A stretch of 58,990 nucleotides of DNA, counting the filler, from Sphacelaria rigidula (lineage: Eukaryota), in NCBI GenBank assembly GCA_964200075.2. It is 8 parts of 8 records of this genome, joined end to end, with 100 filler letters (N's around TTAATTAATTAA, not from the genome) between each part and the next. Parts side by side here need not be neighbours in the genome. Positions count along the whole stretch, not along the records: positions 44,320 to 51,605 come from CAXNAA020015629.1; positions 51,706 to 58,990 come from CAXNAA020015630.1; 6 more parts are not named here. One strand, written 5' to 3'. The translations under genes were made by a program, and so were the position numbers. How positions within the stretch are numbered: the stretch's first letter is position 1; the number at the start of each line of letters is the position of its first letter. The notes below the pieces were generated by a model, which was given only the letters and a program-made list of their open reading frames with translations, was not told the DNA's origin and ran no database searches. Positions 1 to 58,990 of the stretch are shown piece after piece.

Positions 1-171
1 GTGTGTTGGCGGTTTTCCCTGTTTGGGGGTCAAATGGTGAGTCAAACGTCCCATAAGTGAACAATCCGTGGGCCAAAAATCTGTTTGCCATAACATCCGG
101 CCTAAGACTCTGAAAATTCGCACACACATACTCTGCAGCATGACGAAAATTTTAATGGATGTGCCTTTTAA

Positions 172-1233
172 CCCTTCAGGGACTGATCTTCAGTAACAAG
201 GGGTTCACCATGTATTAGTAAAACAAAATAAACAAGTCTGGGAGCGATCTGCCCAATCACGGCGAGGCGGAATTTATCGACCAGTTCCGAACGACCAGTG
301 GAGGGGGCTGTCGCCGGGAGTGATGTCACTGCAAAGTTGGTGTGTGTACCCTGTCCCTGGCCCACAAAAAAGCCTTCGAAGCAAATAAAGTCGCGGTGGT
401 TGAGGCTTGGTTTCCCGATTTTTTTTCATAATTTACTTGCAATTAATATAGGTTCGACCTCAACTCCCCCGATTTTTTCTTGAGTCATCATCCTATAGTA
501 AAAGCTAGTTGATTACACTAACACAGGGTGCTCAGGGGAAATTCGGGAATAAGTGTACCCCACTATATATGTGGTCATGTTCACAAAGCGACTGAGTGTA
601 GCAACGCTGTTGGACGAGAGATAGAGCTAGAGGCATTGGTTCTGCGTATTCCTCTGTCGAGGCAGTACAAGCGGCGGTGAGGTCGTATGTAATCAACGGG
701 GACGAACAAGCTGTGTATAGGCAGCTGACCGCCGTCGCGGAGAACTGCCCAGAACATGTGAGGGAGTATGCAGCGGAAGCTGCTGCTGCATTCAAAGAGG
801 CGTACTGTGCTGTATGTGCGGCGCAACGCCCATGCCGTTCGAAGAGAATTTACCGCTTGCAACAAAGAGGGAAATGGCGGCCCACCCCGACCACAAACGT
901 TTTGTGAAGGACTGTGTGACAAGGTGATGGGGACAATATCCAAGGCCACAAGTGGCGCGCGCCGGTCGCCACATCCTGTTGAAAGCTCTCCACGGCGACT
1001 CATACTGCTTGATACATCTGCACATTACCTGATGTGCACAACACCCGAATTACAGTACAGTTTGTACTTGCACCCGCAAATAGATTGGATGGAACTTTCG
1101 GTCTTCCTCTAACCCTGCGGTTACATACACACGTGGATATTGAGCAACATGAAGCCCCTGTTTCATGCATATGCAGGACACGTCATTGCTGACCAGCCTC
1201 ATTGGTCGTTCTGGAGGCCCAGTCCCAAAAGGG
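172..1233. mobile_element. Non-autonomous piggyBac-like element (about 1.06 kb) with TTAA target duplication
   Basis: TTAA (168-171) CCCTTCAGGGACTG ... CAGTCCCAAAAGGG TTAA (1234-1237): imperfect terminal inverted repeats with CCC/GGG ends. A homologous inverted copy lies at 29548-30433. Confidence 0.7.
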
Positions 1234-1459
1234 TTAATCTTTTTTCTCGCCAGTTTCGGGGGTCCCAGGGTCCTGAGGGATAACATGCCCTTGTGGGACC
1301 CCCTGTAACCGTGGGGTTGTACTCATGATCTTGCGTGTCATAGTCATGAGACCATTGACCTCGCACCCCTACAAAGACGGAGCATATCGGGTTTTCGCCG
1401 GACCAGGCTCGGGGGCGGGGGGAGTATCAAAATACCTCATTCGTTAAAATTCTCGTCAT

Positions 1460-1870
1460 GACATATGCAAAATTCCGGAGTCTGACCACAAAAATCGGCG
1501 TGAACATTCGTGCCTTTGTGCGATGAAGTGAGCTCGAAAGGTGCAAAATCCCAACTACTTCATTTAATAATCGAAACCACTTTCTCTGCTACGGTTAACT
1601 TCGAAGCGAGGGAAAATACATCACGTTTTCGATTTATGCAACGAAACCGTGGTAGAATGTTCTTTGGACTACCCGGGACGCGTGCTTTAATGATTATTTT
1701 CGAGGCATTCTTTATCGGCTTCCGGGGGTCTTCGCGCCGGGACCCCCCGGAATCCGGTAGAGAACGGAGAACCTTTGGAGTATTTCAAAACACATTTTCC
1801 CTGTATGGAGCACCAATGCCTACCGAAGTGTTAAGTTTGAGAGCGGTCGGATTTTTCTACGAAATATATA
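1460..1870 (+). repeat. Dispersed AT-rich repeat, homologous to about 36420-36833
   Basis: Shared blocks such as CTTCCGGGGGTCTTC..GGGACCCC.GGAA.CCGGTA.AGAACGGAGAA and AACTACTT.ATTT. Related GCAAAATTTCAGGGTCTAACTC-type motifs also occur near 30450-30680, 35820 and 36040. Confidence 0.7.
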
Positions 1871-3327
1871 AGGGTAACCATCATGAGGCTTTCTGGGTCT
1901 TCGGTGCCCATAGTCACTCGTAACCCGACGACGCGAAAAACCCCACGCCACTGAAACACCACCGTTTGAGTATGATTCGATTTCATAGCGACCCTTTTCA
2001 TTTATTTTTTCCTGAAGATTATCCAGTTGATCACGGTGACTACGATTCGGAATATGTGGAAATTGAGTGGAAATTGGGTCGAGAACTCGTACTTTTAATT
2101 TCAGAATAGTTTGAAGGCCGCCGATTGGTCGAGGTACTTTCTCACCCTTAGCGCCACCGCTATGGCCTGGAACATGAGTCCCACTTTGCCACTCTCTTCA
2201 CTCGTCCATAGCGGTCTCTATAATACTATTACCATGTATACAACTATTTGGTTGGTAGTGCGGAAGGCACTTGCTGATCAGCGAATCTTGGATCAAACCC
2301 GTGAACCGGCCTGTATCACTCAAAGTAGTACAACAGTACAGTATTTGCACATCCGTTCACATATTCTCTCTGTACTACGGTACTCGTATTGGTGTTATCT
2401 ATGCTGTATTTTGCTTACCGGCGGTGCTTGAAGTCTTCTCGCAGGACAGGAAGGGACCCCCTCGGTGTCTGTATCAGAGGAGGACGACACGTCCCATATG
2501 CAGAACCCAGTCATCATCACTGGGGCAGAAACAGTACGGTAAGTTGTACGATACGGAACGGCACAGTCCGGTCCCGGCTCTGTGGGACGTAAAATGCAAA
2601 TCCGCGAAAAATTGAATTTTTGTCAAGAAAGGAGAAGCTTCAGTTGCGAATCCACCCTAACGAAGTGCTCAATCACTCCCAACTATGGGCTTGGACAGAG
2701 AGTCTTGAAGCATTAAAGAGTAAGGCCAACCGGCTATGTCTGAGAGTCACCCACGACCCCCCTCCACATCTGCTTACACCCCGAGATAATCGTCGCTGCG
2801 CCGTCCCGAACGGTTTACATGCCACCAGGTTCTCTGTGAGAACCTGGTTGTGAACCAGAAACCGCCGCAAGCGATGATTTGTCGAGTCGCGGTGTCACAT
2901 GACTGCACATGATCAACCACTTGACAGTAAATCGTCTTGCGGTCGTGGATGCGTACTCGATGGACGAAGCTCAAGCGCTTCATCGTTTTTCCCAACCAAA
3001 GGCCGGCATGCAGCAGGGGAAAGCGGTTCAAGCGCCACCGCAGGTGAACCACGTCTAAGATCGTATCTTTCACTTCGAGAAGTATCTGTGTCGTGAACCT
3101 GCACCCGTTAATTTTTCCAGTACCGGCGCACCCTTTATACCGCACGTAATGTGAGGCAGCGATGGCAACACGTACAGCAAAAACATTAACCTCGAAGTAT
3201 ACTTTCGCGTACGAATTTATATTTCCCCTTCAAAAGCAAGGTAGTAACTCGCGTTCCTGCTCGCGGCTGCCGTTCATGTTCGTTAACCGACGATGGCGAG
3301 GCACAGCAATAGTAGGTAGACAACAGC

Positions 3328-6087
3328 ATGCAGCAAATCGCATCGCGATCGTCCTTGGTGGGCAATCGCCGCGGTTCAACGGCCGCCGCCGCCGACTCAT
3401 CCGATGTACGAGGTGGCGGAAGCGGCGGTGGTGGCGCAAGGGATGCCGTCCCGCTGTTCCGAAGAGGCGTTCAAATTAACAACAGCATACACATGAACCA
3501 TAGCCATCCAGCGGTAGGAGTGCTAGGCAATCGTGCTCTAGAAGCGATGCGCCAGTTCGCGGCTGAAGCATCGGCAATACCATTGTCAGGGGTGCCTGCC
3601 GAGGCAACACCAAGGCCGAGAACGACGGGATCGGTACATCACCATGCCATCGGTGGCGGTGGTGGCCGGCGGCAATCTACTGGATCATTGCGGGGATCGG
3701 CAACCGCCACGGCGCAGCAACATTATCAACAACAACGGCAGAGTGGAACTGGGGGTCATCTGTGGCTGTCTCCAGCCAGCAGTAGAAGTAACGCCCTGTC
3801 TGTTAGTGCACGGCCAACAAGCCAACAGCAGCAACATATACAACAACAGCAGCAGCATATACAACAACAGCAGCAAACGCAGCAAACGCGACAGCAGCAG
3901 CAACAGCATCGCCCGCGTCTCTCAAGAAATCTTACCCTGAGCGACCTCAACGAGGATACACCTCCCGGGGGGGACATGGGAAGAGTAATCGAGAACGACG
4001 ATGGATCGGCAACCGGCGAAGGTAATGGCGCAGGGTTGATGGTTCGGCGGGAATGGCATGCGGGTACTGGGGCCGGGAGTTATGTCGCATCCGAGGCGGG
4101 TGGAGCGACACTGGCCGCCCCTCGTGGTCTGAGCAACGCAGATGGCCGACCTAGCATTGTGGGCGATGGGGGATATTCAGGAGGGATGCTGTCGAGATTG
4201 CCGATGTTGGAGTCTCTCGGTGGTGGACATCAGAGTCAGCACCAGCAGCGGCATTACTCCGGACGCAATACACCGAGCTCGGCGCAGAACGCCGAGCTTT
4301 ACGAGCACGGAATGTCGTTCGGGGTGTCTGCGGTAAAGGGGCGCCGACCGTACATGGAGGATGAATTTAAGGTACAGAAGCACCCATTATACCAGGTCCT
4401 GCATATTGTGCAGGGCGCAAGAAGCACAGCACATACAACATTACAATATAATGAGCGTCTGTTGTACTTCTCTTCAGGGTTTTTTTGAGGCCTCAGCTCT
4501 TATTGGCATCGCTTCGACAGGAGTACCCCAAACGTTCCCATTGTATAGGGGTATTGCAAAGCGTTCCATTCATTCTGCAGGAGTCTTGGCCTTTTTTCTA
4601 GGATACGCAAATCGTGTGTTTTTGCGTAGGGAAAACCGTGAGAAAATATAGGAAACAATGGACTGTGAGCACCAGGGATGCAGATATCACGTACTGGTAT
4701 GCTTCGATATTTGATTGATACATGAACAAAAAATATCCAAGTACCGCCTCAGACTACCAATATAGAACATCCAGGTAACCTTGAAAGCCTGTTCTATTTG
4801 ATATTAGAAACACTTTGACTCACGTGAGATAATTCCTGATTATTTACTCTTATCTTCACCCCCAAGTTTTCGTCTTCTCCGATTTCAAGGACATTACAAA
4901 GGTGTTTTCTAGTATCGTGCACCATCAACCAACTGTCACTAGCATCTCCAGCACCCCATCACGGAGCAAGACTGTTTTATGACCATGTTTTGCTATTGGA
5001 AGCTTTTCGAAATCCATGCTCCAATACTCACGCGGAAGGTTATCCCCAGTTTGGAACTGACGGAAGGGCGCGGCGACGCTGTTGGAGAGGGGCAAAACCA
5101 AGCCGAGCCAACACACTTCTTTGGCGTATTTGACGGGTACGTAGTCGATTGTTTCTCGTCGTTGTATTCGTGGAGCGCCACAGGCGACATTGTTCACACG
5201 TGTTTGTCGACCCACCGGTTTCGATGCCGGAATGTTATTTTGGTTCATTCCGAAGTAGTCGCGCCCAGCGCGCACCGTGAGGGTGCGTCGGGAGATGTGT
5301 GTGAGAACGTGTAACAAAAACACTTCCATCAACATCGTGCCAAATTATGAGACACACTTTGCCAAGCGAGCTAGAAGTATCACAAGCAAACTGTGGAACA
5401 GAAAATAGTACCGATTATCTTGTTGTCTATCTTTTGACGTCTTTTTTTGGTTTCACCCGGCTTGTATCTCGTCACTATCGAAGACACGCCGGAGGACGTT
5501 GCAGCAAAGCGTTGACCCAGATTCTGGCGCAGACGGTATCTCGCGAGCCCGACTTCAGTTTGGAGCTGAAGTCGGCGGTGCACAAGGGATTCCTAAGGGC
5601 GAACGCGGAGTTTCTTCGGAAGGCAGAGAGATTCTCCGCTAACGACGGTACGACCGAGGAATTTCGAATATTGCGCTCTCGACCATATAACGCAGTGGGA
5701 ACGAAGTCCTCAGTTAGGAATTCGTATCACTTCGACTACCTTACCTTGCACCTGGCAGGCCGGCATCATGTTTGACGCAACTATTGATGGGGCGATGACT
5801 TCGTATGAGGCTCCAACAAAACCGTGAGGGTATCCTTTTTCTTTGCTGCTCCCGTGCTTTTCTCTAATAGGAAATACAGCTGTCCTTTTCTGTTTCGCTT
5901 CTGATATCCTGTTTTTCTCCCCGGCTCTTCCCCCCCTTCTCTCTTTCGCTCTTGTCTTCGCCCCCGTTCTCGTCTCCCCTTCCCCTCCCTACATGTGCAT
6001 GTACCTCGCTACACCAAACGGCTCCCGCCGTCCTGTCTTCGTCTACTGTGCGCAAATTCATGTGTAACGACGACGACGACGACGACG

Positions 6088-6133
<46 letters not shown>

Positions 6134-6339
6134 CTCAAAATAAGGGTCGACGGCTATCACAGCCTTCGTTCGCGGCCGGCGCGTTGTGGTGGGGAACGTG
6201 GGGGACTCGCGTGCTGTTCTTTGTTCCGACGGCCGGGCGGCGCCGTTGTCGACCGATCACAAGCCCAACAAGCCCGAGGAGCGACGAAGGATACAGGCCT
6301 TGGGCGGGCGGGTGGTGTATAGCTTCGGGATCCCTCGTG
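3328..6339 (+). CDS. Protein phosphatase 2C (PPM family), 3'-partial; exons 3328-4371, 5039-5136, 5484-5647, 6145-6339
   Basis: Spliced in frame over GT-AG introns: [56 protein letters not shown]. These are the canonical PP2C motifs. The remaining exons (LAVSRAFGD, DG.WD) were not found before the contig end. Confidence 0.93.
6067..6134 (+). repeat. Compound microsatellite (ACG)n(AAC)n just upstream of the PP2C exon 4 acceptor
   Basis: Read directly; ends about 10 nt before the AG at 6143-6144. Confidence 0.95.
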
Positions 6340-7287
6340 GTGAGATGACGAACACTTTCAGGAGAGCAAGCACATCGTCCTAGAGCTGCCGAAGCAACCA
6401 AACGTCGTGCATATGTGTAAGTTATCACATTTGACCGACTGAAAACGTGAAGGACTCTTGTGCTCGGTCGCATGGTTAAGGGGAAGCAGCTTTACGTTTT
6501 CGTTTTCAGACGGTGCTGTGGTTGATATGCCATGGCAGATGATGCGTGGAGATGGATATTCCGAGACAAAACATATATCGTGGTGAAGCTTTTGATTGGA
6601 GCAACGACATGAAGAGCACCAAATCCGGTATTCAAAAGGTTATGACTTTCTAAAACCGACGCCGTTCGAAACAAAACTAGCTTATAGGAAATATTGCAAC
6701 CTGTACTCGGTGGCATGTTCGCAAGGATAGAATCTCACCGCGCCTTCAAACTATCAACACGAACTGTGAAGGTATCGACACGTGGAGACACTGCTGCCAC
6801 AAGATACGACACGATACGGTATCAGTGCAAACCTTCCTCGACCACTGTGGGGGTATTTGGGGAACATCGCTCGGAATGGAACATGTAGAAAAGTATATAG
6901 GGGTACTATTCGTACATCTTCCCCAGTTTAAAATCGAAATTTCCTTTCTTGAACGCCTTATATTCGTTATAATCAACGACTGCTTTCCAAGAAAACCGTC
7001 CGTAATTTCAGGACTCCCCCTGGAGTCCAATTATAACGCTGAGGTGGTCACAAATCCTATCTGAGGGGGTGGGCGCCATCGCTTTCCGCCCCTGGATCAG
7101 ACCCCGGTTGGGACCGTCAGGAGGGATATCCAAACCACAGCTAATGCGGGTTCTAAATTCAAAGAAACGGCTTGGATGTCGCAAGCGCGTTGCACTACAG
7201 AAGTAGCGTTCGACAGCCTCACCGCGAAACCCGTTCTCAATACAGCCACGGCGGAGGTGGTCATACAAGGCGTGGTAGCTGGTTCAG

Positions 7288-7387
7288 NNNNNNNNNNNNN
7301 NNNNNNNNNNNNNNNNNNNNNNNNNNNNNNNTTAATTAATTAANNNNNNNNNNNNNNNNNNNNNNNNNNNNNNNNNNNNNNNNNNNN
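7288..7387. other. Artificial contig spacer (44 N + TTAATTAATTAA + 44 N); identical spacers at 14675-14774, 22062-22161, 29448-29547, 36834-36933, 44220-44319 and 51606-51705
   Basis: Identical 100-nt spacer about every 7386 bp with an all-frame stop linker. Contig lengths fall 7287, 7287, 7287, 7286, 7286, 7286, 7286, 7285. Confidence 0.98.
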
Positions 7388-7431
7388 GATCTCGCTGGTG
7401 CGTTGTGTGGGTGGGGGGGGGCGCGGGCTGG

Positions 7432-7477
<46 letters not shown>

Positions 7478-8589
7478 CTGGGCGCCGGGCGGCAGGCCTA
7501 TCTATGCTACTTACTCGAATTTGGTGTAGTAGTAGACTACTACTTGGTTTTAGTGAACTTTTAAACTACTTGAATTTAGTGCTGTACAACAGTAGAATAC
7601 TTGATTTTTGTTCAAAGTTTGATTCACATTTGACGATGATATGGACACTGGAGCAAGGTCAGACAACAACAGTCTAGCTTATTTAGGAATGGACATGGTG
7701 TAAAACAGAGTCTAGGTATTGCTCGCGAAGTAGTCTTGCCGCTTGCCAATGAGCGTCTCCCTACGGCTAACACAATTATGCAGCAGTTTACAGCAAGGCT
7801 CGCAAGCTCCATACCATTGCCGACTGCGATTACTATATTTGAAAAGTGATCGCGGGTCAGACGAGTTTCCGCCCGGTTGTAGCAACAGCAACCTTCATGC
7901 CCGTCAGCAAAGGGTATGACATATCTACCATAGGGTGTGCACTTGTGTCGTTTTCCGTCATCATCCATCACATAGTGATGGAGCGTTTTCGTAGTTAGAA
8001 CATGACAATGTAGACGGGGCATGGACAACAGTTTGGCCGATGGGTGCGACCAACTACAGCTGCCAGCGCTGTAGTTGCAGCCAACGAGGGACCGCAAGAA
8101 GTGACGAGGAGCAACTGCGCTACGCTTGCAAGCATTTGAGCAAGTGGAATCTCCTCGTTTCATCCGGTGAGTGGCAAGATCGGTGCCCCCAGCGGCAGGA
8201 GTACACTCTACAGACAGCAGTCGGCACCCGTATGTCTCCTCCGAGATGCGAGTGCATCCGAGTCCCTTTGATCAAACGTCTACAACGCCTGCGCCATCTC
8301 ATTCTTAATATAGTTGATCGATGCTGTGCAAAAAATGGGGTCAATCGACCCGTGCAGTGTGGAGAACGGCGTGTAATCTTGAAATTAACCCGTGCAGGAT
8401 CTTGCGGCATCATCCACGACCCTGCCAAACGGTGAAACGAGACCTCATTTTCGCTTGTTTGCAGGCATCAAAACTGAGCCCAATCGTACCGCACTTTTGT
8501 ACTATCATTCTGCACACTTCATGCCCTTGTAGACTTCGTGTCGTGTATCGTGTATGTGTGTTGTATCGCATACGATGTATTCTTGTATT

Positions 8590-8977
8590 GATGTAGTGTA
8601 TTGTACTGCACTGTGTTCTGTGTGTGTTGCCGTCCCATTTCTTCTGGGCCCCAGTCTACCCCATTCGGGGTATGTGGGCGCAGCAGCCGGGGATCACACA
8701 GGAGGACGGTCAACACAGAAGCTTTTTCTTTTTCATTTGTTTTTGGTACTCCACCTGCCTTCTGCGGTGCTTGCCTTTTGTTTTTTATCGGGAGAGGGGT
8801 TCAGCAGCCCCTTTCCCTCGTCGACCGTGAGGTCGATTTTCGTGTATCCACGACATAGTCGCTCTCCACTGTTGGGCATGGTTTAATAAAAAATCCCAGA
8901 TCGCTCCGGGAATCAAACCCCACAACTCAACCATCAGAAGGTTGCGAGGTAGCCAACTGAGCCACCGCGCGACCGGC
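8590..8977 (-). mobile_element. tRNA-derived SINE (family A)
   Basis: Minus-strand head GCCGGTCGCGCGGTGGCTCAGTTGG (A box) ... GGTTTGATTCC (B box), then about 300 bp of body and a degenerate TACAC/TACAG-like tail. A second, head-only copy is at 55133-55185 (+). Confidence 0.75.
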
Positions 8978-8988
8978 CTGTAACTGCA

Positions 8989-9406
8989 ACAGACAAATCT
9001 AAAAAATGAGGTTGTATACTAAAATTAGGTTCGAGCCCAAAACAGTGCTGTCTTCACACCTTCAGCGATGGTGCCCGATGACGTTTTTGTCGGCCTGATA
9101 CCCCTCGATCGCGTCGATGATTTTTCAGCGTATCTTACCAACGCTGTGGGCTTACCGGGCTGAGCGAAGCCCTCATTCTCCCCCATATCACCCCCCCCCC
9201 CCTCAAAAAGCAGGGAAAATGACGGTTTCGGTCAGCGCTGTAAGCTCACAGAGTAAGTAAAATGCGCTGAATAATTATCTACGCGATCGAGGGGCATCAG
9301 GTCGACAAAATAGTAATCGGGCACCATCACCGAAAGTGCGAAGACAGCACTGTTTTGGGCTTGAACCTCCTTTTAGTGTGCAACCTTGTTTTTTAGAATG
9401 GTCTGT
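8989..9406. mobile_element. Palindromic (foldback) MITE of about 415 bp, termini ACAGAC...GTCTGT
   Basis: Two roughly 195-bp inverted arms around a short C-rich loop. Second full copy at 27277-27690; degenerate end fragment at about 14776-14846. Confidence 0.85.
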
Positions 9407-9848
9407 CCTGTCCTCTGGTACACCCGGTACCGCACGAATTAGGGATCATGGCCTCGAAGACTCCGCGCGATAGCATCTGTACTGCCCAACGGCTGCAGCA
9501 ACTCCTCCGCAGGGATGACAATAACACACAACGGTACACCGCTCACTTTACCCTTTGTATCCACCTGTACTGCATCCCCCAACTCGGACCGTTGACGCAG
9601 GGAGCAGTCTACACTCCGATGGACACCGCCAATGGATACGGAAGGTATGCATGCGGCCAACACCGCTGGTGTGGGCCCCGTTTGTTTGGAGGTGAGGTAG
9701 TGAAACTCGAAATCGAGCGCGTCGACCGTGCAACCGATCATCAGAGGTGATTGCGTCGTTATATTCACATCGATAACGCTGCGAGAATAATGACTCGTGT
9801 CGCCGCAGATGAACGACGTCATGACGTCCGTCAATCCTCCTGCCGCTA

Positions 9849-10473
9849 CGAGCTGGGCCAGCTTGAAAGTGGCTAAAAGTTGCTCACACCACAGCTTTTG
9901 CAGTTTCCCGCGAATGAACCCGATGCAAGCATATCACTGTGAACTGCAGACCCACCTAATGACAAAGGACTGCATCGCTGTTCGATTGGCGTCGTATTGC
10001 CGATGACGTTATTGTACTGCGAAGAGTACGGGGTGCGTATCATATCGTTGAGCGATAGCGTGTCGGAGTGTGTGTGTGTATTTTTTTTTATGCGGCGAGT
10101 TTGCGTCAATAATCACCCCGCACTGGGTATTAGCGGGTTGCAGTAGCGTCACGGAAAATGTTGCACGCACGGCCCAATTCGACGACTTTTGAGCTGAAAT
10201 TTCAGGAAGACCTTCTGCACCCAAGGGAATGATACTTCACGTGAGCAGCTGCAGATTTTCATTTATTTGCTGGACTTATGACATTATCTTGTTTTTTTTC
10301 TGAAATTTCAAATGCCCATAATTTTTTTTCTTCCCTTATTTTTTTGCTGCTGACGTGATCTTCTGAATTTTGATCATTAAAAGCTGCTGTCAAAATTTCA
10401 GTGTCCAACTCCTAATATCGCGCCGTGCGTCGCCTGAGTGAGAAAACCACCCATTGTTGGCTGGCCCAGCTCG
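9849..10473. mobile_element. Tc1/mariner-like MITE with TA duplication
   Basis: TA CGAGCTGGGCCAGC ... GCTGGCCCAGCTCG TA, a perfect 14-bp TIR. Homologous copy at 50055-50643. Confidence 0.8.
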
Positions 10474-12879
10474 TAGCCCCAGCGGATTAAATGTGAGAAG
10501 AAACCTTCTGCACATTCGATATGTCGAACCACCTGCATGCGATAAAACTCGTTTTGGTACAACCCCAGGTCTCCGTTTTACGGTATACCCGGTGGTACCA
10601 ATATCCATGAGTTCACATCACGTGCCGCACTCGTGCAGGTCATTTGATCCGCGGCGAGGATCCGTGATTATCGGCATGCATTGGTAGATTATTCTGCCTG
10701 TTGTGTTCACCCGCCAACGGCAAATTCACCCTTCCAGGTTTTCGCTTACAGCACTTGTCGCCCACGGGGTCGCCCATGACAGCCCGGAACTTATCGGCGT
10801 ACTGTATTCTCGCCCATGCACACCGTTAATGAAGTCTTTTCAGGAGTTCAAGATGATCCTCGACAAAAATATTCGGAACCTCCCTGTCGTGGGCCACGGT
10901 ACGACACAGTGATGAGGAAAGTGCGCGAACGTTGTGCGAAAGAAATCCAACGGTTGCTACCCCTAGCGACAGCCGTGCTGGGCCTTGCCGCGACTCCCCG
11001 AAAGATTCGACGTACCTGGCATAAATTTATTGCATCACGGCGGACCGTTATGAGGGGTCCCGCCAACTCAACACGAGCGTCGAGATTCACGAAGTAGCGC
11101 CAAAACGGACATCATGAAGATATGTCAGCGTCTGTCACCGACGGTAAAGGCGGCGGCGTCAGCCCATTTCCATAACTCCGGCGCTGACCACCCAATCCCC
11201 AGAGAGAAGCAGGCCCTGGCGATCTTCCATCTATCCACCGAACAGGCAAGTTCCAATCAGTATGCTTCTTCCCTCGCTTTGCCGTAATATAAACCGAAGG
11301 CAATGGGTCCATACAACCTCGCTCTTCGGCGATCGTGGTTCCGCCTGATGCCGGCGCTGTCCTGTCTTTGTGTGTTCCAATACTAACAGGACACATCCGT
11401 TACCCGCGCCCCACCCTCGTGTCTCACCATGTGTTGGCGTCTTCCAGGCCACGAATGGCAAGCTGATTACTGTCATCGAGTATGTCAACATGGTCGAGTT
11501 CAGGTACCCCATGGGTGCGTCAACACTGAGTGGGGATTGCGCAAGTTCTCCGGTGCGCGGTGGGGAATTTTACACACTGGTGCAGCATTGGGACACCGGC
11601 TACTGCCATGCTTTTTCGAAACTATATATTCTGCAGCAGTGGGTTCGTGCCACGCCGGCAGGCTCTGCGCGCAACGTTGAAGGCCGCCCCGTTGCCGCCA
11701 AGCCTGAAGCGCCGCCTGCGAACAGGGGCGGCGGTGGTGCTTCGGGGGGCACTGATAGAATCGCGCTGGCGCGAAGGCAGCTCTGCTTGCGGTGAAGTTG
11801 ACCGAGGTGTCCTTCGGGAAGCTCACAGTCGGCCTGTTGAGGGACCACACCCAGGTGGTGGTGGGTAGCCTGAAGGTTCAGAGGAAGGCCCAAACAATAC
11901 GCCCATGAGCGCAGCTTCATCACCTGGTGCCGGGGATTGTTACTCCTGGGGAGGGCCGTGAAGTGTTGGAGAATTTCGACGACGTCCGGGCAGCATTGGC
12001 CTTGGAAGCCGTGGATGTCGACGTAGGTTCGCAACGGTAGGGGGAGCCCTATGTCTGGTGACTTGTATTTTGTATTCTCGAAAGTGTGAAGAGCACGGCG
12101 ATGTAAGGTTCACCCACGACAAATGTACGCATGGCCGCGCTTGATTCGCGTCTGTGGTTAGGGTTAGCGTGGTGTGCCTTGTTTTCTGACGTGTCGCTAA
12201 AGTAGTGTGTCTGTGAACTTTTGGTGATAGCTGTGTGTGTAGGGCATGCGTGTGGGATACACCGTGGCCACTAGGGGTAACTCATACGTTTCAGAAGTGG
12301 CACGACAGCCACCGGATATCTATCTCGGCTGCCAAAATCTCGGAGCATGTCGCACTTGTTACGGTAGATGTTTAAGTGGCGAGCTGTCCTGCGCAAGAAA
12401 TTACCAAGGAATCGGGGATGGTTTGGATAAGTTGTGCATAATAACCCCCACGTGTTTCATATTGGGGCATTTGAAGATGAGCGTTTATCCTCAAGACGGA
12501 TATTGCACGCACGGTACATCGTGTGAAACAGCGTCGGTTCTACTTTAATCAGTTTCTTCCTCATCGTTTTTTCCGCGCTTTCCAACAGGTTTTCCTCGCC
12601 TGCGACCGCCTACCATAGTGCACGATTCCTCCTAAAGACTGAGAATCAGGGTATATTTGCGCAACATACCGTCATGAGGATCATCGATGTACAATATCGG
12701 ACGATCAATGGGCTGACCGGCCCTCGGGCGTCCTGCGACTATGCAGCCCCGGCTTTTCACATTTTGGCGTTTTCGTTCGATTTCAAGAATCCCGATCATT
12801 CTCGTGGAGCAAATACTGGGCATTGTTACTATAGTCTACTGTTCGTCGCTCAATAGCCAGGAAATCGTGTCTATGGGAC

Positions 12880-14010
12880 CACTGATGGTCGATAAAACCC
12901 ACCTTATACGCGGCATTCGTACTCCATATCACCACGATAAGACGGGGCGAAGGGTAAAGTCCCGAGCACCACTTGCGTAATTTTCAATAATCTGTCAACG
13001 CCAGAACTTTCGAGTGTCAGGGATGAATGCCACGGTATATAATTCAGGAAAATACCCGAAGGTGATATTTTCCGAACCGAGTTCCGTGCAGCTCAGGGGT
13101 CGTGAATCAATCCTGATCACTCTGTTGACAAATATTGAGTGATGCTACGGTTGGGGTGCACGAATATTTCTGAGCTTAGAATTGTTCGCAGTTATGAAAT
13201 ATGTGAGAGCACGCCAGGATTACTATTTCAATGTGCTAGGAACATCCCGAATGAAATTTGCAAGCGGGGATACCCCGACCCATATTCTTGTGCATCTAGA
13301 ATGGTTAGGAGCCCCTGAACCAGACAAGATTTTGCGAAAAAGGTGCACCCCTACCGTAGCATTGCTCTGTTACAGACTCTTGTAATTTTCTGTAGCTGTT
13401 TATTGCGCGAGATCTGAAAATAAGTAAGTGTCGCTGATGAAAAATGGCCGAAAACACCCCTGTAGTTATACGGAATTAAGCGTTTCAGTTCCTGTTTAGG
13501 CAACTTTTTCTCGTGGAATATTTTTCGGCTACATGTGACAAAATGGCATCAATTATCTCCACATTGAGTGTTACCTTTCCGATCAAACCGGGGCACTTCC
13601 GAATACATACAGATCTGTGCCCAAAATCTGTACGGATTCGGGATTGTCCAGGGTTCCACATGAGCCTGGCATGCCAAAAATCAACGTCCAGAGAATCGGA
13701 GATTCGATATCGTCTTCTTACAGCTAGCCGCAAAGCATTGCCCGTAGTAATTAAGTCCTTGAAATCAAACCACGGGAGAAAATCGCCTGCAGACGGTCTG
13801 AAATTATCACGTCTGTACGAATACAGATAAGTTCCCATGAAAAAATGGTTCAAGCCCTGCAACAGTAAGCGGAAATATTTCATTTTGTTTCGGGATGTGG
13901 AACGGGCGCATAGTATCTGCCCATCCCCACACCTTGAGGTCGAGCGTTCAGTGCGATGAACAACGACACGCTAGGAAAGCTGTTGAAGATCATCGAGTCC
14001 GACAATACGC
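12880..14010 (+). pseudogene. Highly decayed hAT-type transposase relic
   Basis: Motif remnants in the expected order across frameshifts: LMVDKT (12882), SV..GRES (about 13085-13110), VGVH (13150), SR-WL (about 13295), and LPIPT-EVER-FSAMN..DTLGKLLKI (13918-13995; resembles the hAT C-terminal dimerisation domain). Confidence 0.5.
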
Positions 14011-15292
14011 CATAAATATCCTGATTTAGACGGTAATGAGTGCACGAGCTGGGCCAGCCTGAAAACGGATCTAAGCTCTCACAGTTCTCGCGCGCAAGAT
14101 CTTCACATCCAAGTTTATTGTGTGAAATGGCTATTGCTTTTAAGCATACACAACGCCTTGAGTAAGCGGCGAATACAAACAATCTTGATTTTTCTTCTTG
14201 GCGTAACGCTACATACGTGCGGAGATGGAATGTAACTCAAGTTTATTCTGAACTACTATCGGCGCGTATAGCGAGTGATGACTGTTGGCGTCATTTTTTC
14301 CCTGCAGCACGAGCGAAGGATCGATACCCGCGCCTGCACCTAACTCCTTTACCCTCCTCGGGATATGGCAATTTGGCTCAACATCTCACGTGCACGCACA
14401 CAACACGTACTAAATTTACTTTCGAGTGTCAGAAAACTGGCGGTGCTTTCAACTCTGGCAGGGGATGTTGGAGGCAATACATAAAGGGAGGGTTGAGGGG
14501 CATGGGAATTTGAGTGAAGGATAGCCCCGTGATAAATGCGCATAGCGTTTCTCACTCAAATCAGTTTCCCTGCTTGTCAAAAATTCTTTGGGCGAATCGC
14601 AAGGAACAGTGTTTTCGTGAGATTGAGAGTAGACGATACGATTGAGAGTGAAAAGCGGTCAATCAGTGAATGAANNNNNNNNNNNNNNNNNNNNNNNNNN
14701 NNNNNNNNNNNNNNNNNNTTAATTAATTAANNNNNNNNNNNNNNNNNNNNNNNNNNNNNNNNNNNNNNNNNNNNCGGGGAAAGCACTGTTTTCGAGTTGA
14801 GACCCATTAAAATGTTGAACCTCAATAACGAATCCAGGCTGCTGTTATAGGATACTCGCCGTTGAAAGGCGAATTTGCCCTTTGTGCACAGCCGCTCGGA
14901 ACAAAGCAGCGCCTGGGGGCACGCAACTCAAGTGCATCACAACTTGCTTGCGGCAGGGAAAGTTGTATGCGCACCGATATTTTTTAATTTGCCATCTTCG
15001 ACTTCGAAAGACGCTGCTACTGATCCTCAACCCAAAAGTGCCGATCGCGCACCGCTTACAACTCGGCAACGAAGCGAGGGATTGGAGTGCGGTTTCTTGC
15101 GTGCGCTTCCCACATACCCAACCTATGTCGCTACGATTGGTTTTTGCGGTTGCGCGCGATGCTGACTCGCAAGTGACCTAAATATACTAAAATACAATAT
15201 TTTCTGCTCTGGGAGGGGATTTTCGTGCCGCTGGCGCGACGTCAGCAAGGTACCAAACGTGGGCTCCTGGATCTTGTGTGTATGCGGGGGGC

Positions 15293-15780
15293 TGTCAAGT
15301 GCCGTGGACCGGCTTGCTTCCCGTGTCGAGAACCGCGCGATCTCCAGTGCTACAGCTTTCCCATACTACACCGACTGAATAAGTGATGAAGTGTGTGTTC
15401 TGTTCGTGAGGGCCTCGGTACAGGTCCGATCACCTACTGACGTGTTCATTACTCCTTCGCGTTATTTCTTATTTTATATCTTGTGCCGAATTTTGGTCGT
15501 CAGGGCCCCCATTCCTACCCATAACAGTATACATGCAATATGTAGATATGCGGTGGATCCTGAATTTGGTTAGAGGGTGACTATTGGATGCGAAACATAT
15601 CGTGTTCGTGAGGAAAGCCCATGAAGCTTACTTCCGGTTTAATGAAGACAACTGTTTGTATAACTGCTCTGACTTGAAGTCTCTGAAGCCCTGCTGGGGA
15701 GGAAGCCTTTGGAGCAAGCACTTAGATCTTGTTCCGATTCCAGACAAGTCTACAATAAACGTTTACTCAAGAAACTTGTG
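15293..15780 (+). repeat. Probable 5' LTR of the Ty3/Gypsy element (boundaries approximate)
   Basis: Starts TGTCAAG, is non-coding, contains AATAAA near 15755 and directly precedes the gag remnants. No second LTR in the contig to confirm it. Confidence 0.4.
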
Positions 15781-15881
15781 GTTTCTGAACGGCGTCGCTG
15801 AACCATAAAAAACGCGCGGACGCTCGTCGAATAACCCGGGGGTAGTGCGACGGAGCACAGAGTGCAGGGCGCGTTTGAAAG

Positions 15882-18255
15882 ATGGCGCAAACGAAAGTGA
15901 GCAAGGAGTCTAACTCTGACAAGGAGGGGGACGACGAAGAGGTGAAGTTCAATGTGACGGATTTGATTGCGGGGGGATCGCTCAAGGCGCCGAGTATGGG
16001 CGCTTGTTCAGTTAGCAAGCATCGCGACGGTTTCTGCAGAAATATCAGGAGTACGAACAAGCTGTTCTGCGACGAAACAAGACTCGAACTGTAAAGAGGG
16101 CACTCTTAACCATGAAAGAGCTAGTGCCTCGGCATGTACAAGATTGTTTGTTGGACACTGTTTTTTATGGCACTGAGATCTCTAACGCCCGGATTAGGGA
16201 AGGGATCGCACGGCATGCGAAATGCTGGGTAGGAATGGAAATGGATCCACTGAGGCCGCAGCCGGTGTAAAAAAGGCACTTGCTGCACGATCCGATTCAA
16301 CTGCCATGCGTCGAGTGGAAGGACAGAGGGGTGCCTTGCAAGAATATTTCAAGGAAAATAAGGGTGCAGAGCGTGTTTTCCGCGAAATGGACCGTACCTA
16401 TAAACCAGGCCCGGCACACATAATCACTAAAGCCATGATTGCCGGCCTGACCCCTCCGGAATTCAAAACTAAAGTCCAAAACAAACTGCAAATGACGGGG
16501 GGGTGGAAAGAGCAACCGAAACTTGTATACGATGTCGCTCGTGAGGTGGCGGAACTGTGGTGAACTGCCGAGGAGGTTGATAAGCAGCCCAGATCCGCTC
16601 CACAGAACAAGGAGGTGGGTTCGCAAGGACAGAAGAAACTGTCGACGGCAGCTAGCGGGTCGAAATCCAGAAAATCTCGCAGACCCAGCCCTGATTACGC
16701 AGGATGCTTCGAGTGTGGGGACAAAGGTCATTTTAGGAAAGACTGTAAGAACAAAAACAAGCCTGCAGCTACCGGAGGTGGGGATGGCGGACACGTAAAG
16801 CCGTAGCAACAACAACAGCAAAGGGCGCAAGCTCCGCGGGGCGGGAGCCAGGGTCCTACCCCTACCCGGGCTGTTTTTCCAGAGGATGGTCGTCAAAGGG
16901 GCACCAACGGTGCTGATCGTACGTTGCAGCCCGTGCCGACTGTTCCGGCTTCTACAGTACAGCCTCCGCCGTCGACAGAAACAGTTCAGCAATGGACATC
17001 GGCGGCAGTGCCGGCGTGGCGGGGCTTACACACTGCTTGCGAGGTGGCAGAGCTGGAGGCCGAGGGTTTGGACGTGGAGAATAGGCAGCAATGCTGCCGA
17101 GCTGATCTGTCTGTCCCAGGTTCCGCCGTACAGACAGTCTGTCCGGTCAAGGCTGTGTTGGACTCTGGAGCTAGAATAACCATTGTGTCTGAACGCGTGG
17201 CGACCCAGTCGGAAAACGCATTTCCTGGAGTATCAATTGTCACATCAATGGCAGGTGGACATCCGGGAAGGCTGGCTGACGGCAACGTAAAAAACATGCA
17301 CTCCAAAACGTGTCTGGTTCGTACGGCACTCCACACGAGCTGGGGGCCGGTGGTGCTTGAGCCCTGCCGGTATGCGATTATGCCCGGCGCTGATGATGTG
17401 GTTATTATCGGGAGCAAAATTCTGGCGAGAATCGGCATCAATATCTACAATGACCGGGGCGCATGCGCGCAAGCAGAACACCCTTTTTCGCGGGGTATCG
17501 AGACGCCTGAGTTCCGCGAGTGCGTGTGAGTCTCGCGGTGGGGGAGCTCCAAGAGACGACCGGTCGCGAGGAACCGGTGGATTCATCTGCCGGGCGATTG
17601 GTGTCACGGGGTCCGGATATGTTTATGCCACCAGAGCAAGAGCTTGTTGAGCGCAAAGTGGCGCTTGAGGAGGCGGTGCAAGCTGCGGCGGATATTGGCA
17701 TGTCGGAGAACGGGGTGAGCAAGCTCCCGAGAAATTGTTGGCCGTCGGACCAATGATTTTCGATGAGCGTTGCGAGGTGACCCACCTGCTCGCGTGGAGC
17801 CGTTGCAGGTACGCTACAAACTGGGGGCTAAAGCAGTCAAGGCGAGCCCGAGAACATACTCTCCAGTGAAGAAGAGCTGGTTAACAGGGTGCATGACTAC
17901 GCTGGTGGTGCTGGGGTTGGTATTCCGCAATATCCAGGCGGTGTGGGCAGGCGCAGCTATGGCTGCGCCCAAGAAGGGCAGCTATCGTCTGGTAAGTGAT
18001 TACAGAGCAATCAACAGGCAGCTCGAGAAGATTCCCAGTGTTATGCCGAACCATGAGACGGAAATGGCCGATTTGTGGGGTTCATCGTGTTTTGGGAAGC
18101 TTGACATGCTACAGGGGTACAGGCAGATGCCGCTAGCGGCTGAAGCCCGGAACATTTTCACCATTGTGACTCCCGACGGACTTTTCACCCCCACGAGGGT
18201 GCCGCAAGGCATACTTAACGCTACCGGATATTTTCAACAAATGATGATGGGACTC
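15882..18255 (+). mobile_element. Ty3/Gypsy retrotransposon 1: degenerate gag, protease and N-terminal half of RT
   Basis: CCHC knuckle CFECGDKGHFRKDC (16705), protease AVLDSGA (about 17152), RT YRLVSDYRAIN, KLDMLQGY, PQGILNATGYFQ. Multiple stops; truncated before YxDD. Confidence 0.92.
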
Positions 18256-21200
18256 CTTCAAACTGACTTGATCCGCCCCTGTAAGGATACATGTCAATGT
18301 TGTGGCATTTGGTTTCATGACCATACTGGGTATACCGCGACCGATTGCGTACCCATATATTTGATGCGCACCTGTGAGAAGCTTTTCACAAACGCGTTCG
18401 GTGTGCTCAAATTATTTCCTTTGAAACAAATCCTCACAATACAGGCGTATGCGTTAAAACCGTCGCCCTCAACATCGCGATTCGCGCGGTTCAAACAACC
18501 ACCCCCGATTTGATATTGTGAACACGGTAGAGATCACAGCAATCTCAACCCACAGTGCAATCAGTCGTATTTTTAGGCTCGGGCGCAAAGGCTTTCGGCC
18601 CAAGCTTACCCATATCTCATTCTGACGCCTTTCACCCGTATGCACAGGATCATTCACAAGATGGCACACGCCCCCTTGTGATTGGACCTCGCACAACGGT
18701 TGAGCCCCGCCAGATTGATTTCTGTCCCTCCACTGATGCTACACGCGCCACTTGACAATGTTTTGGGAATTACCAACCCCGCGTTTTGAAATAAGCATAC
18801 AGTAGGGCGATTCAGAGTGTACCACTGCCTCAAAATTAGGCCGTCGTTCTCTGCCCATTTTGAATACACTTCGCGTTCATTCCTAAATGTCTGCCACAGG
18901 ACCACATTAGGGCACTAACGATTGGAAGTCTCCCCCCCCCCCTTTTTCTTTCGCTCGGCCAGTAGATACACATCACAGAACAGAATCAATGTCGTACGGC
19001 ACAGGTTCAGGTTTGTGGTGCGGGTACACTAGGCTCGATTAGACTATCATGATACGTTCCATGGCAACAGAATCCCGTGCATCGTTGCATGACTCCCAAT
19101 TGCGCAATGACCAACCCCAGTGTTTTGAATCTAGAGCTGACTACCTAGTTTTACCTCCAAGTGGTATGATTCAGAGCCAGTTGGGTAATTTCTCCTTGCG
19201 GGATCGGCAGTCATGTAGTGTAACATCTCCCGCCCCTGAAGCAGGTACATCTTTTGTCACGGTAGCTGTTACACCTTCGACAGTTCATCGTAGGATAAAA
19301 AAATCAAGGCCACACACCAGCCCCCTACCAGGCTTAGGTGCCAAGTCGACCCCTGTTACACCCACGAACGACATGACGTCGGTGCCCGGTCCCCTTTTAT
19401 TTGGCGAGCGTCATTATTCTAGCACTGAGCGCAACCGTGTCGAACCCGGCTTTCCGTCGCTCAGCGGGTTGGGAAGGAGCCCCAAGCACAGCGCCAGTGG
19501 AGCGCCACAAGCGTGACCGAGGGCGGACTGTCCTTGACCAATTCCCAATAGCCCCTGGACCAGCCGAACCTTTGGTGCACTCTACGCATCACCCTCGGCG
19601 GGCTCCTCCGGATGACCCTGTAGATATCCCTGATGACACAGTTGCACCCGTCCACCGAAGTCGTGAACGGGTGTGGATTTCATTGAATGAAGGTGATACT
19701 GGCGACCAGGCCCGTGTTTCCCACATTTCGAACAGATCAACACTGCTCCCTGCCGACCCCTCACATACTATGTTAGAACCCACCACTAAAATAGCGTTGT
19801 CATCTCTTGGATCAGATACCTCGCTGCTGATTGGGTGTTCGCCTCCTTGTCATGAAAAAAACCCGTCTGAGGCTTCATAAGAAAAATATAGCGTAGTGAC
19901 CGACGAGCCGTCCACACCTGACCGCTCGTCCCCTGTTCTACCAATGTTGCCCCCAACTAACACGGGTAGCGAGTTGACTTGAGTGTAGCCAAATCGCCTT
20001 CACCCTTTGCCGAAACGTCCCCTCGCCGAAACGTCCCCTTGTTTGCCCGTACGAGATGCTGTACCCTTGCCAGCTTCGCAAACTGACGCTTCGCTACTTG
20101 TTTCGGCCGACCAAGGTATCTCGAACCAAACGCAGCAGTTGTCGCGGCCAGCTACGTACAGTTGTCGCGGCCAGCCGCGACAACTGCCCGTCCCAGGCAT
20201 CGTCCATCCATACAGTATACGAAACTCAACACTCGACAGATTCCCCAATACTGCAATAGAGACTCCGTGCCCCAACCCACCTTCGGACAGAAATCTTGCT
20301 CCGAAGGATCATCAGCGTGTGTATTTCAGCGCAGTCGCTCACAATCACAAGCACGGTTTGTTCACAGATTTCTTGCCAGAATCTGGATTGTCACTATTCA
20401 GCAGAACTGCAATCATGGATGATGCCTCCCTTCACAACGAAAATAGTACGTCAGCTAACCACCAACTTGTGATGGACCCGCAATCTAAAGAACGGACGGC
20501 GTGTTGTACACCGTCAGGCTTACGAATGGCTGGTAACACCACAAGGTGCCGCCAGCGCCCCTGAGGCGTTTTAACGTGTGATGTTTTTGTGAGTGATGGA
20601 TTCTCCAAGTGCCATGTGTACCCCGACGATGCGGTATTACACGGTAGCACACTTCCGAACATGCCGAGCACTTGGCGTCTTTCTTCCCTCGCTTCGAGCA
20701 GCACAACTTAAAACTTGCCCCGTCCAAATCCCGCGTTTGGAGCGACCAGCATCGAATTCCTAAGCCACTGTATCCCTCCTGATGGTCATTGTCCAAACCT
20801 CAACAAGGTTGCCGCACTTACAGATATGGCCATTCCGCGGGATACATCTCAACTGCGCTCCTTGCTCGGCGGTTTGAGCTGCTACCGACAGTATTTGCCG
20901 AACCTAGCTCAAATCTTCGAACCTCTCACCTCCCTTCTCAAGAAAATCAGGAGTGCAATTCGCGTTTACGTCGGAAATGAAGAAAACAGTACGTCAACTG
21001 CTTGACACACTTTCGCGACCACCAATCTTGATTTTCCTACACTGGTCGGCCGCTGAAAATGGTTCACGTTCGTTCCGACTTTATACGGATTCCTTCAAAT
21101 TTGTCACGTTGGAGAAGGAATAACCAGATGCTAAAAATCGCCTCAATGTATATTGGAGTCGAATCACCTACCCAAACGAACAAAACTGGTTGGTCATGGA

Positions 21201-22000
21201 GCAAGAGGGCCGGCGCGATTGTTTGGGGAGTGAGACGTCTCCGTCAGTTCTTGTTTGACATTTCGTTCGTGATTTATACAGATCATAAGTCTTCGGAAAA
21301 CCTCGCAAAAATGGCGGAATACAACGCCCGGGTTCAACGCTGGTATGAAATCCTGTCTTCTTACAACTTCACGCTGAAGTATCGAACAGGACCTCAAAAC
21401 GCAAACGCTGGTTTTCTGTCTCGCTTGCCCATCCCGGTCCAACCCATCGACAGCTCCGCCTTGGGACGTATCACGGATCCCACCGAAGACATTGTATTTT
21501 TCATTAGCAGAACCGGTCACAGCGGAATCTACACACCGTTCTCACTAAACAACAACTCGTCACTTGGCATGAATGGGCTGACGACTACAGCTCACGCTTC
21601 TGTACAAGGCAGTATGCCACCACAATCGTTGTGCTCAGTTTGGAGTGGAGCTAGTACAAACCCGAGCGGGTATGATCATTTCGGTGCAACTGGTCATCGT
21701 ATGGTTTGTGCTGCAGACATAGAACCGTCTTGTGCTGACTTCGTCCTCCCCGTTCAAGTGCGAAATCTTATCTCGAGTAGAACCTGGGGACGGCGGGCCG
21801 CCGAAACGACCGCCACCCTAGCGGCCTCTGGCCCGGACCTTCCCATTCCAAGCCCCATCCCGGTGCCCGATCCTTTCCCAGCCCGCCCTCAACCACCGCG
21901 GCGCAAGGCCCCCACACGATCGACTTCATCCACGGCACCCCTTCCTCCCATAACCGAGGCCTCGGCTTTGTCCCCCTTCCCCGGAGTGATGCTACGGTAG
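18256..22000 (+). mobile_element. Ty3/Gypsy retrotransposon 2: degenerate RT-RNase H, preceded by probable gag/protease remnants and a long linker
   Basis: KERTACCTPSGL, PQGAASAPEAF, VYPDD (20616-20630), IEFLSH, QLRSLLGGLSCYRQY, IYTDHKS, ARVQRW, YRTGPQNANAGFLSR. Integrase not seen before the contig end. Confidence 0.88.
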
Positions 22001-23175
22001 GGGTAGAGAAATAATTTCTGATATTAGAATTGTTAGGAGCCCCTCATCTCATCCAAAACACNNNNNNNNNNNNNNNNNNNNNNNNNNNNNNNNNNNNNNN
22101 NNNNNTTAATTAATTAANNNNNNNNNNNNNNNNNNNNNNNNNNNNNNNNNNNNNNNNNNNNAAGCTTGTTCGAACAACCGTTGCTGCTTTCAACGACAAC
22201 ATGACTCGAAATTTCGAGCAACAAATGGCCCAAAACACCCCCCCTCCTATGGTAGGATGACTCAGTCGATTTTCAGAAATCTTGCGCCCGTGATGACAGC
22301 GCTATGGCACAAAAAGACGGAATACCAGGAAAAAATCATATAACCAATACCATGAAAAAAGCGGCGTTCCGAAGTGCGTGATCACGCACACGTCAGCGAA
22401 GAATAATGATTCACAGATTGTACATGCGACTCGAAAGAACAAATGGAAAAGGGGGAAAATCGTCGGGCACATGGTACCTGGGCCATCGGAAGCAAAGAGA
22501 TGCCAAGATAGCGAACCTACATGGAGCGGCATAATGATCCAGTTAGGACAGGGCAAGGCAAGGGCAGATGACACGAGGCGAGGTCAGGTACGGTAAGACG
22601 CCGCGGCAAGGCCAAAGGATGGTAGGACCGCAAAGAACGAGCTTGCGATTCGAGGCTACAAAAAAGGAAAGGTGGACAATAAAAGAGATCAGAACAGGAT
22701 ACGGCAACAGATTAAAACAAAAACACTGACACAAACCAAACCACGAACAGGACAACAGAAAATACAATAAAAAGGGATGAAAAGAAAGGTGCGGTTTGTC
22801 AGTCGGCCAAGAATTTCGCCAAGCGCTCTACCCCCCCCCCATCTTCGTTTCTTCTCTTGCAGTGGCGCAGGGGAGCTCCCCCTCGCTTTCCGATTTGAGA
22901 TTTTTTCCCTCTCGCCCCCTTCGCCGTTACTTCTTTTTCGGTCCGCAGCAGCTCCGTATTCCTTATTCGTCTATTGATTTATTTTCTGCTCTCTTCAAAC
23001 GGCGCTTCGATGATACTTCCTGTTCACGTCGGTGTCATTTCATCATGAACCATTTCACTCATTTCCCCACCTTGCCGTACCATTCATTCGGTCCCTTAGC
23101 GCTCGTTTTCCACGTCTCCTACTCCTTCTCTTTTTTCATATCGAAGAGCACAAGGTGCTGTTCTAGGGAATGCAT

Positions 23176-26100
23176 CTAGTCGAGCTCTTGTCCCCCTCTG
23201 TACCCCTCTTTCCCGTCCAACGTTACTTCCATCACGCGCTTCATGAGTCCATTATCTCCCGTGCGCATGACAATTCCCGCTGAGAGTACTCTCGGCTTGC
23301 GCAATGTGATCTCGAGGATCTCGTTGTAGTCGGTCTTGTGGAGGGCCTCAGCGTAGGACAGAGGATGATTCGTGCGCGTCCTCTTGTTCCACTCGATGCC
23401 CCGCGTGAGGAAAGAGGAGTGGACATTCTTGAGCTTTTCGTATTGTTTCTTCAACAGGGTATACGTCGTGCACCCATACGGAGGGGTCTCAACGACTGCG
23501 GCTTGGAGCAGTCGTAGTCTGAGCCGTGCGGGGAGCATCCGACCGTTGAATATCGATTTGCCATTTCGCCTGTGTCATCCCCACGCTCGGTCCAGGCAAT
23601 TTATCACTTCCTAGTGCCCATCATACCGTCCTCGCAAATACAATAGTTCCCTCGACGTACTCAAACTTGATATTTTTCTTGTATACCTGGCTGCCGGCGT
23701 TGTTTCTGAATGAGCACTCCTCTATCCCTTTCGGCAGCAAGCACATGATCTTCGCCTTCAGTTCTGACACCGCCAGTCCGAACAAACCCGAGCCGCGCAC
23801 GATGGTAAACATCTTCTCGAGGCTCTCCGGCGATCGCGCCAAATGCTCGCGTCGTCGGTGTGACGGCGGCTCCGCGGCATCCGCTATCGTGACCTCGCGC
23901 TTTCCCCGTGGCTCTCTCTTGATCTTCACCGTGTCTACTATCACCTCGTCGTCTTTGGCGAACTTGTTCACTCGTACCATGAGCATGGCGACGAAAAGCG
24001 AGTGGACAGCAGCGGTGCCAGGTTGCACCCCTGTCGGAGCACGTCCAGTCCTTCATCCGTACACGGGCCCTTATGTCATTATGGAACGGGAAGATTACCG
24101 CCACTTTCTTGGAAGGCACCTTGAGACGCTTGACTACGGTCCACCGCAGCTCTCTATCGACGGACTCGTAATTTGATGAGATAGATAAAGCACGCGTAGA
24201 GCGGGGTGCTCGTCATCTGTGCCAACTCGTGAAGTCGCCGGACCACCAGCATCATGTCGTAGGTCGAACGGGCTGGACGGAAGCCTCTTTGCTTCTCCGG
24301 GAGGATCCCGTCGTGCTCGCAGTAGTTGCTCAGGCGCTTGGCGACGGGTTTAAACTACACTTTGCCACCGCGCGCTACAAGGGAGATGCCGCGGTAGTTG
24401 CCACACTCCGTCGCGTCCTCCTTCTTGAACAGCATCTCAATGATGGCGTCCTTCCACAGCTGCGGCACCTCTCCCGTCCGCTGCATGATGGCGATGATAT
24501 CATGGAATCGAGAGAAGAAGTCTTGGTCTCCATCGAAGAATAGTTTGATGAGCTCCACCAGGAGCTCGATCTGCCCTGCTGCTTTCCTATTGGCCACTGT
24601 TCGTATCGCTTCCTCTACCTCGATCCTGGACGATAAATCGCCTGGCGGCACACACTTGGGCCGCCGCTTGACCTACTCGGCCATTCGCGGATTGAGGATC
24701 GGCGACTTGTTGTTGAAAAAGTTGTAGAACCACCTGGCCCACCGTGCGAGTATGAGCACGGGGGTTCATATCAGGTTGCCGTCCTCGTCCTTGATGTTCT
24801 GCGAGGCGAATGGTCATTCTCCTCCCAAGTCCAGCCCCCTCGCGTGCCGGTGAAAATGGTACACGTCTTTTCATGGCTTCTCGTCACGAGCTGCGTCGCA
24901 TACCTCTCGGAGAACCCACACACAGCTGCCTCTCAATTTGTTGAGCTCTTTCGCCGCTGTCTTCAGCTTCCTTCGTAGAGCAATGTCCGTTCGGGCACAG
25001 CGAAAGTGTCGCCGGGCCACGTCCCTCTTCCTACACTCCTCGTGAATTGCGCGCTTCATTTCCTCGCTTGCACACCAACCCTTCGATCTTCGTTTGCACT
25101 TAGCCCGAGGGGCGGTCTGCGTGGCTGCCGATAACACGGTATCCGTCAACGCCGAGGCAATCTCTCCCGCCGTCGATCCTGGCATGGTGGTGGTGGGGGA
25201 GTAAAGGATCCTGTGCTGGAATTCACTCGGGAGGATGTCCTCCTCCTTCAGTCGTTCGAGGTCGATGGTGGTGCGTCCACCGTTGTTTTCGTTCCCCGCG
25301 TAGCGTCGGTTGGGGGCAACTCGATGGTGACGTCGAACGGCAGCGTACACGAGGTTGTGGTCTGAGTCTTTGGATTCAACTCGGCGTGCTGAGACATTGC
25401 ACACAAGTCTCATGTCCACTCGTTGAACGGCGACGTAGTCAAAGCGATGTTGTTTCTTCCCGATGCTTGCTTGTTGGAACATGTGTGAGGCTCCGCACTT
25501 GGGTGTGCTGAAGAACGTGCTGGCGACGGAGATTCCGTTGTCCTGGCCGAAACCGAGCAGCCGTTGTCCGTTGTCATTCAGCGTATCACGCCCGTATGCA
25601 CCAAGCACGTTGTCATCATTACACCCATCCCCACCCCTACCCGCCCGAGTATTGGCATCTATCATGACCACACGGCGGTTACCGCGAGGCACCTCCCGGA
25701 TCGCGGCGTCTTCTCCTTTCCAGAACCAGTCTTTAGCATCGATGCCACTGTCCTCCGTAGGTGTGTATCCGGAAGAAGAAGATACTCTATTCTAGGTTCC
25801 GGGCTTCAGGTGTACCTTCATCAGCTCAGGCTGAGACCCTTCACCACCTCGTGTCCCTCGTCCAGTCCGTCCCGGACAGCCTGCCGGGTAGCAAACCCCA
25901 CCCCTCACACTCTCTTCTTTTCCTTTGTCCCAGCACGCGCCCCGCTCCCCATCACCACGTACCCCACATGGGTAATTGAACCCTGCTGCTCACGTCTGGT
26001 CTCTTGGAATCCGATGATGTCATACCCAGTCTAGGAACATATTTAGGCGACGGTTGTAGTGTGGTAACCGATGGGGTTCTTGCCTCTGTGAGCGAGTGCG

Positions 26101-26340
26101 CGGACGTTGAGGGTACCCGTAGTCAGCTCGCCCATGCTTACCCTGATGCTCGCTCGTCTCCTTCGGACCGTTACGTGTAGAGATAGACTCCTCTTCAGTT
26201 TCTTTCGAACCGCTGACTTCCTTCTTTCTATCCATCTCAGCCTAGCCCGGTCCATGCCTTGGATCAAAAGAGCGCGATACAGCACTCCCCGCCTATACCT
26301 GTATTCACCTCCTCCCTGTCGACGGCGCTCACTAACATAG
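23176..26340 (-). mobile_element. Non-LTR retrotransposon (RTE-like LINE), degenerate APE endonuclease + RT
   Basis: GTLNVR, IIGFQETR, DAN...NDNGQRLL, FDYV, SDHNLV (endonuclease). EVEEAIR...[23 protein letters not shown] (RT N-terminus). Many frameshifts. Confidence 0.92.
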
Positions 26341-26654
26341 AATTTCATCGCCTCTTTCCTCCTCAGGGTGCGGGTACCGCGCTTTTCGCGACAATGGTTT
26401 CATGCAGCTGACGCAGGCAGCTCTGCCGCGGGGACCGGTAGGTTCGTTGCACCGTGCGTCACGTCCTCCGTATGTACAGGTTCGCCAGTGCACTTCATCA
26501 TCAGTAGCGCTGGCGAGCTTTGCCTCTACGCCACCGCTCTCTCTCTCTGTCTCTCTCTATCTCTCTTTGTCTCTCTCTCTCTGTGTTATGGCCTGGTGCA
26601 CCCGCTATGGGTTCAGGCTCGACCTCCGAGCGGGGGGCAGCCGAGGGGGAATAT

Positions 26655-28020
26655 ATGCTACCTAGTATGTCGCAGATGGTATGTAACATTTGCATCGAAC
26701 TGTGTCATCATTAGACACCGGACTACAGGGCTGTCAACCTCAGTGTACTAAAAGGGAAAAACTGATGTGTTTTACGACGAGACAACCTTCGTTCAGTAGT
26801 AACTGCCTGTTGTTGTGGTCATTGCTGTTTGTATCGCATCCGTGACTTTGGTACGGGTTTTCACTGTCATCTCGAAGTACGTGCTGCGTAGTGTCGGAGA
26901 TGGTGAATGATCTTCTCGCGCAACTGCAGTCGATCGGTAGACGGCGGACTACGGGGTCTTGCAATTTGAAGCTTCAGAAAGGGGGAACGCGCGTATCTTC
27001 GACCATCCCCGACAAAGTCATGAAAAGCCGTGCAAGATCGTTGAATGTTAATCTGAAACATAATCTTCCTTCCGCTGTAGCAGCCTGTTCTCGTTGTTGC
27101 CTTTCCAGCCATCCTTGACTTAGACACTCCCTCCCAGTGTCATCTCCAAACGTATACTACCTCGTATGTCGTGGACGGTATGCGACCTTCTCATGGAACT
27201 GTGTTAATGGTAGACACCAGACCACGGAATCTTCAACTTCCAATGGGCAGAAGGGTGATGCCGTGACAGACAAAGAACAGACAATTCTATAAAATGAGGT
27301 TCATCAATGAAATGAGGTTCAAGCCCAAAATAGTACTTTCTCCACACGTTCAGCGATGGTGCCCAGTGACTTTCTTGTCGGCCTAATGCCCCTTGATCGC
27401 GTGGATACTTCTTCAGCTCATTTTACCGACTCTGTGAGCTTACAGCGCTGACCGAAACCGCCGTTTTCCCTGATATCACCCGCCCCTAAAAAATCAGGGG
27501 AAATGACGGTTTCGGACAGCGCTGTAAGCTCACAGAGTCGGTAAAATGCACTGAAGAAGTATCTACGCGATCGAGGGGCATTAGACCGACAAGAAAGTCA
27601 TTGGGCATCATCGCTGAACGTGTGGGGAAAGCACTGTTTTGGGCTTGAACCTCATTTTATTGATGAACCTCATTTTATAGATTTGTCTGTTAAGGGTAGA
27701 ACTCACGTGATATCCGAGTATCCCCGACAAACTCACGTACACTAAAATTGGTTTTCGACGAGGTACCTTCGTGCAGTGGTAACTGCCCATTGTGGTTGTT
27801 GTTTTTGTTTGTACCACATTCTATGTTTCGATACTGGTTGCCACTGTCATCTCGAAATTCATGCTGCGGAGTGTCGGAGATGGTACATGATCTTCGCGTG
27901 CAACTGGAGTCGAGCGGTAGACGGCGGATGACGGGGGCTTGAAATTCAAATTACCGGAAAGGCGGGACCCATGTCATTCCCGACAAAGTCATGGAAAGTC
28001 GTGGAAAGTTACTCCAAAAC
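26655..28020. repeat. Diverged tandem repeat (units of about 230-270 bp) interrupted by the palindromic MITE
   Basis: TGTCG.AGATGGT...AACTG...TAGAC..C.GAC.AC.GG blocks at about 26665, 26890, 27165 and 27870. 26780-27030 aligns with 27760-28005. Confidence 0.7.
27277..27690. mobile_element. Palindromic MITE, copy 2
   Basis: ACAGAC...GTCTGT termini and near-perfect long inverted arms; homologous to 8989-9406. Confidence 0.88.
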
Positions 28021-28029
28021 ATATTGTTC

Positions 28030-29447
28030 TACCGTGTGGAATGTCATGGAGCGTGTATGAGAGAAGCTATGGGCCAGCCCCGACGACCCTGACGCGAGAA
28101 AGGAGCAGAAGATGACAGAAAAGGCGTTCAAGCGGGTGAAGATCGCTGAAGTGCAGAACTTCATTCAGGAGTTCACCACCAGAACATCGGAGTTAACCCA
28201 AAAGAAGTGTCAAGCAGGGCTGTACCAAGACATCAGGTCCTTGGAATTGGAAGGGAAGAGGGGATGTGGCTCAACCTAAGTGAAGAGCGCGGCCGGCGAG
28301 GTCCTGGACAAGCAAGTCATTCTACAGCGGTGGAAGGAGTTGCTTGAATCGCTTCTGAATGCAATCTCGCCTGCGCCTGACCGCTTTGTCATCAATCTCA
28401 TGAAGTAGATTCCGGAGTATCCACCGCTCGAGGCCGAGCAGTCGATGGAAGGAGTGGACAAAGAAGTGGTTGAAATGGCAAGGCCGCCGGGAAAAACAAC
28501 TTGTTTGGTGAGCTCTTGATGCTCGGATTCACCAAGGGTTCTGCCACACTGAGTTGCCTCCACAACATCGTGCTCACAGTGTGGCGTCAGGCAGTAATAC
28601 CCAGAAATGGAAAGACACCGTCATCAAGGTGCTGTTCGAGAAACATGACCCGCAAGAATGCGGCATTTCTCACGGTTTTGCGCTAGGGATCCATGCAGGA
28701 AATGTGGTTCTCAAGATAGTCACGACTCGCCTCAGCGCCTACTCCGAGTGGATTTGGGTCCTACCAGAAGCTCAGTGTGGCCTCCGACCCGGCCGATCAA
28801 CAGTCGATATGATGAACGTTGTGCACAGACTCCAAGAACTGGCCACAGAGAAGAGTATTCCGTTGTACGTGTGATCCGTCGACCTCCAGAAAAACATGCG
28901 ACTCAATCGACGGCCCTCTTCTCTGGAAGATGCTAGCATAATACTGGATCTCCTCCAAGATGTTATTCATTTTCTGCCAGTTCCACGACGGCATGCGGGT
29001 GTGCGTACGTCTTGACAGCGGTGAGGCGTCTGAGTGGTTTGACGTTAACCAGGGCCTCCGCCAAGGCTGTGTACTTCCCCCGGTTTATTCAACATCTTCT
29101 TCGCAGCGGTGATGAAGGTGACGTTCGACCGATTCTCGATTAATACAGCGGTGGCGAAGGACTTCATTCGCATCGCTGCAAGGGGCGGAAAGACCAGGGG
29201 CGAGCTCAGGAAAAGTGCTTTCGGGCCATGCTATACGCCGACGACGCTGGTATCATATCGCGATCTCAACTAAGCTTGGCAGAGATTATGACGGCCATCG
29301 TCGAAGCCTGTACTGTGTTTGGTCTCGTCGTAATGGAAAACAAGACGGAAGCCATTCACATGCGCTTCCAAAACATGAAGGCAGATGTAGTCGACGTGAC
29401 AGCGGCAGGCCAAAGCTACAAGCAAGTTGAGTGTGTCGTCTATATCG
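28030..29447 (+). mobile_element. Second RTE-like LINE fragment (RT domain), cut by the contig end
   Basis: [47 protein letters not shown]; stops and frameshifts. Confidence 0.92.
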
Positions 29448-29547
29448 NNNNNNNNNNNNNNNNNNNNNNNNNNNNNNNNNNNNNNNNNNNNTTAATTAAT
29501 TAANNNNNNNNNNNNNNNNNNNNNNNNNNNNNNNNNNNNNNNNNNNN

Positions 29548-30433
29548 GGTGCGCATTAGGTGGTGTACATCTGATGCAGCAAGCAGTATGGGTCGCGATA
29601 GAGAGCTTCCAATAGGATGCGGCGACCGGCGGGCCGCCTGCCAGTTGTGGCTTCGGATGATATTATCATCCCTATCACGTTGCCACGCAGCCCCTTGTGG
29701 TCGGGGTGGGTCGCGATTTTCGTTTTTGTTGCATGCGGCAAATTATCTTCGACGGGTATGTCAGCGTTGCGGCGCGCATACACACAATGAAGTATAGTAC
29801 AAGTGCAGTGCAGTACGCCTCCTCGACTGCAGCAGCAGCTGCCGTTGTATACTCCCTTGCACGTTCTCGGCAATTCTCAGCCACCGAGATCAACTGCCTA
29901 TGCACAGCTTGTTCATCCACGCCCACTACATACATGTTAACTGCACACTGCAATCAGTCATCGGCAGAGGGATACGCAGAATTCATGACGGTAGCTCCTT
30001 TTGTCTTTCCACGGCCCAGCTGGATTTTTTGCCTCGTGAAAATGACCACAATGTAGCATGTACAGTCCTTCCCGGTTTTTCCGGTCCACCCTGTGTTGGT
30101 GTAAATTACTACATTTCAGTATAGAATTGGAACCTAAAAAACACTCCGGAAAAACTCGGGAACGGTATAGTGAGTGCAAGTAATACCATAAAACCAAGCT
30201 GCGACCACCCTGCACTTGGAAACCTGGGGAGGCTTATCTGAGCCAGGTATAGGGCCCCCACGCGACTTTTGCAGTGGCATCACACTCGATAACAATCCTC
30301 GCGCTGATCGTTCGGGTCTGGTCGATGAATTTCGCCTCGCCGTGATTGGGCAGGTCGCTCGAAGACATATTTTTCATTATTCCACCAACACAGTGTCAAC
30401 CCTGTGTTAGTGGGGATCCGATCCCAAAAAAGG
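29548..30433 (-). mobile_element. Inverted, truncated copy of the piggyBac-like element at 172-1233
   Basis: Homology is visible in DNA and in ORF translations (DEQAVHRQL..VAENC; LVDEFRLAVIGQ). Degenerate end ATCCCAAAAAAGG-TAA at 30421-30436. Confidence 0.75.
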
Positions 30434-30434
30434 T

Positions 30435-30692
30435 AACCGGGCAATATTCAGAGTTGGACCCTGAAATTTGGTATGAACAATGAATAGGGCATAACAGAAA
30501 CAAATACCAGTGCAGACGAGTTTTGTTTGCATCAGTTAAGGGCATTGTACTGATACTTGAAAACTGATTTTTGCCCTTAGCCCATGCAAAAATGAAAAAA
30601 ATACACTTTGTGTGCACTGGTGTTCGTTTTTATTATGCCCTATTCATTGTCCATACCAAATTTCAGGGTCCAACTCTAAATATTCGCCGGTT
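30435..30692. repeat. Inverted repeat, arms of about 80 bp with a spacer of about 95 bp
   Basis: GAGTTGGACCCTGAAATTTGGTATG..CAATGAATAGGGCATAA pairs with TTATGCCCTATTCATTG..CATACCAAATTTCAGGGTCCAACTC. Confidence 0.85.
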
Positions 30693-31529
30693 AATTGGCC
30701 GTTTAGTGACGGGGTCAGAAGAAATTCGGAACAGTATTTTGCAGGTCACTTACCGGCCCATGTTTGGTGTTTGTGTATCAAACTTCGTGTGGGCCCTCGC
30801 TGGGGCATTATCAACAAAACAAAGCGGGTGAGGTTGATTCTTGTACGAGAACGCCCGAACTTTCTTCCCCCCCCAAAAATTGAGGGCCCATTTTTGTTTT
30901 TCATTCAGCATACCTCTGCGGTAGTTTCAAATCACAATTCTAAAAATTGTGCGAAAAAATTCAGATAAGGTCCAAGAACAGTGTTCATTTCTTTCTCCTC
31001 ACAACTGCCCTAAAAACGGGAAAAATGAAAAAGCTGTTTTTTAGCTTTATTATGCACCATCAGTTCTACACATGAAATTTCATAGCATAAATCTCTAAAA
31101 CTGAGATGCGATATCCAGATTTAGTTCATGCAGTGCCTCTGCTCGTAATATATTGATTTTAGTGAGGAAACTTATGTGCGCCATATCTCGAGGTAAATAA
31201 CGAATAAGGTGAAGAAGGTGAGGGTATCAATCGTCTCCCCGTGCTCCAGGAAATGTCCACACCGAAAATCGTCTTCACCCGCTGAGTGTATCGACCGGGG
31301 GTTTCATATAGATTTTAGTGCGGACGCTATCTCTGTTAGGTATAGGAATTACTAGACATGGGGTTAAAATAACGAGGAATAATTGGCCCAGACTTTTGAG
31401 CAGATGGACACCTCCCCCTTGATTGGACGATTAATACGATATGAGTAGCATAGCCCGACTCGTCCGTGTCGATGAAATATTGATTTGAAGAAACTTAGAT
31501 CCGTTTCTAGGCTAGCCCAGCTCGTATGG

Positions 31530-31656
31530 CGTTCTGTGCGTCTTTTCATGTCCCTTTTTTTTTTATATATCTCCAGCAAGAGTTTCAGCTTCGTTTTCCT
31601 TGGGTACGTCTATTATGTGACCACGGCTGGATCCCTGGGGGGTCAGTTGAAGTGCG

Positions 31657-31696
<40 letters not shown>
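31530..31696 (+). mobile_element. Non-LTR element 3' end with (CAAT)n tail; inverted relative at about 35385-35560
   Basis: ...TCAGTTGAAGTGCGA(CAAT)n. Reverse-complement match GATTGATTGTCGCACTTTAACTGA near 35400. Confidence 0.6.
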
Positions 31697-33757
31697 CCAT
31701 GTGGGTTCTACGTTATATTGCTTGCCAACCCTGCCAACCCTCAAGGGGCGGGGGGTCACGCACAAAAACAAAATTAACGCACCTTATCAAGCGGGAGGGT
31801 GGGGACGTCGGCGTACCAGCGCTCCTCGAGTGCGGCCTCACCGTGAAGTGTCTTGGCCCGTGGTCGCAGCCTATGCCGCACCGATTGTCGAACCGATCTG
31901 TGCGCTCCCCCCGTCTGATCCACCAGGATCTTCCCCCCCCCCCGAAAATAATAGAAAAATGATTGTACAGAACAAAAAAAGGGAAAAGGCAACGATGGGA
32001 AAAGAACAATGAATACTACAAGCTGGGTCGCCCAAGAAGCCCACTTTCCTTCGGCGCGTTCTAAGTGACGATGTATCGCGAGTTATGCCTGCCACGACAC
32101 ATCATGGTGATCTGCAAATCAACGCGCGTCTTTCCAATCCACGTAGCACGCCGATTCGACAAGATTCCATCAAACGAAATACCAAACTGTAGTCAGCTGC
32201 GAAGAGTGGAGAGTTGAGGGTGGCATGTGCGGCGGAATTAGGAAAAAAAAGCAGGGATGTGTACGGAGTAAATCGCGTTTTTTTCTTCTTTTCTTTTTGC
32301 TCTGAGATAAGCAGTAAAACGAGTTTGACGCAAAGAAGGGCAAAGAAAACAGCTGATGCTGACGAGGAATCAAACCAACGTGTTCGCGTTGCAAAATATA
32401 TCGTCTTCCTCTCTCAGGAGTTATTTGAAAAAAAAAAGCCGCGGTTTGAAATCCGTGAAAGCTTCGCCACGGATTATGCTGTAAATACGTGGCAGGAGCC
32501 GTACTATGAACCCGTCCGAAGCGGAATGAGCGCGGATCGAGGCGCGGGTCGAGTCCCCGTACCTGTTACTTCTTCGTGTTCCCTCTTTTATTCATGTTTC
32601 TTCTTCGTTCCGACGCTACAGTCTTTAATCCATAGAACCACGGTTTTATCCGTACATATCCCTGAAAAAAAGGGACTGAAATCGTATTTTCGGTTACAGT
32701 CGGTTGTGCCGTGGCCGCCAAGTGGTGGTGCTGCACAAGTTGTGGTTTGACAACAATGCATGTCGTACTATAGGGGCGCAGTTTCCAAGATGGCACGCAG
32801 ACGAGGCCCCCAGCGCGCCAAGGCGTCTGGCACCAGTGTGCGAACCGGTGAGCAGCGGATGAAGAAATCTTGTAGAGAACACCAAAGTTTCGGCTGAGGT
32901 TGTAGTACTCCAACACCAGGTCAACCGGATCTCAACGGAAAAGCGCGGTTGCACCGCTCAATTTTGAGTCGTTCACTATGATTTTTTGACACGATGTATA
33001 TGAGGTAGGTTACGGAGACCCCATTGTCCCCCCTTCACTTGTCCTTGTTCATCTCGTGAGTTATCGATGATCAAAAATTCGCAACAGTTTTTCGATAGAA
33101 AATCCTCGACAACTCTTCGGAAAAAAAAATCAAGGGGAAAAATAGGGTCGTTGAACATGCCTCATGCACATCGTGTCAGAATTTCATGGAAAACGACTTG
33201 AAATTGAACAGCGTAGTCGCGGTTTAGTTATTTCTGTTCGCGTCGTGGTTGGTTCATCTCCACACAGAAACCGTTTTTTTACACGAAAACGCGAGTTCAC
33301 TGCTTAATTTTGGGTCGTTTATTTCGACGTGTGTGCGAATATCCCATCTTTCCTCCCTCACATTTTTCTCCCGTGAGTTTTTGGAGACGGAACATTTTAG
33401 TACATTTTTTCATAACTAAATTGCAAGTAAGTCATGATCAAAACTGTAAATAAGGGGGAAAGTTAGGGTCTTTGCACCTACCTCATGTATCTCGTGTCAA
33501 AATTTCACAGAAAACGACTCAAAAGTAAGAAGTGAAATCGCGATTCCTGTTCGCATCTTGGGCGGCCCAGCTTGCGTCATAAAGTGAAAAACACACCAAG
33601 ATGAAAAAAAAAAAATGAACGGAAAAATGCAACGGTGAATGCACCAAAACACACACACACACACACACACAAGGCAGGGGCAAAATTGCCTTGAAAAAAT
33701 ATATCCAACCGCTGGTGACAGCCAGAATGGGAAGGAAGGCTTCAAGGTTGTGTTGTC

Positions 33758-34240
33758 TAGGGTACGGTTTTCTGTATACCCGGGGTATTTTCCCGGGTAT
33801 TTGCCGTACCCAACAGTTCGGTCAAGTATTGAGACTTGCACGCCCTTACCCGATAATTCTGAGTTCTGTAAGCCTGCCGTACCGTTATCGGAAGCACGGG
33901 TATGCTCTTGATCAGATACCCCGTTGCGGGTACGGTCTTCTGTGCAGCCTTCATACCCTGCTCGACAGTTTCCGCAAGCTTTGTACGCCTCCCACACCCT
34001 TGCCCGACAGTCCTGTGAGTTCTGTACATAACATATGCCTATACCCGGAGCGCGGGTACGCCCTTGAAAAAATACTCGATTACCGGTATGGTTTTCTGTA
34101 AGCCTCTCGTGCCGTACCCGACAAGCTGTGTAATTTTTGCAAGACTTTCAAACTGGTACTCGACAGTTGTGTAATTTCTGTAGGACTTTCGTATCGGTAC
34201 CCGATCTTTCCGTAAGTTCTGTAAGGACTTCCATACCCTA
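33758..34240. mobile_element. hAT-like MITE with TAGGGTA(C/T)GG termini and many TACCC/GGGTA subterminal motifs
   Basis: TAGGGTACGG at 33758 and CCATACCCTA ending at 34240; dense GTACCC/TACCCG motifs. No clear 8-bp TSD. Confidence 0.55.
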
Positions 34241-34799
34241 CAGAAAACGAGCTCGGAAGGCTTGACTGGTCGTGTACTATATTTTGTCTTCTCCTTGTTA
34301 AAATAAGTCAGAAAAACAACAAAAGCTCTAGACCAAAGCCCCACACCTTCTACGTAAATGTGAACTTCACGGTTCGGACACATCATCGCTGGTCCGAATC
34401 ACCAAATCCACGATTCTTCAGGCCTGAGTGCTCGAAAAAGGGAAAAAGGTCGACCGATCGTCGAAAAAGATTCCCTCGCAATTTTTGCGCCATCCCACGT
34501 TCCTGGGCTGCGCGTAACTGGGTTGCAACGCTGAAAACAAAGCCTAAGGATTGATTCATACGGTACGAATCAGTGACACTAAAATCAAGTAATTTACAGT
34601 CGAATCATTCATTCGTCCGACCCGTGCAAGGTTTTAACCCAATAACATATGAGTCTATCATTCCACTGTTCGGATATATGACTCTCCGCTCCTCCCGTAA
34701 ACATGAGGGTGTAATGATAGGACGATATTGTTTTTGCTCTCAACTCACCTATTATCTCGCACTAAATCTCTACATTTACGGTTTTGAGGGCGGGGGGAG

Positions 34800-35030
34800 A
34801 GGGGGGGTACTCATTTGTTGCTTGCCTTGGTCGTTTGAACATTGACCACGCATTCCTTTCGAGACAGAGCACCGTTCCTACTCTTGTAACAATAGACACA
34901 CCTCCAACATTCCGGCGCTCATCACGTTTGATCCATACATTACACAACAGGGGGAGGGGGGGTCGTACTCATCTGCTGTCTCAGTCATTTGACAATTATT
35001 GATAATGCATCCTTTCGAGACGGAGCACGG
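34800..35030 (+). repeat. Dispersed repeat of about 75 bp, two tandem copies here; inverted copies at about 41370-41435 and 43390-43457
   Basis: GTACTCATTT...GCTTGCCTTGGTC.TTTGA.CATTGACCACGCA..CCTTTCGAGAC.GAGCAC core is shared by all four. Confidence 0.75.
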
Positions 35031-37990
35031 CTTGTGAGGGCGCGAGGGGTTCCGTGTCAGCTACGAATACGCTTCACGGCTTCCGGCGTTTACCGGTGGT
35101 CTAGGAATCCGATTATATCGTGAGATTCGATTTTGGTACAGGCATAAACAATGGAAAAAAATCGCATGTGCTGGACGTGCAAAAATAGCATACAAGGGTT
35201 ACAACACCACGAAAACGTGAAGAAGAGCTGTGACAACATGAACAAAAACGATCCATGAAAGAAAAAAATGTCGAAGAAATTAATACGCGCAGTACAGTGT
35301 ATACTTCGCAGGTGGTTGGTCCATTACGTTGAGCTTATGACTGCCCACGACTTTTGGGGATCTTTTCTACTACTACACAGGAGAATTGATTGATATGATT
35401 GATTGTCGCACTTTAACTGATCCACCAGAAGTCATGATCCAGTCGTGGTGTGGTCATTATCCATTATCCATAAAATAGACGTACCCGAGACAAAAAAAAC
35501 TGAAACACTCTCTGAAGAAAAGTAAGACAAGAAAAAAGATGTAGAACAGACAGAAAAAATAAAAGATATGTGCACTAAAATAACGTCAACATTGGCACAC
35601 GATTACCAGACGGGAAAAAATTCAAGGGCAGGTCGAGTAGAGTATACTCAATTGTGCGGTATTTTGAATGTCGTCCTTAAAGTACACAAATCGGGGGTAG
35701 GGTTTTAGGGATCGTTTTCCAGTGAATTTTTTGGGGTACGACTCCTGATACTCTACAGGGTGGTTCACGCTTATCACTAAAAAAATACTCATCGGCGAAA
35801 CTTCACGCCGTTTTAAGGAGTTAGACCCTGGAATTTTGCACGAATGCTCTGAGGGTCATTACGCAACTTTGCAGGAACGGTTTTTTTACTTAGGTTATTA
35901 CTTTTTCACCGCTTTTCGGGGGTCCCAGGTTTTTGGGGGAAACCTCGACCCAATCAGACTCCCGTACAATGGTAACAAAAATAAAAATAAAAAACCCGTT
36001 CCTGCAAGGTTGAGTAATGTCCCAAAGCACAGTTGTGCAAAATTTCAGGGTCTAACTCCTTAAAGCGGCGTGAACGTTTTGGTCTTTATGCGATAAAGTT
36101 TGTCGTGCCGCGGTGAAACCGCAAACTACTTGATTTTAGTACCAAAACGGCGTTTTTGAGCCTTCTTTGACGTGAACATCAAAATTCAAACATCAGTTGA
36201 TCGAGTTTTGCGACGAAAGTTTGTGGAGCCCATCCTTGCGTTATGCGGAGGCAGAGAGTTCGCGAAAAAATGAAAAAAAAAATCGTAGTGCCGTTTTCTG
36301 GGGTCTCGAAATGGAGACTACTCCGAAAAACGACTTCGATCCCGTCGGACCCCCGAAAAACGGTGAAAAACTCAACTAGTACAAAAAACATCGTCCGTAG
36401 AAAGTTGCGTGATGATACATAGCATATCTATGCCAAGTTTCAGGATCTAGCTCCTAATGACAGCGTGACAGTTTGCGCCTTGGTGCAGGACGTGGGCTTG
36501 AAACGTGCAACTCCTAACTACTTGATTTTAGTATCGAAACGTGCTTTTGAGGTGAACTTCACGTCAACGCCAGAAAAACTGTTGTATGAGGTTTTCGAGT
36601 TTCTTCACCAACATTTGTACATGTGCTTCTTGGACTCTCCCGGGACGAATCATCTCATTATTTTTCTTTTAGGACATTCTGTACCGCCTTCCGGGGGTCT
36701 TCACGCTGGGACCCCCGGAAGCCGGTACAGAACGGAGAAAACATGATATATTGTCCAGAATACAATTTTTCCGTTTGGAGCATCAATACCTACGAAACTA
36801 TCGAGTTTGAGGGCGATCTGAGCTTTTCTACAANNNNNNNNNNNNNNNNNNNNNNNNNNNNNNNNNNNNNNNNNNNNTTAATTAATTAANNNNNNNNNNN
36901 NNNNNNNNNNNNNNNNNNNNNNNNNNNNNNNNNTTTTTTCGTGCAACCAAATACCCCCCCCCCCCTATCGTAGGATGACTCGAGCGTAATGAACACTAGA
37001 ATACACATGTAAGCCGGATAAACAGTCTCAGGAACGGGGTCCGCCAATGACATAGATGAGCGGACTCGAAACGTTCAAACCTGTGGAACTGGATCTTCGG
37101 CAACCTAGGCAACGGGGTCTCCGGTAAAAGGGGCTCCTTGAACGTTGCCGGTACTGCCGTACCAGCTCGCTAAGTTGTTCTTCTTGCCTACCATCGGTCA
37201 CGGCCACATCCTTGCCTAGATGACAAGAGAGAATTACGCCTCGCTCTGGAGATCCTTCGGCAGCAGGGTACGACAACGTTCTCCTTCGGGACCCGTAACT
37301 CAACTGCCTCACCCCTGGTGAAGGCTAGTTCACGTACAGCATTATTCGTAGATAGGAATCGAGGAACAACGGGGTCATACTCGCGGAAATTGACGAGGCT
37401 CCTGGACGAATACATACTGTCGACACCTGAGCACTCAGCTCCATGCTCCCCCTAAACCATACCCTTGGTAGGCATTCGCTTTTATGAAGAGCGGGGCTGT
37501 CGCGCCCCGATGGTCGAACGGGGGTATCAGTGGCCAGTATGGGTGGAGTTCGTGGGGGTCGAAGAGCGACATATATGATCGAAATTGTTTCCTTCGTCAT
37601 GAGCTGCGTTACGTCACGTGTTCGGTTGAAGTCGGCGGGGTGAGGGAGTGCTAGTCCAACCCTCCAAAGCAGACACTGCAGGCCGGGCACCGGAGGAGAG
37701 ACGGGTTGATCCCATTATACTATAGACTCCTCGCGAGGAGGGCGACAGAACAGGAGTACTAAAAAAAAAAAGGAGACCGGGGCGAAGCACTGGTGAGTTC
37801 CCGAATGCCCAAGACGTGTCTGACTAATGTACGCGTTGCGGCTCGTACACGAACCGGCTCGAGTAGACCGGTGCGTTATAAAGTCGTTCGCTCTCACGAG
37901 GCATAAGTGCATTTGTGTTCAGCACCCCACACCCCTCCTCCAATCTTACGCTCACAGCTGATGTCGACATTTTCTGGCGCGCCAACTTAC

Positions 37991-39470
37991 CGTTGGTACC
38001 CGGCGCTAGCATGTACGCGTAGCCCGCGCCTCCGACGACCGTCAAGTAGTTGATGGGGGTCTCGATCACATCTAGGTGCATGTCCAGGCTGGCCACACCC
38101 AGGAAGTCACCACTAACTGGGTCGAAAACAGCGGCGGCGGTCGATATGCTCCAGACTTGGGACGTAGCGAACTGGTAGGGCTCGGTGAAGATGACCCCTC
38201 CCGCGCCGTCTCTCGCGTCTTGGTACCACACTCGACATCGAGGGTCGAATGTTTCGGGGGATGCGTCTCCGTATCCTGAGTACCGTTCATCGCAAGGCTG
38301 AAGCCGTTTCGAGTGTTTTCGCACCAAGTGGGTGGTCGGCAGTGATCGAAAGAGCGGTAGTGGTAGCGGGGGAAAGGGATGCGGAGTGCGGTAGTAAGTA
38401 TGTGATGAAAAGTGCTAGGCAGGTATTGATTGTTTAGTTGACTGGCGATGTATCAGGATGGAGTGGTGAGGAAAAGTTATTGGCTAGCCAAGGCTAAGTT
38501 GCTTCACACCAGTGAAAACACCGCCTGGCCATACACCTGCCTTGCGTTTCTACAATAATGTAGCCCAATATCTGTGTGCTCCCGCATACTTTGTTGTACT
38601 GAACCACCGAGCGCCCCCCCCCCGCCCCCTGAAGTGAACTCTAAGATAATCAGCCGTCGTTTTGTACCTCATTCCAGTTGGAGTAGGGTGTTACAGAGAG
38701 GTTCGAGCCGGGATATTGCTGCATATTCACATCAGGATCCTGGTCCACGCCGACATATACGAGCTCGTGTTGCCTCGACAGCCCGCGAAATAAGACGTCC
38801 ATTAACGCCGATCGATTTAGCATTCCTCCCAGTGGACTTCCGGGGGGAGGAACTTCATCAGGAGTCTTGTACCCGGTGATGTACCTGGAGGGTTGGGGGA
38901 GGGGGGACAGACAAGCTGGGTTCGGTGTTGGGAGCAGTGATGCAAGGGCAATGGCCGAGCGATTCGAAAGCCGTTTATTGCATGTGGCCATCCTAGCGGG
39001 CTGCTCGCCCTCGATAGTCGTCCAGATTAATTGATGCGTCTATCCCTCTTCTCCCTCGGCACCAAGAGCCCCCTTGAACATTTGTCCAACATGAAAAATC
39101 ACCGAACCATTGCCTGTCCCAGGTTCAACCTCTTGGGCGGTCACGGCACCACCACCGCATCCGCAACAGCGAATGTGGCCGACGTCGCCGCCTACAGTGA
39201 CCTGAATACTCCACCTAGCGATGGGGGTGGAGTTACGGAAGAGTACACGTTTCCATGTCAATATCTAACATCTCTCCTCACCATACACTGTGCTCCCACG
39301 TTTCTGACTCGGACTCGTTCAAGCCTCCGTTAGGTTGCACGTAGCCTTCAACTCCCATGGTGGTCGAGGATTCAGAGAGCACCTGTTCGCCGAAGGCTTG
39401 CAGCTGCAGCGTGCTTTCCTTGATGCGTTGAAACACCTCGGTCACGAAGTCGGCCTTATTCTGTGCCAGC
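37991..39470 (-). CDS. Cache (dCache-like) sensor-domain protein, internal exons 39470-39282, 38884-38668, 38297-37991
   Basis: Three exons with canonical AG/GT sites and compatible phases, no stops. FDPRCRVWYQDA...VIFTEPY...SISTAAAVFD...FLGVASLDM...GYAYML matches the Cache motif (YDPR.RPWY...W..PY...GV...D). Confidence 0.82.
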
Positions 39471-40504
39471 CTATTGTTGCCATTCGAAAGCAGGGGGGAA
39501 GATGGAAACAAGGCTATATTCAAAAAGACTGCGTGTCACGTTCGTCTCCACTGGTATGTGTTGCCGTCACACTCATTTTGAATACCAGGAACTCGAGGAT
39601 TGACACTCCCGTGCGTTGGATTCTTCTTGGAATGCAAAATATAGGCGGACGGTGGTGCATTGGGCACGTGCAACCCGATATTTGGGAATGAATAATCATG
39701 TACTAGTTTTTTTTTTCTTCACCATCACGATCGACTTTCCACACTGCGATAATTCTCGTGCGCGGGTACTGTACTCGTGAATAAAGATCGCCGCCGATTT
39801 GCTTTCTTTCCCCGGATGCTGCCCGAAGCTGCCGGAGCCGTGCACTGCGCGCGGGGTTTCGGCATGGCTCCAGTTGGATCCGGGCTCGAGCAGCAACTCA
39901 TCTTACGGAGCACGTACGGTTGTTGTATCTGCTGTACAAGGGAACGGCCTCGCTGACAAGGAAAAGGTTATGACCCGCTGATCGAGCAGATGTGTCTACT
40001 TCCTGTGTGTATATCACGCCGGCTTGAACAACGGTTGCTCAACTCAGATCTCCATCAGCAGCGGCCGAGAGGGTTAAACCCATGTGAACGACGCGCCATA
40101 TATCGACCCCGGATCGACCACCAGACGCATCGGCTGCTTGACGCACGTAGAAGCCAGCCGCCCTGCCATCAGTCCCAACTCCATACTCTAAGAGTCGAGG
40201 GTTTCTGGGATCCACAGACTACACAGGGAATTCATCGTTCGAGGTGGCACTGCCGGACAGCGGGTATCCGCTGGGCGATCGCGTTAGGGTTACTAGCTTT
40301 GAACTGCAACCGATTGTTATCTTCCGACATACGACCTCACGCCCGAAGGAAAAACTTGGCTCCTGTCACGTCATAGAGCAATTTTATGTACACGGGAGTG
40401 CCGGCACTACTTTTGCTCGCGGGGCAAAGTCGCGAGAATTCTCTATAGTGTCATACACCTTTGACCACCAGAGACCCATCATCAAAATGGCATATTCCCT
40501 AAAA

Positions 40505-40683
40505 ATTGCACACCCTGGACAATATATGGTCAAGAGATGCAATAGACGAGAAGTGTACTGCATCAACTATAGACCTATGGCAACTATTGCCGGCCGACAA
40601 TGGTCGCGATAGGCCTATACTTCATGCAGTACGTTTCTCGTCTGTGGCAACTATTGACCATATCTTGTCCAAGGGGTGAAATA
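40505..40683. repeat. Imperfect hairpin of about 175 nt (MITE or pre-miRNA-like)
   Basis: Arms of about 80 nt around CCGGCCGA (about 40590-40597); about 13 mismatches in 75 paired positions by manual count. Confidence 0.8.
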
Positions 40684-42594
40684 TTAATGGCGCCGCTTAG
40701 TACCATACGGTATCCATTACTATCTCCGTTCACAAAATTAGAATTGGAAGACACGATACACACTGCTGTGAACCGATCACCATTGACACGGAAGAGCAAT
40801 CTCCGTAGGGCCGTGGCGAATGTCATGCAATGCAGGGGTTCGGGCGAGGAACACCCAGTTTCGAACTGTCGTAGACGTCAGGAGATATCACACTGGATTT
40901 TCTTGTCCTCAATATAACGCTGGAGCTCCCTCTTCGTGTTGCTGGGCTGCACAGGCAAAACACCGGACCAAAGCATTTGCATCTTGTCGGCACCCCAGAA
41001 CGAGCGCCATATTTGGATGTGCCACCCATTCAGCCGTAAAATAATACAAGTTCCTCTGTTGCTCTGAGACATCACTTGATAGACAGCCGAAATGCGGCAG
41101 GCTTCCACAGTATGTACAGCAGGAAGGAGCTCATCTTTTCGGCAGCGCTAGCCTGGATGAAAGGGTGGTCGTAGCTGCGCAGCCATTGTTGCAGAGTCCT
41201 TTTTTACCAACACGTTTGCTGTTCGTGCCTCACTATTCATTTTTGAGGCATAACCCCACCGCATGAAAAAACGTGCCACCTGCACTCATGACGAATGAAA
41301 ACTACTTCGTGTTCCGTCACGACAAAGATACACTCAAAAACGAACAAATTTAGACGCTTCCCTCCCATGCTTCGTCTCGAAAGGGATGCGTGGTCAATGG
41401 TCAAATGACCAAGGCAAGCGAGAAATGAGTACCCCTTCCCCCCTCCCTCCCTCCCTCCCTCCCTCCTCTCCGTAGGTGCGAGCCTGGTCAGCGAAAACCC
41501 GGCATGCTCCGTCCTGACTTTGTAGGGATGCGAGGTCAATGGTCGTGTGACCCCGACATGTGAGATCACGAGTATACCCCCCACCCCCCATAGGTGTGGC
41601 CCAGAGACGAAAGGCGCCGTCCGGGCGTCTCTTGTACCGACGCCGGGATATTAGTACTGGGGCGCGCATGGTGACGTGATTAAATGAATACCCACAAATT
41701 ACTCGCCGTTCACGGTAATGGTGGGGAGGAGTTTCAAATGGGCACATGCCACCCCGGCAACTATGTTAAGCTGCTCGGGGAGTGAAATGCGTTGGATATG
41801 ACGCATATGCGAAGAGGTCGACAGTGAGTGGTGTTCATGTAATTCTAGCATAATTGCAATGTGCGATACACGTCATGTCTGCCCCGCGGCTGACTTCAGG
41901 TCAGTAGGTACAGGTTGGAGTGCGGTCGGTTCATCAACTGTACTCCGCCAACGGCGGGCGACCTGTTGACACATCTCTTACTCTACCTGAGGGGGCATCA
42001 TTGCGGACCCTGATTCTGTAGACCAATCCTCATGTACATCGGTTCCGTTTTTTCGTATGTACTCCTTGACTGTCAAGTTGATGTTGATGTCCACATGACT
42101 ACGTGATTGCTACCCTCCCGTGCTAGAATCACTGTTTATAATGATGATGAAAGAAAACCGTGTCCCCTGAGACTTTTAGTCTTCGATGAAGGGGGTTTTG
42201 TCATCCTGGGAGACCTTCCAAAGGGCGTCAAATGCCACACGTCAGCTCACCTCACACTTTCACACTGTCCAGTGTGGCTTTAGCTGTGGCGGTCAAACAC
42301 GCACATGAACGATAATGAAGGGAAGCTAATATAATGAAGGCTGTGCTCACTCGTCGTTTATCTTTGTCGTAAAAACACCACACCCTGGACAAAAGATTCT
42401 ATTGGGAAAAGTATACTCCGTACAGTATGGAATCTTTTGTCTGTTGCAATATAGGCACAACAGTCGATACTGTACGCAGTGAACTGTTTGACTGTGTATT
42501 CTTTTGTCCAGGGTGTGAAAAACACACGCACCAATACATCTGCTGCTCGAAGATATGATACTTCTCGTGGCGAGCGGATCTGTTTATTACACAT

Positions 42595-42917
42595 GCTTTT
42601 TTTTCTTCGTCCTATACTCTCAACTCTCAACCCCTCCCTTCCTCGAGACGAATCTGTGGCCCCGAGGGATCATCCCCTATCCCCCCTCGGTACGCGCCTC
42701 GATACTTTGGTCTCGCGGATTAGATAACGACTTTCGCTCACTCCCGCACCTCGTCAACTGTCGTGAAGCAAGCTCACATTCTTGTTCCGACAACGGCGGA
42801 AATCACATACTTGAAAAAAAAGAAAAGCAAACGCATCTGCCGGGAATCGAACCCGTGTCTTTCCCACCCCAACGATGTCAATTGGATCATGACAGTACAC
42901 CACCGGGGCGCGGCCGC
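42595..42917 (-). mobile_element. tRNA-derived SINE (family B)
   Basis: Minus-strand head GCGGCCGCGCCCCGGTGGTGTACTG, perfect B box GGTTCGATTCC, then a non-tRNA body ending A-rich. Confidence 0.6.
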
Positions 42918-43534
42918 TGTAGTGTCTGCACTCTGTCGTGTATGATGCCCAAGAGCAGGCTATTGTTCTTCGCGTTATCCCAGGCGCGGATAAGCGAAGG
43001 TTGCAGGTAGTCACTGAAAGCAACCCACTGTTCTTTTTGCCGATGTTCCCCCCAAAAGACCTCGCCGTACCACACCTTTTGTAGGAGAACTTTGCGGATA
43101 CACTTGCTCGTGCTTGGTTTCGGTTTTGTTCTCATTTCATGTTCTCATTTTGATTCATGTTCTTGTTTTTGCTTATTCGTTAGTCTTCCAGTTTTATACT
43201 CCGTGTGCTCTATTTCTTGGGGATAGACAAAGGGGGATACAGTCCCCCATATTTCAGCCAAAAGTTGGGGCTGTCCGAACCAGGCCCAAACCACTCAAGA
43301 ATCAATCCTCACGAGAAGGCAAGGCGTAGTGTATGGAAGAAACGTGATGAGCACTCCAATGTTGGAGGTCTCTATTAGGAGTAGGAACGGTGCTCCGTCT
43401 CGGAAGGGGTGCGTGGTCAACGGTCAAACGACTGAGGCAAGCATCAAATAAGTACGCCCCCCACGCCAAGGTAAGGCGCCCACAGCCCATGCAGAGCATG
43501 TGCACCAACTTTCGCGAACAAAGAGAGCGGTCTG

Positions 43535-43620
43535 TGATGGTGTAAGAGACAACCAACTAGACTACTGACCAGTCAGCGCTGACTGGTCAGTAGTCTAGTT
43601 GGTTGTCTCTTACACCGTCA
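43535..43620. repeat. Loopless palindrome, perfect over 43539-43616 (78 bp)
   Basis: GGTGTAAGAGACAACCAACTAGACTACTGACCAGTCAGC followed immediately by its exact reverse complement. Confidence 0.95.
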
Positions 43621-43952
43621 AAAAAAGTTAGTCGCTGCTTCGATTCCCGTCGGACGTACTTTCTTTGAAAAAAAAAAGAGGAGAGAAACCCTCTGTGAAA
43701 AATTGGCCCAAATGTAAAGGGTGGGGTAGCCTGGTGGCTATGTTTGGAGTGTACTGCTAAGGACCCCAGTGCACACACTCTGGAAATTAGTGGGGGAGAC
43801 GAGCAACTCGTACGGTGAAAGTGACAACATTAGAGGTCCTGATGGCAGTCGATGGAGCGCTGGCAAGGGGAGTCGCCCTCCTCGGAGTGAAAGTGACGGG
43901 GATCGAACCCCCACGACTAACGTTTGTGACGCTTTAAGAGACAACCAACTAG
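43595..43952. mobile_element. MITE with 18-bp TIR CTAGTTGGTTGTCTCTTA
   Basis: CTAGTTGGTTGTCTCTTA at 43595 and TAAGAGACAACCAACTAG ending at 43952; non-coding interior. Confidence 0.75.
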
Positions 43953-44319
43953 CACGCCTAGCACTAGCACCAACATCGATACTGTCACTCTAGCAGGTTG
44001 ATAGTACTGCAGCGTCTAAATGCTGTTGAGAGACTCCCCAGTTCCACTGGCCTCAAGGTCTTAGCTGTCAGCCTTCACAACACCTCGTCACTACCGGAGT
44101 GAACACCTGCAACCCCGTACCATCAGGCCTGGGCTACACAGCGAGGGTCATCATCCACAGGATGCCCTTGTCCCCTGGTCATCATCCAGGATCCACTATA
44201 TACTCAACCGTATTTAGACNNNNNNNNNNNNNNNNNNNNNNNNNNNNNNNNNNNNNNNNNNNNTTAATTAATTAANNNNNNNNNNNNNNNNNNNNNNNNN
44301 NNNNNNNNNNNNNNNNNNN

Positions 44320-44842
44320 ACTAGTAGAGTAAGTCATTCCACGGTGTTGAATCCCGCCTAGCTCTCGTTTGGGGCGTAAAGCAACGTAAAGGCTCCAAAA
44401 AGACACTTTTCCGGGGTTTTATTTTTGTCTATTATAAGAAGCGGCCTCATGCGCAATTTTTCAATGCGTATTCTTCATTTTTTCCATTTTCGAAAGTAAA
44501 CATTGTGCGCCAATTTATGCGTGTTTCCATTTTTTTCTGGACTCGACTGTTTCCTACCGTTCCGGCACAAGAATTCTCATCTGGCCAAAATGAAAACTGT
44601 GGCCACCGGAAAACGGGAAGATGTCCTGGAACCGCCTCAACTAGTAGAGTAAGTCATTCCACGGTGTTGAATCCCGCCTAGCTCTCGTTTGGGGCGTGAA
44701 GCAACGTAAAGGCTCCAAAAAGACACTTTTCCGGGGTTTTATTTTTGTCTATTATAAGAAGCGGCCCCATGCGCAATTTTTCAATGCGTATCCTTCATTT
44801 TTTCCATTTTCGAAAGTAAACATTGTGCGCCAATTTATGCGT
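44320..44842 (+). repeat. Near-identical direct duplication of about 200 bp (period 320 bp), with diverged inverted and direct relatives at about 44920-45000 and 45205-45300
   Basis: 44320-44522 matches 44640-44842 with about 3 substitutions. Confidence 0.9.
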
Positions 44843-45728
44843 ATTTTGGTGAAGTATGCGCGACTAGGCCCAACTGTAATGCGAGCCGTTCAATTTTTTC
44901 GAAAACCGCCTTTTGGATCCTTCTCCGTCGATATACGCCCGAGAATAGGGCTAGGCGGATGTTGACGCCTTGGAATAACTTGCTCTACTCGTTGAGGCCG
45001 TTTTAGGGCAACTTTGTATTTCCCCTGGCCGCACATTTGTTCCTGGCTAAAAGAGGCCAAACACGGATTTTCAGTAAGGAACGGTCAGGTGATCTAAAGT
45101 TCCTCTTGTTTTTTTATCGCTTGACCGTTGTTTGTTGAAATCCGTGTTGAGCAAAAAATGGAAGTGCGGCCAGCGGGAAATGCAAAGTTACCCTGGGAAG
45201 GCCTCAGTGAGTAAGAGCAAGTCATTTCAAGGCGTCAACATCCGCCTACCCCTCTTTTCAGGCGTAAAACAACGAAGTAGGGCCAAAGTCTTGAAATTTT
45301 TTGAATGGCTCCCACTAGAGTCGTTCTTGTGCGCCTTTTTCGTGTAGTTCCTGAGGTGGTTCCTGGTGACACCGCTCATGGAACGTACCTTACGGGTGTC
45401 AGGATTAAACTGTGTGTAGTACCCGGAACGTGTCGCAGGGGCAAGCGCCACAGCTGCTCAGCTAATCGGGAGAAGGATGTAAACACAAAGTACGCAGCTT
45501 GTATTATTGATGGTTCCCGAGAACGTGCAGAGAAGAGTAAACGAGGAGGTGGCCATGTAGAGATCTGCAGTACCATTACTCTGACGGTTATAACAAGTTG
45601 AACCGTAGCCAATCACACCGACTATTCTGTGTCTAACAGTCCGCATGTTAGGCTGCAACTATGACAACGCCTTAATGGTCTTGAACGCGTTGACTACTAA
45701 ATGAATAGACATATATCATTTCTTGACA

Positions 45729-45740
45729 CTCCCCCTCAAC
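45729..45740 (-). promoter_or_regulatory. Polypurine tract of the copia element
   Basis: Minus-strand GTTGAGGGGGAG abuts the 3' LTR. Confidence 0.85.
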
Positions 45741-46624
45741 GGAAATAGCATCTTGAAAATATCCTACTCTTTCAAGATCATCTTCAATTAATAACATCAG
45801 TATAATGTTGAAAAGTTAACGAACAGTATACTCCAGTTGAACACGCCAAACCTTGACTAACTAATTCCAAAGGAGCTATAGATAGCAAATACATACACAC
45901 AAACTTGAAACTAGTGATACTACTGCTACGATGAGCTATCCATTCCTTGTTTAAACTAGTAACACTACTGCTACAGTAAGTTATCCACTCCGTGTCAGTC
46001 GTGCTTTCGTCATCGTCATTGTCTTGGTCTTGATTGCTTGAACAGTCACATCGGTATTGGTACAGTCAGAACCTGAGTAATTTTATTTAACAAACAACAC
46101 GCAAAAGTTACACAGAAAGAAGACACAGAGGGACTGACCCCCCCTTTCAAGCCTTCTTTCAGTCGTTGAAGTTCTTGATGAGAATCATGAGATATCGGAA
46201 CCTCTGAGTTGAAAGGAACTTTGTTCCGATGTCAGCTATTTGATTCTCTGTTTCAATGCAATGAGTTGTGATCTTCCCAGATTCCACCAACTCCCTCATG
46301 AAGAAAAAACGCAAGGCGACGTGTTTCGTCCTTCCGCTGAAAATACGGTTGGCAATCACTTGAAGAGTTGCTGTGTTGTCTAGGTAGATAGCTACAGTGT
46401 TGAACGATGATCCACATCGCATCTCAATAATCATATTCGAGCAGTAGACCGCCTCCTTGATGGCAAGCGCTCCGGCAACCCGTTCCACTTTCATGGTTGA
46501 TTGTGCAGTAAGTCCCTGCAGCCCGACTTTAAAGCTAACCGGGGCTTTCCGCCAGCATGCATCGAATCATAGCAGCCAGCGTCCCTCCATCGCGTTCGGA
46601 AATCCCAATCTGCTGAGGCGCGTT

Positions 46625-46871
46625 GTTGTTGTCTTCACATTTAAAAGCGTTCCGATATCTGCGCGGTACATTCGTACTGGGCATCTGATGCGGACGCCTT
46701 CCGTGGTCACAGGCTAGCAACAAAGAACAAAAAACACAAATAACAAAATAGACCCAGATTCAAAATGCACAAAACGCGATACAAGCAAAGCAGGAATATA
46801 TAATGAAGAAAGGGAGTAGATATGGCTAACCTCGGAAGATCCGGTGCCGCAGGTGGCGATTCGGACTTCAG
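46625..46871 (-). mobile_element. 5'-truncated LINE 3' end with (AAC)n tail, inserted in the copia integrase
   Basis: Splits VEFAAT|NAPQQIG. Ends ...AATGTGAAGAC(AAC)n. The same 3' end occurs at 58926-58990. Confidence 0.8.
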
Positions 46872-48932
46872 GGTGGCAGCAAACTCAACGCGAACTCCAG
46901 AGTTCGAACAATATGTGCGAAACTCGTTTCCTGTGTACTCCCCTCCTTTGTCAGCACGAAGTCGCTTGGCCCGGGCTCCACGTGGGATCACTTCCGTTTG
47001 GGTGAAAGTCTGGAATGTCTTCAGAGCATTGCCCTTTGACTGCGTGAGATGAACGTACTTGGATCGCGTCAGAAAGTCCGTCAACTTGCTCATGTATTCA
47101 AATCCCCCAATTGCTTCTGGGGTAATCGGTGCCATCATATCACCAGTTATTAGTTCGTACGGACGAGATACTTTGTAGACGGCAGTCTTGGGGTGAGCCT
47201 GTTATTTACTTTTGCTCAACGCACACATATCGCACGGAGAAAGATTACCCGTGAAAATCACCCCATTCCCGTCTATGCCTCGTATTGTGTGAAGTGTCTT
47301 GCTCGACACGTGTCCGAGGCGCCGGTGCCACAATTCTGCGTCCGCTGTTGTTAACATCGCCACTGTATTTTTTGTTTCCCCTTCGGCTGAAGCCACCTGC
47401 TTTCCTGTACCCGCGCCGACCGCACGATCCACGCGTATGATGAATGTGTATAGACCGTGGTCATGGAGTGACTGTTTCAGTTGGAAAGACGCGACTTCCA
47501 AGCGTGAATTCGCCGGGTCGAACACGACGTTGATTCCTCTTGTGACAGCGTTCTTGACGGAGAACAAGTGGTGCCCCAGACCTGGAACTACACAAGATGG
47601 GAGACATACTTCGTGAGAGACTCCATATTGGTCTGTCACCTTTCCTAGGACCGTAACTGAAGCTGCAGCATTCAACACATGTCCTCCGGCCGCAGTTGTT
47701 TGGAAGGGATTGGGTAAAATTGTGTAGTCGGGAAAAGTCTCCAGTAAGCCAGGATTCAAAGAGTTGTCAACAAAGTTGTCGGTTTTCCCGCTGTCGACCA
47801 GTAGCGAGAGTACAGTGTCAGAAGCCAGCAAAGCTACACCCATAGTGGGATGTATCGTTCTACATTCCGTGGCTTCCCCAATCGCTACATATATCCGACC
47901 GTCCCCGGCGGGTGGCACTCCAGGCTGAATCGGTCTCCCAGCAGCTGGGTATCCTGTTGCTGTAGCACCAGCCGTTGGTTGCGGCTGGTGTGCGGGTGCA
48001 CCGATGACTGCGTTAGAAGGGTACGCCGCCATATGCGCGTAGTGCGCCACACCAGCAGCGGCATTCTCTTTTCGAATGCGGCAGTCAGCATCGTTATGAG
48101 TTTTGGAACAATGATGAGAACACCACTTCGCCGTCTTTTCGTTACCGTTGGTATTATTGGTGCCTGACTTACCCCCTTTTTTCTTCTTCCCTCTACATTG
48201 CAATTTGGAACGCCAGTCTCTAAATGTGGCAATGTCATCCCTGTCAAAGACGTCCAGCAGGCGCATTGCCTGTGTAACACCTTCCTTCGCCTCGGTCATG
48301 TTTGCTTTCGGGACGTATAACTTGTGCCCAAAGAAGCGCACTTCGGTCAGTGTGCTGACCAAGTCACAACTCGTACAATAGCCAGGTGTACTGTGCTGGA
48401 ATCCGCAAACACAAAAAGTCAATGTGATGCTCCAGTGATGAAACCGCACGCCGTTCAGTGTGCGAACTCAACACACTACTTGTGCTGTATACACGAGCGG
48501 ACGTCGGTCTGTGCTTACCCGAAGCACTACTCGTACTGTATAGACGAGATGTAGACACCTGCATACCAGCTAGGTGTACGGTACTGGGAACTGCAAACTC
48601 ACAACGTCGATGAGATGCTCCCAGTGCTGAACTCCGAACGTCGGCTTTTTTTTTATGCCGATAATGAAAACTCAGAAGCAAGAAACCGCTGAAAACCGGG
48701 CGATACGCCGCAACTGTTCGTTTCCGTCGTTCCTTTGCACAACCCAGCCAGTTTGACCTACGGGTGTGCAGCTTAGCTTGAAGTCGAGATGATCAGTCCC
48801 CAACAAAAGCCGAAGGTGACTCAACTCACGTGGATATCCCGGTACAAGCGCCCGAGATGCGTTGATCCTGGTCCAAGCGCCTTAAAGGGAGTAGAGAACG
48901 TCTTCCTCAAAACTCCCAAAGATACTCGAAAA

Positions 48933-48948
48933 CGCGAGGCTCGTAACC
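48933..48948 (-). promoter_or_regulatory. Primer-binding site, half-tRNA iMet type
   Basis: Minus-strand GGTTACGAGCCTCGCG directly follows the 5' LTR; resembles the copia-type GGTTATGGGCCC PBS. Confidence 0.75.
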
Positions 48949-50054
48949 TGTCAGGATTAAACTGTGTGTAGTACCCTGAACGTGTCGCAGGGGCAAGCGC
49001 CACAGCTGCTCAGCTGATCGGGAGAAGGATGTAAACACAAAGTACGCAGTTTGTATTTTTGATGGTTCCCGAGAACGTGCAGAGAAGAGTAAACGAGGAG
49101 GTGACCATGTACAGATCTACAGTACCATTACTCTGACGGTTACAACAAGTTGAGCCGTAACCAATCACACCGACTATTCTGTGTCTAACAGTCCGCATGT
49201 CAGGCTGCAACTATGACAACGCCTTAATGGTCTTGAACGCGTTGACTACTAAATGAATAGACATATATAATTTCTTGACACCAGGAAGGAAACAAGACTG
49301 CACGTTGGACATTACGGGATCTTACGATTGCTTGGAAGGAAAGCTCGCTCGTTTTTTTCTTCGTTCACCGGTTTTGAAGGACACAACGGAATTAATTATT
49401 AAAAAATAGAAAGTAAGAAAGAGAAGAAAGTAAATGAAAATAAATAATACTAGAAAAAGTTCTGCGCTTTTTCTCTCGCCCTCTGCTCCTCCGCGGTCTC
49501 CTTCGCGTCGCGCTGTTGAGGCGCCGGAGTCCGCACCTCGGTCACCTCGACCTCTTTCTGCCCTGCCAGAGTAGTGTAGTGCTCGCTGCTGTACTGTCCG
49601 TGCACTGTACTGTGGTCTGTGCGCTGTTCACTGTCAGTTGTGGATTGGATTGTTTGGCGGGTGACGTCGTGGCGGGAGCCGGTTTTTGATGTGAAAAATG
49701 ACGCATTTATTTTTTTATCAGTTTCACATGAACGTAGAGTAGCTCACATACAGAACCAAAACCGGTATCAGACCCGCAACAAAGTTACAATAATAAAAGA
49801 AATTACGAACACAAACGCCACGACTCCACGAACCACGCCACATGGAGCACCCGTGGGCAGGTGCTAGCTGCTGAACATGAGGTGCATGATCCTGTCGGAG
49901 TACTATATGCGCCAAGTTATGCATAAAACTTAGCTTTTATGCCTTTGTTATGCTGAAATATCCAAAAACATGTACTTTCCAAAAAACGCATACGCTTATG
50001 CGCAAACCCCCGTTTTATGTGAAATTATATGCGCGAATAAGAAGCAAGAGTCTA

Positions 50055-50643
50055 CGAGCTGGGTCAGCTTAAAAGCTTCTAAAACTTGCTCACACCACAG
50101 CTTCCCGCGTTTCCCGAATGAACCCGATGTAAGCATGTCACTGTGAAGTGTAGACCAACCTGGTGACACGGTACCGTCGTTGAATAAAAAAAATGAAGAA
50201 AAACGTACTGCATAATGTATGACCTTAATGACGGACGAAAAAAAAGAGAGAATATGTCGGGATTCAAACTCATGACCTCCATGATCGGAGTCTCCCATCA
50301 TTTGGTTTATAGGGGTGCAGCAGTGTCACGGAAAATGTTGAACGCACGGCCCAATTCGACGAGTCTTGAGCTGAAATTTCAGGAAACCTTCTGCACCCAA
50401 GGAACTGATACTTCACGTGTCCAGCTGCAGGTTCTCCTTTTTCTCCTGGGCTTATGGCATTATCTTGTTTTTGCTGAAATTTCAAATGCCCAGAACTTTT
50501 TTTTTTTCTTTACTTGTTGGACCCGTGATCTTCTGCATTTCAATCATGAAAAACTGCTGTCACAATTTCAGCGTCCGACTCCTGATATTGCGCCGTGCGT
50601 CGCCTGAGCGAGATTCACACCAGCTCTTGGCTGGCCCAGCTCG
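50055..50643. mobile_element. Tc1/mariner-like MITE, copy 2
   Basis: TA CGAGCTGGGTCAGC ... GCTGGCCCAGCTCG TA. Both ends are homologous to 9849-10473; the central part differs. Confidence 0.8.
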
Positions 50644-51084
50644 TAGTGAACATGAGTTAATGAAGCTAACCACTTTCCCTTGTGGAACCAGAACACATGT
50701 GGACGACCTTCGGAAGACACATCTTTGCAGTGACATATCAGAGACTGCTGCCACACAAGTTGAAGAACCAGAGCAAGCAGGTACAAGGTAGGAACGATTC
50801 GAAAGGACCAGATTACCGAGGACCCTCTATTAATGAAAACAACTATACTAGACAACTTGGGGTGATGCCAGGAAGAGCCTGATGTTAGGGCGACCCAACA
50901 TCCCCCGAGGAACTGGTCGCCCCCAGGCGACCACTTCTCGTCTGACCCAACATCTTGCCTACATATCACGAGAGGAAATCATCACCCGCCTCGGAGTTCC
51001 CTCGGCATCAGGACGACCTCTCCCGAGACAGCCTCCTCCTTGAGTCTGTCTACCCTAGCGATACGCCTTCCTCACACACAGATC

Positions 51085-51490
51085 GGATCCAGACATGAAG
51101 TGACGAAGTTGAGCATTTCTACTTTTGAATTCCCACAACACAGTCCAGACATGGGTTTGAGCTGCAAAAGTCAAGCACTTTTTTTTCACCCCAGTACCCA
51201 AACACAGACTGGATATAAAAGTGAAATAGCGGAACAAACCATGTTTCTTCACAACACAAACCGGATATAGATATGGAACAACGAAGCTAACCATTTCTGT
51301 CTTTGTACAAACTAGAACACAGGCCGGGCACAGACATGAAATAACGGAGCTATCCATTTTTTCCCATCACCACATCACAGACCAGATGCAGACACGAAAC
51401 ACCGAAGCTAGCTATTTCCCCCTGTGCATTAACCAGAACACGAACCAAATACTCGTATAGACATGAAATAACAAACCTAACCATTTTGTG
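51085..51490 (+). repeat. Degenerate minisatellite, units of about 60-75 bp
   Basis: AGACATGAAA.AAC.(G/A)AGCTA.CCATTT-like core at about 51090, 51270, 51332, 51390 and 51460. Confidence 0.7.
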
Positions 51491-54400
51491 TTCCCTCGTA
51501 TGAAGAGAAAGAAATGATCGGCCTTCCGTCGCTCATATCGCATCAAAGATGAGACCCACTTTCATGACAGGCACGAATCTCGATTTTTTCGAAATCGGGG
51601 GGGGGNNNNNNNNNNNNNNNNNNNNNNNNNNNNNNNNNNNNNNNNNNNNTTAATTAATTAANNNNNNNNNNNNNNNNNNNNNNNNNNNNNNNNNNNNNNN
51701 NNNNNGTTCGTAACAGGTGGGGGGGGCTGTTAGAGTGTGTGCGGGGGAACATGCGGCGCTTGGGGTGGGGGGGGGGGGGGGGGGGGGGGGGCTACGTGTT
51801 CGGCAAATTATTTTTGACTGCCGCTTGGGTTACGTATGAAAATAGAAGTGTGAAGGAATGTTAATACTGTACCTCTCGGTGAGGGGCGTTACAGAAAAGG
51901 GTGTTATACGCAGTTTGCTGCTCGCAGCGACGGTGCTTTTGTTTGGCATTCACCTGGTAAATATCTTCAACGATGCACTGCGATGTGTGAAAGAAAAGAA
52001 GGAATGTTGTGAAAACGAGTATGGTGCTGCTGAGAATTGAAGAAGGAGATGCGGAATTACAAGAGATACAGACAGCAACAGGTAGAAGGTGGTTAAAAAT
52101 TTGTATACGGAAAAGACACAAGAAAAGCCGAAAGTAAAGAGAGCGGAAGTGACCAGCTAATCGACGTGGAGAATAACACGAACAGCTCGCACAAAACAAA
52201 ACGCATCCCCAAAGATAGTTCGCCCATCAAAGCAAAAGCAAAAAGACGTAAGGAAAGGATGGGATTGCAGAAGAAGACATTTACTACCAACTACCCCGTA
52301 GCCGGCAACAACGACTCATACACAACGTTATGGACTATAGCATGCCCTTCCTCATCTATTCGACCAGGCGTAGTCAATATTACAAAATCGGCAGCCCGGC
52401 ATACGCGGCTGCAGGCCACATATGCGTGACCGTGCGCAAAGGGATGGCGTGTCAAATCCAAAGCAGCTTTACCCAAAGTCATTCCTTGTGCTCGATGGCA
52501 GGTTGTGGCAAACCACAGCTTAACGGGAAATTGAACGCGTTATACGGCAATGCCCTGCGACGTAATAAACTTGAACGAAATTCTCGGAATAAAATGGAGT
52601 GTACCGGTGTCTAGAGTCCGAACCTGCAGGGTATAGGGCTTGATGTCTACAACAACAACCTTGGTGCCATTGGTCAAACGGTGGTCAATGGACATATTTC
52701 GACACAGCATAACCACTACACCCCTTTTCAGTTTGATGATGTGGGCCGGAACACCAGAGGGCTGCAACAAACTCAAGTACTCAGATATTCAAAAGACGTC
52801 ATCTGTATCACCCTCAAAATGTTCGTGATCAAGGATCGTTCTACCTTCCAACGTATGGGCAACTCCCGGGAATCTCGATAACACGGACGCGTTGATATCG
52901 TCGACGGCGTCGTTATGCAAGCTGATAATGCTCCGCTTGGAGCAGGCCCCCGAGTCGACGAAATCGATTGCTTTTTCTACGCTCTGAACAGTTCGAACAC
53001 CGGTAATGGGTGTGAAACCATGTTCGTCGACGGGGGCCACACCATCTCCTAGGTCATCGACCATTTTACTGAATTCGGGGTCGTTCCAATTCCTCATCGT
53101 TCTAGTGAGGCGACAGAGCTTGACTCTATCACGATAGAAGGAGTTGGACAGCACGGAAGCGGCGCAGCTCTCGGGTTCCCCCCGTTGACGACGACAGGCG
53201 CCAGCTGTCTGGTGTCACCGGCGAGGACGACGGCTTTGTTTCCAAACCCTACGCGATGGTGGGAATACAAAAGCGAGAAGGACGGTTTGATAATGCATCG
53301 AAAGTATTCAAAGAAACAAAGAGGTGAAAAACACGGGATAAAAAGACATACCATGGGTAATAGATGTCGCCAAGACATGACTCAGAATGGTGTGTCGGAA
53401 AATGTGAATCCGAAGAAGCTTGACACGAACATGTTTCACCTGGTGTGGTGTTTGCTGCCGCGACGTCGGGCGACGGGAAATATGTTGGTTGCTCATCTGC
53501 ACGAAAAATTTGAGGAGCAGAAGAAAAACGGAAGGAAAGTCGGTTGGAGTGGCAAAGTTAGCGCGAATATGGGATGGTGCAAGGTGGAATGTGGGAGGAT
53601 GAATGAGGATGTAAAGACTTGTAAGTTGTGGGGGAATAATGCAGGATGTGATGCGCGATGAAAGGAGAGAGGCTGTGCAAAAGGTGAAGCACCGCCGAAT
53701 TCTCACCGTGGTATCCGTGGTGTTGTTGAATCCGGAACATGTGTTCGACACCTTCTTCGTCTGTAGCACTGGTGGAGGTATCTTGAAAAACGGGAAGAAG
53801 GATTGTAAAGTGCGATAGGCATAAGGATAAGGAGAGATGTCGTGAAGGGGAAGGCGCGAAAGAGAAAACGCTACACTATATGAAGGAAAACAAGTATTTG
53901 GACAATAGACAATGGTAAAGATAGAGAACAGCAAATTCTGCGAATTGAGGTTTGACTCTGAGATGAGGCTCACGTGGGCAACCCGACCTGCGAACTGTTT
54001 GTAGCAGAATCATCTTGTGGACAAACCAGCGGCTTGACTCCAAAAAGACGGCAACAACAGCATTCCCCTCTCGACTCGATCGTTCCGGTGTTGGGTGCAG
54101 ATCTCTCCACACAGCCGATGGCGCTGCAAGATATGGTTGCATCGAGCTTCGAATGCTGCTGCAGTATACGGTGTGTAGAGCTGTTCGTTGAAGGGACGCT
54201 TGATGCTCGGAGGTTGGCGTTGGAGCAAGAGGACCTCAGTCGTGTCGTCGCGGGCAAAGCAAGACTGGCTTGGGTTCGAGGGCACGTGCCGTATCAAAAA
54301 CCCGGTAAGAACATGGGATCGATGCATGCTTCCGACGGCGTGGTTTGTAATCGTTTCTTCGCTCGAGCCTATGGGGTGTCGAAGAACCTCGTTGAGAACG

Positions 54401-55132
54401 CGTCGAAGAACCCGGGTGCTCCATCGGTGTCGAGAACCACGTGAGTATGATCGCCACGATTGAGTAGATGTGTACAGCAGGATCCTTGTTTCCACCGCGA
54501 CCTCTTATCATGACTGATTCCGCATTGTATTTTAATTCAGGAGCCCAATTTTTTCGAATCGGCTGCCCGTCACGGGTGTTTTCAAACAAGACGAAGCCTT
54601 CACGCGTGGTACCGGAGTGCAGGCAGAAGTACACAGCAGTGACAAACGCACAGTAAACGAAGTTAAGCCTTCACCTTTAGTACCGTAGTGCAGGCAATAT
54701 TCAGTAGTCATACCCTCTGTTTCTGTATCCACTGCCATGGACGTGCATCTGCATGTGACCTCGAACCCTACAGTACAGTGAAAGCGGTATATCGTGATTG
54801 TGGCGAGTCATCGCACACCCCCTCGACCGAATTTCAAAGCTCGACTACTTCACAACAAGAAGAGCATCAGTACTGACAACGAGTACAGATTAAAACTGTG
54901 CCGTGTTTGCGAAGCATAGCCTATGCTTGTCATGTCGTACTGTTTACAAAACCCGCGGCCTGTAGTGTGAATACTATGTATTGTACCCGTCATCTCGAGA
55001 AAAAAATCTCATCGACGGTGCCACCGGATGATGGAAGATCAAAGTGGGTGTTTTCCGTCGTGCTCAACATTGACTCGTGCTGGCTGGACTTCGATACTCC
55101 GTCGGTACCCTTTGCGTTTATCTCTGTTGTAT

Positions 55133-55185
55133 GCCGGTCGCCCCGGTGGCTCAGTTGGTAACCTCGAAACCCTCTAACGGTTGAG
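55133..55185 (+). mobile_element. Head-only fragment of SINE family A
   Basis: GCCGGTCGCCCCGGTGGCTCAGTTGGTAACCTCGAAACC matches the head at 8977-8925. Confidence 0.7.
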
Positions 55186-55539
55186 CAGCTGATCCAAAAA
55201 ATGAAGGCTCCCGAATTAAAAAACAAACGCAGGATCGGTCATGATGAAGGGTCACGGTGAAACTAAGGATCCGCCTATATAGGTGGATATACTTTTTGCG
55301 CTCAAAACCGGTCAAGGACTTTCCTGTACTGTTGTCTATGCATATGCCCTACATTCTCATGGTCATGACAAGAGGCGTGTGATCTTATGGCGAAAGAATG
55401 ATTCTGAATCTCGAACATGGCAAGGTGCAACCCAGTCTGCATGCGGTTTTATATGCGACATAGACCCGTGGAATACCTCTGAGGTCAAAATTTATTGCTC
55501 AACTGGGTTTCTCACCGTGATGCACCCGGAAGACCCTAG

Positions 55540-55909
55540 TCGTGAGATCCAGAGGGCAGTATCAGATTCGGAGTGGATGCTCTAGCGCTCCCAACAGGAT
55601 ACTTTTACTTGTTTTTTTGCTTGAGCACACGTGCACAGGCACCGCAGGTAAGGTACCGTACCGAGCGTACCCCCGGTATTTACCGGGGTATCCCATACCG
55701 TGGTATGCGTAGGTACCGTAGGTATGAGTTTTGAAAATACCGGATTGGGCCGGTGCGGTAGGTATTGAAATCTCGAAATACCCTGGTATCATAGGCATCG
55801 TAGGTAGCACAATATTCGTGAGATTCAGAGGGTAGTTTCAGATTCAGAGTGGATGCTCTAGCGTTCGTAACAGGCAATTTATTTTCCTTTTTTTGCTTGA
55901 GCACACGTG
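55540..55909 (+). repeat. Direct repeats of about 93 bp (55540-55633 and 55817-55909) flanking a GGTA/TACC-rich segment
   Basis: CGTGAGAT.CAGAGGG.AGT.TCAGATTC.GAGTGGATGCTCTAGCG...TTGCTTGAGCACACGTGC occurs twice. Confidence 0.85.
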
Positions 55910-58900
55910 CTGTGCATGCAGCTACCGTACAGTAACCCATTCGAGGATTCCGGCAGTCTGGTTAGTGAGATACCGCACGAAGCATTTTTACACCTGGGGG
56001 GCATTTCGGAACTGAAACTATTGCAGGCACTAATCGGTTTTTCCTGAAAGAGGGGATCTTCTGTTGCAATGGGCTGACTATGTAGTTGCGATCAAGTGAT
56101 GTGTCAAAATGATCTTGTAGGTGATAGCTTTCATTGAAGCTTACACGTTGTCTTGGCGGAAACCCTCTTCCAGAGCCGCGTATCAACAGCCGACCGTTTT
56201 TCTCATCATTTACCTAACTTATTTTTAGTTCGGTATTTCGGATATGTTTCGTTTATCGTGTGTATGTTGATCTGAATTTATGAGCTATGTTTGTGTTTTT
56301 AATATATGTGGTTACTTCATGCCTCCTGAGCGGGTGTTTCTGTACCTCCTTCAATCCCGAGTTCGTCTTTCACGGGACCACGGCTTGAGGCACGTGGTTT
56401 GTCCCAATGGTAGATACAACGCTCGAGATATTCCTCATCAATCTTACGATGCGGACCTCCCCTCGACCGTTACAGTTGGTGACTCTAGACCGTCAGCGCC
56501 TGGCTTTCATCAGTCAGGTTGCCATTCGAGCGAAGGCCAATCAGGAGCCATTGAAATTCGTGTCTCTACAAGCCGATGCAGCAGTTCAAACGGTGTTCGC
56601 TCTACCTATGTGCTCTCCAGTGACGCATGGCACAGACAGGTGAGTACGAACGACAAATGACCGTGCATTCGACGGTGTCCCCCTTTGGTTAGCGCCTCCA
56701 ACACTCGCGTCACACCCGCGGTCATTGCGCTGGTGAATACTCGCTCGCGCGTGCGTCGACGTCGATGTAGACTGTATCGTGTCTGATACGACTCCACGGC
56801 TATGCACGATGCGCGGTGTGGCGACTGACAGGGGATATGCCGAACGCAAAGACATCATGGCAGTTCTCGTGGAGGGACAGTTCGTGGAGTTCTTCCTGGC
56901 ACCTCAGACCGTCGGAGGCGGTGAGTTCGAGTACGGTGCTCGTGTTATGCAGTCGCCGAATTATACCGTGAGGCGATCGCCGGCATGATTCGTTCGCATC
57001 TCGATTTTCATATAGCGTAGTATCGCCGCCCACCCAATTCGAAGTAAGTAACTGTTCATCTGCCGTAGAGGTAGTTATCCAAGTATGAACAGAACTATGT
57101 GCCAGCGGTTAGGGACTGCTGCCGAGATAGCCCCCCCCCCCAAACCGGCCAAAAACGTGCACGGAGGCGATGATCATAACTGCCGTTAAAGCTGGTTTCG
57201 TGCCGCACGACGCGACTGATTTGGGCATTATAGCTGATTTCGGACTGCTACACGCCTCTTATGTGGGCGAAACTGCTGCAAACGAGCCCAATAGTGGGAT
57301 CGCAGCCGGTTCGTTGGATGGTGCCGTTGCACTTTTTGTGGGGGGGCTATCTCGGCATTAGTCGAGGACGGAATGGTGGGGGAAAAGTAAACGTATCGAC
57401 GCAGGAAGGGTGAAATGTACTGGAAAGACTCACCGTCAAAATCAGGTGATGGTGGAATGTCGAACATCTCCTCCATGTGTTGTTCCTCGCTTCGCCGGAA
57501 CATGTACCCTGTGGAAAAGATACGCAGGGTGACGGCGGAATTAGGAAAAAGGAAGAAAATGGAATACGAAGGAGATGTCAGGAATATGTTTTCGGTGTGA
57601 GGGAACTATTTCTGTGACAGAAGTTGGGTAGATGCCTCGTATCCCGCCATCTCACCGTCGATGTCGCCAGCGCCGTCGAGGGAGTAATTGTCGACAGGAC
57701 GTTGCAGTTCTACCGGCTGATGTGGTGGTTGTCGACGTCCGGCACAACGTTTCCTGTGTCCGCGCGCGCTCCAGCCTCGAATGCGGCGATGTGGAGCGAA
57801 GATATTTCGTCGATAGTACACAGCTTGGTGTTCGCCATAACTTGCGCGCGCGTCCCTCGGGCAAGGTTAGATTGCAGCAATCTGTCATCTCGTGGATCGG
57901 GCACTGGGACATCGAAAGCGCGATGACAAGTGGTGCCGAAAGTCTGGTTCAAGGCTGCCAAACCGTTGGATGCTGTAGGCGCCGTGAGGTGACCGTTCAA
58001 GCGGGCTTGAGCACCTATGGCGTTGAGGAGGAGGGTCTTGCCGCATCTTGCTCGACCTTGTATGTCGAAAGGAGCGCCGCCCGGGTTCTTGCAAGCGTGG
58101 ATCACCTCATGGAATATTTGACGCTGTTCGACCGTGAACATTTGCAATGCCTCCGTGACGGTGGCGACATCAGCGTTCTTCTGGTACTCAATAAACTGCC
58201 TCGTTTGAGCACGACGTAGTTCCGAATCGGTGGTGTCGAACCCTTCCGGAACATTGATACCCAGTTGAGCGAGACTTTTGCAACCATCCGCATGTAAGTT
58301 CGCCTGGAGACACTGCAGGAGCTGCAACTTTTCGTCGCGTGGTGCCCTGCCACCGGTCGTCGATGAGGCTTTGGTAGAACTTGTCGAATGCGACAGCAAC
58401 CGGATAGTCGTTTCTGACGAGCAAAATGAAGAGTCGTCGTAGTTGTTTCGGTGAAGCGTTGCATTGTGTAGCTTCCTCCAAGGCATAGGTGGCTTCAGTG
58501 ATAAGCGGGTTGTCTAGGTGTCCGGCAGCAACGGCTGCGTCCTTCAACGTGTCGTGTTGGACGCCGTCGATCATGCGGGCTTCGTGGAAAGAGCGGGGTT
58601 TGGCGCCCTTTTTGAGCAGAAGTCATAAGAAGAAAACGTCGCCTTGAGAAACGTTGGGTGATCCTAAGAAATATATCTTGGAAGCCTAGACGGTACGGTG
58701 GTACGGCGAGGATGTCAGGAAGAAGTCAAGGTCTGGAGGTTTGGGTTTTTGACATACTTGGCACAAATAGTCGTCCATATCGTTGGCTGAAGGTTATTGA
58801 GGAAAACTGTGAGGGGTTTCGCGGCACAAACGTACTCACGTTCGGGGCAGGGCGTCTGCGGAAGACCTGGAGGCTGTTGGACTCGTCATCCCATGGTTTC

Positions 58901-58925
58901 TCCATCCAACGTTCGGTGGCGTACT

Positions 58926-58990
58926 GTTGTTGTTGTTGTTGTTGTCTTCACATTAAAAGCCGTTCCGATATCTGCGCGGTACATTGGTAC
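58926..58990 (-). mobile_element. LINE 3' end with (AAC)n tail interrupting the Helitron gene at the contig end
   Basis: (GTT)nGTCTTCACATTAAAAGCCGTTCCGATATCTGCGCGGTACATT, nearly identical to 46622-46675. Confidence 0.8.

Follow-up and report, generated by a model that had tools for sequence, protein, structure and literature searches.

A probable broken, high-copy DUF7869-family fragment inside a decayed helicase gene of the brown alga Sphacelaria rigidula

The locus described here, within a 58,990-nucleotide stretch of Sphacelaria rigidula DNA (the window), is by our estimate (roughly 85% probability) an ordinary case of nested mobile elements, in which a broken, high-copy fragment of the DUF7869 family lies within the gap of a decayed, Helitron-type helicase gene. 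In the history that we propose, a putative helicase intron (57433-53249), originally about 755 nt long, would have been enlarged by an insertion of about 3.4 kb of high-copy repeats. The main insert (53939-57113, plus strand) would be what is left of a DUF7869-family element after truncation and internal deletion, and its antisense placement in the helicase intron would be an insertion accident without function.

An interrupted helicase pseudogene

The helicase gene lies on the minus strand in two parts separated by a long gap:

52291-53248, minus strand: downstream part, with GFGNKAVVLAGDTRQLAPVV, the Pif1 2B domain and the C-terminal motif
53249-57433, minus strand: gap of 4185 nt, a putative GT..AG intron in phase 1, from sequence and frames
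57434-58622, minus strand: upstream part, with the N-terminal region, a Walker A block (GRARCGKT), IDEISSL and the short reading block 57434-57508

The putative Helitron label comes from a single feature, the Pif1 helicase; a Pif1-family helicase and a 2B domain are what the gene shares with Helitron Rep/Hel proteins. Pfam PIF1 was matched at 57710-58513 (profile positions 2-121, E = 8e-17) and, under the curated cut-off, at 53094-53381 (profile positions 132-162, E = 2e-4), the downstream part matched Pif1_2B_dom (E = 1.5e-11), and the reading frame 58191-58622 had no Pfam match. In contrast to Helitron Rep/Hel proteins, the window gene is a pseudogene, is single-copy at at least 90% identity and has no Rep (HUH) domain in the window, which stops at 58990, upstream of the helicase and within or before the expected Rep region. 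Besides the helicase, a Helitron is marked by a Rep (HUH) endonuclease encoded upstream of it and by 5'-TC...CTRR-3' ends. This helicase copy is dead. Three-frame translation showed that the downstream part shifts frame near 53150 and contains two in-frame stops, one at 52789-52791 and the other at 52540-52542, and frame translation of the upstream part gave at least one additional frame change; with two stops and several frame changes, the gene is now under no selection.

An earlier note on this DNA had joined the helicase exons in phase over the 4185-nt GT-AG gap, and sequence and frames agree with this. On the minus strand, the upstream block ends ...TTT GAC G and is followed by GTGAGT, so that the last coding base before the gap is 57434, while the downstream block starts at 53248 after ...CGCGTAG and reads GG TTT GGA AAC AAA. 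The joined reading, ...PDFD-G-FGNKAVVLAGDTRQLAPVV, restores a Pif1 motif. Alternatively, the gap may be no intron at all, the GT..AG borders and the in-phase join being coincidence or remnants in a dead helicase gene split by insertions. We consider this a minority reading that deserves some weight: the stops and frame changes of the helicase fit it, as do the single-copy flanks, for which X1 (a DNA-like run) offers no helicase relative of at least 90% identity for comparison, and the lack of a Pfam match in two frames between the PIF1 blocks (57231-57605, which holds the 57434-57508 block, and 57606-57866). However, the join falls exactly at the start of the conserved FG(G/N)K..V..GD..QL.PV motif with the phase restored, and in X1, single-copy, non-coding sequence and not repeat makes up about 755 nt of the gap (53249-53938 and 57369-57433).

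The remainder of the gap consists of inserted repeats. In contigs of X1, in which summed contig depth does not equal copy number, the helicase flanks (51710-53896 and 57542-58990) had a depth of 3.7-17, while the block between them (53897-57541) had a depth of 4,039-253,282, and exact single-copy contigs end at 53968 and restart at 57339. With the single-copy flanks at a depth of 10-15 and positions 53939-57368 at 4,000-250,000, the block is a high-copy insertion, and since its depth in X1 exceeds that of the flanks by a factor of hundreds to thousands, it is present at many places without this helicase. Its sequence in the window is 5-10% divergent from the other copies aligned to it. Three smaller repeats lie within the block or at its edge:

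55134-55183, plus strand: tRNA-like head of a SINE-like repeat of very high copy number, shortened in the window copy
55537-55910, plus strand: a pair of 98-nt direct repeats (84% identity) flanking a unit of about 160 nt at 55646-55806 (repeat family D1)
57114-57363, no strand assigned: MITE-like element whose 31-nt terminal inverted repeats are 84% complementary (inverted repeat I1)

Hundreds of contigs carry unrelated sequence before the 55133/55134 boundary, and in other copies of the SINE-like repeat, T-arm-like sequence continues past 55183; ARAGORN called no tRNA for it. The 55646-55806 unit has a very high copy number: it reaches a depth of about 250,000 in X1 and takes up entire short contigs in X6-X8. 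The MITE-like element bounds the repeat block on the right (X1 depth of about 180,000).

Helitrons capture gene fragments, and captured pieces are often incomplete, as this one is; the DUF7869 exons might thus be cargo acquired and carried by the Helitron, as the earlier note had allowed when it described them as inserted in or carried by such an element. The depth difference in X1 makes this very improbable, and in addition, the block sits within a gap of the helicase reading frame, not in the non-coding part of an element, and its edges are other repeats. Insertion is the half of that description that stands.

Exons of a DUF7869-family gene

The main insert contains three exon-like blocks on the plus strand, antisense to the helicase:

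53939-57113, plus strand: high-copy DUF7869-family fragment with exons 1, 2 and 3, non-coding sequence and small nested repeats (X1 depth and protein matches)
53963-54440, plus strand: exon 1, ATG at 53963, with a Cys-rich helical domain (CC-x4-C ... VCNxFFxxAYGVS) and donor GTGAGT at 54441
56476-56639, plus strand: exon 2, acceptor ttacag ending at 56475 and donor GTGAGT at 56640
56640-56831, plus strand: 192-nt intron separating exons 2 and 3 (X7 contig and annotated proteins)
56832-56920, plus strand: exon 3, GYAERKDIMAVLVEGQFVEFFLAPQTVGG, start of the DUF7869 profile region by tblastn, donor GTGAGT at 56921

All of the peptides that had been quoted for these blocks (CCCSIRC, VCNRFFARAYGVS, LVTLDRQRL...VSLQADAAVQTVFALP and IMAVLVEG) are present, and each block is indeed followed by GTGAGT. 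The phases differ where exon 1 ends (2) and exon 2 begins (0), so these two cannot be joined directly, and the X7 and X8 contigs begin to align at 56473, with unaligned sequence upstream. Exons 2 and 3 join in phase at 56639|56832, the junction for which an RNA check had been proposed. All seven annotated brown-algal proteins that cover it read across, as GTD(K/R)GY... or GIDRGY..., and in one contig, 56636 and 56832 are separated by just three mismatched letters, which effectively gives 56639|56832. Among the joints listed, this intron-less form came from a single contig in one of the four runs aligned (X7, which has a second joint nearby), and the RNA status of X6-X8 is a guess made by the tool.

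Membership of the window exons in a DUF7869-family putative transposase gene is supported through close paralogues. The three matches to the exon-2 frame among 26 candidates are all Sphacelaria rigidula proteins, and the best of these, the annotated protein P0047 (91% identity, E = 3e-24), carries Pfam DUF7869 (PF25273) at 38 bits against a gathering cut-off of 26. Residues 75-155 of P0047 correspond to profile positions 12-87, and the protein extends into an exon missing here. A profile search of 7,999 candidates matched 4, which come from four further genera of brown algae; three score over the DUF7869 cut-off (E = 4e-32, 9e-31 and 5e-28) and one under it at 23.6 bits. DUF7869 bit scores were 112 for P0050, 107 for P0051, 98 for P0053, 98 for P0063 and 108 for P0061. 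In tblastn searches onto the window, P0047 gave E values of 4e-31 and 6e-16, P0050, P0051 and P0053 gave 1e-9 to 1e-16, and P0063 gave 6e-20, 4e-13 and 6e-10. The three reading frames of the window itself matched no Pfam family at E <= 1, since no more than profile positions of about 12-45 are left: compared with PF25273 proteins, the window keeps about the first fifth of the domain, exon 3 being the first part of the profile.

That the blocks represent one type of gene follows from P0063, a 935-amino-acid Ectocarpus protein carrying both the Cys-rich domain and DUF7869, with the profile of exon-1 relatives at residues 45-212 (E = 8e-61) and the DUF7869 match at residues 402-582 (E = 7e-28). 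Exon 1 is 38% identical to residues 91-205 of this protein (tblastn, E = 6e-20), and a database search with its frame gave 45 relatives at E <= 1e-3 (best 2e-27), none of them named. No convincing Pfam match was found for the brown-algal N-terminal Cys-rich domain in 34 members. Together with the match to P0047 and the QADAA motif in exon 2, these data bear out the proposed resemblance to the N-terminal Cys motif and Asp region of DUF7869-type proteins.

The window copy is dead. In exon 1, the frame appears to shift after about 8 codons (from MRLTWATR in frame 0 to ...ELFVAESS in frame 2), and by tblastn, the only regions of P0063 found in the window are residues 91-205, 333-389 and 387-419. 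Matches to residues 206-332 and 420-935, including the second and third conserved Asp, are absent; the one conserved Asp in the window is the first (GAT, 56575-56577, in QADAA of exon 2), and the exon after exon 3, which carries the second, is missing. The suspicion that the later, putatively catalytic residues were missing and the copy was dead was correct. It is hardly credible that the blocks instead encode a domesticated DUF7869 protein and form a functioning host gene, located antisense within the intron. Related copies are spliced and occur in runs guessed to be RNA, and relatives are annotated as protein coding in five genera, but here the early frame change, the phase conflict between exons 1 and 2, the loss of about 70% of the protein with two of the three conserved Asp residues, and a high-copy sequence lying 5-10% from the other copies all speak against function.

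Taken alone, the locus is an unremarkable ruin of nested transposons. For its annotation, this means masking and not a gene call.

The case for a transposase

An intact gene of the family, as exemplified by P0063, is spliced and encodes four parts. The first is an N-terminal Cys-rich helical domain that is probably DNA binding and has a helix-turn-helix-like pair at its end; a middle region follows, then the core, in which three conserved Asp residues lie at intervals of 87 and 42 residues, and finally a C-terminal barrel-like domain. The DUF7869 protein would act as a cut-and-paste transposase, its N-terminal domain recognizing the element ends and the three Asp residues performing cleavage and strand transfer. 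The window copy retains only exon 1 and the two exons around the first Asp, with nested SINE-like and MITE-like repeats; it is unable to encode a transposase and, without recognizable ends, cannot be moved.

The three conserved Asp residues are putatively catalytic. Among 15 proteins examined, 7 had all three motifs (QADAA, VDNC..ENKN and GH(T/A)HIKID), and the spacing was 87/42 in six of these and 92/42 in the seventh (P0058). An AlphaFold2 model of P0051, of low confidence (pLDDT of 41 from a 7-row alignment), places the three Asp residues within an alternating run of strands and helices; with this model, Foldseek returned nothing at E <= 1e-3, its matches being noise, and a profile search of PDB sequences gave no matches. 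The exon-1 Cys-rich domain was modelled confidently (pLDDT of 90.9), ends in the helix-turn-helix-like pair and has no clear structural relative. For the left edge near 53939, no inverted-repeat partner lies anywhere before 57113, the copy being truncated, and as no terminal inverted repeats or target-site duplication can be defined for the DUF7869 element, transposition through a DNA intermediate is proposed by inference only.

The missing element ends, the lack of an established fold for the core and a Pfam entry that is only a domain of unknown function are compatible with DUF7869 proteins being something other than transposases, for example components of endogenous viral elements, or proteins that a larger element carries as accessories; in Ectocarpus, some DNA transposons are giant composites that include accessory genes, according to the part of the report consulted (PMC12477816). 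We nevertheless regard such a role as improbable, given the three conserved Asp residues at fixed spacing, their position in the strand and helix run of the low-confidence model, the helix-turn-helix-like end of the N-terminal domain and the high-copy, scattered nature of the family. Furthermore, DUF7869 clusters account for 26 of the 30 named Atlas clusters that lie nearest, and the three listed are entirely eukaryotic, with arthropods, molluscs and oomycetes as the commonest phyla, a spread expected of a mobile family.

Relation to known elements

Sola1, Sola2 and Sola3, Repbase superfamilies typified by a 4-bp target-site duplication, are eukaryotic DNA transposons encoding an Asp-triad transposase, and like them, DUF7869 elements are eukaryotic, would encode an enzyme of this kind and occur in brown algae. 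In Ectocarpus, Sola1-1_Ec32 is 21.5 kb with 1,989 copies, and Sola2-1_Ec32 is 4.6 kb with 48 copies (PMC12477816). As stated in the excerpt used of a 2017 paper, the Sola nuclease domains were then without a Pfam model (PMC5751038), and a later DUF entry could therefore cover a Sola domain. The term DUF7869 does not occur in the portions consulted of the Ectocarpus paper (PMC12477816) and four of its supplementary files, and no paper was found under "DUF7869" or "PF25273."

A spliced transposase gene is not special in brown algae, as the curated Ectocarpus library contains spliced genes for Tc1/mariner, Harbinger, piggyBac, hAT, EnSpm and KDZ (PMC12477816). Like the window gene, these are multi-exon with GT-AG introns, and unrelated nested insertions are common, as described in the sections of that paper drawn on here (PMC12477816). 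These families match known transposase superfamilies, whereas the DUF7869 family matches a domain of unknown function only.

It is conceivable, if rather doubtful, that DUF7869 elements constitute an undescribed eukaryotic cut-and-paste superfamily apart from Sola1-3, with a D(87)D(42)D core and a C-terminal barrel. The family could still be active in brown algae, as related copies are spliced, occur in runs guessed to be RNA and reach hundreds of times single-copy depth at at least 90% identity. The Tc1/mariner/pogo group has DD34-41D/E spacings, and the second Asp of DUF7869 stands in a D-N context with the third acidic residue 42 later, close to those spacings but a resemblance only; no sequence or profile similarity to that group was found, and Pfam gave DUF7869 alone at E <= 1.

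The DUF7869 family is abundant in a brown-algal genome and is annotated just as "unnamed protein product" in five genera. Defining the ends and the superfamily of its elements would close a gap in brown-algal repeat libraries and would tell whether Pfam DUF7869 is a Sola transposase or something new.

The host helicase gene and the repeats in its gap

Our results support the overall reading of the earlier note. A dead Helitron-like helicase gene has a putative intron, into which a spliced DUF7869-type (Pfam PF25273) transposase fragment, itself dead, was inserted. The window (58,990 nt) has a G+C content of 49.6%, and the helicase is recognised on its minus strand through three Pfam matches.

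Pfam matches of the host helicase
57710-58513, minus strand: PIF1, profile positions 2-121, E 8e-17
53094-53381, minus strand: PIF1, profile positions 132-162, E 2e-4, below the cut-off
52540-52788, minus strand: Pif1_2B_dom, E 1.5e-11

The helicase block at 57434-57508 (minus strand) ends with the codons ...TTT GAC G followed by GTGAGT, and the frame restarts at 53248 with GG TTT GGA AAC AAA after ...CGCGTAG. The in-phase helicase join across a 4185-nt GT-AG gap, as first proposed, is borne out with exact ends at 53249 and 57433: the phase is 1, and the joined product reads ...DFD-G-FGNKAVVLAGDTRQLAPVV. The host gene is itself dead. Three-frame translation of the minus strand reveals an in-frame stop in conserved helicase sequence at 52789-52791 (...DTDDVF*ISEYLSLLQPSGVP...) and a second at 52540-52542 (...SQGIAV*RVQFPVKLW...), and the frame switches between ...VVVNGGNP... 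and ...ESCAASVLSNSFY..., with more frame changes upstream. No Rep domain was found in the window, nor any match in a Pfam scan of 58191-58622, and the label Helitron is therefore a putative one, taken from the type of helicase; a PDB sequence search with the helicase frame gave no matches. The single-copy part of the gap also holds a 233-codon open frame on the minus strand (53311-54009) with no Pfam match, which we take to be due to chance since the plus strand is purine rich and minus-strand stops are therefore scarce.

It had been suggested that the transposase-like gene was either inserted in the Helitron or carried by it, and contig depth separates the two. Contigs of four public sequencing runs were aligned to 51710-58990 at a likeness of at least 90%. 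In X1, a run of unrecorded kind that behaves like DNA, the depth is 3.7-17 on the flanks (51710-53896 and 57542-58990) and 4,039-253,282 across 53897-57541; summed contig depth is not copy number, but a contrast of hundreds to thousands-fold means that the block is present at many places without this helicase. Exact X1 contigs span 52827-53968 and 57339-57899 and break at those points, which places the repeat block at about 53939-57368 after allowing for the assembler's 31-letter words. The contrast in depth shows that the block was inserted into the helicase gap and not carried by the helicase, so that the first suggestion stands and the second falls. The single-copy non-coding share of the gap, about 755 nt, is a plausible size for a brown-algal intron, and brown-algal genes are described as intron rich with splice sites almost exclusively GT-AG (10.1101/2024.02.19.579948).

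Smaller repeats within and beside the transposase fragment
55134-55183: tRNA-like SINE head, a small repeat inside the fragment
55537-55910: very-high-copy unit of about 160 nt together with the two 98-nt direct repeats that enclose it
57114-57363: MITE-like element with 31-nt inverted ends, beside the fragment

Scans of the window for tRNAs and against Rfam returned nothing. At its left end (53939-54009, ~70 nt, including the ATG), the DUF7869 fragment has a depth far above that of the rest of exon 1; a variant at 53973 was found in 21 contigs (depth of 44,540), and other copies diverge past 54009. This end may be retained by many short derivatives, and it may adjoin the true terminus of the DUF7869 element.

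Elsewhere in the window there are Copia-type pieces at 46162-48467 on the minus strand (GAG-pre-integrase, E 4e-8; integrase core, E 9e-7, below the cut-off) and retroelement pol pieces at 16807-21997 on the plus strand (a weak aspartyl protease; reverse transcriptase, E 3e-10; RT-linked RNase H, E 1e-11). A minus-strand frame at 37827-38414 has weak, subthreshold matches to Cache/PDC sensors (E 8e-7; 29 bits, cut-off 45) and may be an exon of a host gene. N runs of 44 nt occur in seven pairs, from 7288-7387 to 51606-51705 with a strict period of ~7,386 nt, and look like masking and not biology.

Splicing and family of the plus-strand blocks

The three plus-strand blocks described in the gap are confirmed, each followed by GTGAGT (at 54441, 56640, and 56921). 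Exons 2 (56476-56639) and 3 (56832-56920) are in phase with each other, linked through an Arg codon split AG/G, and the check called for at junction 56639/56832 came out in favor of splicing: all seven annotated proteins read straight across it (...THGTD(K/R)GYAERQ... or near variants), and one contig of X7, a run guessed to be RNA, lacks the intron. That contig (depth of 547) runs from 56636 to 56832 with only three letters between, mismatched against 56637-56639; this corresponds to the predicted junction in a copy that differs by about 7%. Another X7 contig has a joint from 56634 to 56827, and there was no comparable joint among those listed for X1, X6, and X8. Contigs of X7 and X8 (X8, like X6, being likewise guessed to be RNA) align from 56473 and leave 33 and 273 upstream letters unaligned, consistent with splicing of an upstream exon to the acceptor at 56475/56476. 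A candidate extra exon at 54542-~54630 was rejected: its phase fits after exon 1, but it has no similarity to either of two database proteins, P0063 and P0050.

A Pfam scan of the window's own three reading frames found no families, and the family assignment comes from relatives. Searching longer proteins with exon 2 identified three annotated Sphacelaria rigidula proteins (P0047, P0049, and P0048, with 91%, 80%, and 70% identity), of which P0047 passes Pfam DUF7869 (E 1.6e-9; 38 bits, cut-off 26). A profile of these proteins recovered a further four, longer ones, which come from Hapterophycus, Ascophyllum, Scytosiphon, and Ectocarpus; three pass the DUF7869 cut-off (E 4e-32, 9e-31, and 5e-28), and the fourth, a faulty gene model, scores 23.6 bits. 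Among the cluster members of these four was P0063, a 935-aa protein of Ectocarpus sp. 12; the exon-1 profile aligns to its residues 45-212 (E 8e-61), and the DUF7869 profile to its residues 402-582 (E 7e-28). With both matches in P0063, the Cys-rich domain and DUF7869 belong to a single protein, and the blocks in the window are hence exons of that type of gene, in agreement with the proposed resemblance to a DUF7869-type transposase gene. P0063 was the only one of nine long proteins tested to match the exon-1 profile; most of the other eight start downstream of the domain.

P0063 also has a conserved C-terminal block at ~780-870 (...PG(C/W)F(V/A)V(F/L)PLE(L/M)(S/T)N...VG(K/Q)IV...W(Y/F)(T/A)P...GVWS...), shared with P0050, P0052, P0053, and P0061 and absent from the window. 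Pfam gives only a faint SH3-like hint (E 0.59); the block may be a chromatin-targeting barrel domain. Residues 108-126 of P0052, a Scytosiphon model that apparently reads into the intron before exon 2, align weakly with 56407-56470, which may reflect intron sequence conserved between orders or chance.

The exon-1 frame (53962-54441) has 45 relatives at E of at most 1e-3 among 1.84 billion representative proteins, 24 of them at E of at most 1e-10 (best, 2e-27 with 48% identity). The relatives are all short proteins (60-292 aa), most of them matched up to or close to their C-terminus, as would be expected of single-exon gene calls on eukaryotic contigs; none of the 10 looked up has a name. Across the 34 rows of alignment A1 (the window copy and 33 relatives; the 12 omitted relatives, P0024, P0027-P0032, P0036, P0037, and P0043-P0045, are short or fragmentary), an invariant C-C-x4-C is shared, together with a fourth Cys and VCNxFFxxAFGVSxN. 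Pfam matches of the 34 members were to five families, one member each (E 0.0035-0.088), and were taken as noise. The A1 profile matched none of 8,000 candidate proteins of 512-2000 aa, and none of the 464 pattern stretches that a metagenome search with a single protein yielded was confirmed. With a degenerate DNA pattern for GxMxA....VC(N/T)xFF there were 23 metagenome loci, all of which looked like chance once translated; three of these match the A1 profile (E 2e-4 to 9e-4) and were discounted because the search pattern itself forces the motif. The Protein Atlas returned solely unnamed eukaryotic clusters for exon 1, a lead at best. The N-terminal domain is modelled with confidence (34 rows, pLDDT 90.9, pTM 0.82) as four helices and a hairpin, closing with a helix-turn-helix-like pair; there were no Foldseek matches at E of 1e-3 or below, the top rows being CRP/NtcA-type helix-turn-helix proteins (E of at least 2.4).

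The conserved core and its partial loss from the window

Fifteen proteins were examined for the motifs QADAA, VDNC..ENKN, and GH(T/A)HIKID; seven hold all three, spaced 87/42 in six and 92/42 in the seventh. The core would be RNase H-like, with three conserved Asp as putative catalytic residues, and the element would move by cut-and-paste, its N-terminal domain presumably binding the element's ends, perhaps with a metal bound by the four Cys. The AlphaFold2 core model (of P0051) was poor (pLDDT 41), and its Foldseek list (top E 0.075) was dismissed as noise; profile A4 matched no PDB sequences. DUF7869 clusters make up 26 of the 30 nearest named Atlas clusters, and the three listed contain eukaryotes only, most commonly of the phyla arthropods, molluscs, and oomycetes.

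The earlier suspicion that the copy is dead, with its later, putatively catalytic residues missing, proved correct. By tblastn, P0063 matches the window at exon 1 (residues 91-205, 38% identity), exon 2 (333-389, 56%), and exon 3 (387-419, 73%), and residues 206-332 and 420-935 have no match there; the second and third conserved Asp fall in the missing parts. At the start of exon 1, MRLTWATR and ...ELFVAESS lie in different frames at the place of M-x-L-T-x-A-x-R-L-L-F in relatives, which we take to be a frameshift. In addition, the phase is 2 at the end of exon 1 and 0 at the start of exon 2.

A curated Ectocarpus repeat library, with one family each of Sola-1 and Sola-2, has spliced transposase genes and nested insertions as the rule (PMC12477816). 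As of 2017, Pfam had no model of the Sola nuclease domains (PMC5751038), and DUF7869 could thus be one of them; the literature searched contained no mention of "DUF7869" or "PF25273". The locus is an ordinary one, in a repeat-rich brown-algal stretch; the DUF7869 family behind it is uncharacterised in print and merits a proper description.
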